64,000 nucleotides of DNA from Candidatus Poribacteria bacterium (GTDB taxonomy: Bacteria; Poribacteria; WGA-4E; PCPOR2b). The notes under the pieces are model-generated. The model worked only from the letters and a program-made list of their open reading frames with translations, was not told the DNA's origin and searched no databases. The stretch is from NCBI GenBank assembly GCA_965218095.1, contig OZ244587.1:3072001-3136000 (forward strand). Direction: 5' to 3'. Each line of letters opens with the position of its first letter. Within the stretch, counting starts at the first letter, position 1. Positions 1 to 64,000 of this stretch are shown here, piece by piece. Position numbers and translations under genes: made by a program.

Positions 1-1
1 T

Positions 2-301
2 GAATGGCAATTGGATGCATATTCCAAGATTCTGGATGTCTGCGGGGTGGAAGGTGAGTCAATTCGGTTGGAAGCGTTGTGCGAAATGCTCCCAGACCAT
101 ACCGCGAAGGTGGTTGAGTGCTTCGCCAAGCTAACCGATGGGATTGGAGATGACAACATCTACATTTATACAGAGGACGCCAAAACCATCCTGAAAGCAG
201 GGCTTAACAGCAGCGACGAAGGGGTACGTCGGAATGCAGAACGCGCCCGTGAAAACCTGCTCCGTAAGGGCAGATTTGATTTATTGGATTTGGACGATTG
301 A
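2..301 (+). CDS. 3' end of a gene running in from the left edge, product unknown (helical C-terminus)
   Basis: Open frame from window start to TGA at 299-301; protein-like composition; no recognisable motif. Confidence 0.6.
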   Translation, partial: EWQLDAYSKILDVCGVEGESIRLEALCEMLPDHTAKVVECFAKLTDGIGDDNIYIYTEDAKTILKAGLNSSDEGVRRNAERARENLLRKGRFDLLDLDD

Positions 302-580
302 CGATGATGCACAAGGTGTGGGTGAGTATCTGGGCGAGCCGGATAAGGAGAAGAAACTACTAGCGGAACTGCTGGATAAGAATCAGTAGGTCGATTTTCC
401 AAAATCGACATTCTGGTGTCGAGATATGAATCTCGACTATAAAAGCCAGGGATATAGGATTGTGCAGGGCCGTAGCCTTCCAATCACACGGGTGAACCCG
501 AATTTCGTCCCTGGCAATTGTAGTTATTATAAATGAATGTGAAGGAAATATCAAGTAAATTCCAGGTAAAATGTAACGCA

Positions 581-720
581 GTAGGGGCAGGTCTTGTGCC
601 TGCCCTTGACCCTCCCGATTTACCAGAGGTAGTTGCCCGATTTATCAGGCGGTGTAGGGGGGCAGGCTTCTTAGTCCCGATGCTTCATCGTGCCCTTGCC
701 CCTCCTCGTACCTGCCTTTG
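581..720. repeat. Cluster of GTAG-type REP-like palindromes
   Basis: GTAGGGGCAGG...CCTGCCCT twice (581, 654) plus GTAGTTGCCCGATTTATC (629). Confidence 0.6.
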
Positions 721-920
721 ACTCCGGTTTTACCGGCGGTGAAAAACCCGTAACGACTTATTACGAAATATAATATCTACTCCATGTCAACCTATCGGAA
801 ATTGACGACGAAGCTTTTGGTATCAGCCTGGAAGATAAGACGTTAAACAAACAATTCTATTTGCGTTATGATAACACTTGTGCCTAAAAAAGCTAACCGC
901 AAAACATCGTGATTTGACAG

Positions 921-960
921 TTGACAAACACGCTCCTATCGTGTATAATTATGTTTGTCA
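921..960 (+). promoter_or_regulatory. Sigma70 promoter of the recombinase, overlapped by a 9-bp inverted repeat
   Basis: TTGACA (921-926), 17 bp, TATAAT (944-949); TGACAAACA (922-930) / TGTTTGTCA (952-960). Confidence 0.75.
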
Positions 961-980
961 TCAATAGGAGGGATTTTGGC

Positions 981-1904
981 ATGAAGGCACCTGTTGCAAA
1001 TGAAAAGACAAAGGGCGTGTTAGGGCCGGTGATCCCTGAAGGTAGTGCTTGGCAAAGCCTATCGCTTAACACGCGCAGAGTCTATCAGCATGCGTACCAG
1101 CAACTCAACGCGTGGCTCATGGGCAGACTGCTTGACGATAGTCTGCTCGCGCTTTACATCGGCGAATTGGACGCCGCGGGAAAATCACCCGCAACCATCA
1201 GCCTAGTCGTATCCGCCGTCAAGTGGTGGGTAAAGACGAAGGGCATCCCCTTTTCTTACGGTCTCACCGACCTAAAACTGAAGACCATCCGCCGGGACAG
1301 TCAAGCCCCTGGTCGTGGGCAGGTGGACGGGCTGACATGGCAGGATGTCGAGCGTGTCTGCGCTTCTGCCGAAGCCGATAAAACCGTCGCTGGGCTGAGG
1401 GATTCGGCACTGATTCGGCTGATGAGCGATTGCCTATTACGAATCAGTGAAGCCGTCGCGGTAGATGTAGAGGATGTCAATAGCGTGTTGACGGTTCGGC
1501 AGTCCAAGACCGCCCCGGGGGCCGGGGACTTCCCCGATGCGACGCTATACATTGGGGCTCCCACGCAGAAGGTGATTCGACGGTATCGGGATGCAGGGGG
1601 TATCACTGATGGTGCACTATTTCGGCGGATACGCTTCCAAAAGCATGTGTGCCCAGGGCGATTATCCGTCAACGGCGCAAGGGACGCGATCAAACGCCGA
1701 GCAAAAGAAGCTGGCATCAAAGGGTTTATCTCCGGTCATTCGTTGCGTGTCGGCTCTGCACTCTCATTGGCACAGGCAGGCGCAGGTATCCCAGAAATGC
1801 AAGAGGTAGGGCGATGGAAAGATGCTTACATGCCCGCCCGATATGCCTCCGCACGGTCAGCGAAACGTAGCGCGGTTGCACGGTTCAAGTACGGTAAGCA
1901 TTGA
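981..1904 (+). CDS. Tyrosine recombinase/integrase, Cre-like
   Basis: Catalytic motifs LLRISE, HSLRVG, GRW, ARY; SD AGGAGG before ATG 981 (preferred over TTG 921, which lies in the promoter). Confidence 0.9.
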   Translation: MKAPVANEKTKGVLGPVIPEGSAWQSLSLNTRRVYQHAYQQLNAWLMGRLLDDSLLALYIGELDAAGKSPATISLVVSAVKWWVKTKGIPFSYGLTDLKLKTIRRDSQAPGRGQVDGLTWQDVERVCASAEADKTVAGLRDSALIRLMSDCLLRISEAVAVDVEDVNSVLTVRQSKTAPGAGDFPDATLYIGAPTQKVIRRYRDAGGITDGALFRRIRFQKHVCPGRLSVNGARDAIKRRAKEAGIKGFISGHSLRVGSALSLAQAGAGIPEMQEVGRWKDAYMPARYASARSAKRSAVARFKYGKH

Positions 1905-2013
1905 CGCGCTCCAAAACCTACAAACAGCGCAAAATAGCGCAAAAACAATTCTTAAAAACCCGCACGGTGTCAAGGTTCACACTGCCTGACATCTTGCGCT
2001 AAGGAGAAAAAAA

Positions 2014-3102
2014 ATGACAAAGCGCAAACGAAACCCATATCAACTGACAGATGAAGAAAAACTCGCTGTCGTTGATTTATATGCCCAATTTCAGACAACG
2101 TCGCAAGTCGTGGATCAAGTCATGAAATGGAAACCCCACGCCGCCACCGGCGACACAGAGAAAGACCGAAAAAACGTACGCGATGCGATTCGCACCTGCA
2201 ACCCCAAATCGTCTGTCTTTTCGTTTCAGATTGCACTGATGGCAAGACGCGCCGAGTACCTTGCCGAAAAGAAAGGGACCCTCGTCGCTGCCGTTTGCGA
2301 TACCGCACAGGCGTTAGCCGAGGGGCTCTCCGGCATCAAATTCGACTTTTCATCGGTTACGGTGAGCGATCTCCCCCAAATTGTTTCCGCTCTCAAAGAG
2401 ATGTCCGAGTTGATGGAAGGGATGGGAATCACCGTCAAACAAGACATCTCCCAAGCCGTTCGGTTTGGCGAAAAATTAGACCAACGTCCAAAACACAAAA
2501 TCGAAGGAATGCAGTCATCTGCATACTTAGAAACCCGCCGTGAGATGTGGGCAGAATCAGAGGCTTACGAGCTGGGCAAATCTACCCAGATTGAAACCGG
2601 CGCCGGCCGTGACGCAGAATACGTAGGCGCTGATATCTATCCATCAAACTACGTTATCCCCGATGTCCACGTGAAAGACCTCTGGGAGATCTTGGGTTTC
2701 AGCAGTGAAAACGGGAAACTCCCGACGGTCAAGCAGATGAGGGAAGAGCTCGACGATCCTGAATTGTACGAGGAAATCTATGGCGGGGACGCTGGCAGCT
2801 TTGAAGAGCGGCTTGATACCTACAGGAAGCTGCTTTCAGACGGTTGGGATTCTTACACGCCAGAAGGGAAAGATTGGCACGACAATTTTAACCGCAACAT
2901 GATCTGGGAAGGCTTACAAAGGGAGGCAAAAAGGCTGGGGATTGAAACCGCCGGCATTTACGAACGCCACAAGTTGTATGAGAAAATCGATCAAGCCAAG
3001 GGGAAACCTCCCCTGTACCTGCCTTCAGCAGAGGAAAGCCAAAACGCCTCTCCCGACAGTGATGATCCCGGCGACGGCCCACCGCCGTGTGATGGTGATT
3101 GA
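2014..3102 (+). CDS. Hypothetical protein; N-terminus loosely resembles DUF2280/terminase-small-subunit-like proteins; paralog of 55389-56351
   Basis: 362-aa ORF, SD AAGGAG; shared N-terminal motifs with the 55 kb ORF; family guess from memory only. Confidence 0.7.
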   Translation: MTKRKRNPYQLTDEEKLAVVDLYAQFQTTSQVVDQVMKWKPHAATGDTEKDRKNVRDAIRTCNPKSSVFSFQIALMARRAEYLAEKKGTLVAAVCDTAQALAEGLSGIKFDFSSVTVSDLPQIVSALKEMSELMEGMGITVKQDISQAVRFGEKLDQRPKHKIEGMQSSAYLETRREMWAESEAYELGKSTQIETGAGRDAEYVGADIYPSNYVIPDVHVKDLWEILGFSSENGKLPTVKQMREELDDPELYEEIYGGDAGSFEERLDTYRKLLSDGWDSYTPEGKDWHDNFNRNMIWEGLQREAKRLGIETAGIYERHKLYEKIDQAKGKPPLYLPSAEESQNASPDSDDPGDGPPPCDGD

Positions 3103-3274
3103 TAGCGCGTTTTTTGATTTGCTGTTGTTATTTTGGTGTCGAAGGGAAAATAACAATTGTGGCTCATGTAAAAAGAAAGTGCATGGCGCGAACAGAAACC
3201 GAGTTTTTTCTTCAAAACTCGGTTTCTGTTGCACGATTTCACAATTATTATCCGGGATCAAATCTCCCCTGCTT

Positions 3275-3386
3275 GTAGGGAACACCGATCGGTGTTCCCT
3301 ACGAAACAGAATCAGTGCCTTTGAACCTCCTGTAGTTGCCCGACTCATTGGGAGTTGCCCTTTGCGGCGATGAATCGCCGAACTAC
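3275..3386. repeat. GTAG-type REP-like palindromes
   Basis: Perfect 28-bp palindrome GTAGGGAACACCGATCGGTGTTCCCTAC (3275-3302); GTAGTT...GGCGATGAATCGCC...AACTAC (3332-3386). Confidence 0.75.
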
Positions 3387-3535
3387 AGGTCGAAGACTCT
3401 CAGAACGGAGGCTTTGAGCGTTTAACTGCGTAACTCCTAACGTTTCACATTTCACGTTTCACTTACGGTTTTTGACCGGAGAGCGTATCAACAGTTGCAA
3501 ACTAGCACCATTGGTTATTATGAGGAATCGTAACG

Positions 3536-6500
3536 ATGACTTTTCAAGAAATAATCCTCGCTTTAGAAAAATTTTGGTCTAATTACGGCTGCGTCATTCA
3601 GCAACCCTATGATATTGAGGTCGGCGCAGGAACATTCAATCCTGCGACTTTTTTACGCTGCCTTGGACCTGAGCCGTGGCGGGTAGCTTATGTCGAACCC
3701 TCGCGGCGTCCCGCTGATGGTCGGTATGGCGAAAATCCGTTTCGGGTTGGGGCTTACTATCAATATCAGGTGATTCTTAAGCCCGCACCGGCAGATGTGC
3801 TGCCGCTCTACCTTGAAAGTTTACGTCATTTGGGAATTGACCCCCGCCAAAATGACTTCCGTTTCGTTGAGGATGATTGGGAGGCGCCAACGTTAGGGGG
3901 CTCTGGACTCGGCTGGGAGGTCTGGTGGAATGGCGCCGAGGTGACCCAATTCACCTACTTTCAACAGATGGGAAGCATCGAGTTAGATCCGATCTGTGCT
4001 GAATTAACATACGGTCTTGAACGCATCGCGCTATATCTGCAAGCTGCTCTGAGTCCCGATCCAATCGGGGAGGTCGGCAGTTTCTTTGACATCAAATGGA
4101 ATGAACAACTTCTCTATGGTGACGTGCATCACCAGAGCGAAGTGGAGTACTCCAAATACCATTTTGAACACGCGGACGCTGAGACGATGTTCAACCTCTT
4201 TGAAGCCTACGAAAAAGAGGCGTTAGCCTGCTTGGAACCCGGTTTAATACTGCCGGCCGCCGATTATGTCCTGAAGTGTTCGCATACCTTCAACATCCTT
4301 GACGCCCGCGGCGTCATCAGTGTTACAGAGCGCGTGGGCTACATTGAGCGCGTCCGACGACTCGCACAACGGACCGCCCGAGCGTATGTCGCACAGCGTG
4401 AGGAGATGGGGCATCCGTTGTTGAATCGTTGGAACCCCAAGATGGAGGAAGGGAAGGATGGAAAAAAAGTCTTAGACTCTCGGTCAAAGACTGGAGGAAA
4501 GATGGAAGAACAAGCTGCAGTCGAAGCGTCTGCAGACCTGCTGCTAGAGATTGGGACGGAGGAGATTCCCGCAGGCTATATTCCGCCGGCTTTAGCTCAG
4601 CTTCGGGAGATTGCCTCCCAATCGCTTGTAGATGCTCGTCTTTCGTTTGAAGAGGCCCGGACGCTGGCTACCCCGCGACGCTTAACGTTATGGGTCAAGG
4701 GGTTGGCGACCATGCAGCCAGATCGGGGTACTGAGGTCGTTGGTCCACCCAAACGCGTTGCCTACGATGCGGACGGGAATCCCACAAAAGCGGCGATCGG
4801 TTTCGCAAAGACACAAGGTGTTAGCCTGAAAGAGCTAAAAATCGTTGAGACGAAGCGCGGAGAATATGTCGCTGCGGATAAACTCGAAAAAGGGAAATCA
4901 GCCCTCGACTTTCTGAAAACACAGATCCCTGAGTGGATTCAATCCCTAAGTTTCCCCAAAACGATGCGCTGGGATAATCTGAGGTTTGCGCGTCCGATAC
5001 GGTGGCTGGTCGCTTTGCTGGGGGATGCGGTCGTTGATTTCCAACTGGACACTCTGTGTTCGGGGGGGCAGACCTACGGTCATCGCTTGTTGAACCCTGA
5101 ATCGGTTGAACTTCCCTCTGCTTCGCTCGAAGGCTATATTGACAGTTTACGCGCGGTCAATGTGCTTGTCGATCCGGAGACACGGCGAAAAGAGATTGAG
5201 AACCAAGTCACAGACATCCTGAAAGCTGAAGGCTGTTTAACTGTAATCGATCCGGAATTGCTGGATACCGTCAATTTTCTTGTCGAAAATCCCCAAGCAA
5301 TTATGGGTAGTTTTAGCAAATCCCATTTATCTTTGCCGACCGAAGTTTTAATCACCCCCATGAAGACGCAACAACGCTACTTTCCGATGTGGCAGGTCTT
5401 GGATTCTCGGAACGGAGCTGATGGAAAGCTGGCGGCAAAGTTCATAACGATTTCCAACGGGACCGACGGCAACTTTGACGGCGTCCGTCACGGCAACGAG
5501 CGGGTCTTGCATGCCCGGCTCAACGACGCAGCGTTCTTCTACAACGAGGATCAGAAGACTTCGCTCGCGGATAAAGTAGACCGACTGCGCAGTGTTGTTT
5601 TTCAGGTGAAACTCGGTTCACTGCACGACAAGCTCACCCGATTGGAGGGGCTTGCTGCATACATCGCAGAGCAGATTAGCGTTGATGAGAACGTCAAGGA
5701 TCACATTATTCGAGCAGCATCGCTTTGTAAGGTGGATCTGACAACGCAGATGGTTATTGAATTTCCGTCCCTGCAAGGGGTTATTGGGAGATATTACGCC
5801 GAAAATTCCGGCGAACCCGATGCAGTTGCGTTGGCAATTGAGGAACATTATCAACCCATTGCCGCTGACGCGCCTATCCCGCACACCGACGTCGGGACAA
5901 TCGTTGCGCTCGCGGATAAAATTGACACCATCGTTGGGTACTTCGGTATTAATGAACGACCCACAGGCTCCCAAGATCCGTATTCACTCAGACGACACGC
6001 AATCGGAACGATACGCATCCTCCACGAGCGCAACCACCGCCTCCCGCTGACTCCCGTCATCAAGAAGGCAATTGAACTATATCGGGTTGATTTCGTCGAA
6101 GATACAAAATCTGCCGTGCTTGATTTTATCAAAGGGCGAATGGAAGTGCTTCTGCAAGGACAAGGCCACACGCCAGACCTAATTGATGCAGTCCTCGCAA
6201 CGGGTGAGGTTGATGTGATTGATATTTTAGAGCGAGCAGCAGTCCTCAAAACTTTCCGTGCGCAACCGGACTTTGGCCGGGTATATCCGGCGCTAAATCG
6301 GGTTCTGAGAATTTTGCCAGACCCGCCGCCGACGGAAATTCAGCCCGACCTTTTTCAGGACCACACCGAAAAACAGTTGGGGAAAGTTGTGGACGCCGCG
6401 GAAGCGGAGTTAAACCAATGCGTTCAGAAACGTGATTATGACAGCCTTCTAACCCGGCTTGGTGAACTTCAGCCCGCAATCGATCGGTTCTTCAATGATG

Positions 6501-6619
6501 TGATGGTCATGGCGGAAGATACTGCTGTCCGATCCAATCGACTGGCGCTGTTGAACGCTATTGCGCAAAAGGTATACCCGCTTGCCGACCTGACGAAGCT
6601 GGTGATTGCGGGGAATTAA
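3536..6619 (+). CDS. glyQS: Glycine--tRNA ligase, fused alpha and beta subunits
   Basis: GlyQ motifs ([22 protein letters not shown]) then GlyS motifs ([23 protein letters not shown]) in one ORF. Confidence 0.97.
4041..4070 (+). repeat. Short palindromic element inserted in frame in glyQ (copy 1)
   Basis: AAGCTGCTCTGAGTCCCGATCCAATCGGGG, 25/30 identical to copies at 57792 and 61101. Confidence 0.8.
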
Positions 6620-6693
6620 ATAGCCAATGGGCTAGAATTTACGCTTTATGCCTTACCTTTTACGCATCACACATTAAAAAAGGAGATAAAAAA

Positions 6694-9600
6694 ATGAAAC
6701 AAAAATCAGTTCTATTTATCAGTTTTGTGCTGACAATCGGTATGCTCACCGGCTGTGCCGAGAAGGAAGATAAAAACATCCTTGAAGCACGGGAGGCAAT
6801 TGCGAAAGCGGATTACGCCGCCGCCCGGAGTGCTATAGAAACTGCGCCAGACCTTCCAGAAACTCAATCGCTGCAAGCGTTACTTCAGCTACATACCTCT
6901 TCGGGATGGAAAACTGAAGTGGCTCCTTGGCACGGAACAATTCAAAAGGTCGTTAATTATTTACAGCCGCTCAATGAGGATATAAAAAAAATGGAAGCGC
7001 AAGAAGATCCGGACTCCGATGATCTCGATCGGCTGGAGCGGCTCATCCGGTCAAGAAATTCGATTGCCGGTTTCCTCGCGAATTCGCTCGCCGAAGCCGC
7101 TGAACAAGACGTCGAGCTCCTTTCCAATTTAGTCAATCAGGTGGATTCCGTCGCGATTATGGCACTCCTGGAGGCTGAAAAATGCTTCGATCCGACACCT
7201 CGCCAAACAGCAGCGATGCTGATCCAAAAGTTCGGCAATACCCCGGCGGTTTCCAATCTACTGGTGACAGAGGCAACCCAAAACCAGGATGCAGCAATCA
7301 GAAGGCAAGCCGTCAAACATTTGGGCGATCTGAAAGATCCAGAACTTATCCCCCAATTTGAATCAATTCTCAGAAACAAAAACGAATCTCCAGATGTCCT
7401 CTACAACACAATCATTGCCGTGGAACAGATCAAAGATAAGCCGATCCTCTCCGCACTGAAACTGGCAACGCGGACGAATGCCGCTCAAGTTCGGATGCAT
7501 GCTGCAAAATTGATTGGACGCCTCAAAGCGGAAGATGCCATCGCAGATCTCATTTCCCTGCTAGCGGATTCTGATAATCATGTCAAAAACAGGGCAATCA
7601 ATGCACTGACCCAGATTGGAGAACCATCTATCAAGCACTTAATTGACGTGCTTGACTCCGGTGCACGCAATATCCTCCCAGTCCCAGACGAGAATTCAAA
7701 ACTTATAGTGGAGTATCAGTACATTGCGAACGCCTATATCGATGCGACGCGGCTGAAAAACCACCGAATCAGCGCACAAGCCGCAGCGATTCAGACGCTC
7801 GGTGCACTAAAAGCAAAGGAAGCGATTAGCCGACTGATTGATCTTTTTGAGGAGGATAATTTGCGCGTCAACGTGGTGGCTGCGTTGACAGCAATGAAGG
7901 GGGTTGCCGTTCCGCATCTCATTCAAGCCCTTCAAAATCCGAGAGATGATATCAGGATTCAGTCCGCTGAGGTGTTGAACAGCATTACGGATCTCCGAGC
8001 TGTGGACGCCCTTAGTGAAGCATTGAAGAACGATTCAAAAAAGGACGTTCAGGCCGCCGCCGCCGAAGCGCTTGGTACCATGAAAAACGCTGGCACAAAT
8101 AACGTCGCAGTTGATGTGCTGATTCAAGCGCTGGACCTGGACGATACCACTGCCACTAACGCCGCTGTCGCACTCGGTGAGATCAAGATCAGTACAGGTC
8201 AAGGGATTCAAAAACTGATTGAAATAGCATTGAACAAACGTGGACGCGAAACCGTGCGGAGCGCTGCGCTTTCTGCATTAAGTAAACTCAAGCCCCCCGA
8301 AGCCGTTCAGTCGATGCTGCTGCTGATGTTAAGTGATGAAACCAGCGCGACCACTCGTAAAGGCGCCCTGACAGCTTTGGGAGAGATTCAGGCAAAAGAA
8401 TCTGTTCGGGCGCTTTTATGGGTTCTATCGACGCGCTACGAAGACATCAAGGATTTTCAACGGCATATGAAAAGGCAGTACAAGACCCTTACGAGATTGA
8501 GAGAGGCAATTGATGCCTTGGGAATCCAATGGACAGGCGAATACGCCCAACCTGATTATCGAACATGGGGTGAATTGAAGCCGATCCCCAGTCTTGTCCG
8601 TAGTGAAGCGGCAATTTCGCTCGGCAAGATCAAAGGAGAATTACTGTTTATTAGCACTGAATTAGCAAAGTATGCGCTAGATCTGAATGAGGGCAAGTTC
8701 CCGGCAGATTTACGACAAGAGTTTAAAAATAATGAAGTCACCCTGTCTCAAAATGTCTCCGTCGTGGTTGACAAAGCAAGTGAAATCTGGTTCGTAACCG
8801 ATGAGGCCAATAAACAGCGGTACGATCTCCGGAAAGTGGTAAATCTCAACATTTATACCAGAGGGGACGAGGTATTGGAAACGCTGTTCAAGGCGCTCAA
8901 GGACGATGAGCGCGCCTCTGTGCGTCGAAGCGCGGCGTTGGCTTTGCAGGAAATTAAGGGAGAATCAGTGATTCCCTACTTAATGCGTGCGCTCAAAGAA
9001 GATAAGCAAGGAGTCGTGCGTCAGCAAGCCGCAATTTCTTTGGGCAAGATCGCAGGGGATAATGTGATTGCACCTTTGCTAACAGCCCTTAAAAAAGATA
9101 AGTATGAAACCACCCGCAAACAAGCCGCAACCGCTTTGCTTGACCTGAATCCGGAACTTGCAGATGGCGGGTTAGTCGATGTGCTGAAAAAGGGTGGGGG
9201 CGCCTTTGAAGAGGGTCATGAAGTCCAATCTGTTTTGACGCCAGTGATTGCCTCCTTAAACAAAGGTGGCACTGAAACGACTCTGAAGTTTTTACTAGAC
9301 GCGCTCAAATCCGAAGATGACGAGTGGACGCGCTGGGCGCTCGTGCATGTGATAGGAGAAATCAGTGGAACATCAACCACGGTAAAAATGACGACGGCAC
9401 AGCACCAATCCATGATGGATGCGATTAACAAAGAGTTGGAGCACCCGAACCACCTTGTTCGCAAGGAGGCAGTTGCTGCGCTTGGAAAATCCAAAGATCG
9501 AGAAGTCCTTGAAATCTTGACCAAGGTGCTTCAAGATACGAATGAGTCCAAGTCAATCCGCGCAACCGCGGCCGCGGCATTAGGTGGATTGCTTGATGAA

Positions 9601-10776
9601 TGTGGATCTGATTCGCTCCTAACTGCCCTGGATGACGAGAATGCCGAAGTTCGATTACAGGCTGCTACCGCATCAGGCGCCCTCAAGAGTGCCCATACTG
9701 TGGATAAACTGATTGGACTGCTTCAGGATCCTTTGGAAGATACATCAGTACGGGCGGCTTGTGTAACTGCGCTTGGATTGATTGGCGATAAGAAAGTGGA
9801 GGCTGTCATTCTTAACGTTTTGAGAACGGAAATCGGTGATATCTACACAAACGCGATTACAGCACTGGGACAACTTAAAAGCACGGAAGTTGTACCGGAA
9901 TTGATTGCAATCCTCGAAGATCGAAGTCTAGACATAGATCACGCAACGGCCGCCACCGTAAAGTTCTCTGCCCGTATAAAAGCCGCAGATGCGCTTGCCG
10001 AAATTGAGGACGACCGTGCCGCCGAAGCATTCGGCAGACGTCTCGTTGACGATTCAGAGTATGTGGTGACTATTCTTCCAACGGAGATATTCAACCACAA
10101 CTTCGCGTGGGAGGCGTTTGCGATAGCCTCCAAACCATTTCAGTTGCCTGACTTTGTTGTCCCCAAGATGATTGAGCGCATCGACAAGAGTGCACCGGAA
10201 GATTGGCCCATTAAAGCCGCCGCTACGATTGCGCTTGGAGGGTGTGATACCCCAGAAGCCATGTCGAAGCTCAAGGAATTGCTCACTGACCCGAAAGTAG
10301 AAGTACGCAAAGAAGCTGCACTCAGCATCGGTAAAGCTTGGCACAGTGAACTCAAGCCTGACCTTGTGAGAATCATGAAAGGTGAGACGGAAGATAATAA
10401 AGATGTGCGGCGTTGGGCAACACAGGGGGTAGGAGAACTCAGAGATCCATCAACCGTTCCGGATCTCATCGAAGTCTTCAATAACGAGATAAATCATGAG
10501 GAGATCCGTCGAGACGCCGCTTTGGCGCTCGGAAAAATTGGCACTGATGCAGCCGTAGCCCCGCTGATTAAGAAACTGAAAGTCCTTCCGAGCGAACAAG
10601 CAACTAAAAATCTGAGGCTGGACATTGTCAAGGGGCTTGCCGAAGCCAAGAATCAAACGGCTGTGCCTGTTCTCCAAACGGTTCTGGCAGATAAGGATAC
10701 TGACATCCACTTCTGGGCGGCGGATGCGCTGTTTCAGATTACCGGCGATGGGCATGGGTATCGCCGTGCGGGTTAG
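6694..10776 (+). CDS. Large HEAT (PBS-lyase-like) repeat lipoprotein
   Basis: Lipobox LTGC after hydrophobic signal; many VRxxAAxALGxI repeats. Confidence 0.88.
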   Translation: MKQKSVLFISFVLTIGMLTGCAEKEDKNILEAREAIAKADYAAARSAIETAPDLPETQSLQALLQLHTSSGWKTEVAPWHGTIQKVVNYLQPLNEDIKKMEAQEDPDSDDLDRLERLIRSRNSIAGFLANSLAEAAEQDVELLSNLVNQVDSVAIMALLEAEKCFDPTPRQTAAMLIQKFGNTPAVSNLLVTEATQNQDAAIRRQAVKHLGDLKDPELIPQFESILRNKNESPDVLYNTIIAVEQIKDKPILSALKLATRTNAAQVRMHAAKLIGRLKAEDAIADLISLLADSDNHVKNRAINALTQIGEPSIKHLIDVLDSGARNILPVPDENSKLIVEYQYIANAYIDATRLKNHRISAQAAAIQTLGALKAKEAISRLIDLFEEDNLRVNVVAALTAMKGVAVPHLIQALQNPRDDIRIQSAEVLNSITDLRAVDALSEALKNDSKKDVQAAAAEALGTMKNAGTNNVAVDVLIQALDLDDTTATNAAVALGEIKISTGQGIQKLIEIALNKRGRETVRSAALSALSKLKPPEAVQSMLLLMLSDETSATTRKGALTALGEIQAKESVRALLWVLSTRYEDIKDFQRHMKRQYKTLTRLREAIDALGIQWTGEYAQPDYRTWGELKPIPSLVRSEAAISLGKIKGELLFISTELAKYALDLNEGKFPADLRQEFKNNEVTLSQNVSVVVDKASEIWFVTDEANKQRYDLRKVVNLNIYTRGDEVLETLFKALKDDERASVRRSAALALQEIKGESVIPYLMRALKEDKQGVVRQQAAISLGKIAGDNVIAPLLTALKKDKYETTRKQAATALLDLNPELADGGLVDVLKKGGGAFEEGHEVQSVLTPVIASLNKGGTETTLKFLLDALKSEDDEWTRWALVHVIGEISGTSTTVKMTTAQHQSMMDAINKELEHPNHLVRKEAVAALGKSKDREVLEILTKVLQDTNESKSIRATAAAALGGLLDECGSDSLLTALDDENAEVRLQAATASGALKSAHTVDKLIGLLQDPLEDTSVRAACVTALGLIGDKKVEAVILNVLRTEIGDIYTNAITALGQLKSTEVVPELIAILEDRSLDIDHATAATVKFSARIKAADALAEIEDDRAAEAFGRRLVDDSEYVVTILPTEIFNHNFAWEAFAIASKPFQLPDFVVPKMIERIDKSAPEDWPIKAAATIALGGCDTPEAMSKLKELLTDPKVEVRKEAALSIGKAWHSELKPDLVRIMKGETEDNKDVRRWATQGVGELRDPSTVPDLIEVFNNEINHEEIRRDAALALGKIGTDAAVAPLIKKLKVLPSEQATKNLRLDIVKGLAEAKNQTAVPVLQTVLADKDTDIHFWAADALFQITGDGHGYRRAG

Positions 10777-10861
10777 CGTTTAATCTTGTCTGGCTTGGAG
10801 AGGAGTTACGATAAACGTACATATCACGCACCACACAAATCAGCACAAGGAGGAGAGAACG

Positions 10862-11377
10862 GTGAAGTCAAATCCCAACCGACTAATCGACCATTTTTTT
10901 GAAATGCAAAAAGAAATAGGCCGCCTTTTCGATGATTTTACGCAACCCTCTCAAGATATAACGACAGAAACCACGCATTGGCGACCGCCGATGGATATTT
11001 ACGAGACGGTCGATAACTTTGTTGTCAAGGTTGAGATTGCGGGCATCGAACCTGGCGAAGATGTTAAAATTCATCTGAATCAAAACGTCTTGACCATCAA
11101 AGGGTACCGGCAAGATCGAACTGCCCTGAAAAAAGAACACTACCACCAGGCTGAGTTAAACTATGGCCCGTTTGAGCGGACTATTATGTTGCCGAATGTC
11201 TTGGCGGAAGATGTTGAGCCGATAGCGAGTTACGAAAATGGTTTTCTTGAAATCTATATCCCTAAAGCCAAGCAGGATCGTTCAAAGGAGATTGTTGTGC
11301 AAGTCAAGAACGAGCTAGAGGCTGCGGACCTTGAGAATACAGAACGAAAGGAGCTTGATGATGGCGCCGAAGAATAA
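10862..11377 (+). CDS. Small heat shock protein Hsp20/alpha-crystallin family
   Basis: WRPPMDIYET, YGPFERTIMLP, ASYENGFLEI. Confidence 0.92.
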   Translation: MKSNPNRLIDHFFEMQKEIGRLFDDFTQPSQDITTETTHWRPPMDIYETVDNFVVKVEIAGIEPGEDVKIHLNQNVLTIKGYRQDRTALKKEHYHQAELNYGPFERTIMLPNVLAEDVEPIASYENGFLEIYIPKAKQDRSKEIVVQVKNELEAADLENTERKELDDGAEE

Positions 11378-13742
11378 AAAGAAACAGGAACTGAATTCAG
11401 AAACGCCCAGAGAACTACCGATTATACCCCTTGCAAGCAATCTCGTTATCTTTCCTTATATGCCCCCGGTTCCACCCTTTCCGCCGCATCACGTCGTATT
11501 GTCGGGAGAGAGTATGATGTCGGCTGTCGACGAAGCCATGATTGATGGTTCACGGATCATCTGTATCTTTAAGCTCCGGGAGGAGAAAGACCAGGAAGAG
11601 TTGACGGTTGAAGATTTTAGTTCTGTTGGTATGCTAATTTATATTATCAAGTATCGCAAAGAGGACGAAGACGTATTATTCCTCGCGCAGGGGCGTGCAA
11701 GGGTTCGGATTGAAGAGATTACTCAGACGGATCCATTTATCAAAGCGTATGTGCGAATCGTCGAGGAGGAGGAAGGGGAGACCTCTGTTGAAATGGAAGC
11801 CCTGATGCGCAGTGCCGCCTCGCTATTTCAAGAAATCGTGAATCTCTCCTCAAAGTATCAGGAGGAGTTCGGGTTTATTGCTGACAATATCGAGGAGCCG
11901 GGACGCCTTGCGGATTATATTGCGGGAGCACTCGATCTCAAACCTGAAGATAAGCAAGTCATCCTAGAAACCATACCTGTCGAGGATCGGTTGGCTCAAC
12001 TCATCGTTCCGCTGACCAAAGAGTTGGATCTTCTCGAACTGGAAAGCAAAATTCACTCCGACGCGCAGGAAGTGATTAACAAAGGACAGCGCGAATACTT
12101 CCTGCGAGAGCAGATGAAAGCCATCCAAAAAGAGCTTGGTGAAACCGACGATCTGTTGCTAGAGGTTGAGGAGATGCGAGAGCAGATCGAAAAATCCAAT
12201 ATGCCTGAAAGGGCGCGCACCACCGCAGAAAAAGAACTCAATCGTCTATCCAAAATGCATTCATCTTCCCCGGAGTCAACAGTTTCGCGGAATTACCTGG
12301 ATTGGCTCATCAACCTCCCCTGGGACGTCAGCACAGAAGATCGCCTGGAGATTTCTCACGCGAAGCAGATTCTCGACGAAGACCACTATGACCTCGAAAA
12401 GGTCAAAGACCGTATTCTGGAATACCTTGCGGTGCGCATGCTCAAGCAGGATATGAAGGGACCGATTCTCTGCTTCGTCGGTCCCCCGGGGGTTGGAAAA
12501 ACCTCATTGGGGAAGTCAATCGCCAGGGCGATGGAGCGCAAATTTGTGCGGATGTCATTGGGCGGGATTCACGACGAAGCGGAGATCCGTGGACACCGAC
12601 GCACCTACATCGGATCAATGCCGGGGCGTATCGTCAAGAGTCTGCGTCAAGCGGAATCCAATAACCCGGTGTTTATGTTAGACGAGATCGATAAGCTCGG
12701 CTCGGATTTCCGTGGTGACCCGGGGGCTGCGCTGCTGGAGGTCCTCGATCCGGAGCAGAACAATGCTTTTGTGGACAACTACCTGGAGGTCCCCATCGAT
12801 CTCTCGAAGGTGATGTTCATTACCACAGCAAATCAACTTTACACCATTCCGCCCGCCCTGCTTGACCGCATGGAGACTCTGGAACTCCCTGGCTACACAG
12901 CCAACGAAAAACTGATGATCGCCAAGCAATATCTCATCCCACGGCAACTCGAAGCGCACGGCATCACCGCAGATGGACTCTCGATCGCGGATGACGCGGT
13001 GCATCAAGTAATCGATAAATACACCCGTGAAGCGGGTGTGCGAAACCTTGAACGCGAACTGGGTACAATCTTTCGGAAAGTTGCCCGCAAAATCGCCGAA
13101 GGAACGGATACGCCAACACATGTAACGGCGGACGATATTTCGGATTATCTGGGACCAACCAGATTCTACTCCGAAGTTGCTGATCGGAAGGAAGAGGTTG
13201 GGGTCGTTACAGGTATGTCTGCTACCCCATCTGGAGGCGAGATTCTGTTTATTGAAGCAATTAGCATGGCCGGTAAGGGAAAGTTGCTGCTGACCGGACA
13301 GATTGGCGATATTATGCAAGAATCCGCTCAAGCGGCGCTGAGTTATATCAAATCTCAGTCTGACACCTTGCATTTCGATTCAGATTTCTTCCAGAAGAAT
13401 GACATCCATGTTCACGTGCCAGCAGGGGCAATCCCGAAAGATGGGCCCTCCGCCGGTATCACAATCGCCACGGCGCTGGCTTCTCTGGCGACGGGGCACA
13501 ACGTAACCCCCGAGGTTGCAATGACCGGCGAAATTACGCTGCGGGGGCGTGTGCTACCGATCGGCGGCTTGAAGGAAAAGACGCTGGCGGCAAAGCAAGC
13601 GGGAATTAAGAAGGTGATCCTTCCTCAACACAATAAAAAAGATCTCGTTGAGATCCCCGAAGACGCCAGGGATGGACTTGAATTCGTATTTGTCGATCAT
13701 GTTGATGAGGTTTTTGATCGGGCGCTTAAACCGGGCAGTTAG
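11358..13742 (+). CDS. lon: ATP-dependent Lon protease
   Basis: GPPGVGKTS Walker [18 protein letters not shown] catalytic Ser; start approximate. Confidence 0.97.
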
Positions 13743-13848
13743 CGGACCAGCAGGGGGAGAATAGCCAAGCCAGCAAATCTGTTCATGGGTTCACAGGTTC
13801 ATTAGATTCCGTAAATTTTGAACTCACACAAAATTTTTGGAGGCTATC

Positions 13849-14050
13849 ATGATCAAAACCACACAGATTATCCCGATTTACCTCACTACTTTTTTATGTT
13901 TGGCTCCCAGCCTATACGCCCAAAATGTCTATGAACAGTTGGGCGCTGCTGATTGGAGTCAACCAGTATAAACACTTTCCGTCCCACCTCCAACTCAATT
14001 ATGCCGTCAACGACGTTGAGGCGCTTCAGAGGTTGCTCATTGATTGCCCG
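13849..14050 (+). pseudogene. Frameshifted, truncated remnant of a secreted caspase-like (peptidase C14) protein
   Basis: SD GGAGG + signal-like MIKTTQIIPIYLTTFLCLAPSLYAQ, then in another frame SWALLIGVNQY...LNYAVNDVEAL; end approximate. Confidence 0.65.
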
Positions 14051-14074
14051 CGGCAGGTTGTGCTAGAAATTCGC

Positions 14075-14103
14075 TTGACACAAATATCCATTCGTTGTAA
14101 AGT
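14075..14103 (+). promoter_or_regulatory. Putative sigma70 promoter
   Basis: TTGACA, 17 bp, TAAAGT upstream of 14148. Confidence 0.5.
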
Positions 14104-14147
14104 GCGTTCCATTAACCAATTTCCCAACCGAATGAAGGAGAATCTTT

Positions 14148-14780
14148 ATGTCCCTCAAAATAGAGAAGATGTTTGACTCTCCCGGCCCACAGCCAAACGG
14201 CGTGCAAGCAACAGAAGAAGGACTCTGGTTCCTTGATCAACGTTCAAATCAAGTCAGCCTCATGTCTTATGACGGGGAACTTCTGAAAACCTTCGATACA
14301 GATTCGGTTCACGGAAGCGGCATCACGGATTCAAGTACGGAGCTTTGGCTCGCATCGACCTACGGTTGTAAGATCATCAAGACGGATAGAACGAATGGAT
14401 CAACTATCGCGTCTTTTCCAACCGCCGGTGCATCAAAGACGGGGGCACACGGATTAGAGTGGCGCGACGGCAAACTGTGGATGGCGGTGCCTCCATCGGC
14501 GACAATCTATCAATTGGATCCGGAGAATGACCTTGCTGTGCTGCACACAATTCCTGCCCCCGGAAACCGTCCACACGGTCTCGCGTGGGAGGGGGATGAT
14601 CTCTGGTGCGTCGAGACAAACCACCGGGCGATCTATCGGCTGAACCCCAAGGACGGCTCAACGATCGAGAAAGTTGAAATTCCCGAACCATACCCTGAAC
14701 CGCACGGAATGACACGCTGGGATGATTGCTTCTGGTATTGTGATGCGAGATCGAGAGCAGTTTGTCGGGTGTTTCGATAG
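14148..14780 (+). CDS. Beta-propeller protein (glutaminyl cyclase/Vgb-like)
   Basis: Repeated PHGLAW-DG-LW blades. Confidence 0.75.
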   Translation: MSLKIEKMFDSPGPQPNGVQATEEGLWFLDQRSNQVSLMSYDGELLKTFDTDSVHGSGITDSSTELWLASTYGCKIIKTDRTNGSTIASFPTAGASKTGAHGLEWRDGKLWMAVPPSATIYQLDPENDLAVLHTIPAPGNRPHGLAWEGDDLWCVETNHRAIYRLNPKDGSTIEKVEIPEPYPEPHGMTRWDDCFWYCDARSRAVCRVFR

Positions 14781-14969
14781 TCGGGTGTCTCTAAAGTGTA
14801 ATCAAAGGTCAAATCCATACGCCGCGTGAATCGACTAAATACCCTTTTCGATAAGGCCGCAACTGCTAAAGGCATATCCGAAATTGAGACCGATTGAAAG
14901 CGTGTGAGGATGAGAAAATCGTATGAGTGCCTCACTTTTTCACATAATGGTTCTTTATAGGAGTAAAAA

Positions 14970-17021
14970 ATGAGGTTCTCTGAAACGTTATTGCGCGTTG
15001 ACAACCTCAAAACCTACTTTCGCACTGCGGAAGGGCTCGCTCGTGCTGTAGACGGCATTTCTTTTGATATTCAGCGTGACGAGATCTTCGCAATCGTCGG
15101 GGAATCCGGCTGTGGGAAGAGCGTTACGGCGTTGTCGATTATTCAACTTGTGCCGCAGCCAGCGGGCTTTATCGCAGGTGGGGAGATCTATTACAGAGAC
15201 CGAGAGATTACCCGGCTGCCAGAGGTCGAAAAGCGGAAAATTCGCGGCAACGAGATTGCGATGATCTTTCAGGAACCGATGATCAGTCTCAACCCTGTGT
15301 TTACCGTTGGGAATCAAATTCTAGAGGTGATTCAGCAACATCAGGGCATACAGGGGAAAGCCGCGAAAATCACCGCTATCGAAATGTTGGATCTGGTCGG
15401 CATCCCGGAGCCTGCGAGGCGTTTCGAGGAATATCCCCACCAGCTTTCGGGCGGCATGAGACAGCGTGTCATGATTGCGATCGCGCTATCGTGTCGCCCC
15501 GGCTTGCTAATTGCTGATGAGCCGACGACCGCACTGGATGTGACGATTCAGGCGCAGATCCTGGAGTTGATCAAGCAGCTTCAACGCGAGTTTGGCATGG
15601 CGGTATTACTGATTACCCATGACCTCGGCGTCGTGTCGGAAATGGCAAATCGGGTTGCCGTCATGTACGCGGGAAAAATTGTGGAAACCAGCGATTGGGG
15701 GGCGCTCTACCACCATCCCCACCACCCCTACACAACCAAATTGCTTGACTCCCTCCCTTCCCGCCAGAAGCGGGGCGATGCCCTGCAAACCATCAAAGGG
15801 CGTGTCCCACAAGCGACGCGATATCCTGAAGGATGTCGTTTTGCCGATCGGTGCCCCAAAGTGATGAACGGCTGTGATACCAGCTTGCCGCCACTGATCG
15901 AGATCGAAGCAGAACACCATGCGGCGTGCCACCTCTACAATCCTGATTTTAATCATTCCGCTGACGCCACCGAGATTGCATCCATCCCAACCTCAACAGC
16001 AGTAGCGCCTCCCCCCGCTCTCAAACCCGACGCCCCTGACGAATCACTCATTCAGGTGAACAACCTGCGTGTCCATTTCCCCATCGTAAAAGGAATCCTC
16101 AAGCGGACGGTGGGCTATGTCTATGCGGTGGATGGGGTCAACCTTGCCATTCCCAAAGGGAAGACCCTCGCCCTTGTCGGAGAATCTGGGTGTGGAAAAA
16201 CGACGCTCGGCAAAGCGATCCTTCGACTCGGCGTTCCGGTTCAAGGAGAAATCCGCTGCGGCGGCGGTGACCTCGCACAGTTAAGCAGATCTGAAATGCA
16301 CCCCTATCGACGACGTCTCCAGATCATTTTCCAGGACCCCTACTCATCGCTCAATCCGCGCATGATGGTTGGGAACACGATTCAGGAAGGCATGATAACG
16401 CACGGCATCGGAGGGAGTCGGTCAGAGCGCGAAGACCGTGTGCGTGAACTGATGCAGCGTGTTGGACTCTCACCCGATATGATGAATCGGTATCCCCACG
16501 AGTTTTCCGGTGGACAGCGCCAGCGGATCGGCATTGCCCGGTGCCTGGCTGTCGAGCCCGATTTCATCGCCTGCGACGAGGCGACAAGTGCGTTGGATGT
16601 TTCAGTGCAAGCGCAGATTCTGAACCTGCTCAAGGAACTTCAGGATGAATTCAATCTGACCTACCTGTTCATCACCCACAACCTTTCCGTCGTCGAATAC
16701 CTTGCAGATGAGGTGGCGGTGATGTATCTCGGCAGAATTGTCGAGCAGGGAACCACCGAAGAAATCTTTGATAATCCCAAGCACCCTTACACCCGGGCGC
16801 TCCTTTCCGCTGTCCCCAAAATCGATCCGGAAACTGGCATTGAGAAGATTCGGCTCGAAGGGGATGTGCCGTCGCCAATCAATCCACCGAAAGGCTGTCA
16901 CTTTCATCCACGTTGCCCTAAAGCGATGCCGCGTTGTAGCGAGGCGTATCCTGACGAGACCGCCTTTACGGAAACCCATTTGTGCCGATGTTATCTTTAT
17001 GATGTGAAACGTGAAACGTAA
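14970..17021 (+). CDS. Peptide/nickel ABC transporter ATPase, fused OppD-OppF type
   Basis: Two GESGCGK Walker A, LSGGMRQ/FSGGQRQ signatures, two oligo_HPY C-terminal domains. Confidence 0.93.
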   Translation: MRFSETLLRVDNLKTYFRTAEGLARAVDGISFDIQRDEIFAIVGESGCGKSVTALSIIQLVPQPAGFIAGGEIYYRDREITRLPEVEKRKIRGNEIAMIFQEPMISLNPVFTVGNQILEVIQQHQGIQGKAAKITAIEMLDLVGIPEPARRFEEYPHQLSGGMRQRVMIAIALSCRPGLLIADEPTTALDVTIQAQILELIKQLQREFGMAVLLITHDLGVVSEMANRVAVMYAGKIVETSDWGALYHHPHHPYTTKLLDSLPSRQKRGDALQTIKGRVPQATRYPEGCRFADRCPKVMNGCDTSLPPLIEIEAEHHAACHLYNPDFNHSADATEIASIPTSTAVAPPPALKPDAPDESLIQVNNLRVHFPIVKGILKRTVGYVYAVDGVNLAIPKGKTLALVGESGCGKTTLGKAILRLGVPVQGEIRCGGGDLAQLSRSEMHPYRRRLQIIFQDPYSSLNPRMMVGNTIQEGMITHGIGGSRSEREDRVRELMQRVGLSPDMMNRYPHEFSGGQRQRIGIARCLAVEPDFIACDEATSALDVSVQAQILNLLKELQDEFNLTYLFITHNLSVVEYLADEVAVMYLGRIVEQGTTEEIFDNPKHPYTRALLSAVPKIDPETGIEKIRLEGDVPSPINPPKGCHFHPRCPKAMPRCSEAYPDETAFTETHLCRCYLYDVKRET

Positions 17022-17185
17022 TGTGGGCGAGTGTTTCGGCTGGCGATCGACATGATAAAGGAGAAGTTGGCGATGAGTTGGTAATGAAATTACTGCTTTA
17101 GTAACGGAAGCCAAACAACTTTGGCATTTGATCCTTGCGAAGGTTTGGAACCTTCGCAAGGTTTTCGGTGGAAAGGAGAGACTCA

Positions 17186-18346
17186 ATGGACAGTTACAGC
17201 CTCAGCGAGACCGAGCCGTTCGCAAATTCGGCGGCAACGCACGGTCAGCAAACTGACGACGGCGCCCCGGTAAGCCGCCTGCACGACCTGCTACGGACGG
17301 AAGTGCTGGCAGCCTTTGACCGCGCCTCTTTCGAGCGCGAGGGGTATTGGGTGTGGGAGGGTGTGCTGACCGACGCCGGCCGCAAGCAGTGGACAGCCAG
17401 CCTGCAGAAACTACAGCAGATGAACGATAACATCATCATGGACACCGACTGGGCCGCCATCGACTTCGCGGGGCGCGGACTGGAGCCGCCGCTGCTGGAG
17501 AAAATCACTCCGGAGTTTTTGGCTGCTTGCTGCGGCGGATCAGAGCAAATGCGCTTCACGCCGCCTGGGCTCCGTCAATACATGCACGACCACGGGCTGC
17601 TCGGCCCGGGCCCTGCGTTGGTCACACACGGGTTCGAGTCGCAGGGGGTCATGCCAGAGTATTTCCCGGGCGCTTATGACGACTTCATCATGGATGTCAC
17701 CACCGCCCACCCGCAGATGATGGAGCTATTCAGGAAGCTCTTCGGCGACCGCTTCGTGCTCGACCACTGCCTGATGCTCAACCGGGCGGCTGGCTCGAGA
17801 GGGAGACGCTGGCATGCTCACCAGTATCGGGAGGGGCAGTATGAGGTCGAGGACCCGATTGGAACCGGCAGTGCTGTTACTACCGAGTTTCTACAGCAGC
17901 AGTGTATTCGAACACTGTGCTACCCAGAAGGTGCAGAGATTGGGGATGGCGGGGAGCTTAGGGTCATCCCAGGCGCCCATCTATACCGCATCCCATACAA
18001 GTGGAACACGGAGCGGCCCGATGATGACGCCGCCATGCAAGCAGGCTGGCTGAAGGGAAAGACCCACGCCATCACAGGCAAGCCGTTAGAAATCCTACAC
18101 CTGTCACTACCACCCGGAAGCATGATTTCGTTTGTCCATCATATGCCGCATCATGTCCGCCACCGCCCGCCAGGGGCCCCTACCCGGTGGGGCCTGCTGA
18201 TGGCGTACCGGACCCCGGACCCGGCGGCAAGTCCGGCCAAGTGGACAAGAGGTGTGCCGGCGCATTGGGTAGAGCGTACTGCGGCAAAAGGATTGCTCTC
18301 CGCTGCAGCACGCCGCGTGTTTGAGGCAGACAACCCCCTCGACTGA
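17186..18346 (+). CDS. Phytanoyl-CoA dioxygenase (PhyH)-like Fe/2OG oxygenase
   Basis: FEREGYWVWEGVLT, WHAH, LRVIPGAH, PPGSMISF..H; SD AAGGAG before ATG 17186. Confidence 0.7.
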   Translation: MDSYSLSETEPFANSAATHGQQTDDGAPVSRLHDLLRTEVLAAFDRASFEREGYWVWEGVLTDAGRKQWTASLQKLQQMNDNIIMDTDWAAIDFAGRGLEPPLLEKITPEFLAACCGGSEQMRFTPPGLRQYMHDHGLLGPGPALVTHGFESQGVMPEYFPGAYDDFIMDVTTAHPQMMELFRKLFGDRFVLDHCLMLNRAAGSRGRRWHAHQYREGQYEVEDPIGTGSAVTTEFLQQQCIRTLCYPEGAEIGDGGELRVIPGAHLYRIPYKWNTERPDDDAAMQAGWLKGKTHAITGKPLEILHLSLPPGSMISFVHHMPHHVRHRPPGAPTRWGLLMAYRTPDPAASPAKWTRGVPAHWVERTAAKGLLSAAARRVFEADNPLD

Positions 18347-18565
18347 TTGGACATTTCGAACGGACACAGTGTTCAAAAGATCTGGAAAGAATCATGTAGA
18401 CTTTATACTGTCATGCTGAGTGATAAGCTTGTCCCGAGCGAAGCCGAGATCTTTTGGTCGCTTAGACTTCCTCAAGATGACATGAAGTCGCATACGTTCA
18501 AAATGACAAAACGCAATTTGTGACTGTTTGAAGTATACATTAGACACCCATACCGGAGTTGAATT

Positions 18566-20452
18566 ATGCCCATCAAGATTTTACCCTCTGACATTGCCAA
18601 CAAGATCGCCGCCGGTGAGGTCGTTGAGCGTCCGGCATCCGTTGTCAAGGAATTGGTCGAAAACGCTATTGATGCGGAGAGCACGAGCGTCAATGTCGAG
18701 ATCCGAGCAGGCGGCAAGCGGCTGATCTCCGTCTCAGATAACGGTAGCGGTATGAACCGAGAGGACGCGCTGATTGCGATAGAACGCCACGCGACAAGTA
18801 AAATCAGCACCGTTGAAGACCTGCAGACCATCCAGACGTTTGGTTTTCGCGGAGAGGCGCTTCCGAGCATCGCATCTGTGTCGCAGTTTGAACTGCTGAC
18901 GCGGACAGCCGATGCAGTGGGAGGCACAAAGATCACGGTCGAAGGCAGCGTGGTTCGTTCAGTGCAGGAGAGCGGTTGTTCGCCGGGGACGCATATTATG
19001 GTCAATAACCTCTTTTATAATGTTCCCGCGCGTCTGAAATTCCTCAAAAGCGAAGCGACAGAGTTGAATCACATCACGAATCAGGTGATGTGGGCCGCCC
19101 TCGCTAACCCGAAGATCCAGTTTTCCCACTCTCACAACACCCGCTCTCTGGTTGATGTCCGGGCGTGTGAATCCTATATCGAGCGCATACGCCTGCTATA
19201 CGGCAAAGAGTTTGCCGAAAACCTCATCGAGTTTGATGCTGACCTCCCCAACCTCCATCTCCACTGCTTTATCGGCAGACCAGATTTCACCAAAGCAAAC
19301 CGCAACTACCAGATTTTTTTCCTGAACCGAAGGCCCATTCGGAACAAAGTCCTCGGCGCGGCGCTCAACGAAGCGATGCGGTCCGTGGTGCCGAAAGATC
19401 GGTATGCCGTCGCCTTTCTTTTCCTGACGATGAGCGCTCAGGAGGTGGATGTCAATGTCCACCCCGCTAAAATCGAGATACGGTTCAAGAATGAGCGTGG
19501 CATCTACAGCGAGGTAGTGCGCCTACTTCACAGCGGGATTTACAAAAGCAAGTATATCCCCAAAATAGAAGGGTCAAAAGGCCAGGTGGCGCCGGCGGAA
19601 GTCCCCACTCCAGAAACCAACACCGACACAGTAGAGTCCTCTCCTCAGCAACAGCAGATCGAGGTGGGAAAACCGTCTGCCCGGGCCCCGATCTTTCCGA
19701 CGACACAGCGCGAATTTATGCAAACGGAGCCAACTGCCGCTCCCGCCCCCGAACAGCCGCAGCATGAAGAATCTGATACGAAACCGGAACCTCTCCGTCA
19801 AACGGAGGTGGAATCTGTCCAGCCGCCGCAACAGCCAATCCCTGAAGGCACAGAGCTCCAACTCCTTGACTTTGAGGGAGTACAACTGAAAACGAACCTG
19901 TTTAATACCTACATCGTCGCGGAGGGGAATGATCGGGTGTTTCTCATCGATCAGCATGTCGCGGCAGAGCGCGTGCTTTATGAACGTTTTGTCGAGCAGT
20001 TGAACATGGATGGAATTCCCGTGCAGGGGTTGCTGCTCCCTGTGACCATCGAAGCGACTCCGCAGCAGTTGACGACGCTCGATGCTCACCGCAAGCTCTT
20101 CGAGAAACTCGGTTTCGATGTGGAACGCTTCGGTGGAAGAACGATTCTGGTGCGATCCATCCCCGCAACGCTCCCAACACGCCTCGCCGACGTAACGGTT
20201 ACAGATCTGCTGGATGGGCTTGGACAAGCCGTAACGCCCACCGTAGAGCACCTTGAAGTTCAGGATAAGGCGCTCATCACACTTGCCTGCAAGTCCGCTG
20301 TGAAAGCCGGGGATGTGCTGGCGATGCAGGAGATGGTCAACCTGATCAAAGACCTCTCGCGGGCAAAGCTACCGTTCAATTGTCCGCACGCACGGCCGAT
20401 TATTGTGGAGATGAGTCGGAGTGAGTTGGAGAGCCGGTTTAAGCGGCGATGA
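18566..20452 (+). CDS. mutL: DNA mismatch repair protein MutL
   Basis: IAAGEVVERPASVVKELVEN, GFRGEAL, DQHVAAER, ACK, CPHARP. Confidence 0.97.
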   Translation: MPIKILPSDIANKIAAGEVVERPASVVKELVENAIDAESTSVNVEIRAGGKRLISVSDNGSGMNREDALIAIERHATSKISTVEDLQTIQTFGFRGEALPSIASVSQFELLTRTADAVGGTKITVEGSVVRSVQESGCSPGTHIMVNNLFYNVPARLKFLKSEATELNHITNQVMWAALANPKIQFSHSHNTRSLVDVRACESYIERIRLLYGKEFAENLIEFDADLPNLHLHCFIGRPDFTKANRNYQIFFLNRRPIRNKVLGAALNEAMRSVVPKDRYAVAFLFLTMSAQEVDVNVHPAKIEIRFKNERGIYSEVVRLLHSGIYKSKYIPKIEGSKGQVAPAEVPTPETNTDTVESSPQQQQIEVGKPSARAPIFPTTQREFMQTEPTAAPAPEQPQHEESDTKPEPLRQTEVESVQPPQQPIPEGTELQLLDFEGVQLKTNLFNTYIVAEGNDRVFLIDQHVAAERVLYERFVEQLNMDGIPVQGLLLPVTIEATPQQLTTLDAHRKLFEKLGFDVERFGGRTILVRSIPATLPTRLADVTVTDLLDGLGQAVTPTVEHLEVQDKALITLACKSAVKAGDVLAMQEMVNLIKDLSRAKLPFNCPHARPIIVEMSRSELESRFKRR

Positions 20453-20737
20453 CCAACACCCACCATCCGATTTAGATTATGGGCGTGCACGAAGCGAGTC
20501 GTCACAGGAGACGCGTTGATGGATAAGCCAACTCCTACCCCCATTAACAAAACCGTCAGAGATTCAATCATCTCGTCCCCCAGGTTGAACCAAAATTTAA
20601 CTTTTCATACCGTCCAATTTCCGTTCCGGCTGAGTTTGATCCTCTTGTACATTAATTGACATAGAATTTGAGATTAAAAACCTTCCGAAGGTCTTGAACC
20701 CTTGGAGGGATCTGGACCTCTGCTGACTTGTGAACCA

Positions 20738-22708
20738 CTAAAGTTGAGAACGTTTATCTACAATTCGGGTTTGCTTTTTTACAGTCGCCAACCAATTGCT
20801 GTAAACCTCGTTCCGTTTCGTTTGTAGCAGTGCTTTGTGGATCTTGGCACGCTCCGCCGGGTCATTCTGGAACTTCTCCATATCCGGCGCTTCGCGCTCC
20901 ACCAGCTGGATGATATAGGCGGCACTGTCCCCCTGGAGCGCGCCTCTCACCTCGTTCAGCTCCATCTCAAAAGCGGCAAACATGGCTTCTCGGCACGTCC
21001 CCATCCCGGATACATAACCGCTGCTCGGTGATATGGCAAACAGGTTGCTTTCCTTAACTTCTCGTTCTGTCCGAGTGATGCCTTCCGGCGCTTCATACTT
21101 CTTCACCAGATCTTCAAACGACGCATCGGTGGTGCGGAGGTCTATCAGTTTTTGGGCGTCCTCCAGCGCCAACTGTTTTGCCTTTTCCCCTTTGACGTCG
21201 TCAATTACTTGATTTTTGATCGTTTCAAATTCAGGGATTGCCGCCGGTTTCTTCTTAAGGACTTTCGCCACAAAATAGGACTCAATCTCCCCACTCTGTC
21301 TCTTGTTTTCGATAATGTCACTGACATTCTCCTCCATGTCGAAGGCTTTCTCAATTAAATCGACATGCGTCCACTTCGTTCCAATCTTGGGGATATTATT
21401 CGCATCTTGCGAAAAATATCCTGTATCCTGAACTGTAAGCGAGAGATCTTTGTACCTATCGAGCTGAATCGCCCCTTCATAATCCTGGATTTCAACATCA
21501 AACAGGAGATCTTCCACGAAGGTCTTCGCCTGGTCTACGCCTGCAATCTGAACCAGCTTATCCCTGATTTCGTTTTTTGCCTGAGTAAAGGGCTTAATTT
21601 CTTCTGGTCGCTTCTCTTCCAGCTTGATGATGTGGTATCCGAATCTCGATTCGACCAGATTACTCACCTCGCCGGGGGCTAACTCGTCAAATGCTGCCTT
21701 CTCAAACGGTTGCACCATGTCGCCTCGCGCAAAATATCCCGGCGGCAAGTCAGAGTTTCTTCCTTGCAACGCCCCTCCCCTCGGAGCCGAACCGGTGTCC
21801 TCGGAATGTTCCTTTGCGAGTTCAGCGAAATCCTTTCCTTCGGCAATCGCAGTCTTCACCGTTTCAAGCAACTTTTCTGCTTCTGCCTTGACTTCCGCCT
21901 TCTGCTCGTCGGTTGCGTTATCCGGGAATTTCTTCAAAATGTGACGCGCTTTCACCACCTCGGGCGTCTTAAACTCCTGTTGATGCTCATTATAATAAGC
22001 CTGCACGTCCGCGTCCGAAACGAAGTCTTTTGGATCGAGTTTGATGAACCTGAGATTAATCTCATCCCCTTTTTCATATTTCTCTTTGTGTTCTTCAAAA
22101 TAGACTTGTGCTTCAGCGTCGTCAACATTGGCGGCGCTATTGTATGCAAAGTGTTGAAATTGAATGTACTTGAGTTTCGCCTTGGTGTTCTGGTGGCGGT
22201 ATTCGTTCTCCACCTCCACGTCTGTGATCAGCTCAAGCCCTTGAATCTGATTGCGCAGGGCTTCCTCGCTCATGAGCAAACGGACATCTTGACGGAAGCG
22301 AGCCCCATTTCCTTGTTGCTGGTACAGGTTGTGGTACGTTCGCAGATTGTCATCGTTTGCAATATACGTCACCACTTCCGCGTCGCTGAACTGGACGCTG
22401 CCGAGCAGAATCTGCTGACTGGTGAGTTGATCGACAACCTGCTGTTCAACCTGCTCCCGTTCAATCTGTGAAGCCCCCTGGTTTTGCTGCTGCTGGCTTT
22501 GGAGTGCGTTGGCAACGAGATTTTCAAATTCACGCTGTCGTACTTTTGCACCGTTAATCTCAAGGACGACCTCGCCTGCATCGTTCCTATTGAACAGGCT
22601 GTTTCCACCGGCAACATCAAAGAGAAGGAGTGAGCCGATAAGAAAGGCAAGGCCAACAACAACCAGGAAAATCTGCGCGATAAATTTCTCCCTTAGAAAA
22701 ACAATCAT
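20738..22708 (-). CDS. Membrane-anchored parvulin peptidyl-prolyl isomerase (PpiD/SurA/PrsA family)
   Basis: N-terminal TM; VKARHIL, FAELAKEHSED, MVQPFE, SRFGYHIIKL. Confidence 0.9.
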   Translation of the reverse strand: MIVFLREKFIAQIFLVVVGLAFLIGSLLLFDVAGGNSLFNRNDAGEVVLEINGAKVRQREFENLVANALQSQQQQNQGASQIEREQVEQQVVDQLTSQQILLGSVQFSDAEVVTYIANDDNLRTYHNLYQQQGNGARFRQDVRLLMSEEALRNQIQGLELITDVEVENEYRHQNTKAKLKYIQFQHFAYNSAANVDDAEAQVYFEEHKEKYEKGDEINLRFIKLDPKDFVSDADVQAYYNEHQQEFKTPEVVKARHILKKFPDNATDEQKAEVKAEAEKLLETVKTAIAEGKDFAELAKEHSEDTGSAPRGGALQGRNSDLPPGYFARGDMVQPFEKAAFDELAPGEVSNLVESRFGYHIIKLEEKRPEEIKPFTQAKNEIRDKLVQIAGVDQAKTFVEDLLFDVEIQDYEGAIQLDRYKDLSLTVQDTGYFSQDANNIPKIGTKWTHVDLIEKAFDMEENVSDIIENKRQSGEIESYFVAKVLKKKPAAIPEFETIKNQVIDDVKGEKAKQLALEDAQKLIDLRTTDASFEDLVKKYEAPEGITRTEREVKESNLFAISPSSGYVSGMGTCREAMFAAFEMELNEVRGALQGDSAAYIIQLVEREAPDMEKFQNDPAERAKIHKALLQTKRNEVYSNWLATVKKQTRIVDKRSQL

Positions 22709-22841
22709 GGAAATCTCTCCTGTTATTCAGTCTGTATTTGGAATGGTAAGTTCAACGGAAAACGGTTAGTATGATACTTAATTGATATGAGTTTTGCAAG
22801 GGGTTTTATTACGCACTTTCCCCCATCACGTACCAAACGCC

Positions 22842-23547
22842 CTAACTTGAAAAAATCACCTTGATCTGACGCCGCAAATCCCTTCGCATCCGTCCACTTC
22901 CAATCTGATCCACGTCTTGAGTTCCCTTACGCGAGTCCTTTCGCCAGATTTGGTCACAAACCTGCTCCCAATCTCGACGCTCCTGATTCGACACCCCAGC
23001 GATGTATGCCTTGAATTCGGAAAATAGGGTGTCTCCCATATTAATGACCGCTTCCTCATCTTCAGCGTCCCCTGCTTCTTCAGCCTCAGACTCTGCAAAA
23101 TAAAGTTGACCCAGGGCGTTGACAAACGCACGACGCAGCATCTGTGTATGCTAGGGGGCGGTCTCAACTGTCAGCAGATGCTCAAAAACAATCGAGATTT
23201 GCCGAAGGGCGATCGAACCTTGGGTCGGCGGTGGCAGTCTCCACGGTCGCTTTGAGTTTCGAGTAAGACGGTAAATGGTATGCGAGCGGGGTGAGTAACA
23301 ACCAAACACTGAGGGCAACCCGCGATCCGGGCAGCAGGACATTGTGAAGGATCCCCGTTTCTCGGCGGACAAGCGTGCATAAGGATTGCTCCAACTCCGA
23401 TGTATGTGAAAGTCGAATCAACGCCTTGACATAGCGCAACTGGATACCTTTCTGTGGTGTGATACACATTATTGATACATCAAAATTGGGTAAACGCTGT
23501 ATGCTCTCAATTTGTCGTAGCATACCCGCAAGATAGAATTCTGTCAA
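22842..23547 (-). pseudogene. Probable degraded gene of unknown function
   Basis: Consecutive minus-strand ORF pieces (23182-23547, 22842-23141) joined by a frameshift and a stop. Confidence 0.35.
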
Positions 23548-23584
23548 TCCTGTACTCTACCTACGGTAGATGGGAATCCAGGTT

Positions 23585-23837
23585 TCAGGACTTCTCACGT
23601 CTCACTGCTTCAAGTGCAGACATCGAATCGTGTTCAATCTGTTCCTCTGGCACATTGGCAGACGCAGTATGAAAATGCGCCGCGACACATTGCCACTCTT
23701 CTCCCCTTGAAATCCCCTTGAAAAGAAACGGGTTCCTTTTCGAGAATTTTTCGGAGTTGCTGGCGTTCAACCTTGGGGAGCCGTCAAACGAGTGGTAAAA
23801 TCTGTTCCAGGGTAATGGGTTCGGTACGCTGTTCCAT
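23585..23837 (-). pseudogene. Degraded small antitoxin-like gene
   Basis: SD + MEQRTEPITLEQILPLV*RLPKVERQQLRKIL; internal stop and 11-bp tandem duplication (23702-23723). Confidence 0.5.
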
Positions 23838-24009
23838 TGTAAATCCCTCTCTTTCCTATGTGTTTTCCGTTTCAAATCAAGCACGGTTATTGTATCAGAT
23901 CGCTATAGTGATGTCAATCTATCACTGGAGCAGATTGAGAACTTCCCGTTTTCCCGGTACGCTGGTCGAGTAGGTGCTCTTTTTCCCTTTCAATTTTCCC
24001 GATTCTATA

Positions 24010-24365
24010 CTAGAAGTTACGCACTTGGACAGAAAATAGGTTATAATAAAGACTATGAATCGACCCAAATGCAATGAACTGTTTCGACTCAAGTATGACG
24101 AACTGTCTTGGACGATTGAACAATACCATCAAAGCATCAAGAATTTGTCGGTGTTGAGCGGTCCATGGTTCGCAAGGGAGTTGCGCAACGCGATCATATT
24201 GGACTGACATTGCGAGCGTTTCTACGACTTGAGCGGGACTGTTTCTTGACCGGCGTCAGTTGGTTTGAAGCGAAAGTCTCGATTATCAGAGAAGCGGTTC
24301 ATGCCTATCTGGCTCAACCGCTTTACACTTTAACACCAATAATCTGTACTATAAATCGGGTATAG
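24010..24365 (+). mobile_element. IS701-family transposase C-terminal remnant
   Basis: AQRDHIGLTLRAFLRLE...SWFEAKVSIIREAVHAYL; IR-like TAGAAGTTACGCA at 24011. Confidence 0.65.
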
Positions 24366-24481
24366 TTGCCTTCGATGTATCATCTGGTTATGGGTATAGG
24401 CAGCTTGGATTAATTTAACAGTGCCAAGGTAACAGAATTTAACGAAAATTAATGTTAGTCCAATCCGGAGGAAAAAATAAA

Positions 24482-25024
24482 ATGGCAGTTCAGCATTTAT
24501 CATTTGATCAGATCGAAGCCCAGATCAACCAATTAGCAGCGAGTCCCCGAGATCATGGCGTTCTCGAACACATTGTGATTCGCTTGCCCGACGAACGGCG
24601 AGCGACCCCTCAGGAAGCTGAAGTCAGCACCGAAGGGGGTCTCGAAGAGGATCGCTGGAGTCGACCGAAAAGCCCAAATCCGGGTGCGCAAATCTCCGTA
24701 ATGAATTCCCGGTTTCTAAAGGTGATCGCCGGTAACGATGAGCGAATGTGTCTCTCCGGCGATAACCTGCTCGTTGATTTGGACTTGGGCGACGAAAACC
24801 TTCCCACTGGCACTCGATTACAGATCGGCGCCACCACCTTTGAAGTGACGGATGTGCCCCATACCGGCTGTCAAAAATTTGAACGGCGGTATGGCAAAGA
24901 CGCGCTGAAAGTGGTCAACTCAGATGCCTATAAATCGAGAAGACTGCGAGGGCTATTTGTAAGGGTAATTCAAGCGGGCAGGATTCAGGTGGGTGATTCT
25001 ATCCGCAAAGTGACTGAAGGATAA
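24482..25024 (+). CDS. MOSC domain protein
   Basis: GDNLLVDLDL, PHTGCQKF, LRGLFVRVIQAGRIQVGD. Confidence 0.88.
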   Translation: MAVQHLSFDQIEAQINQLAASPRDHGVLEHIVIRLPDERRATPQEAEVSTEGGLEEDRWSRPKSPNPGAQISVMNSRFLKVIAGNDERMCLSGDNLLVDLDLGDENLPTGTRLQIGATTFEVTDVPHTGCQKFERRYGKDALKVVNSDAYKSRRLRGLFVRVIQAGRIQVGDSIRKVTEG

Positions 25025-25036
25025 GGAACATCGTAT

Positions 25037-25489
25037 GTTTCAGGAATTTCGCTTACACTCGTTGAGCAGTTGTTCCACTTCAGCACGCACGGTTGTTGGT
25101 ACATCTGGAAGTGCCAAAACGTGTTGAAAGAGTTGCCGTGCTTTCTCATAACATTTGGCTTGTTGGTAACAGGAAGCCGCGCTCACAAGACTAATGTAGA
25201 CATTTTCAGTATGTCCTTCAGCTTCTAGGCGTTGGGCAGCTCTAATTCAGCAGCTCGGACAAAGAGCCGGGGCAGACCTGAATGATCGCCATCTTTTCTC
25301 GCCAGGATTGCGTGTGCTTCCAAAATATAACCCGAAGCTTTTCCAAGTATCTTTAGTGAATGAACACGAATTCATTCCATTTTCAGCAATCAAGGCTACC
25401 AGACAGTGAATCAAGTGATCGACATTGAGGTTAGGGTGAAGTTGGGCGATGTCTTCAATGCGGCTTGAGATAACCTTCTTTGTCATCAA
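25037..25489 (-). pseudogene. Gene remnant(s) with a TPR-like C-terminal piece
   Basis: Broken frames ending ...SAASCYQQAKCYEKARQLFQHVLALP...; boundaries approximate. Confidence 0.35.
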
Positions 25490-25614
25490 GATGTCTACAT
25501 TATAGGATAGGGACAGTGGAAATCGAACAAGGGAATTGTATCAAGGGACTTTTGTGCTGTCAAGGGAAATGAAAGGAACAATCGAAAATGAAACAAATTG
25601 AAAGGTAGATTTCT

Positions 25615-26811
25615 ATGAAAAGTGCTCAATCTATGACCTCACAAAAATCGACCTTATTTACTGAATCCGTCATCCGAGGGATGACACAGCTTTGCATCCG
25701 CTACAACGCGATTAACCTGTCGCAGGGCACGCCCGGATTTGAACCGCCGGACGAGGTGAAGGGTGCTGCGATAGACGCCATCCGTAATGGGTACAACCAG
25801 TATAGCATCACTTGGGGGACGCCGAAATTTCGTCAGGCGATTGCCCACAAAGTGACAGAATTTAACGGCATCCCGACCGATCCGGACTGTAACGTGACGG
25901 TCACCTGTGGTTCGACCGAAGGTATGATGTCTACAATGCTGGCGATTATCAACCCCGGCGATGAGATCGTGATCTTTGAACCGTTCTATGAGAACTACGG
26001 TCCCGACGCGATTATCTCAGGGGCGCAGCCGGTCTATGTGCCGCTGCGAGAAACGCGCCGTCCCGATGGTAGCGATACTTTCACTTACGACCCTGATGAG
26101 TTACGAAAGGCTTTCAGCGAAAATACGAAGGCGGTTATCTTGAATACGCCGAACAACCCACTCGGAAAAGTGTTTAGCTGTGAGGAGTTGCAGGAGATCG
26201 CAGCCCTGTGTTGTGAGTTTGATTGCCTCGCCGTGACGGACGAAATCTATGAGCACATGATCTACGACGGACGCCCGCACGTCAGCATCGGATCTTTTCC
26301 AGAAATGCGGGATCGGACAATTACCGTTTCAGGGTTGAGCAAGACGTACTCCATCACCGGGTGGAGGCTCGGTTATGTGATTGCCCCCGAATACCTGGCA
26401 AATGCTATCCGCAAGATGCACGACTTCCTGACGGTTGGGGCGCCACACCCCTTGCAGGAAGCCGGCGTGGTTGCGCTTCAATTAGGTCAGGAATACTACC
26501 GGCGCCTGGTTGAACAGTATGATCACCGGCGCAAACTGCTTTTGGCACTATTGACCCATGCACGATTTCGCTGCTACGTCCCCGAAGGGGCATACTATAT
26601 TATGACCGACATCAGCGATTTTGGATTTCCGAGCGACACCGAATTTTCACACTGGCTGGTGAAGGAGATTGGCGTCGGTGGGGTGCCGGGGTCTAGTTTC
26701 TACAGTCGTCCCGAGCTCGGTCGGACGAAGCTGCGGTTTATGTTTAGCAGAGATGAACAGACGCTGCAGGAAGCGGGTGCGCGGCTGGTGCGAATCCGTG
26801 AAAAGATTTAG
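25615..26811 (+). CDS. PLP-dependent aminotransferase class I/II
   Basis: NTPNNPLG, DEIY, SKTYSITGWRLG. Confidence 0.93.
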   Translation: MKSAQSMTSQKSTLFTESVIRGMTQLCIRYNAINLSQGTPGFEPPDEVKGAAIDAIRNGYNQYSITWGTPKFRQAIAHKVTEFNGIPTDPDCNVTVTCGSTEGMMSTMLAIINPGDEIVIFEPFYENYGPDAIISGAQPVYVPLRETRRPDGSDTFTYDPDELRKAFSENTKAVILNTPNNPLGKVFSCEELQEIAALCCEFDCLAVTDEIYEHMIYDGRPHVSIGSFPEMRDRTITVSGLSKTYSITGWRLGYVIAPEYLANAIRKMHDFLTVGAPHPLQEAGVVALQLGQEYYRRLVEQYDHRRKLLLALLTHARFRCYVPEGAYYIMTDISDFGFPSDTEFSHWLVKEIGVGGVPGSSFYSRPELGRTKLRFMFSRDEQTLQEAGARLVRIREKI

Positions 26812-27014
26812 TTTGACTATTGTACAATGCGTAGTGAATGAGTTCATGGAGAATTTTGCATATACAACCACATCATTCAGCATTTTCTGCTCTCATTTTG
26901 AGAGGAATCGTGCTATAATCTTGGCGATTCTCAATGAGAACAAGAGTCGGAAATTGTCCCATCAGCCCATTCAAGATTGGATATATCCCACCGGTAAATT
27001 GGAGGTAATTACAG

Positions 27015-27743
27015 ATGGAAATGAGAAGTTGGTTGCAATCCCCCTCAAGTCTCACACATGGGAACATCATCAAGCGGGAAATCTTTTCAAAAAAAGACCC
27101 CGATAACCCCGACAAGGAGGGGGCGATTCTGAACTATATTGATAGCTTTTCGCGGTGCTATCTTGAGCCGCGAATCGCGTCAATACCAACAGCTTTCGAT
27201 GATCGGCAGTTGATCTTCTACATCGTTGATGGGAACGGCATTTTTGAGGGTGGCGAGCTCAAGCAGGAAGTTCAAGAAGGAGACGGTATTATCGTGCCGC
27301 CGGGAGTCACACATGTGCTGACGAATGAGGCGAACGCACCTTTAGAATTCCTCATATTGGAAGAGTCCCTTTCTGACGGTGAACAGTCACCCCGAACAGA
27401 TGTCCTGATTAGAAACTACCGGGAACGCCCTCTTAACCAGGGGCATTGGACACATCTGGTCCATCCGATCCTCGGCGAGGACGATGGACTTGTGAAACTC
27501 CACGCGGTTCTGATGGTGCGGATTGACGCGATGCAGACCCCCGATACCCACGGGCATCCTGATAACATGGATGAGGTGTGGTACATGCTGGAGGGCAATG
27601 GCATCCATGTGGTGAGTCAGAATGTCTACCGGCAACGACCGGGGGATGCGGTTTCTGTCGCGCCGTCAAACCCAGGCCATACCCTCATCAATGATACGGA
27701 TGAGCCCCTCAAGACGTTCTACTTTGCCCGTTACAATCAGTGA
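27015..27743 (+). CDS. Bicupin protein
   Basis: Two cupin folds; HGH...DEVWYMLEG...PGDAV...H. Confidence 0.85.
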   Translation: MEMRSWLQSPSSLTHGNIIKREIFSKKDPDNPDKEGAILNYIDSFSRCYLEPRIASIPTAFDDRQLIFYIVDGNGIFEGGELKQEVQEGDGIIVPPGVTHVLTNEANAPLEFLILEESLSDGEQSPRTDVLIRNYRERPLNQGHWTHLVHPILGEDDGLVKLHAVLMVRIDAMQTPDTHGHPDNMDEVWYMLEGNGIHVVSQNVYRQRPGDAVSVAPSNPGHTLINDTDEPLKTFYFARYNQ

Positions 27744-28225
27744 GGCGTGAAACGTGAAACGTGAAGCGTGATGGGTGCTTGACGGATCCATGGCCACGTC
27801 TCACTTGTCACTCATCACGCCTCATGCAGCACAAAAGTGAGGAAACGTAGCGCAAACTGTTTGCATTACCACAAAAAAGCACTGACATGAACCCTTGCGA
27901 ATTCATACCGGTGCTTTATACATCGAATTTCATAGTTTCTCCTCTGTGTGTCATAGTCATTTGCAGCGTCAGCTTTCGACGTCGCAGGCTATAACTAGGC
28001 AGCCCGAGAAACTTATACCAAACAACACAATGCCGCCGGTTTCGGGGTTGGGGTTCCCCACTCTCACAATTTTCCCTGCCTACAACTGAGGCTTTGGGAT
28101 ATGACTGCTCCAGAAGACGGGGCCAGCAGGGTATCCTTTGAATCTCGTGGGAAAAGGAAACGTTGATGGAGAAGTGAGAAGCGTGAGACGTGGTACGTGA
28201 AATATGAAAGGAAATCTCAAAAGCT

Positions 28226-30346
28226 ATGAGACAAAGTGACTTTAACCACAAACTCAAAGCCCTGCAGCAGCGGGTGGCTGAACTGCGACAGCGTACAACG
28301 AAGGTCCCCGCGCAGTTGGAACAGTTACTGCCGGAAGCCCTCGATGAATTGCACAACACGCTGGAAGAATTGCATGTCGCTGACGAGGAACTACGCGCGC
28401 AAATGGAGCGCCAGCGTTACCTCGATCTGTTCAAATTCGCCCCGGACGGGTACCTGGTGACCGATGCCGCTGGGACCATCCAGGAAGCCAACCGTGCTGG
28501 AGCGGCCCTGCTCGCTGTGGACACGGATGATCTGGTGGACAAACCGCTGGTCGTCTTCGTCGCCGAAGCAGATCGCCAAACCTTTCATACCCTACTGAAC
28601 CGAATAACGCAGTTACAGCAAGTGCACGAGTGGAACCTACGCCTGCAACCACGGGCAGGAGCGCCTTTCTACGCGGCGATTAAGGTGGCAGCCGTGCGCG
28701 ACCCACATGGGGGGGGGCTTGGTCTCCGCTGGCTGATCCGCGACACCACCGGTTGGGTCGAGACAGTGGATGCGCTGAAGGCCAGTGAAAAAAAATATCG
28801 TCTCCTTTTTGGTGAGTCCAGAGACGCCATCTATATCAACACTAGAGAAGGCAAAATTCTTGATGCCAACCGGGCAGCGTTAGATCTCTTTGGTTATGCC
28901 AGAGAAGAACTGATCGGGATGAACGTCCGGAAGCTCTATGTCCATCCCGAAGATCGAGCGGTGTTTCAGTGGAAGATTGAGCGAAAGGGATCGGTGAGGG
29001 ATTATGAAATGAAACTTCGGAAGAAGGACGGAACGGAGATGGACTGTCTGCTCACTTCAACGGCGCGTCGGGCAGCTGACGAGAGCATTCTGGGATACCA
29101 AGGCATCATCCGCGACATCACCGAGCAGATCAAGGCGGAAAAAGCACTCCATGAAAGCGAGGGGCGATTCCGCCAACTGGCGGAAAACATCCGCGAAGTT
29201 TTTTGGTTGAGTTCTCTCGATAGGAGTGAAGTCTATTTCATCAGTCCCGCGTACGAAGAAATCTGGGGCCGTAGCCGCGAGAATCTGATAGCGCAGCCGG
29301 AATCCTGGTTGGATGCCATCCATCCGGCGGATCGGGATGGCGTCTTTGCCAATTTCGAGAAACAGAAGCGTGGGGAAGTTGTCGAACACGAGTATCGGAT
29401 CGTGCGACCCAACGGGGCGATACGCTGGATTCAGGCGCAGGTCTTTCCGGTCCGGGACGAAGCAGGCGAGATCTACCGCCTCGCGGGAAGCGCCCAAGAC
29501 ATCACCAAGCGAAAACAGGCAGAGGAACTCGCAGAGTTGCAGCAGCAACAGTTGATTCAGGCGGACAAAATGGCGTCACTTGGAATTTTGGTCTCCGGGG
29601 TGGCGCATGAGATTAATAACCCGAATAACTTTATCATGCTCAACGGAGAAATCCTCTCCATGGCCTGGCAGAACGTTATGCCAATCCTCCAAAAATACTA
29701 TCAGGAGAATGGCGACTTCCTTTTGGCGGGTATGCCCTACACCCGGGCGCACGAGAAAATCGGTCAATTGATTTCGGGAATCTCAGAAGGCGCAGCGCGC
29801 ATTGGGAAAATTGTCGAGACCCTCAGAGGTTTTGCGCGTCAGGATACGGGCGATCTAGATCAACAGGTTGACGTTAATTCGGTTATCGAATCTGCAATTG
29901 TCATTGTGAGCAACCTGATCAAGAAATCAACCCATCGTTTTTCTGTTGAGCTGGTGGAAAACTTACCCAAAATTCGGGGAAACCCACAGCAGCTTGAACA
30001 GGTTATCATCAATTTAATCACCAATTCATGCCAGGCCATCCGAGCTCCCCAAAAGCGCCTTGTGGTCTCAACGTCGTATAACAAAAGGTCGGACCGGATT
30101 ATTATCAGAGTTCTTGATGAGGGAGAAGGGATACCTCCTGAAAATTTGAATCATATCATCGAACCCTTTTTTACCACCAAACGGGACGAAGGCGGCACGG
30201 GTTTAGGCCTGTCGGTCTCTTATAATATCGTGAAGAACCATGGGGGAAATCTACATTTCACTTCAAGATTCGGCAAAGGAACGGCAGCCACTATCACACT
30301 GCCTTCTTCTCATCATCTCACTTTTGAAACGGAGGTGAACCCATGA
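28226..30346 (+). CDS. Cytoplasmic multi-PAS sensor histidine kinase (NtrB-like)
   Basis: N-terminal coiled coil, three PAS/PAC, GVAHEINNP H-box, EPFFTTK...GTGLGL; no TM segment. Confidence 0.95.
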   Translation: MRQSDFNHKLKALQQRVAELRQRTTKVPAQLEQLLPEALDELHNTLEELHVADEELRAQMERQRYLDLFKFAPDGYLVTDAAGTIQEANRAGAALLAVDTDDLVDKPLVVFVAEADRQTFHTLLNRITQLQQVHEWNLRLQPRAGAPFYAAIKVAAVRDPHGGGLGLRWLIRDTTGWVETVDALKASEKKYRLLFGESRDAIYINTREGKILDANRAALDLFGYAREELIGMNVRKLYVHPEDRAVFQWKIERKGSVRDYEMKLRKKDGTEMDCLLTSTARRAADESILGYQGIIRDITEQIKAEKALHESEGRFRQLAENIREVFWLSSLDRSEVYFISPAYEEIWGRSRENLIAQPESWLDAIHPADRDGVFANFEKQKRGEVVEHEYRIVRPNGAIRWIQAQVFPVRDEAGEIYRLAGSAQDITKRKQAEELAELQQQQLIQADKMASLGILVSGVAHEINNPNNFIMLNGEILSMAWQNVMPILQKYYQENGDFLLAGMPYTRAHEKIGQLISGISEGAARIGKIVETLRGFARQDTGDLDQQVDVNSVIESAIVIVSNLIKKSTHRFSVELVENLPKIRGNPQQLEQVIINLITNSCQAIRAPQKRLVVSTSYNKRSDRIIIRVLDEGEGIPPENLNHIIEPFFTTKRDEGGTGLGLSVSYNIVKNHGGNLHFTSRFGKGTAATITLPSSHHLTFETEVNP

Positions 30347-31782
30347 ATCCGGCCACTTTTCCCACTCTTCCTGTTTTACTGGTGGATGATGAAGCACAGT
30401 TTCTGTTCAGCGCCAGTTTGAGTCTGAGTTCGGAAGGCATTAATAATGTCGTGCAATGTCAAGATAGCCGCGATGTGATGTCGACGCTTTCCGAACAAGA
30501 TTTCTCCGTCGTTGTGCTGGATATGCTGATGCCGTACCTATCGGGCTGGGAGCTGCTCCCGATGATTGTGAGAGATTTCCCAGATCTCCCGGCGATCATC
30601 ATCACGGCGGTCAATGAAGTCAAGACGGCCGTCGAGTGCATGAAACAGGGGACGTTCGATTATCTGGTTAAACCTGTTGACAAAGCACGTTTAGTCACGA
30701 CAGTCAAACGAGCGATAGAGGTCCGGGAATTACGAGATGAGAACCTCCGGCTCAAGAACTACCTGCTCTCCGACAAGCTGGAGCAGCCCAAAGCGTTTTC
30801 CGAAATGATTACCCAGGACCCTGTAATGCGGACTATTTTCCAATATGTCGAGGCGATTGCCGGGAACGCTCTGCCGGTACTGGTTACCGGGGAAACCGGT
30901 GTGGGTAAGGAACTGATTGCCAGAGCAATCCACCAACTCAGTGGTCGAATTGGTGAGTTAATTACCGTCAATGTGGCTGGGCTGGATGACCACCTGTTTT
31001 CAGATACCCTCTTTGGACATAAAAAAGGGGCTTTTACTGGAGCAGATACAGCGCGTAAAGGATTGGTTGAACAAGCGTCGGGTGGCACACTGTTCCTGGA
31101 TGAAATCGGAGACCTCAACATGGAATCGCAGGTCAAGCTGTTGCGCCTTCTGCAGGAAGGAAAGTATTACCCTTTGGGTGAAGATGTGCCGAAAGTGACC
31201 GATGCCAGAATTATCGTTGCAACGAACCGGGAGATTGAATCCTCAATGGAGGCAGGAACGTTTCGTAAAGACCTCTACTATCGACTTCAAACCCATCATA
31301 TTCACCTGCCGCCGCTTCGCGACCGACGCAATGACCTCCCGTTGCTGGTCGAACGCTTCCTTGAAAAAGCGGCGGAGCAACTTGGTAAAAACAAGCCTAC
31401 GCCGCCCACGGAACTCTTTACGTTGCTTAGGACCTATCACTTTCCCGGAAATATCAGGGAGCTTGAGAGCATGATTTTTGATGCCGTTAGCAGACACAAG
31501 GGAGGCGTTCTCTCCATGGAATCTTTCAGGGGCAAAATCGGTCAGAAGTCCCCTACGCATCACACAGGTGAAGCGGAGAGCGGGGGAGACAAACAACCTT
31601 TATTCACAGAGCTATTACCGACTTTGGATCAATTGCCCGCCTTGAAAGATGCTGAACAACTGCTGATTGCAGAAGCCCTCAAGCGTTCCGACGGAAACCA
31701 GACGATTGCCGCCCAACTTTTGGGCATGTCGAGACAGGCATTGCACAATCGTTTGCGTCGATCTCGTCAGTCTCCAGCGTAG
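30343..31782 (+). CDS. Sigma54-dependent response regulator (NtrC/AtoC family)
   Basis: Receiver, GETGVGKE, GAFTGA, FPGNIREL, Fis-type HTH. Confidence 0.96.
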   Translation: MNPATFPTLPVLLVDDEAQFLFSASLSLSSEGINNVVQCQDSRDVMSTLSEQDFSVVVLDMLMPYLSGWELLPMIVRDFPDLPAIIITAVNEVKTAVECMKQGTFDYLVKPVDKARLVTTVKRAIEVRELRDENLRLKNYLLSDKLEQPKAFSEMITQDPVMRTIFQYVEAIAGNALPVLVTGETGVGKELIARAIHQLSGRIGELITVNVAGLDDHLFSDTLFGHKKGAFTGADTARKGLVEQASGGTLFLDEIGDLNMESQVKLLRLLQEGKYYPLGEDVPKVTDARIIVATNREIESSMEAGTFRKDLYYRLQTHHIHLPPLRDRRNDLPLLVERFLEKAAEQLGKNKPTPPTELFTLLRTYHFPGNIRELESMIFDAVSRHKGGVLSMESFRGKIGQKSPTHHTGEAESGGDKQPLFTELLPTLDQLPALKDAEQLLIAEALKRSDGNQTIAAQLLGMSRQALHNRLRRSRQSPA

Positions 31783-31885
31783 CGAGATCCCGCCAAGCGG
31801 GGTGGGCCAATGGCTGATTTTAGCCAACTACACCCACTGCATTCCCCAACCCTTCTACCCGATATTCTCTATCTCTCAAAGGGAT

Positions 31886-31919
31886 GACACATCTGTTTCT
31901 TTGGGAAACATTTGTTTCC
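31886..31919. promoter_or_regulatory. Candidate upstream activator sites
   Basis: Tandem palindromes GACACATCTGTTTC and GGAAACATTTGTTTCC about 240 bp upstream of the -24/-12 promoter. Confidence 0.4.
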
Positions 31920-32144
31920 ATCCCCCCAATCCTTGCTTTGAGAAGGGTTCGCGAGACCTCCACCCTAAACTGTCCCTCCATCCGTGTCACCCCTTTTAGT
32001 CCCTTCCCCTTGTTTCATTTCCTGCAAGTGACTACACTTACGTGAGTTCGACGTAAGAATTCTGCGTAAGCGGGTGAACGAGAGAACGGGGGAACAAGGG
32101 AGCGAAAAAGAGCACCTCCTCACACACTTGCTCCCTCACACACT

Positions 32145-32161
32145 TTGGCAGACGTTTTGCA
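32145..32161 (+). promoter_or_regulatory. Sigma54 (-24/-12) promoter for ferritin
   Basis: TTGGCAGACGTTTTGCA, canonical GG-N10-GC spacing, next to a sigma54 activator gene. Confidence 0.75.
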
Positions 32162-32234
32162 CATAGCGTAACAGACTTCCTCCTGAGAGGAGTGAACAGG
32201 TACTCAAATAATAAAAGAGAGGAACGAGACAACC

Positions 32235-32732
32235 ATGTTAGACCCGGTCAACCAGGATGCGCTCAACAAACAGATTAACCATGAATTCTACTCCACCTAT
32301 TTCTATCTTTCGATGTCAGCCTACTTTGAGACGCTTAATTTGCGGGGCTTTGCGCATTGGATGCGGATGCAGAGTCAGGAGGAGACATCGCACGCGATGA
32401 AGCTGTTTGACTACATCCACGACAGGAACGGACATGTGGTGCTTGAAGCAATTACCCAGCCGCCTGTAGAATTCCAGTCTCCGATAGATGCGTTCCAGCA
32501 GGCGTTGGCGCATGAGCGCAAAGTCACAGAGACCATCCATCGGCTCTACGGGTTGGCGGTGCAAGAGAAGGACTACGAAACCCAGGTGGAGCTACAGTGG
32601 TTTATTGCAGAGCAAGTAGAAGAAGAAAAGCAAGCACGCCAGATATTGGATCAGTTGAAGCTGATTGGCGATCACGGGGCGGCTTTGTACCTGTTGGACA
32701 AAGAGTTAGGTGAGCGTGCGATGGACAGTTAA
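32235..32732 (+). CDS. ftnA: Non-heme ferritin
   Basis: QINHEFYS..YLSMS, EETSHAMK, LQWFIAEQVEEE. Confidence 0.95.
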   Translation: MLDPVNQDALNKQINHEFYSTYFYLSMSAYFETLNLRGFAHWMRMQSQEETSHAMKLFDYIHDRNGHVVLEAITQPPVEFQSPIDAFQQALAHERKVTETIHRLYGLAVQEKDYETQVELQWFIAEQVEEEKQARQILDQLKLIGDHGAALYLLDKELGERAMDS

Positions 32733-32751
32733 ACAGTGGATATTGTGTCAC

Positions 32752-32767
32752 TTGGCACGCATTTGCT
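32752..32767 (+). promoter_or_regulatory. Sigma54-like element with non-canonical spacing
   Basis: TTGGCACGCATTTGCT: consensus boxes but GG-N9-GC, one base short. Confidence 0.4.
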
Positions 32768-32777
32768 CAATATACTG

Positions 32778-33811
32778 CGAATCGGTAGATTTTTACCGAG
32801 TTTTGACAGCGTAGACATTTAATAAGCAACCACAAGTGAGTGTTTAAAATGCCACCAAAAAGAGAGTGACTTGTGCGAGCTTCCTTTGAATCTATCTCTG
32901 GAAGTTCGGCAGCCGGGACGACCTCCTACCCTGGCTAAAGTCGTCCATCCAACAGAAAAGCTGACACAAGTCATAAACTGTGTTCAAGTAGATGTTTTGA
33001 AGATTTCACCGTTTGCGTAGTGGCGTAAGAGAAGAACCTGGGCATATATTTCACCGATTCCTCTTTTCCACCAACAGCGCAAGTGAAAAGTGATAAAGTG
33101 TCTGAAGTGAGCACACCTTTCCACCTTCAAAGACAGAAAAGCAAGGATTGCTTGCTTCGCTTCAGGCGTTTTATCTTCTCTTACCACTTATCTCACAACC
33201 GAGATTAATCTTTGGCCGACCAGAGAGGAGGCCATACAAATGAAGATTTTTAAGCCGCATGTCAGGGAGGGAAATGTCGAAGGTCACCCCTCCGGGAGGT
33301 CGGACCCGACGACAGATTACCACCCTCCCATACGAAAACGGTTGGAAGCAATTTCGGTGGAAATCGGATGGGGAGCCAGAAGCCCGCCCACCTGAATATG
33401 TCGGGCAAATATAGGTACATTGCTTACATAGCTTATGATGGATTGTCGTGGCGATTTCGTTGAGCACGGCACAAAGTGACTGCATTGCCGCTACGATCCA
33501 TCAGACTAATTTAGGCGGAGCACCTGCCGGCGATAGTGCTAAGGCAGACAATTTCACAGATTTGGGTAATGAGAGGTGAGAGGTTCGCCAAGAGGCTGTT
33601 TACCCATTGTAGACTGGAAAACCCCGATCCCACTTCGGGGTATCCCGAACTTGACTGACGATGATGAATATCTAGCATAGTTTCGGGTGATGGTGCCTAA
33701 GCCTCAAGGCGAATTGGGGACCCGAGGACAGGAGTCGTACGCGGGGCGATCTGACTGTCTAGCACGAAAAGGAGTGAAGCACCGATAACTGTCTGTTGGT
33801 GCTTTTTTTTT
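32778..33811 (+). ncRNA. Putative large (~1 kb) structured non-coding RNA, family not recognised
   Basis: No convincing CDS; many helices incl. 33092-33110/33157-33175 (19 bp, 4 G·U) and 33436-33454/33485-33503 (18 of 19 paired, 3 G·U); ends in an intrinsic terminator; 5' end inferred. Confidence 0.7.
33777..33811 (+). terminator. Rho-independent terminator
   Basis: AAGCACCGATA/TGTTGGTGCTT stem ending in a run of 9 T. Confidence 0.8.
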
Positions 33812-34067
33812 AAGAGGAAATATCAGAAAGAACAGGGCGAATTATGGATACTTTAACACAAACTCCCGACCACGACGTGCTTCGCTGGATGGGAATTGGC
33901 GAAGTTTATGAAGCGAAGTCCGATCCGACGAGCACGGCTTTATCTGAGTCCTTGGATCGGCGCTCAATTTGGGACATGCCGGAGACACTGCAGTGACGAA
34001 GTAGATGCGAATCTGTTCCACCGAGAGTGTGCTCATACTGAGTCCAACCTTATCCCCGCCACCCATC

Positions 34068-34101
34068 CGTGTTATTTGCCCGAACGTGTTATTTGCCCGA
34101 A
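34068..34101. repeat. Exact 17-bp tandem duplication
   Basis: CGTGTTATTTGCCCGAA x2. Confidence 0.9.
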
Positions 34102-34110
34102 ACGGTCTAT

Positions 34111-34509
34111 ATGGAAAATATGGAAAGAAAACATCTCCTTGTAGTTGATGATGAGCGAAACATGCTTCAGACCCTTAAGTTTATTCTGGAAACAGCAAAT
34201 TACAGAGTCACGACAGCCGTAGATGGTCAGGAGGCTTTGGAAGAGATATTGGCGGCACAGGAGAGTTACAGACCGATCAATCTTCTCATCACGGATATTC
34301 GGATGCCGGGTTTAACCGGGCTTCAATTGATTGACGAACTGAATTACCTGAACATCAAAATGCCTATCCTGGTGATCACCGCATATGGGGATAAGACATT
34401 GTTTATTAAACTCATGCGTGCAGGCTGCGCGGACTACCTTGACAAACCATTTGATTCCAGAGAGCTTGTTAGGCGCGTGGGCTTGCTTGTGGAGAGAGCA
34501 GAAACTTAG
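34111..34509 (+). CDS. Single-domain response regulator (receiver)
   Basis: LLVVDDE, ITDIRMPG, ITAYG, KPF; start 34111 or 34120. Confidence 0.9.
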   Translation: MENMERKHLLVVDDERNMLQTLKFILETANYRVTTAVDGQEALEEILAAQESYRPINLLITDIRMPGLTGLQLIDELNYLNIKMPILVITAYGDKTLFIKLMRAGCADYLDKPFDSRELVRRVGLLVERAET

Positions 34510-34675
34510 GCGCAAGACAGCGAGGTTTCCCATTAGCTGAACAATGAACAGAAGGAAAGCGGACTTTTAAGTCCAGATGGCGAGTGGTTCATCAATTTTC
34601 GACAGATCGCTCAAGATTTTGTGTTTGTACGATTAACCCCGTTTCAAAAATAAACCTTATGAAAGGAGAACCCTC

Positions 34676-35470
34676 ATGGCAGTCATCACTGTTTCCAGAG
34701 AATACGGGAGCCGTGGCGAACAAATCGCCCAACAGGTTGCCGAAGACTTAGGGTATAACTCTTTCGATAAAGAGATCCTCGCAGAGGTGGCGCGCGCCGC
34801 CAACACAACCGAAGAACAGATTAGACGGTATGACGAGAAGAATGAGAACGGGTTTCGTGGTTTCCTAAAGAAACTCTTTGTGCCAGAGTTCTCACGATAC
34901 CTTGATTTTCCGTATTATTACTACCCATCGGAATTTCTCATGGAATACTCTCCCGTTGGGAGGGAGCCAGCAATTGAGGATGAGCCGATTCCGACTGAGG
35001 AGGAAGCCCTCACGTTTTTGCGGCATGTCATTGAGAAGTTGTGGAAGCGTGATAATGTCGTCATCGTCGGACGTGGCAGCCAGATGATTCTTGCCGACAA
35101 GCCGAATACCCTTCACCTCCGTTTCATGGCACCTGTTGCGGATCGCATTGAACAAGTCATGAAGGATGAAGGGGTCGTGTATCCGAGGGCTTTGAAAGAA
35201 ATCGAAACTATCGACAAGCAACGCGCCCGCTATCTCAAACATTACTACGATGCCGATTGGGCGGATGCAACGCACTACGACCTGGTGCTAAATACCGGAA
35301 CAATGAGCCTTGAACAGGCGACAAAAGTCATCATCACCGCCATCGGCCATCAGGAAAATGAGCCCCAAGGCGGTAGACCGGTGGAAACATGGGGTGAGCC
35401 AGACCAAAGCTCATTTTCCACTCTTGTCTCCCACGCTCCCGCGAGCACACTCAGATTCAACGAGGGTTGA
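34676..35470 (+). CDS. Cytidylate kinase-like family protein
   Basis: VITVSREYGSRG, VVIVGRG, YDLVLNT. Confidence 0.88.
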   Translation: MAVITVSREYGSRGEQIAQQVAEDLGYNSFDKEILAEVARAANTTEEQIRRYDEKNENGFRGFLKKLFVPEFSRYLDFPYYYYPSEFLMEYSPVGREPAIEDEPIPTEEEALTFLRHVIEKLWKRDNVVIVGRGSQMILADKPNTLHLRFMAPVADRIEQVMKDEGVVYPRALKEIETIDKQRARYLKHYYDADWADATHYDLVLNTGTMSLEQATKVIITAIGHQENEPQGGRPVETWGEPDQSSFSTLVSHAPASTLRFNEG

Positions 35471-35519
35471 GGGAAAAATAGCAACCTTAATATGAGAAAG
35501 TGAATGAGGAGGAACGCTA

Positions 35520-35775
35520 ATGGACGCCAACGTTCGTCACAGAGGTGGCGTCATTATTTTGAAACTCAGCGGTGAGATTATTAAACAATGTTGGTGATCT
35601 CCGAAATGTAATTTATGAGCAACTTGCCAATGTCAAAGGGGCGCCCAAATTTCTGTTTGATTTCGCTGATGTCTCAATGATTGACAGTGCTGGGTTCGGA
35701 ACGCTAATCGGAACGCTAATGGGAATACACGTATTTATTATACCCAGTGGGCGTACCGTTTGGGGCATTGAGTAG
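35520..35775 (+). pseudogene. Frameshifted STAS anti-sigma-factor antagonist
   Basis: SD GAGGAGG, MDANVRHRGGVIILKLSGEI, shift to ...FDFADVSMIDSAGFGTL; 12-bp duplication 35697-35720; truncated. Confidence 0.75.
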
Positions 35776-35927
35776 GTGAGTCTAAGGCAGGTGAATGTCA
35801 TTCCCTTGAAGGTTGCAGCCGGTGGCAACGGCAGTGATTTTCGATAGGTCACGCTAAATTCGCTCACACCCACAGGCTGCTGACCGGGCCGTAACATAAT
35901 GATTTAGAAGCCTCTAAGGAGGAAGCA

Positions 35928-36350
35928 ATGAATGCGCGTACGTTGTATTCAGCAATTGAGACCTTGAATCCCAATCGTCCCTGTTGCGTGGAGGTCGGCA
36001 CATCGGTTTCAGATGCGATCGACCGCATGCAGGAAGGACGATTCAGCTATATATTGGTTGTTGAGAAACAACAGCTCGTCGGTATCATTACGGAGCGTGA
36101 TCTGTCAGCGGTTATCGTGGGGCTGCGCATAAATCCAGCCGATGTGGTTGTGGATGATATTATGACCATATCACCGGAGACGCTTCGCCCGGAAGATCCG
36201 ATTGTATTTGCTCTAAATCTGATGCACTTAGGCCGATACCGCCATATCGCTTTGCTCGATGACGAAAATGGTTATCCCATAGGGATTGTCTCAAGTAAGG
36301 ATATTTTGAACCACATCGCTGCGTTTTTGGAGACAAGTCAGGAGGGATGA
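35928..36350 (+). CDS. CBS-pair protein
   Basis: LVGIITERD, GRYRHI, PIGIVS. Confidence 0.9.
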   Translation: MNARTLYSAIETLNPNRPCCVEVGTSVSDAIDRMQEGRFSYILVVEKQQLVGIITERDLSAVIVGLRINPADVVVDDIMTISPETLRPEDPIVFALNLMHLGRYRHIALLDDENGYPIGIVSSKDILNHIAAFLETSQEG

Positions 36351-36353
36351 AGC

Positions 36354-36893
36354 ATGCTTTATGAACAGGTTATTGATGAAGAAATTACCATCATGGAGGA
36401 AATGCCTGATGAGCTGTCAAAAACCCTGAGCCCACAAGAAATCCGTGTGCCGCTCCGTTCTCTGATGCGGCCGGCGATAACGGTTGAAATGAACACAAGT
36501 ACACTCAATGCAGCCGATCTGATGATCGCCAATGCTGTCGGTTATGTCCTGATTGTATCCGAAGGCGTTCTCACAGGAATTTTCGGAGAACGAGATATTT
36601 TGCTAAAAATCCTCAACAAGCCGGTTGGAGATCTCGCACAAATTCCTGTCGAATACTTTATGAAAACCGATCCGCAAACCTTAGATGCTGAGGATTATCT
36701 CGACACGGCAATATTGTTCATGGCGAAAGGCGGCTACCGACACCTCCCCATTGTAAATACACAAAATCGGCCAGTTGGAATGGTGTCGATTCGCCATATT
36801 ATCTCTTATCTGGTTGAACATTTCCCTCAAGACGTGTTAACGCTGCCGCCGAAACCCATTCGTGAGGTAATGCAAGCCCGCGAAGGTGCTTAA
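36354..36893 (+). CDS. CBS-pair protein
   Basis: LTGIFGERD, GGYRHLPIV, PVGMVSIR. Confidence 0.9.
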   Translation: MLYEQVIDEEITIMEEMPDELSKTLSPQEIRVPLRSLMRPAITVEMNTSTLNAADLMIANAVGYVLIVSEGVLTGIFGERDILLKILNKPVGDLAQIPVEYFMKTDPQTLDAEDYLDTAILFMAKGGYRHLPIVNTQNRPVGMVSIRHIISYLVEHFPQDVLTLPPKPIREVMQAREGA

Positions 36894-36917
36894 ACCGTAA
36901 ATCTTAGAAAGGGTGAA

Positions 36918-37475
36918 TTGACTGTGATTTTAGCAGAAACCTTTGATTTATGTCAAGACATTGAACTGAGACACGCAAAGCTATATGCGACGCTATCTCT
37001 CCAATTGGGAAATGTCGATGAACGAGTTGCCCGATTTTGGCGGCAGACGAGCGCGGAGGAGTGGCAGCACCATCTCCTGGTTGGTTTTGGACGCTCGTTC
37101 TGTGCTAAGACTTTCGGGCTAGAGACACCTACCCCAGAATTGCCCAACGTATCTATCGAACAGATTAACGATACATTGAATGAATATGAAGAGCGTGTGA
37201 GTACAAAGCAGATCACACTCAATGAGGCATTTGAGATTGCCATTGCGATCGAAGGCGGTGAGTCAGACACAATTTATATGGAGTTGCTTTCGACCATCAG
37301 AGAGGCGATTTATCAGAGCGATCAAACCTATTTGTTGAGCCGTATCTCCCGGATTGAGAAGGATATGCAGGCTCACGTGGGTCACCTGATTGATGCCGCG
37401 AGAAGGTTTTCTCATAATCCGGATCTGGTCCGAAAAGCGCATCGCTTGACAGATCAGCATCACCACGGATTCTAG
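36918..37475 (+). CDS. Ferritin-like/rubrerythrin-like four-helix bundle protein
   Basis: IE...LY, EEWQH, AIAIE, late His; diiron-carboxylate-like pattern, partly degenerate. Confidence 0.65.
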   Translation: MTVILAETFDLCQDIELRHAKLYATLSLQLGNVDERVARFWRQTSAEEWQHHLLVGFGRSFCAKTFGLETPTPELPNVSIEQINDTLNEYEERVSTKQITLNEAFEIAIAIEGGESDTIYMELLSTIREAIYQSDQTYLLSRISRIEKDMQAHVGHLIDAARRFSHNPDLVRKAHRLTDQHHHGF

Positions 37476-37493
37476 GCTGTGTTGACGAACAGA

Positions 37494-38234
37494 TCAAGGG
37501 CTGTTATTTTTCATGGGCGCCGCATCGTCTTGTGTTCTCACCTGCGGCTGATGATGATACAAACTTCCCAAAATCAAATCCCAGATCGGCAGCGTGAGGT
37601 TGAAATTATAATCATTCATCCGCGCCTGGTTATGATGCGTCTGATGATTTCGCTTCAGGGCGCCAAGCAGCGGGATACAGTCAATTTTGCACCGCTCCGG
37701 TGCGTGATACGCGAGGTGCAGCCATTCATAAAGAAGGAAAAAACCAACCAATGTGATGACCGTCAGTCCGGCGACATTCCGATTAACCAGGTGCCAGAGG
37801 AGAAAAAATACGGGGGCGATCAGGGCGAGCAGCGTAAAGTTATCGCGGAAGAAAAAAAGCACCTTGTAAGCCTCTTTACTCGTATCTATGCTCATGGTTT
37901 CATGCGTGAAGTATTCATGATGGGATGAGGTGTGAACCTTAAAGAGCAATTGAATGAAGCGCGACGCATTGTGCATTGGTCCCCGGTGGCAGATGTACTC
38001 GACAAAATTCGCAAGGAAAAACACGGCGATCATGGTGAACCACTCCAGCGGTTGAACATCCTTCACAACGAATGTCGCCGAACAACAAATGACGGAAATT
38101 CCGATCAGGTTGGTAAGCCCGAAAAATAGGTAGAAGTTGTAGTGCAAAGGAATAGGGTAGGGGATAGCGCCAAATTGAAGTCGTTCGCGTCTGTCGAGTC
38201 GCTTATCGTCGGTACCGAGTTTTGTTTCCATCAT
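37494..38234 (-). CDS. Sterol desaturase/fatty acid hydroxylase superfamily membrane protein
   Basis: His boxes HRGPMH, HTSSHH, HLAYH, HQTHH; SD AAGGAGG before ATG 38234. Confidence 0.85.
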   Translation of the reverse strand: MMETKLGTDDKRLDRRERLQFGAIPYPIPLHYNFYLFFGLTNLIGISVICCSATFVVKDVQPLEWFTMIAVFFLANFVEYICHRGPMHNASRFIQLLFKVHTSSHHEYFTHETMSIDTSKEAYKVLFFFRDNFTLLALIAPVFFLLWHLVNRNVAGLTVITLVGFFLLYEWLHLAYHAPERCKIDCIPLLGALKRNHQTHHNQARMNDYNFNLTLPIWDLILGSLYHHQPQVRTQDDAAPMKNNSP

Positions 38235-38249
38235 CCTTCCTCCTTTCGG

Positions 38250-38620
38250 CATTTCCGGGCGTAAGTGAAACGGCTCGAACACTCTGGGAGCAAGGTAATT
38301 CGATTTACACCGCTTCTGGCGGGGTCTCATGGGACTTAAAGGGCTATCTGACAAGCATGGGGATTGCGGATTGTTTTCAACAATATTACGGTCCAGATCT
38401 CATCAATACCGCCAAGGAAGGCGCAGCCTACTATGAGCGAATTTTTGCGGATGTGAATATCGAGCCGGAAAACGCAATTGTGGTTGATGATTCGCTCCTT
38501 GCACTTGGGTGGGCATCAGAAGCCGGCGCGCAGACCATCCATTGTTCATCCAAGAAAGCCCATCCAAGTTTCCCGCACCACATCAATCGCCTGGCCGAAT
38601 TGCCGGGAGTCATCGATTAA
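38250..38620 (+). pseudogene. 5'-truncated HAD-family hydrolase
   Basis: YTASG, K, IVVDDS motifs present, motif I missing; start approximate. Confidence 0.65.
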
Positions 38621-38621
38621 C

Positions 38622-39027
38622 TCAATTAAAAGTCCATTCCGTGTGCGATTTTGCATTGACGGAGACAGGTGAGACTCTCACAAAGACTTTCAGCCCCGCG
38701 CCCGATGGCGAGACAAAGACGAGCACGACGAAGGGGAGCGCGGTGATCATGGCTCTTATCGCGTGTAGCTGTTCGGGATGCAGCCCATTGATGTCGATTA
38801 CGGCGAAGCCACTGTGATCTTTGAGTTCCTCCGCGTTCCGCTTCCGAAATGTGCCTGTGGGTGTAATCGCGGGGAGATAGCTGGCTTTGTACTTGCGGTA
38901 GTTGTCTTTCTGACCGCTGGCTGCCAGTTCGCATCTGTTCCACGATTGCGGTAATCGTCTGGATTGTGCCGTTGGTGTCTCTGGTGTTGCGGTAACTCGA
39001 AACCTGTGTATCGTTCTTTTGTTGCAT
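38622..39027 (-). pseudogene. Frameshifted, truncated VirE N-terminal/BT4734-like gene (mobile-element remnant)
   Basis: LPAITPTGTF..R...HSGFAVIDI...FVSPSGAGLKVFVRV; N-terminus in a different frame with SD AGGAG. Confidence 0.7.
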
Positions 39028-39148
39028 GGTATACTCCTTAATTGTTGGAGTGATAAAAAAAAAGGCAAACCTCCCCTATTATGTCATGATAAAAGCCTTC
39101 CGGGTGATAGGTTCGATTTGCCTTCTGTACTGAAATGGAGATTCCATC

Positions 39149-39910
39149 ATGAGAAACCTGCTTGATTTTTTACGCTCACCGATATTGATTGGTTCGTTTG
39201 TGTTAGTTCTTCTTCTCCTTGTTGGCTCTTACTTTTTGAGTGATTGGTACTACGGGGATACTGAGATAAAGCCAATACCCACAGTCCCACCAGAGCCGCG
39301 AGCCGTAGAACATCATCCGACGGTCTCCGATGACAGTCTCGACGCTCAACTTGACTCTTTACTCCCACCCCGACAGATCGGGGTCGGCGATTCTGAACTG
39401 ACTGAAACGGAATCGAAAGAAGAACCGGTGGAGTTGACACCGGAAGATGAGGCGTTTATTGATGAATACAGCCAAGCAATGAAAGAGGACGCGCCGCGTG
39501 AATCCCCACATGGACTTGGGCCTTATCCTGAATTGCCATCAGATTGGCCTGATCAAAACAACTGGGATGACCTTGAAAAAAGTTATCGTGAGGGGCATTC
39601 GGATATAGGTCATGAGCTAATCGCCCGAGTTCTTATCAAACTTTGGAAGCAAGGTAAAAAAACGGATAGTGGTGTTATATCGGAGGACGGCTTGGTTTAT
39701 CCGCTGTATACAGACACTATTTACGTTAGATGGTCAGAAGATGTCTTAGATGATGGCACGATTGACCGCTATGTTAGTGGAGTATTGTGCCACGGTAGCC
39801 TCGCACATTATGATGAGACCCTTTCTGAGGGTATTATCCCAAGTGGAGTCAAAATTGTTCCACGAGATGGCGCAGGGATTGATCCGTACAGTTTTCTTGA
39901 TCTTCAATAA
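39149..39910 (+). CDS. Hypothetical acidic protein with N-terminal membrane anchor
   Basis: 253-aa ORF, SD GGAG, TM helix, C-terminal domain SPHGLGPYPELP...GIDPYSFLDL. Confidence 0.8.
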   Translation: MRNLLDFLRSPILIGSFVLVLLLLVGSYFLSDWYYGDTEIKPIPTVPPEPRAVEHHPTVSDDSLDAQLDSLLPPRQIGVGDSELTETESKEEPVELTPEDEAFIDEYSQAMKEDAPRESPHGLGPYPELPSDWPDQNNWDDLEKSYREGHSDIGHELIARVLIKLWKQGKKTDSGVISEDGLVYPLYTDTIYVRWSEDVLDDGTIDRYVSGVLCHGSLAHYDETLSEGIIPSGVKIVPRDGAGIDPYSFLDLQ

Positions 39911-40161
39911 AAAAGCGACAATGAGCAGGTGTGAAAGGTGGGAAAGTGAGCAAAAGCCAGAGAATCCGTTTCTTTGTCTTTTTCACACCTGTTCCCCCTC
40001 TCACTTTCTCATTGTCTCTCTTAGAGCCACCCCCTGAGATTGTCCCGTTGTGGCTCCGGCGCCGTTCATTTGGACGGCGAAAGCAATCTCTTAACAAGAA
40101 GGAGGATACAACATGTACGCGAGAAGTTCGACACTCGCTACCCTTTTCATCTTGCCTTCTT

Positions 40162-40974
40162 TCACGCGACCAACGACTTCAAAAACTCGATGCTTCGACG
40201 GGCAATCGTCTCCGCATCCGGCTCAAAGTTGAAGACTTCGGTCGAAAGGTAACCCGTGTAATCGATTTCCTTCAACGCTTCGACAATCGACGGGTAATCT
40301 ACACCTCCAGATCCAGGGAGATACCCGTTATCGTCGTTGGCGTGAAAGTGCGCCACATATTCGGCGTATTCCCGGATCTGCGTCGGCATGTCCAAATTTT
40401 CGGCGGCTGTGCTTGTGACATCGAGGACGATCCGGAAATTCGGATTATCGACCGTTTTGACCATCTGCACCGCCTCTACCGGGGTATTGATGAAATTCGT
40501 GCTTCGGCTTGTCAACGGCTCCATACACAAGATCACATCCTTTTCCTGAGCGAGCTCGGCGCACGCCGCAAAGGTCTCCCGCGCATACGCCCATGCCTGA
40601 TCATACGTCAACGGTTCAAGCACGTTACGTTCATTTGGCGAACCGATGACCATAATCTTCCCGCCCAGATCAGCACAACACTCGACGAGCGCGAAAAAAT
40701 AATCCCGCGTTTTCTCACGCAGGCCCACATCGGGGTGATTGAGGTGCAATCCCTTCGGCGAGACCAGCAGCCAATGTAGCCCCGCAATCTCGACCTTCGC
40801 CGCTTCCGCCGCTTTCCGGATGCGATCCCTTTCGGCCTGGCTGATGTCTAACACAGATTCCGCGAGCGTGAAGGGGGCAATCTCAACCCCATCGTAACCG
40901 AGTTTGGCGGCATACGCAAAAACATCTTCAATCTTCCAGTTCTCAAACATTTCGTTGCAAATAGCAAGTCTCAT
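40162..40974 (-). CDS. Sugar phosphate isomerase/epimerase (xylose isomerase-like TIM barrel)
   Basis: GYDGVEIAP, MEPL, HFHAND, PGSG, STEVF. Confidence 0.9.
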   Translation of the reverse strand: MRLAICNEMFENWKIEDVFAYAAKLGYDGVEIAPFTLAESVLDISQAERDRIRKAAEAAKVEIAGLHWLLVSPKGLHLNHPDVGLREKTRDYFFALVECCADLGGKIMVIGSPNERNVLEPLTYDQAWAYARETFAACAELAQEKDVILCMEPLTSRSTNFINTPVEAVQMVKTVDNPNFRIVLDVTSTAAENLDMPTQIREYAEYVAHFHANDDNGYLPGSGGVDYPSIVEALKEIDYTGYLSTEVFNFEPDAETIARRSIEFLKSLVA

Positions 40975-41282
40975 CGTCGACTCCTGTTTTTCTTAGAACA
41001 ACAGGTTTGAAGTATGCTCACCTAAGATTATCACAGGTTCGTCCAATCCGCAAGGGGATTATCTGTCTTCGCAACTTGCCTCTCAATTAAACGCCATGTC
41101 ATACGAGTTTTTCACTTGGCGGTTGGAGCCAGTCTGTGCCTGATTTTCCCCTACAACTGAAAAAGTCGTAATATCAGAAAAAAATGTATTTTCCTAATTT
41201 GTGAAGTATAATAACGTGGACGAGAGGATAGAATCATGCCTATCATCATTAAGTAATTTTCAGTATTAAACTATACATTCTG

Positions 41283-41340
41283 TTTGTAGTAGCGCAATTC
41301 ATTGCGCGTTTGGGAGGGCGATGAATCGCCTCACTACAAA
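41283..41340. repeat. GTAG-type REP-like element
   Basis: TTTGTAGT...GCGCAATTCATTGCGC...GGCGATGAATCGCC...ACTACAAA; same family as 3332-3386. Confidence 0.7.
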
Positions 41341-41568
41341 CCATCAGCCATGCTGCGTCGAGATAGCTACAAGCTCCACTACAGTCCAGGTGACCCACCA
41401 CAACTCTATGACCTTGCCCAAGAATCAGCCTACCAGTCGGCCGTTGAGGAACTTACGGCGCAGCTTTTATCGCACTGGGACCCGGGCGCGATCGAGGGGC
41501 GAGTTCGGCAAAGCCAGCGGGAACGACGCCTCATCGAACGGGCTTATCGCGCAAGGGGTTCGGTTTAG
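41341..41568 (+). pseudogene. C-terminal fragment of a choline-sulfatase-like sulfatase
   Basis: MLRRDSYKL...PPQLYDL...WDP...VRQSQRERRLI. Confidence 0.6.
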
Positions 41569-41631
41569 CTGCCTCACGAACAAAGTTGCTGACGCTGCTA
41601 AGTTTGGAGGTTTGTCTTGTCTGACTTCATC

Positions 41632-41769
41632 AGGACTTACGCAATTGAATCGGCGGATTGACCCCCAACCTCCTGTGCATCTTGTATCGGATTCAGAGCC
41701 TGCCCCGATCCATCGGGGATTCAGGATGCCGTGAAATCGCAGGTTCTGCACATCGGTTGCGTAAGTCCT
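41632..41769. mobile_element. MITE-like element (138 bp)
   Basis: Perfect 13-bp terminal inverted repeats AGGACTTACGCAA / TTGCGTAAGTCCT, no ORF. Confidence 0.7.
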
Positions 41770-41912
41770 ATAAATCTCTACCTTTGAGACGTATAACCGA
41801 AACCATTCCGGCCTGGCACATTGCCGGGCTTTTTTTGTCCCAAACCTTCCCAGACTCCTGCTGTCCGTGTTTGTGCAAGATCTCAATAGAGAGCCCAAAG
41901 GCTATTATCATT

Positions 41913-41941
41913 TTGACAAACCTCCTACCTCATGCTATAAT
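41913..41941 (+). promoter_or_regulatory. Sigma70 promoter
   Basis: TTGACA, 17 bp, TATAAT with extended -10 TG. Confidence 0.8.
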
Positions 41942-41973
41942 GCGTCAAAAATGCTTTTGGGGTGGAACTAAGG

Positions 41974-44900
41974 ATGCACATCATCACGAGAGTCGTTCTC
42001 ATTGTCTACACCTGCCTGCTCTATAGCGTCATTCATGCGCAGATAGAGAAGAGAGGCGCTCAACCCGTCTCTGAACAAAACACCTCGCAATATCGCTCGA
42101 CATCCGAACAACGGATCAGTTATGATGACGTTTATGGGCTCGAACTGGAGTTACCCTTCGCCAGCAACATTGAGGTGAACGCGGTAGCAGCAGACGAAAT
42201 GATCATCAAACTTGAAAAGCAGGGGACGGGCATCAATGAAGGGGCCGCTCAAACGTATCTTGATGCTGTGAAATTGGAAATCTCCAGGGATGACGATATT
42301 TTGCTGCTGAAGCCACAACTCCCGGATGCACCTGATTCAAACGCAACACTGACGCGGATGGACTGCTTCATCAACACACCGCCGGATATATCGCTCAAAA
42401 TCAAGACAGAATCTGGAGATATTCGCGTACACGGCATCCGCGGCAACATGGTTTTGACGACGGCAGCCGGCCATATCCATCTCGACGAAGCGATGGGGGA
42501 ATATCAGGTCAGCGCCCAAGAAGGGCAAATCTATGGGCGCATTCTCTTGACCGGTGGCACCAGCGCATTTGAGACGCAATCCGGTTCGATTAATCTTGTG
42601 GTGATGGACGAGATCGCCGCGGAGATGATTCTCACAGCAAGTGAAGGGGAAATCACGCTGCGCTTGCCGGAAAATTATCCGGCGGAGATCGAGATGCAAG
42701 TCGAAAACAAAGATCAACACGCCATTACCATCGACATGCCGTTTGAAATCGAGACCGCCTTTGTCGGAGATGTGGTACGCGGCTGGATCAACGATGGCGG
42801 CCCTCTGATTCAAATGACCGCAGGTCAGCGAATCGCTGTTCTGTCCTCCAAATCTTCGTCCACAGAATCCGAAGCGGACGATAGCGAGGCAGAAGCCAAT
42901 GATTCTTATGCCCAAGACGGACTGACCCCGCCGCCGACGGTTGACGTACCTCGAGCGTCCGTACCGCCTGTAATCGACGGAGATCTATTCGAGAAAGCCT
43001 GGGCAAAGTCGGTGCCGCTTTCCTCCTTTTATATGGCAGATGCGACCGCGCAGCCAAAGGAACCAACAGAGGGATTTCTCCTGTGGGATGATCAATATCT
43101 CTATATTGGTGCCAGAATATATGATTCGCAGATGAAGCGGATTCAAATCACACAAACCAAGCCAGATTCAGCGGTTTGGAGTGATGACACGTTGGAGATT
43201 CTAGTGGATCCGAATACGAAAACCCCGACTTATCACCACCTCGTCATCAACCCGATTGGTACGGTTTTCGATCAGCACATCGAAGCGGATTATTCGTGGG
43301 ATTCCGACGTTGAAGCTGCTTATGAAGGAATAGCAAAACCCGCTTGGGACTCTCGCGCCCAAGTTAAAACACAGATTGCTCCGACTTTTTGGAGTGTGGA
43401 AGTTGCCTTGCCGCGTGATGCACTTGAGCCCCCCTCATCCGAAAACTGGCGATTTAACCTGCATCGCAAAATGCAACGCCATTTCACCGAATCCTCGTCG
43501 AAGCCAGGCGGGGAGTATAGCTACTGGTCACCGACTTATGACATCGATAGACCTTGGTGGCCTCATTGGCCCGATCGACTGGGCGTCATACACTTGGCTG
43601 AGACGGAAAATTCCGAGGCTGCACAAGGCTTTTTAATGGAGCAACTTCAACTTGTTACAATCGAAGTTGAAGGCAACACCGACATTCCAACGTCAGAAAT
43701 CCTTCAACGCTTTCCCTTTCAGCCGGGGGATGTCATCTCCATTAGTGAACTATCATGGCTCAACCGCGAACTTGAGGATTTGGGCTGGTTTGGCGATGTG
43801 CGATTAGAGACAACCGATGTCATCGAAGAAGGTGATGAACCATTTCCCGTCCCTATCTTCAAGGTGAATCTGCGTATGCATGTGACTGAGGCGCCAACGG
43901 GTATCGTACAAAAGCTCGATTTGCGCCGAAACAGATACTTCACATCTGGATTCTTACGCAAAGGGTTCGGACTGAATCCAGGTCGCACTTCAATTAAAAC
44001 GCTGGACACGAAACGCCAACTGATTGAGAACCTTTATAAGCATCACGGTTATGACCTTGCACGGGTAGAGTACCTGTTCCCAAGCCCCCGTTTGTTGATT
44101 AATATTGACGAGGGGCATCTGGACGACATCCGTTTTTCTGGAAACCGTCGGGTCCGGCGCACCGAGTTGATTGACGCACTTGGTTTCAAACAAGGCGACG
44201 CCTATAATAAGCAGATTGGAACGTTACGTCTCAATCAGATGCGTGCCAAACTCAGCGCGAAGAACCTCTACTTCAAGGCGATTAAAACGTGGGAGGTGAA
44301 GCGGGAAGGGGACCAGAACGTGCTTGCAATTGAGGTTGAGGAGAGGTCGTTGATTGACTTGAATTTGCTGCCGGTGATAGACTTTAATCGCGTACACGGT
44401 TTGATCTTAGGGGGAAGTGGTAAGATTTCGACCATACAGGCGAACACACGAATCTTCGGGGAGGTACGCGGCGGACTTTCAAGCAAGATTTGGAATTATC
44501 AGTTGGGAGGTGAAAAGGCCTGGTTTGATCGGCACGCCCTGAATATTGGTGGAAACGTTTACAAGCTAACAGATACCAACAACTATACCGGCTTGTCTGC
44601 ATTCCTCTCAGCAGCGCTTTTCGGGCAAGCTTTGGATTACTATCAACGCGAAGGGTATCAGGCCTGGGTAAAGCAGCAATTAACGCCATCGACGAACGTC
44701 ATGCTGGAGTTTACCGATGAAGACCATGAAAACTTATTCAAATCAACCGATTGGAGTTTATTCGATACGGACAAGCCAAAACGGAGTAACCTCCGCATTG
44801 ACGAAGGACATTTACGCACGGTGACTGTGGCTTATCAATTCGATAGTCAGGAGGAGCCATCACACCAAATCAGAAATTTTTGGGCTTATCCAAGCCCAAA

Positions 44901-45429
44901 TCACCGCATCCGGCGCGGCTGGCGGGGAAATTTTTCCGTCGAATATGTGGGTAAACGACTCAAAAGCGACTTCGATTTTACGCTCTCTCGCTTTAAGATT
45001 GTGCGCTACAACCAGTTGTCAGGGAGGCATTATCTTGACTTCCGCCTCGAAGGTGGTTTTTCGGACGCGCCGCTCCCCAGGCAGCGACTTCTCTACCTCG
45101 GCGGAATTGGCACCCTGCGAGGATACGATTTTAAAGAACTCGTTGGCGATAATATGCTCTTCTTCAATATAGAGTACCGCCTGCATTTTGGAAAGATTGG
45201 GCATTTCGATGGGAGTGAGACGGCGTTAGGAGCGGTGATAGCTTTCCTCGATACGGGATACGCCTGGTTTGATAATGAAAGCCTCGAATTCGATCGCTTC
45301 AATACATCAGTCGGGATAGGATTGTCTCTCTTCGCAGTGCCGTCTTTTGCCTTCCGGCTTGAGATTGCGCGTGCGTTGCGGAAGGGACGCAATGTCACCC
45401 CCATCTTACGCCTTACACGGATGTTCTGA
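41974..45429 (+). CDS. Omp85/BamA-family outer membrane protein with N-terminal DUF4097-like and CBM9-like domains
   Basis: Signal peptide; beta-strand repeats; PVIDGDL...WDDQYLY...WSVEVALP; POTRA-like segments; barrel motif LGGIGTLRGY; terminal Phe. Confidence 0.8.
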   Translation: MHIITRVVLIVYTCLLYSVIHAQIEKRGAQPVSEQNTSQYRSTSEQRISYDDVYGLELELPFASNIEVNAVAADEMIIKLEKQGTGINEGAAQTYLDAVKLEISRDDDILLLKPQLPDAPDSNATLTRMDCFINTPPDISLKIKTESGDIRVHGIRGNMVLTTAAGHIHLDEAMGEYQVSAQEGQIYGRILLTGGTSAFETQSGSINLVVMDEIAAEMILTASEGEITLRLPENYPAEIEMQVENKDQHAITIDMPFEIETAFVGDVVRGWINDGGPLIQMTAGQRIAVLSSKSSSTESEADDSEAEANDSYAQDGLTPPPTVDVPRASVPPVIDGDLFEKAWAKSVPLSSFYMADATAQPKEPTEGFLLWDDQYLYIGARIYDSQMKRIQITQTKPDSAVWSDDTLEILVDPNTKTPTYHHLVINPIGTVFDQHIEADYSWDSDVEAAYEGIAKPAWDSRAQVKTQIAPTFWSVEVALPRDALEPPSSENWRFNLHRKMQRHFTESSSKPGGEYSYWSPTYDIDRPWWPHWPDRLGVIHLAETENSEAAQGFLMEQLQLVTIEVEGNTDIPTSEILQRFPFQPGDVISISELSWLNRELEDLGWFGDVRLETTDVIEEGDEPFPVPIFKVNLRMHVTEAPTGIVQKLDLRRNRYFTSGFLRKGFGLNPGRTSIKTLDTKRQLIENLYKHHGYDLARVEYLFPSPRLLINIDEGHLDDIRFSGNRRVRRTELIDALGFKQGDAYNKQIGTLRLNQMRAKLSAKNLYFKAIKTWEVKREGDQNVLAIEVEERSLIDLNLLPVIDFNRVHGLILGGSGKISTIQANTRIFGEVRGGLSSKIWNYQLGGEKAWFDRHALNIGGNVYKLTDTNNYTGLSAFLSAALFGQALDYYQREGYQAWVKQQLTPSTNVMLEFTDEDHENLFKSTDWSLFDTDKPKRSNLRIDEGHLRTVTVAYQFDSQEEPSHQIRNFWAYPSPNHRIRRGWRGNFSVEYVGKRLKSDFDFTLSRFKIVRYNQLSGRHYLDFRLEGGFSDAPLPRQRLLYLGGIGTLRGYDFKELVGDNMLFFNIEYRLHFGKIGHFDGSETALGAVIAFLDTGYAWFDNESLEFDRFNTSVGIGLSLFAVPSFAFRLEIARALRKGRNVTPILRLTRMF

Positions 45430-45783
45430 AAATGTGAAATGTGATGCCTGAAAGGTGAAATGATTCCTTTCGTTCTTCCTTTCCTTTTCTACTTGGCTAT
45501 AATTACATAGTAGAAATGACTCGGCGATACTGATATTTTCTTTCCACATCCCGAGCCTCAAACCGTTTGCGCTTTCGGTGCAACACATGATATAATAGCA
45601 AAACTAAAGCAACGAAATGACGGTGACGGAGAATAAAAATGGCCCCATTTACAAGCCAAGAAATCATGACACTAGAAAAATTGGTGAAAGATGTGAGGCT
45701 GGCACTAGAAGATTTATCGAAACATATGAGAAAGTCAGTTTGTGTCGGCGCCCATTCATATATCTCGCCTCTTGATTTTTTTC

Positions 45784-45812
45784 TTGACAGGCATCGGTCT
45801 GAATGCTAACAT
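45784..45812 (+). promoter_or_regulatory. Sigma70 promoter for tRNA-Pro
   Basis: TTGACA, 17 bp, TAACAT with extended -10 TG. Confidence 0.7.
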
Positions 45813-45842
45813 TTAGGCGCGTTGAATTGAATAAATTACGGT

Positions 45843-45916
45843 CGGGGCGTAGCGCAGCCTGGAAGCGCGCTTGAATGGGGTTCAAGAGGTCGCTGGTTCA
45901 AATCCAGTCGCCCCGA
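45843..45916 (+). tRNA. tRNA-Pro (GGG), CCA not encoded
   Basis: Acceptor CGGGGCG/CGCCCCG, anticodon stem CTTGA/TCAAG with GGG, T-loop TTCAAAT. Confidence 0.96.
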
Positions 45917-46075
45917 TTTTTTCTTAACCTTTAGATTGATACCTGAGTCTCCCGCCATATCGCCGGCTAACATGAATTCCTTTCTGCCATTGATTGAGTC
46001 CACGATGCAAAACCTCCCTGCATCTGCACATCATTCACACCTCTGACTTAGGAATGCAAAGTCGCCTGCTGCTTC

Positions 46076-46110
46076 GTAGCGCAAGTTGAACAAGAATGAA
46101 CTTGCGCTAC
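46076..46110. repeat. GTAG-type REP-like palindrome
   Basis: GTAGCGCAAGTT...AACTTGCGCTAC; related copy near 27847. Confidence 0.7.
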
Positions 46111-46265
46111 AGGCAGAACAGGAATACTGCTGGCTCCATCCCCTGGCGGGCTGAAGTGAACCACCGGCGATACACGGTGGAATGTCGCAGAGGTTGTTCA
46201 AAAAACACTGAGACGGTCAGATAATTTCGCCTAATAGATATTCGATGAACCATAGAGAGGTAGCA

Positions 46266-47588
46266 GTGGATAAACCCAATATCAATGTGGGGATCCTTGG
46301 CTGGGGCACAGTCGGCACGGGAGTTTCCAAGATTTTGCTCAATCGGAGCGATCTCATTTTTCAGAATACCGGGATTCAACTGAGCCTGATCAAAATTGCG
46401 AAGCGAACGCTACCGGCGGCTCGTTCCGGTGTAAAACTGCCCGTGGGTTGCTTGACAACGAATCCTGCTGAAATTGTCGAGAATCCTGAAGTCGATATCG
46501 TCGTAGAACTGATGGGGGGAATCGATGACACACGCCGCCTAATCACCCAGGCTATTCGCAATGGGAAGCACATTGTGACGGCGAACAAGGCGTTGCTCGC
46601 CGAGCATGGATTTGAGCTCTTTCAGCTTGCTGATACGCATAACGTCAGCCTTAACTTTGAGGCGAGCGCGGCGGGAGGCATTCCAATTATCAAAATCTTG
46701 AGAGAAAGTTTCGCCGCAAACCGCATTCACTCAATTTACGGCATCATCAACGGCACATGCAACTACATCCTGACCCAAATGCACGAAAGCGACGTCGATT
46801 TTGGTGAGGTCTTGAAAGATGCTCAAGCAAAAGGTTATGCCGAAGCCGATCCGACATTTGATGTTGAAGGCGTTGACGCCGCCCATAAGCTAACCCTCCT
46901 CACGTCGCTCGGTTACGGATTTGCGATGCCGATGGAGCAGATTTACGTTGAAGGCATCACGAACATCACCCCAAATGAGATCCAGTACGCTCGTGAGCTT
47001 GGCTACGTGATCAAGCTCCTTGCCATTGCTAAACTCAACGGAGACAGGGTTGAAGCCCGTGTTCATCCGACGTTGGTGCCTGCGCGGAGTATGCTTGCAA
47101 ATGTTGGCGGCGCCTTTAATACCGTCTGTGTCATCGGCGATGCTGTGGGGCCAACCCTTTTTTATGGACAGGGCGCCGGTGAAATGCCAACGGCGAGCGC
47201 AGTCGTAGCGGATATTATCGATGCGGCGAAATCAATTAGCGGAAAGGTTAGCTCCCAGGTTCCGCGGGGTTGGCTTTCCGAGTCTCAAGCTAACATCTCT
47301 CTCTGTCCTATTGATGATATTGAAACCCGTTACTATGTTCGCCTTGTTGTGCTGGATCAACCAGGGGTGTTAGCACAGATTAGCAGTGTTCTGGGGAAAT
47401 ACCGTATCAGCATCGCATCTGTCATCCAGAAGGAACACCATGAAACCAATGATACCGCCTCAATCGTTATGATGACTCATAAAGCCGTTGAGAAAAACAT
47501 GCAAATGGCGATCCAAGCAATCGATGCGCTTGATGTTGTCAGGGATGGGCGCCGACTGATTCGGATTGAAGAGGAAGTTGCATTTTAA
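46266..47588 (+). CDS. hom: Homoserine dehydrogenase with ACT domain
   Basis: GWGTVG, VTANKA, NGTCNYIL, GYAEADP; start GTG 46266 or ATG 46245. Confidence 0.96.
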   Translation: MDKPNINVGILGWGTVGTGVSKILLNRSDLIFQNTGIQLSLIKIAKRTLPAARSGVKLPVGCLTTNPAEIVENPEVDIVVELMGGIDDTRRLITQAIRNGKHIVTANKALLAEHGFELFQLADTHNVSLNFEASAAGGIPIIKILRESFAANRIHSIYGIINGTCNYILTQMHESDVDFGEVLKDAQAKGYAEADPTFDVEGVDAAHKLTLLTSLGYGFAMPMEQIYVEGITNITPNEIQYARELGYVIKLLAIAKLNGDRVEARVHPTLVPARSMLANVGGAFNTVCVIGDAVGPTLFYGQGAGEMPTASAVVADIIDAAKSISGKVSSQVPRGWLSESQANISLCPIDDIETRYYVRLVVLDQPGVLAQISSVLGKYRISIASVIQKEHHETNDTASIVMMTHKAVEKNMQMAIQAIDALDVVRDGRRLIRIEEEVAF

Positions 47589-47602
47589 GGAAATCGCAGC
47601 GA

Positions 47603-48661
47603 ATGGTTTGGAAGGGTGTCATTCCTCACTACCGCGCATATCTACCGGTCACGGCAGAAACGCCGATCATCACGCTCAAGGAAGGGAATACGCCCCTCAT
47701 TGAGGCGACGAATTTGAATGAAGCGATCGGTAACGACCTGCGCATCCACTTGAAATACGAAGGGCTAAATCCGACGAGTTCATTCAAAGATCGAGGCATG
47801 ACCCTTGCTATCTCCAAAGCCCTTGAAGAGGGAGCAAAAGCGGTGATGTGTGCCTCGACTGGCAATACTTCAGCCTCTGCCGCCGCCTATGCTGCGAGAG
47901 CTAAACTGAAATGCATCGTCCTCATTCCAAAGGGAAAGATTGCGCTTGGGAAATTGGCGCAGGCGTTGATGCATGACGCAAAAGTCCTGGCGATTGATGA
48001 AAATTTTGACGAAGCGTTTCAGCTTGTGCGTGCCATTACCGACAAGCACCCGGTCCATTTGGTGAATTCGATCAACCCCTACCGTATTGATGGACAGAAA
48101 ACGGGGGCGTTTGAGGTTATCGATCATCTCGGCTTCGTTCCCGATTATCACGCAATGCCAGTTGGCAACGCAGGGAATATTACGGCTTATTGGAAGGGAT
48201 ATAAGGAATATTACGAATGTGGCAAAGCTGAGAGCCTTCCCAAAATGCTCGGCTTCCAAGCGTCGGGGGCGGCGCCGATAGTTTTAGGGCATTCCGTCGA
48301 GAAACCCCAGACGGTCGCCAGCGCAATTAAGATTGGGAATCCCGCAAATTGGCGGTCTGCGGAGAAAGCACGCGATGAATCGGGGGGCTTAATCGATACG
48401 GTTTCAGACGACGAGATTTTACAAGCCTATCAGATGTTAGCGAAATTGGAGGGATTGTTCGTTGAACCCGCTTCTGCCGCCTCAATTGCAGGCGTTATCA
48501 AGCTGAATCGAAAAGGATATTTCCAACCGGGGGCAACTATGGTCTGCATACTCACCGGACACGGGTTGAAAGATCCGGATAGCGCGTTGAGAACCGGGCG
48601 GACGCCGACCCCAGTGCCGGCAAACGAATCGGCAATCCTGGAACATGTATATAAACCGTGA
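47603..48661 (+). CDS. thrC: Threonine synthase
   Basis: NPTSSFKDRG, CASTGNTSAS, PVGNAGN. Confidence 0.96.
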   Translation: MVWKGVIPHYRAYLPVTAETPIITLKEGNTPLIEATNLNEAIGNDLRIHLKYEGLNPTSSFKDRGMTLAISKALEEGAKAVMCASTGNTSASAAAYAARAKLKCIVLIPKGKIALGKLAQALMHDAKVLAIDENFDEAFQLVRAITDKHPVHLVNSINPYRIDGQKTGAFEVIDHLGFVPDYHAMPVGNAGNITAYWKGYKEYYECGKAESLPKMLGFQASGAAPIVLGHSVEKPQTVASAIKIGNPANWRSAEKARDESGGLIDTVSDDEILQAYQMLAKLEGLFVEPASAASIAGVIKLNRKGYFQPGATMVCILTGHGLKDPDSALRTGRTPTPVPANESAILEHVYKP

Positions 48662-48706
48662 TGCGTGAATGCCTCAACCTGAATTCTACAAAAGAGGTAC
48701 ACAAGC

Positions 48707-49930
48707 GTGAGAATCATTGTTCAAAAATTTGGCGGCACATCTGTCGCGGATGCGGCAAAGATTAAAAACGTCGCCAAACGAGTGGTCCGTGCGCATGAGG
48801 AAGGGTATTCCGTTGTTGTCGTTGTGTCTGCGATGGGAGATACGACCGACCGCCTTGAGCAACTTGCTTATGAGATCTCTGCGAATCCTCCTGACCGCGA
48901 GCTGGATATGCTTAAGTCCACCGGCGAACAGGTCTCGATTGCGCTGCTCGCAATGGCGGTTTCAGGACTTGGATACCAGGCAATCTCGCTCACGGGAACG
49001 CAGGTCGGCATCATCACCGATGGCTTTTATAGCCAGGCGCGAATCAAAAGCATCAACAGGGAGCGGATTCTGCCAGAATTGGATCGAGGAAAAATTGTTA
49101 TTTTAGCGGGTTTTCAGGGGGTTACCATCAATAACGAGATTACGACCCTCGGACGAGGGGCTTCCGACACCACTGCCGTCGCAATTGCCGCGACATTAAG
49201 CGCTGATCGTTGTGATATTTATACGGATGTTGATGGCGTTTACACAGCGGATCCGCGCGTTGTTCCAGATGCCCGCAAGTTCGGTCAGATTACGTATGAT
49301 GAAATGCTTGAAATGGCGCGGCTTGGCGCGAAAGTCTTGCACTCCAGATCTGTTGAGCTTGCAAAGAAATTTAACGTTCACCTTTGTGTGCGATCCAGCT
49401 TCAGCGAAGCCGAAGGCACTATGGTTATAAAGGAAGATGAGATGATAGAAGAAGTTGTCGTCAGCGCAGTGACCTCTGATAGAGACCAGGCAAAAGTATC
49501 GCTGCTCGGCGTACCGGACACCCCAGGGATCGCAGCACAGATTTTCCAAGAAATTGCTGATGCCAATATCAGTATTGACATGATCATTCAGACGGCAAAT
49601 CAGGGTGGTACAGCCGATGTATCGTTTACAGTTGCAGAGAAAGACCTGCAAGCAACTGTTAAAATTAGCGAAAGACTCAAGAGCCAAATCGGTTTCGCCA
49701 GCGCTAGCACGGACAAAAACATTGCGCTTGTGTCATTAGTTGGCATTGGGATGAAAAGCCATGTTGGTATCGCTGCACGAATGTTTCGCGCCCTCGCTGA
49801 CGAAGGCATTAACATTCAGATGATTAGCACTTCAGAGATTACGATTTCTTGTGTAATCGACGAGCAGGAGACGGAACGGGGTGTTTGTGCGATTCACAAT
49901 AAATTTGAACTCGGGGGCGCTTCTTCATGA
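48707..49930 (+). CDS. lysC: Aspartate kinase
   Basis: VQKFGGTSV, TTLGRG, DVDGVYTADP, ACT domains. Confidence 0.96.
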   Translation: MRIIVQKFGGTSVADAAKIKNVAKRVVRAHEEGYSVVVVVSAMGDTTDRLEQLAYEISANPPDRELDMLKSTGEQVSIALLAMAVSGLGYQAISLTGTQVGIITDGFYSQARIKSINRERILPELDRGKIVILAGFQGVTINNEITTLGRGASDTTAVAIAATLSADRCDIYTDVDGVYTADPRVVPDARKFGQITYDEMLEMARLGAKVLHSRSVELAKKFNVHLCVRSSFSEAEGTMVIKEDEMIEEVVVSAVTSDRDQAKVSLLGVPDTPGIAAQIFQEIADANISIDMIIQTANQGGTADVSFTVAEKDLQATVKISERLKSQIGFASASTDKNIALVSLVGIGMKSHVGIAARMFRALADEGINIQMISTSEITISCVIDEQETERGVCAIHNKFELGGASS

Positions 49931-50478
49931 AAACACTCGAATTCATCGTCAAAGAAATTCCCGAAGGCCAATTTGAGCTCCACGAGGTTCTGGTCCCCGC
50001 GGCGGAGATCGACTTAAAGATAGAAGAAGTGCAGTTTATCGGAGAGATCCACGGACACCTTCAACTCTTGCGCCGTGTACAGGAGGTTTATGTGAGGGGC
50101 AGCTTTTCGGGCTCGATTGAGGTAGCGTGTCGTCGATGCGTTGAACCGTTTGTGACCAGCATTGAGACGGACACCGAAGTCCAATTTTATCCAACCGATG
50201 AGCCGAAACTAACAGATGCGTGGCAGATGGATACCGGCGAACGGTATTATTCAGAAAGCATAATCGACCTGTCTGACGAAGTGCGCCAGGCTTTCATCCT
50301 CGAAATTCCCACCTGGTCTCTCTGTTCAGAAGTGTGTAAGGGGCTATGTCCGCAATGTGGGGAAGATCTCAACTTCATCGACTGCGGTTGTCATCCCTCT
50401 GAGGAGCGTTCCTCGCCGTTTGCTGCTTTGGGAGATCTGTTAAATCAGCCCGACCGTGCTGTTGGGAATGGTTTCTAA
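49927..50478 (+). CDS. yceD: YceD/DUF177 family protein
   Basis: CRRC, CKGLCPQCG; upstream of rpmF. Confidence 0.88.
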   Translation: MKTLEFIVKEIPEGQFELHEVLVPAAEIDLKIEEVQFIGEIHGHLQLLRRVQEVYVRGSFSGSIEVACRRCVEPFVTSIETDTEVQFYPTDEPKLTDAWQMDTGERYYSESIIDLSDEVRQAFILEIPTWSLCSEVCKGLCPQCGEDLNFIDCGCHPSEERSSPFAALGDLLNQPDRAVGNGF

Positions 50479-50530
50479 AAAATTACGCAAAGGAGGTGAG
50501 GTTGGGTTCTTGAGTGAACCCAAGCAAGAA

Positions 50531-50716
50531 ATGGCACATCCAAAACGTCGAACGTCAAAATCTAAAAAACGTATGCGAAGAAGCCACCATGCGCTTCTCG
50601 AAAAATTTGTCTCAACATGTCCCCACTGCTCAGAAACAATCCTGTCTCATCGTGTTTGTCCAAGCTGTGGATACTATAAAGGACGACTCGTGCTGAATGT
50701 GGCTGAAAAAACTTAA
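50531..50716 (+). CDS. rpmF: 50S ribosomal protein L32
   Basis: MAHPKRRTSKSKKRMRRSH, CPHC, HRVCPSCGYY. Confidence 0.96.
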   Translation: MAHPKRRTSKSKKRMRRSHHALLEKFVSTCPHCSETILSHRVCPSCGYYKGRLVLNVAEKT

Positions 50717-50786
50717 TGCAATTTGCACAGTCAATCCCTGTTGCGAGCTTGGATGCCGTAGGAAATAAAAAAGGAATGCTATTATA

Positions 50787-51776
50787 ATGGCTCGATATGC
50801 AGCAATCACCGGGACCGGTTCATACCTTCCGGAACAAATATTAACAAACTTCGACCTGGAGCGGATGGTCGATACCAGCGACAAGTGGATTCGGCAGCGC
50901 ACTGGTATTGTCGAACGGCGGATTGCCGAATCCGATATGGCGACCTCAGATTTATGTATCCGAGCCGCCCGACAAGCTATTAAAAAGGCTGAGATTGATC
51001 CCCTTGACATCAACATGGTCATCGTTTGCACCGCGACGCCCGATGCGTTTTTCCCCTCAACTGCGTGTTATGTGCAGCAAGACACTGGCGCCAAGAACGC
51101 CTGCGCGTTTGATATTTCGGCGGCTTGCGCGGGATTCGCCTATGGATTAGACCTCGCCGATAGCATGATCAAATCCGAACGCTATCAAACCATTTTAGTC
51201 GTTGGTGGAGAGGTCTTCAATAAAATCCTCGATTGGACAGATCGGAATACCTGCGTTCTGTTTGGCGACGCCGCAGGTGCTGCAATCGTGCAGGGGACAG
51301 ATGAGGCAAAGGGGATTTTAGCGTCCTATATCGGATGCGATGGAGACTACGCCGATACCGATCTGTTAGGAATGCCAGCCGGTGGCACACGCCTTCCGGC
51401 AAGCCATGAAACTGTCGATAAGAAACTGCATTCCATCAGAATGCGCGGGCGGGAAGTGTTCAAGCTCGGTGTCCGTATTATGCCAGAAGCCGCCCAACGC
51501 GCGTTAGATCTGGCGGGGATGACGATTGATGAGATCGATCTCTTCATCCCGCACCAGGCAAATATGCGCATCATTGAGGCTGTAGGGAATCGGCTTGGAA
51601 TTGCGCCGGAAAAAGTGTATGTCAATGTTGACAGGTATGGGAATACTTCGGCTGCGACCACAATCGTCGCGCTTGACGAAGCCATTCGGGAAGGAAGGGT
51701 GAAGCCGGGCGATTTGGTGCTCCTGGCCACGTTTGGCGCAGGACTGACGTGGGGAAGCACCTTAATTAAGTTCTAA
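50787..51776 (+). CDS. fabH: 3-oxoacyl-ACP synthase III
   Basis: AACAGF, PHQAN, GNTSAA. Confidence 0.96.
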   Translation: MARYAAITGTGSYLPEQILTNFDLERMVDTSDKWIRQRTGIVERRIAESDMATSDLCIRAARQAIKKAEIDPLDINMVIVCTATPDAFFPSTACYVQQDTGAKNACAFDISAACAGFAYGLDLADSMIKSERYQTILVVGGEVFNKILDWTDRNTCVLFGDAAGAAIVQGTDEAKGILASYIGCDGDYADTDLLGMPAGGTRLPASHETVDKKLHSIRMRGREVFKLGVRIMPEAAQRALDLAGMTIDEIDLFIPHQANMRIIEAVGNRLGIAPEKVYVNVDRYGNTSAATTIVALDEAIREGRVKPGDLVLLATFGAGLTWGSTLIKF

Positions 51777-51841
51777 ACAAATCAGCGATTTAGCAAAGGG
51801 GCTTTGTATTTCAGAGACCTGCATCACGTTTCACGTTTGAT

Positions 51842-52780
51842 ATGATCAAACTTGCTTGTATTTTTCCCGGTCAAGGTTCTCAAAAGGTGGGAATGGGCTT
51901 GGAACTTGCCCAGGCATATCCTGTTGCCCGTGCGACCTTTGAAGAAGCCGATTCTGTTTTGGATCGGAAACTGAGTCAACTCTGCTTTGATGGTCCCGAT
52001 GAAACGCTGAAACAGACGGAAAATACGCAACTGGCGATTTTGACGTGTAGCGTTGCTGCGCTGCGGATTCTGGAAGAACTGGGTGTTTCCCCGGACATCG
52101 TCGCTGGACATAGCTTGGGAGAGTATTCTGCACTTGTCGCTGCTGGTGTGCTTGCCTTTTCAGATGCGCTGAAGCTGGTCGAATATCGCGCTCAATTCAT
52201 GGCAGAGGCTTCCCGCCGACAAGATTGTACAATGGCTGCAATTTTGGGATTGGAGGCAGAAGCGTTACAAGATCTTTGCGAGGCTGCGTCATCTGTTGGC
52301 GTGGTTCAAATTGCGAATTACAACTGTCCTGGCCAATTGATTGTTTCTGGGGAGACCACCGCCGTCAAACAAGTCATGGAAAGCGCGAAAACTGATGGTG
52401 CTAAACGCTGTCGTCTGCTTCAAGTTAGCGGCGCATTTCATTCGCTTTTGATGATTCCTGCAAAAGATTGCCTTCAAGCGATAATCGATGACTTCCCATT
52501 CAACACCCCGCAGACGCGGGTGGCTGCTAACGTAACGGGTGACTTTGTGCAAACCGCAGATGAGATTCGCCGCACCCTGATAGCGCAGGTAACGTCCCCC
52601 GTTCAGTGGGAGAAATCGATACGGACTATCGGCGCTGCGGGTATCTCTCACTTTGTGGAGGTTGGTCCAGGGAGGGTTCTCTCTGGCATGGTACGCCGCA
52701 TCCTTCGTGAACCGATCTGCCGCAATGTTGAGGATACTAAAAGCTTGGAAAAAACGATAAGTGTGATACGTGAAACGTGA
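51842..52780 (+). CDS. fabD: Malonyl-CoA:ACP transacylase
   Basis: FPGQGSQ, GHSLGEY, AFHS. Confidence 0.96.
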   Translation: MIKLACIFPGQGSQKVGMGLELAQAYPVARATFEEADSVLDRKLSQLCFDGPDETLKQTENTQLAILTCSVAALRILEELGVSPDIVAGHSLGEYSALVAAGVLAFSDALKLVEYRAQFMAEASRRQDCTMAAILGLEAEALQDLCEAASSVGVVQIANYNCPGQLIVSGETTAVKQVMESAKTDGAKRCRLLQVSGAFHSLLMIPAKDCLQAIIDDFPFNTPQTRVAANVTGDFVQTADEIRRTLIAQVTSPVQWEKSIRTIGAAGISHFVEVGPGRVLSGMVRRILREPICRNVEDTKSLEKTISVIRET

Positions 52781-52806
52781 AGTCCATTCTGTTTAGGGAT
52801 GATTGA

Positions 52807-53547
52807 ATGAAACTCAAAGACAAAGTCACAATTGTGACAGGTGCATCGCGTGGGATTGGCGAAGCGATTGCCCGAAAATTCTGTGAAGAAGGCGCGAGCG
52901 TTGTGCTCTGTTCACGTTCCGCTGAAGCAGTCGTTGCGATTGCCGAATCGCTTGCGGATGAAGGTTGGAACGCAAAATCGACACAGGCGGACATTTCCAA
53001 AAAAGCAGATGTGGAAGCACTGGTTGATCTGACCCTGAAAGAATTTTCCCGCGTTGATATTCTCGTGAATAACGCTGGGATTACCCGCGATGCCTTATTT
53101 ATGCGAATGAAGGCTGAAGACTGGGAGGTGGTCTTACAGACCAATCTCACAGGGACAGCGTACTGCATGCACGGTGTTATCCGTCCGATGATGCGTCAAA
53201 AAAGTGGGCGAATCATTAATATTTCATCAGTTGTGGGTCTAATGGGGAATGCAGGACAAGCGAACTATGCAGCTTCCAAAGCCGGGATAATTGGCTTGAC
53301 TAAATCCGTTGCAAAAGAAGTTGGCCGACGCGGCATTACGGTAAATGCAATCGCCCCCGGTTTTATCACAACCGATATGACGGCAAAATTATCAGAACAA
53401 GATCAACAGAAGATGCTGGAGGTGATTCCAATAGGCGATTTCGGTGGGCCGGAAGATGTTGCGGAAGCTGCGTTATTTTTGGCATCTGATGCCGCTCGAT
53501 ACATCACGGGGCAGGTGATCCAAGTTGATGGTGGCATGGTTATGTAA
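52807..53547 (+). CDS. fabG: 3-oxoacyl-ACP reductase
   Basis: TGASRGIG, NNAGITRD, YAASK. Confidence 0.96.
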   Translation: MKLKDKVTIVTGASRGIGEAIARKFCEEGASVVLCSRSAEAVVAIAESLADEGWNAKSTQADISKKADVEALVDLTLKEFSRVDILVNNAGITRDALFMRMKAEDWEVVLQTNLTGTAYCMHGVIRPMMRQKSGRIINISSVVGLMGNAGQANYAASKAGIIGLTKSVAKEVGRRGITVNAIAPGFITTDMTAKLSEQDQQKMLEVIPIGDFGGPEDVAEAALFLASDAARYITGQVIQVDGGMVM

Positions 53548-53641
53548 TGCAGGTATCAGGTGTTAGGACTCAGGTATTGCGATATGCCTGATGCCTAATA
53601 TCCAATGCCCAATACCTAAAAAGAGGAGGTTAATAAAATCG

Positions 53642-53875
53642 ATGGCAGTAGATCGAAATCGAATTATCAAAATGATTGCAGATCATTTGCAGATCGACGA
53701 GGACCAGGTCACGCTTGAGTCCGCGTTCATGGATGATTTAGGCGCCGACTCGTTGGATACAGTGGAATTGATTATGGCGCTCGAAGAGGAATTTGATATT
53801 GAAATTCCGGATAGCGATGCCGAAAAGATTCGCACTGTGCAGAATGTGCTTGATTACCTGAACACGCGTGCCTGA
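53642..53875 (+). CDS. acpP: Acyl carrier protein
   Basis: [12 protein letters not shown]; SD GAGGAGG before ATG 53642. Confidence 0.96.
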
Positions 53876-53983
53876 TGTGCGCATAATTTCAATTCGCGAT
53901 TGGCGGTCATCAGGTAGACCGCCGATCGTTAATTTTAACCTAAAGAATACTGTCAAAAATAACAGGCGAAAGAGGTACAATTC

Positions 53984-55225
53984 GTGGGGCGAGTAGTTAT
54001 CACCGGAATGGGAGTGGTCAGTGCAGTCGGCAACTCCAAAAATGAGTTTTGGGAATCAATTGCGGCAGGTAAAAGTGGTATTGATCGCGTGACACATTTC
54101 GATCCGAAGGAGTTTCGCTCGCAGATCGGGGGAGAAGTCAAAGAGTTTGCGCCGGAGATGTTTCTCCCACCTAAAGCCGCAGCCCGTTTACCTTTGTTTA
54201 TTAAATACGGACTTGTTGCGTCAATCATGGCACAGCAGGATGCTGGACTCGATTTGTCTCGGATCGACCCTTACCGTGTTGGCGTTGGTGTCGGGTCTGG
54301 CATTGGCGGCATTAGTGTCCTTGAAGAGAACGCTCGGTTATTAATGGAAAGAGGACCTAAACGGGTGAGCCCCTTCTTCGTACCTTACGAGATCATCAAT
54401 ATGGCTGCCGGGCAGATCTCGATCCATTTGAAAATCAAGGGACCGAACTTCGCATCTGTAACGGCGTGTGCAACTGCCAACAACACAATTGGGGAATCAT
54501 TTCGGTTAATTCAGCGTGAAGATGTTGACGTAATGTTTGCCGGTGGCACAGAAGCCGCAATCACTCCATTGAGTTATGCCGGTTTTTGCTCAATGCGTGC
54601 AATGTCTATCCGCAACGACGAGCCACAACGGGCAAGCCGTCCTTTTGATAAGGATCGGGATGGGTTTGTCATGGGGGAAGGTGCAGGCGTGCTGACCTTG
54701 GAATCTCTTTCGCACGCTTTGGAACGCGACGCCTACATCTATGGCGAGATTGTTGGCTACGGGATGAGTTCCGATGCGTATGATATGGTGCATCCAAGCA
54801 AAGATGGCGAAGGTGCCGCCAAAGCCATGGAATTTGCACTCAAGGACGGTCAAATTGCCCCGGAAGAGGTTGGTTACATCAACGCCCACGGAACTTCGAC
54901 GCCAGCAGGCGATGCTGCTGAAATAGTTGCTATTAAAAATGTATTTGGAGCGCACGCTTACCGACTCGCCGTGAGTTCGACGAAATCGATGATGGGTCAC
55001 TTGCTTGGCGCCGCCGGAGCTGTTGAACTGATTGCCAGTGTCTGTGCAATCGAAAAAGGCTATATCCCTCCCACCATTAACTACGAAACTCCCGATCCGG
55101 ATTGCGATCTGGATTGCGTGCCGAACCAAGGACGCCCTGCGGATATTCAGGTCGCATTGTCCAACGCTTTTGGTTTTGGCGGACACAATACATCGATTGC
55201 TGTCCGAAAATATGTTGAAGCGTAA
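53984..55225 (+). CDS. fabF: 3-oxoacyl-ACP synthase II
   Basis: [27 protein letters not shown]. Confidence 0.96.
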
Positions 55226-55388
55226 AATGTGAAACGTGATGCACAATACGGAACACATTTTATGCTTCTTATTTGTTTTCCTACCTGCTGCTTTCCCTTC
55301 TTGCTCCTCTTTACCTCATCGCCGGAATCACGAATAATGGACAAGCAGAGCTCGTCTAGCTGTAATACCTACCTTATAGGAGTTCTAA

Positions 55389-56351
55389 ATGGCACAAAAG
55401 CGAAAATACAAAAATCCATACTGCCAGACCCAATCCGAGTTGGCAGAATGGCTTTCTCTGTTCGCTCGCGATCACAGCACTACCGAAGTCGCTGACGCAC
55501 TCGTCGAGCGATATCCAGAACGAACGACCGGCGATCCAAAAGCCGACCATCGATGGGCAAAGGAAGCCATCTGCACCGTCAACCCCAACGACAACCGTTA
55601 CAACGCCGCGAAGTGGGATAAGCAATTCTGGCTAACGCAGGCGAATTACCATCGGGAGCTGGAGAAGCGTCACCGACGACTGGCATCTAAGGCAGTGAGC
55701 GCATTGAACGCCGCGTATGACAGTCTGGAATCTACAATTTCAGCCCTTAGCCCAAAAGAGCAAATCTCACTTGTTCCGAAAGCGTTGCTCACTCTTAATC
55801 AAGCCATCGGAAGCGTGCAAGCACCGCCCCCGTCATCCGAGCAAAACGACCCAGACGAGGATACCGAAGCCAAAGCACAAGCCGATACCGAAAAAGAGGA
55901 AATGACAGTGGAAGAAGCCCGCGAGATCATAACCAGATTAATAAACCGGCGCAAAGCACAAAATATACTGCGGAAAGGCAAAAGCTTTGATGAGGTAACG
56001 GCAGAGACCGGCATGACTGAAGAGGAAATTAAAGAGCATCTGATGCGTAAAAAAGTCGAACACGAGGTCCTCGGCATGTACAAAAACGGCATGGACGTAG
56101 AGACGATCCAGCTACGAACCAAGCTCGGCTATGCCTACATCGACAGCATTATAGATAACGCCGTCAACGACAGAATTTCGGGTTTTGACAGCCGGAGACG
56201 GGAAAATTCTGAGGCCCGCGCCAAAACCCGTTCGCTATTAAAGAACGGCGACGACGAGGATTTAGACTTTGATTCGGATGCGGACACCGCCAGCGATGAC
56301 CGTGACGACCGCCCACCGCCGCGCGGTGCCGAATGGGAGAGTAGGGAATAA
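55389..56351 (+). CDS. Hypothetical protein, paralog of 2014-3102, with two HTH-like segments
   Basis: 320-aa ORF, SD AGGAG; shared N-terminal motifs; LRKGKSFDEVTAETGMTEEEI and YKNGMDVETIQLRTKLG. Confidence 0.7.
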   Translation: MAQKRKYKNPYCQTQSELAEWLSLFARDHSTTEVADALVERYPERTTGDPKADHRWAKEAICTVNPNDNRYNAAKWDKQFWLTQANYHRELEKRHRRLASKAVSALNAAYDSLESTISALSPKEQISLVPKALLTLNQAIGSVQAPPPSSEQNDPDEDTEAKAQADTEKEEMTVEEAREIITRLINRRKAQNILRKGKSFDEVTAETGMTEEEIKEHLMRKKVEHEVLGMYKNGMDVETIQLRTKLGYAYIDSIIDNAVNDRISGFDSRRRENSEARAKTRSLLKNGDDEDLDFDSDADTASDDRDDRPPPRGAEWESRE

Positions 56352-56367
56352 CGATCGTTATTCCTAC
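56341..56367. repeat. GTAG-type REP-like palindrome supplying the stop codon of the upstream ORF
   Basis: GTAGGGAATAACGATCGTTATTCCTAC. Confidence 0.7.
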
Positions 56368-56410
56368 AATTTTTCGTTATAGTTACCCCAATCGGGAGGC
56401 ATCAAAATCC

Positions 56411-58084
56411 TTGTTACACACGACACATTACGCTTCATGCCTTCTTGCTGCACTTCTTATCGGCACGGCCTCTTCCCAACTCTTCGCCCTCACCGATCCG
56501 GAAATTGACACAATGATAGCCGAAATGACAATCGAGGAAAAAGTCGGACAGCTCATCATGGTTGGCTTCGAGGGGACCCAGGCCAACACCGCCATCGAAA
56601 CCCATATCCGCCAACGGTTTGTCGGTGGGGTCGTCCTCTTTAGCCGGAATATCCAATCCCCGCAACAGATGGCGAAATTAACGAATGAGCTCCAGCGATT
56701 GGCGCGAGGGACGGTGCGTCAAATTCCGTTGCTGATCGGCATTGACCAAGAGGGCGGTTGGGTCATACGCCTGAAAAAAGGCGCGACGGTTCTGCCCGGC
56801 AATATGGCGTTGGGGGCAACCGATTCGACCGAATTGGCAGAGCGGGCGGGAGAAATCACCGCCGTTGAACTCGCCGCGGTGGGGGTCAACCTGAACTTCG
56901 CTCCGGTCATGGATGTCAACAACAATCCACGCAATCCCGTTATCGGTCGTCGTTCCTTCGGCGGATCGCCGGGGCTCGTTTCCCGTTTGGGGGTCGCTTA
57001 CATCCGGGGGTTGCAGCACAACGGCGTTCTGGCAACCGCGAAGCATTTCCCCGGACACGGAGACACCACCGTCGACTCGCACTTCGACCTGCCAACCGTG
57101 AGCCATGACCTGAAGCGCATCCACGCCCTTGAGCTGAAACCCTTTCGGGCTGCGATTGATGCCGATGTCGCTGCAATCATGACAGCGCATATCATCTATC
57201 CCGCCCTCGATGCCGACCGACCCGCCACCCTCTCGCCGACTATCTTAACGGATCTCTTACGCCAAGAACTCGGCTTTGATGGCTTGCTCATTACCGATGA
57301 TATGGAGATGAAAGCGATCGACGCTCGCTACCAATCGGGCGAAGCCGCGGTGATGGCGATTGAAGCCGGGGCGGACATCGTGCTTGTACTCTGGACGCCC
57401 ACGAAGCAGATTGAGGTCTTTAAGGCGTTGCTATCGGCGGTGAAGAGCGGACGAATCTCTCAAGCCCGGTTAGACCAATCCGTGAGACGTATTCTGAAAA
57501 GCAAGGGGGCGGCGTTTGGCCGACGTTTCGTTGATCCCGATGCGGTGGGAACAACCGTCGGGCGGGACGCACATAAGCAACTCGCTGGGGCAATCGCATC
57601 GCGGGCAATTACAGTGGTGGGGAATCGAAATAACATCGTGCCCTTAAAATTAAAGCCGGAAACCTCCGCTCTGATCCTAAGTGCATCACCGACCTTATTC
57701 GATATCTTCAAGGCACATCACCCGAACACGATCGAGGTGAGAATCCCAGAGAAACCGGATGGAGAACAAATCCCCCCGCAACTGACCCTGCAAGTTGCTT
57801 TGAATCCCGATCTTATCGGGGCGGGAAACGCCGATGTCATTATCGCCGGAATCACGAATAATGGACAAGCAGCGCTCGTCCAACAAATCAGCATGGGGAC
57901 AAAAACCCCCGTCATCGTCATCGCGTTTGGGTCCCCCTACACACTCCGTCACTGCCTGACTGTCTCCGCATCCCTTGCCGCTTATGATATCCACTACGCC
58001 TCTGTGTTGGCAGCGGTCGAGGTGATTGTCGGAGCACAAGAGGCTCAAGGCAAACTGCCGATTCAATTGTCAATTGAGCAGTAG
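56411..58084 (+). CDS. nagZ: Beta-N-acetylhexosaminidase, glycoside hydrolase family 3
   Basis: DQEGG, KHFPGHGDTTVDSH, TDDMEM; signal peptide. Confidence 0.92.
   Translation: MLHTTHYASCLLAALLIGTASSQLFALTDPEIDTMIAEMTIEEKVGQLIMVGFEGTQANTAIETHIRQRFVGGVVLFSRNIQSPQQMAKLTNELQRLARGTVRQIPLLIGIDQEGGWVIRLKKGATVLPGNMALGATDSTELAERAGEITAVELAAVGVNLNFAPVMDVNNNPRNPVIGRRSFGGSPGLVSRLGVAYIRGLQHNGVLATAKHFPGHGDTTVDSHFDLPTVSHDLKRIHALELKPFRAAIDADVAAIMTAHIIYPALDADRPATLSPTILTDLLRQELGFDGLLITDDMEMKAIDARYQSGEAAVMAIEAGADIVLVLWTPTKQIEVFKALLSAVKSGRISQARLDQSVRRILKSKGAAFGRRFVDPDAVGTTVGRDAHKQLAGAIASRAITVVGNRNNIVPLKLKPETSALILSASPTLFDIFKAHHPNTIEVRIPEKPDGEQIPPQLTLQVALNPDLIGAGNADVIIAGITNNGQAALVQQISMGTKTPVIVIAFGSPYTLRHCLTVSASLAAYDIHYASVLAAVEVIVGAQEAQGKLPIQLSIEQ
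57792..57821 (+). repeat. Short palindromic element in frame in nagZ (copy 2)
   Basis: AAGTTGCTTTGAATCCCGATCTTATCGGGG, identical to 61101-61130. Confidence 0.85.
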
Positions 58085-58197
58085 GGAACGCAGATCCCGA
58101 TTCCGTTGGCAAATTCTTTGCCTTACGGAATCGTGGATGCTCGGTTTTGTGATCTTCCCGCTTTGGAAGAAACAAAACCGGCATCTGCGTTCCCTAC
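58081..58197. repeat. Composite REP-like element with nested hairpins
   Basis: GTAGGGAACGCAGAT...ATCTGCGTTCCCTAC enclosing two further inverted repeats. Confidence 0.75.
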
Positions 58198-58235
58198 CGG
58201 TTGCAAACCGTGTCCTGTCAAGGAGGTCAACACCA

Positions 58236-58442
58236 ATGCAATCCACGACGAAAGATCGAAAGCAGAAACTGAAACCGACAACGGGAAAGAATCCGATAGC
58301 GCAACGCCTGATCACAGCAATGGAGAAACCACCACATCTCACCCATGAAGACGTTGAAGCACTGCGTCAGTCAATCGAAGAAGGAAAATTGCCCGTAAAA
58401 TTTGATTCACCCCTTGAGCCGGATGAACGTCAAAAACAATGA
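58236..58442 (+). CDS. Small hypothetical protein, possibly an orphan antitoxin
   Basis: SD AAGGAGGT, 68 aa; overlapping ATGA followed at once by a stop suggests a lost partner gene. Confidence 0.55.
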   Translation: MQSTTKDRKQKLKPTTGKNPIAQRLITAMEKPPHLTHEDVEALRQSIEEGKLPVKFDSPLEPDERQKQ

Positions 58443-58501
58443 ATTAAATATCTTGTTTCTACAACTCCGCGCCGTGTCAGTGCGAGAATGGAGGAAAAAT
58501 T

Positions 58502-59377
58502 ATGGCTGAAACAACTCCATTAAAATTACGTGTGAGTAGAGAAGAGGCACGTCAGAAAATACAAGCGCGAATTGAGAAGGGACAACAACTTCGCAGCGAA
58601 GATATACGTTCAAACGAAAGAAAAAAAGCCGGAAGAGAACGCAAAAATTGGTCAGAAGATAACAAAACCCTCCTGCTGAGTCTATTTGGTGAAGAGTCAA
58701 CAGCAGTAGACCAGTATATTCACTTCGATAATTTTATAGATTCAAGAAGTCTTGCGCGGTTTAGCCCAGATGTCCCTTCTCATGTAAAGGGGTCACGCTT
58801 GTATGAAGAACGTATGAACTCTAGCATCAAGAGCCTAAAGGAAATCCTTAGTGAACTTGAATTATACGATAAGCCCTCAGATGTTCAGCGTACATCCGTT
58901 AATGAAGATACTTCAGATAATTTTGCTCGCACTTTCGGCGACAAAGTGTTCATCGTGCACGGGCGTGATGATGGAGCTAAAGAAACTGTCGCTAGATTTG
59001 TAGAAAATTTAGGTATAGAGGCAACTATACTTCATGAACAACCGAGCGGGGGTCGAACGATTATTGAGAAAATCGAGAGGTACTCGGGCGACGCATGCTT
59101 TGCTATCGTCTTGATTACACCTGATGATGTTGGGGCCTTAAGAGATGAAGCAGATGACGAACGCAACCCTAGAGCCCGACAGAACGTTGTCTTTGAACTA
59201 GGCTATTTTATGGGAAAGCTAGGCCGCGAAAGAGTATGCCCACTCTTCAAAGGCGAAGTAGAGAACCCCTCAGATATTGATGGTATAGTCTATGTGACCA
59301 TGGACAATTCAGGTGCATGGCGTCAGCAACTACGCCAAGAAATGGAGTACGCCGGGTTACCTGTACAGAACAGATAA
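58502..59377 (+). CDS. TIR-like domain protein (CAP12/Pycsar-type TIR) with unknown N-terminal domain
   Basis: KVFIVHG, ILHEQ, TIIEK, FAIVLITPDD, RARQNVVFELG. Confidence 0.88.
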   Translation: MAETTPLKLRVSREEARQKIQARIEKGQQLRSEDIRSNERKKAGRERKNWSEDNKTLLLSLFGEESTAVDQYIHFDNFIDSRSLARFSPDVPSHVKGSRLYEERMNSSIKSLKEILSELELYDKPSDVQRTSVNEDTSDNFARTFGDKVFIVHGRDDGAKETVARFVENLGIEATILHEQPSGGRTIIEKIERYSGDACFAIVLITPDDVGALRDEADDERNPRARQNVVFELGYFMGKLGRERVCPLFKGEVENPSDIDGIVYVTMDNSGAWRQQLRQEMEYAGLPVQNR

Positions 59378-59415
59378 ACTTATAGACTCCCGCACTACCC
59401 CAAAGGAATTTCACC

Positions 59416-61101
59416 ATGCCCACACTCGACTTTAAAGGAAAACAACATATCTACGCCCACCATCTCACCGTTCCCTACCGGCCGATTGAACCGGACGAAA
59501 GCCGCTCCTGCAACCCAGCCGGTGCCGACGACAACCTCATCATCCACGGCGATAACCTACACGCCCTCAAAGCCTTATTACCCCGCTACGCGAACCGTAT
59601 CAAGTGCGTCTACATTGACCCTCCCTACAACACAGGCAGTCAGGCTTGGGTGTACAACGACCGCGTGAACAGTCCGTTGATGCAAGCGTGGTTTGCTCAA
59701 AATAGCCCGGTTGATGGTGAAGACCTTGAACGCCACGACAAGTGGCTCTGCATGATGTGGTCACGCCTGCATCTGCTCCGAGAATTGCTGTCCGATGATG
59801 GCGTGATTTTTGTTTCCATTGATGACCATGAACAGCACCATTTGCGCATGATGATGGACGAAATATTTGGGGCTGAGACATTTATTGCATGTCTTGCGGC
59901 AGTTCTTAATCTAAAAGGGAGTCGGGACAATCGAGGTTTCACCACTACACATGAAAGTGTGCTTGTTTACGAGAAGGTCGCCAGATCAGCAATCCTTCAT
60001 GAAGTCCCTTTGCACGATGACGACACCGATGAATGGTTTGAAGACGATGTGGGTTGGTACAAAAAAGGTGCAAGTCTGAAGTACAGTGGGGAAAATGCGC
60101 CCAGAGAGAAAAGACCAAATCTATTTTATCCAATATATGTAGATGAAGATGGCACTGTTGGAGTTGAACCGAAATCTGATACATCAGAAGAACTTTGGCC
60201 GATTGCAGACGGTGGCCAAGAAGTTACTTGGCGCTGGAGCCGAGATACAGTCACAGCAAATCCAAATGAGATCCTTGCTATTCGATCACTAATAGGTTGG
60301 ACATTACATAAGAAACAACGACCACCGGTTGGGGTTGTTCCATCGAAAAAGCCCAAGTCAACGTTCTATTCGCCTAAGTACTCTGCTACTACTGCTACAA
60401 TCATTGTCAAAGAAATTTTTGACAATACCAGAACATTTGATTATCCAAAATCTCCACATTTCTTAGCTGACCTGATAAGTATTGCTGGTGTCGGTACTGA
60501 CGACATCATCCTCGACTCATTTGCCGGCAGCGGCACTACAGCCCACGCGGTCCTCGCGCTGAACAAGGAAGATGGTGGCAATCGGAAGTTTATCCTCATT
60601 GAGTGCGAGGATTACGCCGACACCATCACCGCCGAGCGGGTCCGCCGTGTCATCAACGGCGTACCCAATGCCCGCGACGCTTCACTGCGCGAAGGCTTGG
60701 GCGGCTCCTTCACCTACGGCACATTGGGCAAACCGATTGAAATAGAGGGGATGCTCACCGGGGAAGCACTCCCGTCTTATGAATCACTCGCCGCCTGTCT
60801 ACTGTCTACCGCCTCTGGGATTTCCGTTGGGGCGAATGCGTTAGAGCAGAAAAACGGTGACGGCCTCTTCCACAGCGGTGATGGAATTGACTACTACCTG
60901 CTCTACAAACCCGACCTCGAATACCTACGGAGTAACGAGGCGATCCTTAACTTAGAGCGAGCGGAACGTATCCGCAACGCCAATCATCAGAACGGGGTTA
61001 AGGCAATCGTTTACGCGCCGGGAAAATACATCGGCCAGCGGGAACTCACAGGAATGGGGATTACATTCTGTCAACTTCCTCACGCCCTGCACGAAAGATA
61101 A
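59416..61101 (+). CDS. mod: Type III restriction-modification methyltransferase
   Basis: YIDPPY and ILDSFAGSGTT in beta-class order. Confidence 0.92.
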   Translation: MPTLDFKGKQHIYAHHLTVPYRPIEPDESRSCNPAGADDNLIIHGDNLHALKALLPRYANRIKCVYIDPPYNTGSQAWVYNDRVNSPLMQAWFAQNSPVDGEDLERHDKWLCMMWSRLHLLRELLSDDGVIFVSIDDHEQHHLRMMMDEIFGAETFIACLAAVLNLKGSRDNRGFTTTHESVLVYEKVARSAILHEVPLHDDDTDEWFEDDVGWYKKGASLKYSGENAPREKRPNLFYPIYVDEDGTVGVEPKSDTSEELWPIADGGQEVTWRWSRDTVTANPNEILAIRSLIGWTLHKKQRPPVGVVPSKKPKSTFYSPKYSATTATIIVKEIFDNTRTFDYPKSPHFLADLISIAGVGTDDIILDSFAGSGTTAHAVLALNKEDGGNRKFILIECEDYADTITAERVRRVINGVPNARDASLREGLGGSFTYGTLGKPIEIEGMLTGEALPSYESLAACLLSTASGISVGANALEQKNGDGLFHSGDGIDYYLLYKPDLEYLRSNEAILNLERAERIRNANHQNGVKAIVYAPGKYIGQRELTGMGITFCQLPHALHER

Positions 61102-61130
61102 AGTTGCTTTGAATCCCGATCTTATCGGGG
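61101..61130 (+). repeat. Short palindromic element, intergenic (copy 3)
   Basis: Identical to 57792-57821; abuts the mod stop codon and the res SD. Confidence 0.85.
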
Positions 61131-61140
61131 AGGTGACGAC

Positions 61141-63684
61141 ATGATGGAATTGAAGACATATCAACTCCGCGTGCTTGACGCTTTTAGCCGTTGGTTGGAA
61201 GTCCTTGACGCGGAGCGCAACAAGTCTGGGGATATGATAGAAACGTTGAAACAGGCAGGGTTTGACATTTCAAATGATATTCGTAATTATCCCCAAAACG
61301 CATGGCAGCAGCTATCAAAGAACGGTGATGTGGCAGAAAGTGCGGGCGAATACATCAGTCGCACCGATGGTGCAGACCGTTCGATTCCGCATATCTGCTT
61401 CAAAGTGCCAACAGGTGGCGGTAAAACTTTGCTCGCCGCCGCCGCTCTGGAACGCCGCCATCAACAGACCGGACTGATCTTGTGGGTTGTGCCGAGCAAG
61501 GCTATCTACGTCCAAACGAAAGCCGCCCTGTGGAACCGTGAACACCCGTACCGTCAAATGTTAGAGCGGGCGAGTGCCGGCCGCGTCAAAATGCTGGAGA
61601 AAGATGACCTATTCAACAGAGACGATATCGTCAATTACCTGTGCGTCATGTTACTGATGTTACCGGCAACGAACCGACAAAAGGGGAAAGAGTTTCTGCG
61701 TATGTTTAAGGATGCGGGGCGTTATCCGAGTTTTTTCCCGGACGGTGATGATCTCCTCAGTGACGGCCGCTTGATGAAAACCTACCCCGACTTGGAATGC
61801 AATGTTGAAGGCGGGACAATCAAGCACAGTCTGTTTAATGTCTTCAAGATACTACGTCCTGTTGTTGTTCTCGACGAGGCACATAAAGCGTATGGAGCAA
61901 AAAAGAAGGAGGCAAACGAAGAATTTGCCCGCTCCATCAACCGTTTGAATCCCCGACTGGTTATCGAACTCTCTGCGACCCCGAACCACGGTATAAGCAA
62001 TCTGCTCGTCGATATCGAAGGACCCGACCTGAAAAAGGAGGAGATGGTCAAATTGCCGGTGCAGGTAACATCATTTTCCAATACTGACTGGAAATCAACG
62101 TTAAGCGAGGCGTTTGAAAAGCTGGCCGACTTGGAGATAGAAACTAGGGCACTTGAGCACAGCACGGTCCGTTATATCCGTCCAATCGCCGTTGTGCGCG
62201 TTGAGCGAACGGGTAAGGATCAGAGAGATAATGAGCGTATCCACGCTGAGGATGTGCGGGAATATCTCACGCAAGACTTGCAGCTGCCCTCGGATACGGT
62301 TCGTGTCAAGTCTTCTGACAACGACGAACTCGGCAACGAAGATTTGCTCTCCGAATTTTCAGAGGTGCGATGGATTATCACAAAATCCGCACTGATGGAG
62401 GGTTGGGATTGTCCTTTTGCCTATCTGTTGGTGATGTTGGACAATACGCAAGCGCAACGGGCTATCACGCAACTGGTGGGGCGGGTAATGCGGCAGCCAC
62501 ACGCGCAACTCACCGGTAGAGAATTGTTAGATCAGTGTTATGTCTATTGTAATAACGCCGAGGTGGGCGCCGTCGTCGAGCAGGTCAAAAATGGATTGGA
62601 AGCGGAGGGGCTAACGGGCTTGGGCGACGAAGTGATGGGCACGTTGGGTTCACAGCAACATCAAGGCGAGATGCAGCAACGGACTGTGCGTCGCCGCGAG
62701 CGGTTTCAAGATCAGGATATCTTTCTGCCAGTGGTGTCCCATAAAAACGGCGAAGATTGGGTACAACTCGACTATCAATCACATATCTTGCCGCATATAG
62801 ATTGGTCGTCAATCGAACCACCCGACCCAGAAGCGTCTGCCCCCAATAGCGCAAGACGTCAATCCGCAACGGTTGATGTCAATGAGGCACCGCCGGTTTT
62901 CCATCCCGATCAAGCGTTGGATATTGACAAAACGGTCAAAGTATCCCATTTCACACGCCATCTGTCTGACATTCTACCCAATCTATGGCACGCCGCCCGC
63001 ATAGTAGGGCAGCTGATTGAGGACCAGAAACAGGACGGCAAAACCGATGCGGATATCTATGACCGACGTGCTTATCTTGCACATCTGCTAAGGGAGCATG
63101 TTAAGAATGAAGTGGAAACGCAGGCAGAGCAGGTCTTTCACGAAAAACTGAGACGGGGTGAAATCCGCTTTGATTTGGAAGTCGGACAACCGAATTTCCG
63201 TATGAAACACCACTATGAAATACAGGTTAGTTCCGGTGATAGGCCACTATTAAGAAATTATGAACCTGTGCAGCTCACCCTGTTTGAACCAGTTTTCGAG
63301 CGATATTTCAGTAACGAATTGGAAAAGAAATTTGCGTGTTATCTTGATGAGCAGAAGGCAGTGCAATGGTGGCATCGAGTTGCAGCGCGTCAACAGGGCG
63401 AGTATTATTTGCAAGGCTGGAAAAAGGGACGAATTTACCCCGACTTCGTTGCGATGGCGAGCGAAACACGCGTGCTAATTTTCGAGACAAAGGGTGAACA
63501 CCTGCTCGGCAACCCTGACACTGAGTACAAGCGAAAAGTGTTAAAAGTGCTTGAAGGGGTATTCAATGCTGTCGGTACGATGGAACTGTGTGAGGCTCCC
63601 AACAGCATTTTTCGATTGGTATTCAGTGATCACGAATTCTCGGAGATATCCGAACGGTTGGGCGAGCACTATTCGCATAGCTAA
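61141..63684 (+). CDS. res: Type III restriction endonuclease/helicase subunit
   Basis: VPTGGGKT, DEAH, SAT, EGWD, QLVGR, PDF...ETKG. Confidence 0.92.
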   Translation: MMELKTYQLRVLDAFSRWLEVLDAERNKSGDMIETLKQAGFDISNDIRNYPQNAWQQLSKNGDVAESAGEYISRTDGADRSIPHICFKVPTGGGKTLLAAAALERRHQQTGLILWVVPSKAIYVQTKAALWNREHPYRQMLERASAGRVKMLEKDDLFNRDDIVNYLCVMLLMLPATNRQKGKEFLRMFKDAGRYPSFFPDGDDLLSDGRLMKTYPDLECNVEGGTIKHSLFNVFKILRPVVVLDEAHKAYGAKKKEANEEFARSINRLNPRLVIELSATPNHGISNLLVDIEGPDLKKEEMVKLPVQVTSFSNTDWKSTLSEAFEKLADLEIETRALEHSTVRYIRPIAVVRVERTGKDQRDNERIHAEDVREYLTQDLQLPSDTVRVKSSDNDELGNEDLLSEFSEVRWIITKSALMEGWDCPFAYLLVMLDNTQAQRAITQLVGRVMRQPHAQLTGRELLDQCYVYCNNAEVGAVVEQVKNGLEAEGLTGLGDEVMGTLGSQQHQGEMQQRTVRRRERFQDQDIFLPVVSHKNGEDWVQLDYQSHILPHIDWSSIEPPDPEASAPNSARRQSATVDVNEAPPVFHPDQALDIDKTVKVSHFTRHLSDILPNLWHAARIVGQLIEDQKQDGKTDADIYDRRAYLAHLLREHVKNEVETQAEQVFHEKLRRGEIRFDLEVGQPNFRMKHHYEIQVSSGDRPLLRNYEPVQLTLFEPVFERYFSNELEKKFACYLDEQKAVQWWHRVAARQQGEYYLQGWKKGRIYPDFVAMASETRVLIFETKGEHLLGNPDTEYKRKVLKVLEGVFNAVGTMELCEAPNSIFRLVFSDHEFSEISERLGEHYSHS

Positions 63685-63742
63685 AGGAAAGAGAGATATA
63701 ATCTTGCCTTGAAATGCTTTATTCGTTTTTGGAGGAGCAAAA

Positions 63743-64000
63743 ATGCTGACGAAGTTGACTTGTCGTAATTTCAAAAACTTTGGAGAAGTAGAAGTCGAAT
63801 TAGGGAATCCCGTTGTCTTCATTGGACCCAATAACTCTGGCAAAACCACCGCTTTACAGGCACTCGCCCTGTGGGATATTGGACTCAAACGTTGGAACGA
63901 GAACCGTAAGGGGAAGCCAAGAGCGGAAAAGCGACCGGGCGTTGCTATCAACCGGCGCGACCTTATCTCCCTCCCTGTACCGAATGCAAGGTTACTCTGG
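63743..64000 (+). CDS. ABC/SMC-like ATPase (AAA_15/AAA_21 type), 5' partial
   Basis: SD GGAGG; MLTKLTCRNFKNF...FIGPNNSGKTT; runs off the window. Confidence 0.85.
   Translation, partial: MLTKLTCRNFKNFGEVEVELGNPVVFIGPNNSGKTTALQALALWDIGLKRWNENRKGKPRAEKRPGVAINRRDLISLPVPNARLLW

Follow-up and report, generated by a model that had tools for sequence, protein, structure and literature searches.

A species-specific hairpin-rich stretch behind a ferritin gene of Candidatus Poribacteria, read as a possible 3' extension of the ferritin transcript

OLE, GOLLD and ROOL are large ornate bacterial RNAs, defined as families by the conservation and covariation seen in many genomes. Structured RNA also occurs in the 3' untranslated regions (UTRs) of protein genes, with CpxQ from cpxP and the hilD 3' UTR as examples. 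In a Candidatus Poribacteria genome, that of a sponge symbiont, about 1 kb behind a ferritin gene had been described in an earlier note, made from the letters alone, as a large ornate RNA of the OLE/GOLLD/ROOL class and possibly a new family. Here we compare this locus with its relatives and with both kinds of known RNA. The window is the whole analysed stretch of 64,000 nucleotides; all positions refer to it.

Gene content and RNA-library contigs

The hairpin-rich stretch (32733-33811, + strand, ~1.08 kb) begins at the ferritin stop codon and ends with a terminator T run. It occupies most of a gap of 1111 nt (32733-33843) with the ferritin gene on one side and an ORF of 50 aa, starting at 33844, on the other. 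Ferritin, the upstream partner (32235-32732, + strand), was assigned by Pfam PF00210 with an E of 9e-44, and a sigma-54 activator gene (30343-31782) lies directly upstream of it.

All tests that were run mark the stretch as non-coding, in agreement with the earlier note, which had seen no credible gene there. No gene was detectable in 32733-33811 and none of the six read-through frames (stops as X) gave a credible protein-family match: NCBIfam returned nothing, Pfam one match at E 0.22 and PHROGs one at E 0.18. With nothing below E 0.18 in six frames and three profile libraries, a decayed gene was rejected. The large-scale searches of protein collections covered two of the six frames, + frame 1 and - frame 1.

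Two ORFs could point to one or more small proteins. The first, with 51 codons (33240-33395, + strand), has no family match, but GAGGAGG, a strong ribosome-binding site, stands 8 nt before its ATG at 33240. The second comprises 104 codons on the - strand (33171-33485), and an in-frame insertion variant of 9 nt behind 33415 in run X13 falls within it. Since an imperfect tandem repeat of 9 nt already exists at this place, slippage explains the variant. In + frame 1 no relatives were found among proteins of 30-648 aa. The - frame with the 104-codon ORF showed one borderline match (E 7e-4), located elsewhere in the frame, to the 194-aa tandem-repeat pseudo-protein P0001; it was judged a chance match because three repeats inflate the score and the 46 matched residues include stop positions. 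Moreover, the codon-usage score called neither ORF, and together both account for less than one third of the stretch. A coding function is thus very improbable.

To a large part the stretch could be recovered from RNA libraries. Four sponge metatranscriptome runs of one study, with 237-263 M letters each, contain 71-86% of the sampled words. In one of them (X8) an RNA contig of 1111 nt with a contig depth of 22 lies on 32726-33837, with one other letter and one gap. The adjoining ferritin contig of X8 has a depth of 6.7, and in X12 a contig on 33008-33586 reaches 7.8 compared to 5.9 for a ferritin contig, but contig depth cannot rank genes. From its presence in these libraries we conclude that the stretch is probably real RNA; as the evidence consists of contigs, strand, ends and level are not readable and DNA may occur in an RNA library. 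Of the + strand transcript of ~1 kb that the earlier note proposed, the occurrence in RNA-library contigs of four runs is thereby supported, whereas its strand and its ends cannot be read from contigs.

Among the contigs listed, position 32726 is bridged by DNA contigs (X7, X13) and by no RNA contig. We did not count this break as a hint, because one RNA study only is concerned. DNA or RNA contigs from three studies are near-identical over the stretch, which says little because the flanking genes agree just as closely. Outside the stretch, several bins between 35382 and 36785 are at depth 0 in X8, and no exact contig among those listed covers 33838-33935; neither observation serves as evidence.

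Hairpins and folding

All 14 helices and pseudoknot arms named in the earlier note are complementary exactly where it had placed them. In 12 of them the arms are of equal length and form 5-15 Watson-Crick pairs, and the two with unequal arms exhibit pairing energies of -17.9 and -8.4 kcal/mol. In the ensemble calculated for 32778-33811, the mean pair probability exceeds 0.9 for five helices, is 0.55 for one and does not exceed 0.14 for eight; for 33019-33035/33174-33188 this figure is uninformative, as the unequal arms shift the pair register. The named helices are real as complementarity, and many of them differ from the predicted favoured fold.

The count of seven G.U among eight non-Watson-Crick positions in the two 19-bp stems is also correct, with four G.U and no mismatch in one stem and three G.U and one mismatch in the other. 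All seven wobbles are G.U on the + strand, for which our own arithmetic gives a two-sided sign-test p of ~0.016. This sense-strand bias could stem from transcription-linked C-to-T mutation instead of selection, as would suit a stretch without function.

Over the whole 1034 nt the + strand folds with -343.9 kcal/mol compared to -304.7 +/- 8.1 kcal/mol for its dinucleotide shuffles (z -4.9), and the - strand reaches z -2.8, with 30 shuffles per strand. The comparison with shuffles recommended by the earlier note thus came out in favour of structure on the + strand, and folding beyond composition-matched shuffles, one mark of a structured-RNA family, is present. Ten sub-domains gave + strand z values of -4.6, -4.3, -3.4, -2.9, -2.4, -2.2, -2.0, -2.0, -0.6 and +0.2, eight of them at or below -2.0, and in each of the four that were folded on both strands the + strand is more negative. 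In the own-genome background at 1034 nt, the best-strand z is weaker in all eight other long ORF-poor gaps (+0.3 to -3.3), which argues for a dedicated RNA gene. At 400 nt, 30 other long gaps were folded, and 5 to 10 of them equal or exceed the three windows of the stretch (z -2.8, -3.1, -2.2). Structuredness is therefore not unique in this genome, and that many long gaps fold about equally well at this length is in accordance with a non-functional origin.

In the predictions the fold resembles locally stable hairpin domains arranged in a chain, and a global architecture is not demonstrable. At its start the minimum free energy (MFE) folds place a 7-bp hairpin followed by GUUUUG (32782-32799, + strand; sub-domain 32778-32862, z -2.9). 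According to the model it is either the 5'-terminal hairpin of a transcript of its own or else a weak terminator; the terminator scan did not flag it. A branched domain (32866-32974, + strand), closed by 32867-32875/32965-32973, shows z -4.3 compared to -2.8 on the - strand, and its MFE and centroid structures are identical. The first 19-bp stem, with 15 Watson-Crick pairs, encloses two small hairpins (33092-33175, + strand) at a mean pair probability of 0.96 and z -3.4, compared to -1.2 on the - strand. The second, likewise with 15 Watson-Crick pairs, forms a hairpin (33436-33503, + strand) with a mean pair probability of 0.94 and z -4.6, compared to -0.9. Two neighbouring + strand hairpins, 33621-33641 and 33644-33687, follow with mean pair probabilities of 0.98 and 0.55 (33621-33687, z -2.0). 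An iron-responsive (IRE-like) loop was rejected, since the single CAGUG motif at 32734 is located outside any hairpin loop. Of a tetraloop-receptor pair, CCUAAG occurs once, at 33696, and its UAUGG partner is absent.

Relatives and the ferritin transcription unit

A cmscan of the whole window with 4227 Rfam families revealed nothing at gathering scores except one tRNA. On 32600-34150 at E<=10 six chance-level matches appeared, the best with E 0.44 to a plant miRNA. The stretch thus matches none of the known Rfam families, and membership in one was rejected for want of a credible Rfam match. The covariance models of OLE, GOLLD and ROOL do not match the stretch even at E<=10, nor do the Rfam group I and group II intron models at the same threshold.

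BLAST of the full stretch was run on 176 phylum genomes including its own, a set without further species of its own genus; in the 175 others no homolog was found except a 60-nt block in one genome (G021). A structure model of the branched domain, the best-defined one (32860-32978, model R1), matched in one of 151 genomes, its own, and in none of the 150 other genomes of the order. A second copy in the own genome was found neither by BLAST nor by nhmmer, which returned the stretch itself only, and the phage and plasmid collections held no match. In metagenome contigs the best ferritin locus is 63% identical at the protein level, so that all of these loci are too distant to carry the stretch. 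The gathering of homologs suggested earlier, carried out with nhmmer on the own genome and BLAST on the phylum, succeeded for the G021 block and yielded no homolog of the stretch as such.

Homologs with compensatory helix changes, which mark a conserved structured-RNA family, were accordingly not found. Without homologs covariation cannot be tested, and the proposed new family of OLE/GOLLD/ROOL-like ornate RNA is unsupported, with no second member in the own genome, the phylum, phages or plasmids. Nothing shows the stretch to be a conserved RNA family. Judged by the collections compared, it is species-specific and found only in this sponge symbiont. The accessible portions of the literature on Poribacteria non-coding RNA, metatranscriptomes and ferritin contain nothing on this RNA.

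The ferritin gene provides the context which the earlier reading overlooked. Upstream of it, the motif scan revealed a sigma-54 type promoter with canonical GG-N10-GC spacing of its -24 GG and -12 GC elements (32146-32161, + strand). A sigma-54 motif is present 55-89 nt upstream of ferritin in all 13 loci compared, our own and 12 of the sister genus, and rpoN was found in the genome. Canonical spacing is enriched in the gaps of this genome, with 18/32 compared to 1-8 of 12-37 for other spacings. As far as the literature on bacterial ferritin and sigma-54 promoters was accessible, it describes no sigma-54-controlled ferritin.

At the other end, the terminator which the earlier note had placed at 33777-33811 was recovered as a strong intrinsic one, a 12-pair hairpin with a run of 9 T (33776-33811, + strand; 33776-33805 plus T run in the scan). 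From the ferritin stop up to the next ORF the scan found no other strong terminator on the + strand; a weak candidate at 33149-33168 lies within a helix. Its 3' arm and T run align with the T-tract behind ferritin in the sister genus, where 13 genomes carry ferritin orthologs with 73-79% identity. In 11 of these loci the ATG of the next ORF follows ~55 nt after the ferritin stop. Both ends of the sister-genus spacer, TAAACGTGG...GGTGTTTTTTT AAG...ACAGGGAGAATT ATG, align with our locus, which has ~1.06 kb between them, and in the alignment with the 11 loci the extra sequence falls between TAAAC and the common GGTG(C)T-run. The stretch itself is absent at the corresponding sister-genus locus. 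With ~1.06 kb here separating the ferritin stop from the common T-tract, the stretch lies inside the ferritin transcription unit; its position is that of a 3' UTR, as it shares the strand of ferritin and is bounded by the stop codon and the intrinsic terminator of that gene. Given this arrangement, a 3' extension is no less likely than an independent RNA gene.

The reading that we favour, with a probability of roughly one half, is that the ferritin transcript carries the stretch as a species-specific extension at its 3' end, structured and non-coding, which persists as stable RNA. Transcription would begin at the conserved sigma-54 promoter 32146-32161 and, as no strong terminator follows the ferritin stop, would read through ~1.06 kb to the terminator at 33776-33811. 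The extra sequence is predicted to fold on the + strand into the chain of hairpin domains, and these, with the terminator hairpin, would hinder 3'-to-5' decay, leaving a stable tail that possibly outlives the coding part. We infer the co-transcription with ferritin and the stabilisation by structure, as well as any regulatory role. The tail may contribute to the stability of ferritin mRNA or act as a 3'UTR-derived regulator; it may also be without any function. That contig depth is higher over the tail would fit an independent promoter equally well.

Such a promoter would make the stretch an independent non-coding RNA gene of ~1.03 kb with a function of its own, starting near 32778 and ending at 33811. 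A sigma-54-like -24/-12 motif was indeed found by the motif scan at 32753-32767 (+ strand), at the right distance for a start at 32778 and before the 7-bp hairpin. It lies in the sole block with a relative elsewhere (32736-32795, + strand), which is matched at 81% identity by an intergenic piece of the sister-genus genome G021, a Candidatus Poribacteria MAG (55/68 identical, pairwise E 2e-10). That just these 60-68 nt with the motif are kept in another genome, where the relative carries the canonical N10 spacing, speaks for a promoter, and the depth of 22 compared to 6.7 for ferritin in X8 points weakly in the same direction. A ferritin remnant beside the G021 block was rejected, since the upstream 'LLDK' similarity is not significant (tblastn E 2.5).

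In our genome, however, the motif reads GG-N9-GC, one base short of the exact 10-base spacing. A spacing change of 1 bp inactivates sigma-54 promoters. In the accessible part of PMC2831329 the known E. coli sigma-54 sites share one fixed register. Sites with N9 spacing are not enriched in the gaps of this genome (5/37), and the X8 contig starts at 32726, upstream of the putative start. Further, neither a homolog in the 175 other phylum genomes nor a match of the R1 domain in the 150 of the order was found, which leaves selection on the structure without evidence. A separate RNA gene therefore seems doubtful. Still less likely is its strongest form, an abundant autonomous structured RNA of ~1 kb in one Poribacteria species, whose sigma-54-type promoter would be co-regulated with ferritin and which would have a role in iron storage or symbiosis.

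The stretch could also be non-functional, that is, the remnant of inserted foreign or mobile DNA or a fully decayed gene which came to lie between ferritin and its terminator, is passively transcribed and whose hairpins are leftovers of inverted repeats. Its restriction to one species is in accordance with this. At the same junction, the sister-genus genome L012 has a different insertion with transposase-like ORFs, and the N-terminal part of the neighbouring gene is decaying in our genome, indicating a locus in flux. In contrast, no similarity to protein families in six frames, to phages, to plasmids or to other sites in the own genome was found, and group I and II introns gave no Rfam match at E<=10. 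A repeat or mobile element was rejected, as the stretch is single copy and matches no phage or plasmid, and terminal inverted repeats and a target duplication were not seen. The near-identical contigs from three studies also speak against a passive remnant, if only slightly, as the flanks are equally close. The other genera of the family lack this ferritin at E<=1e-20, which leaves no outgroup by which an insertion in our genome could be told from a loss in the sister genus. We regard a passive remnant as rather unlikely, and prefer the 3' extension of the ferritin transcript.

Comparison with known systems

If the stretch functions as an RNA, a single uncultivated symbiont species can give rise to large, abundant structured RNAs, which are invisible to covariation-based discovery pipelines; sigma-54-controlled ferritin would then be tied to RNA-level control in Poribacteria. 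Should the autonomous RNA be true, it would be a young, lineage-specific large RNA missed by conservation-based searches. If the insertion is passive, an 'ornate RNA' is not established by strong folding, a strand bias of G.U pairs and occurrence in RNA libraries alone. Either way, comparison of the same locus in relatives alters the reading of a raw-sequence finding.

With OLE, GOLLD and ROOL the stretch shares the size class above 500 nt, the lack of coding, strong folding and an apparently good representation in RNA libraries. It differs from them in having no relative in 175 other phylum genomes and no model match, in its location in the 3' region of a gene instead of a stand-alone gene or prophage-linked element, and in its predicted folding as a chain of local hairpins. 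Sigma-54-dependent non-coding RNA genes resemble it by the -24/-12-like motif just ahead and by rpoN together with an adjacent activator, but the spacer of the putative motif is one base short here. Like ORF-less group II introns and structured mobile RNAs, it is a structured sequence of ~1 kb present in one lineage and absent in another; unlike the introns, it is single copy, has no Rfam match at E<=10 and contains no remnants of a reverse transcriptase or other ORF.

The closest resemblance in position is to long structured 3' UTRs and 3'UTR-derived RNAs. Compared to examples of the CpxQ and hilD type, ~1.06 kb is several times longer, and co-transcription is here inferred. As in these RNAs, the stretch is located between a stop codon and a shared terminator on the strand of the gene, and it may, like the 3'UTR-derived RNAs, reach higher levels than the coding part.

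Coding content and transcription of the ferritin downstream region

The gap between the ferritin gene (32235-32732, + strand; Pfam Ferritin, E 9e-44) and the next ORF comprises 1111 nt (32733-33843). It is followed by a 50-codon ORF starting at 33844, after which the receiver-domain gene comes next. Rfam gave no match in the gap at gathering scores, and the six matches obtained at E<=10 are all at chance level. Six frames were translated through stops, with X marking each stop, and no Pfam, NCBIfam or PHROGs family was found in them below E 0.18. Both results are in accordance with the earlier note, which had seen no credible gene and had named Rfam as a check of novelty. Two of the frames were searched in large protein collections. 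For + frame 1 no relative was found among 5.8 billion proteins (those matched against being 30-648 aa), and - frame 1 gave a single borderline match (E 7e-4) in a representative set of 1.84 billion, a tandem-repeat pseudo-protein that was judged to be chance. That the region holds small-protein genes, notably a 51-codon ORF with GAGGAGG 8 nt 5' of its ATG, is very improbable.

A canonical sigma-54 promoter, TGGCA-N6-TTGCA (GG-N10-GC), is located 55-89 nt 5' of ferritin in all 13 poribacterial loci examined and is predicted here at 32146-32161. GG-N10-GC sites of this genome are enriched in gaps (18/32, vs 8/34, 5/37, 6/21 and 1/12 for other spacings), rpoN is present, and a sigma-54 activator with receiver domain (30343-31782) lies directly upstream of ferritin. 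We found no literature on sigma-54-controlled ferritin. The terminator scan revealed no strong + strand terminator from the ferritin stop until 33776-33805, where a 12-pair hairpin with nine T closes the stretch. A weak candidate was found within a helix (33149-33168), and a 7-bp hairpin followed by GUUUUG (32782-32806) failed the scan. Since no strong terminator intervenes, transcription from the ferritin promoter would most simply be expected to run on into the stretch.

The stretch was found in thirteen public runs from four studies. Four of these runs are sponge metatranscriptomes of one study (237-263 M letters each), in which 71-86% of the sampled words were present; their sponge origin fits a poribacterial symbiont. 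Contigs of two RNA runs (X8, X12) and two other runs (X7, X13) were compared with 30000-37000. In X8, a 1111-nt contig on 32726-33837 has a depth of 22, next to 6.7 for the adjoining ferritin contig (32347-32726) and 4.4, 4.7 and 2.7 for the downstream contigs, and in X12 a contig on 33008-33586 (7.8) lies beside a ferritin contig (5.9); such contigs tell neither strand, ends nor level, and their depth cannot rank genes. Single contigs span 32043 to 34944 in X7 (9 other letters) and 32163 to 33127 in X13 (0 other letters). An RNA library may contain DNA. By our own arithmetic, however, a depth of 22 over the 6.35-Mb genome would take ~140 M letters. This exceeds half of X8, and plain DNA carry-over is therefore an unlikely source of this contig. 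The stretch is thus very probably transcribed and not rare; we infer strand and ends of the transcript from the asymmetric folding of the two strands, the G.U bias and the terminator. As for variants, X13 carries a 9-nt insertion at 33415, by which an imperfect 9-nt tandem repeat gains a third copy, and the terminator T run is one T shorter in X8, at 33803.

Folding of the stretch

The 14 helices and pseudoknot arms proposed in the earlier note are all complementary, and its count for the two 19-bp stems (seven G.U pairs and one mismatch) is correct. In the ensemble of 32778-33811 five of the 14 exhibit a pair probability >0.9 and one 0.55, the remaining ones being alternatives or pseudoknot arms beyond scoring by a nested fold. 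Over its full length the + strand folds better than dinucleotide shuffles (-343.9 kcal/mol vs -304.7 +/- 8.1 for 30 shuffles, z -4.9), with z -2.8 for the - strand. Ten pieces of the + strand gave z values of -4.6 to +0.2, eight of them <= -2.0, and the - strand was clearly weaker in all four pieces folded on both strands. The predicted + strand fold can be pictured as a chain of local stable hairpin domains up to the terminator.

At 1034 nt, all eight other long ORF-poor gaps of the genome are weaker (best-strand z +0.3 to -3.3), but at 400 nt, sections of the stretch are equalled by 5 to 10 of the 30 other gaps compared. In view of these matches and of the 210 gaps of at least 1 kb in the genome (crude gene call, 79% coding), the stretch has significant structure and ranks near the top in its own genome, yet is no lone outlier. 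Strong folds were also seen in other long ORF-poor gaps on contig G000:C1 (4116898-4118218, 5611304-5612421, 351169-352703, 4024034-4025129 and 1598367-1599584), whose central 400 nt reach best-strand z values of -3.6 to -5.2, in one gap on both strands. The genome may contain further structured non-coding regions or palindromic repeats.

All seven wobble positions in the two long stems are G.U on the + strand (two-sided sign test, p ~0.016, own arithmetic). The earlier note had taken this bias as a sign of selection at the RNA level. It does fit selection on a + strand RNA, but also C-to-T mutation of the sense strand linked to transcription. The latter would be in line with passively transcribed junk, left by an insertion or by a gene that has decayed completely, an unlikely origin in our judgement.

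Relatives and history of the locus

With the full 1111 nt as BLAST query, only the stretch itself was found in its own genome (likewise by nhmmer at E<=10). Forty relatives gave one 60-nt match, and 159 genomes of the order gave the same match and three of 21-41 nt (E 0.003-0.0095), which were taken as chance. Two of 176 genomes of the phylum have a match at E<=0.001, namely its own and the sister-genus genome G021; phages and plasmids gave none. Domain 32860-32978 (34 pairs) is the best defined one, and a covariance model from its single sequence, of limited reach and run with Infernal's stricter filters, recovered only itself among 151 genomes of the order. Ferritin-anchored loci on metagenome contigs showed a protein identity of 63% at best. 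As far as these comparisons reach, the stretch is not conserved elsewhere. Since covariation needs relatives and the stretch has none, the proposed new family is left without support.

Ferritin orthologs (73-79% identity) occur in 13 sister-genus genomes and, at E<=1e-20, in no other genus searched (14 of 41 genomes positive, own included). In 11 of the 13 sister-genus loci the ATG of the next ORF follows ~55 nt past the ferritin stop. Both ends of their short spacer, TAAACGTGG..GGTGTTTTTTT AAG..ACAGGGAGAATT ATG, can be aligned with our sequence, which places an extra ~1.06 kb here, past the stop codon and ahead of the T-tract used by ferritin in relatives. In the twelfth locus a truncated ferritin precedes the same next gene. 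The thirteenth (L012, genome G014) carries transposase-like ORFs of 140 and 212 aa right after ferritin in place of the usual next gene, which suggests repeated insertion at this junction. With no outgroup that has the ferritin gene, the extra sequence may stem either from a gain in our genome or from a loss in the sister genus.

High-depth contigs of a ferritin ~13% diverged were found in X12 and X7, from the same sponge samples, and in X12 a contig of this ferritin joins 32710 straight to 34088, in agreement with the stretch-less form of the sister genus. Judging from these contigs, it belongs to a co-resident relative that lacks the 1.06-kb stretch and whose ferritin is present in the RNA library.

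Further changes were observed downstream. The gene after ferritin in the sister genus is a single ORF of ~204 aa with an N-terminal extension and a receiver domain. Here the extension (33844-34110) is broken: a stop follows the first 50 codons, its middle matches relatives only in a different frame, two in-frame stops are present, and a perfect 17-nt tandem duplication is found at 34068-34084/34085-34101. For parts of this region, contigs of three runs agree with the assembly, and 34069 or 34111 is the probable new start of the receiver domain. In sister-genus genomes (L004-L016) a conserved small ORF (..NKEEIDMLWGEASLRLKLNGFEDGLN..) lies ~620-900 nt 3' of ferritin between the receiver and cytidylate-kinase-like genes; here this interval has just 166 nt (34510-34675), and the small ORF is absent.

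A sigma-54-like motif and comparison with known RNAs

The block with a relative in G021 (32736-32795) shares 81% identity with an intergenic sequence there (55/68 identical, pairwise E 2e-10), ~100 kb from the G021 ferritin. It contains a sigma-54-like -24/-12 motif of canonical spacing in G021. In our genome a T run is one base shorter, resulting in GG-N9-GC, and the Illumina-based RNA contig equals the assembly at this site (one other letter and one gap, at 33803, over 32726-33837). Canonical geometry would predict a start at ~32778, where the feature of the earlier note begins, just before the 7-bp hairpin. This start would suit an independent RNA gene, but the spacer is one base short. A one-base spacing change inactivates sigma-54 promoters. 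For this reason, and given the single fixed register of the known E. coli promoters in the table of PMC2831329, a promoter of its own at this motif is possible but weakened, and we consider an independent gene unlikely. A young, autonomous, sigma-54-driven large RNA confined to one uncultivated symbiont species is quite unlikely.

In G021 the 68-nt relative of 32733-32800 (locus L002, 1495-1562, - strand) stands alone between BamA-like and aldo/keto reductase genes, and its canonically spaced sigma-54-like motif is oriented towards the inside of the BamA-like gene, at the 3' end of that gene. This relative may be the relic of a formerly larger unit.

We favor, at a probability of about one half, the reading that the stretch extends the sigma-54-driven ferritin transcript at its 3' end, in this species only. 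Transcription from the ferritin promoter would continue into the stretch, the hairpin domains and the strong terminator hairpin would slow 3'-to-5' decay, and the tail would persist, perhaps longer than the coding part.

With OLE, GOLLD and ROOL, to which the earlier note had likened it, the stretch has only size, lack of coding and folding in common. It matches none of their models (Rfam at E<=10), and those RNAs are defined by conserved, covarying structure, for which the stretch has no relatives. It is real, very probably expressed and unusual in length, without evidence of selection on its structure. It would work in the manner of long structured 3' UTRs or of stable RNAs derived from them, and is an orphan new instance of this known kind of feature rather than a demonstrated new class.
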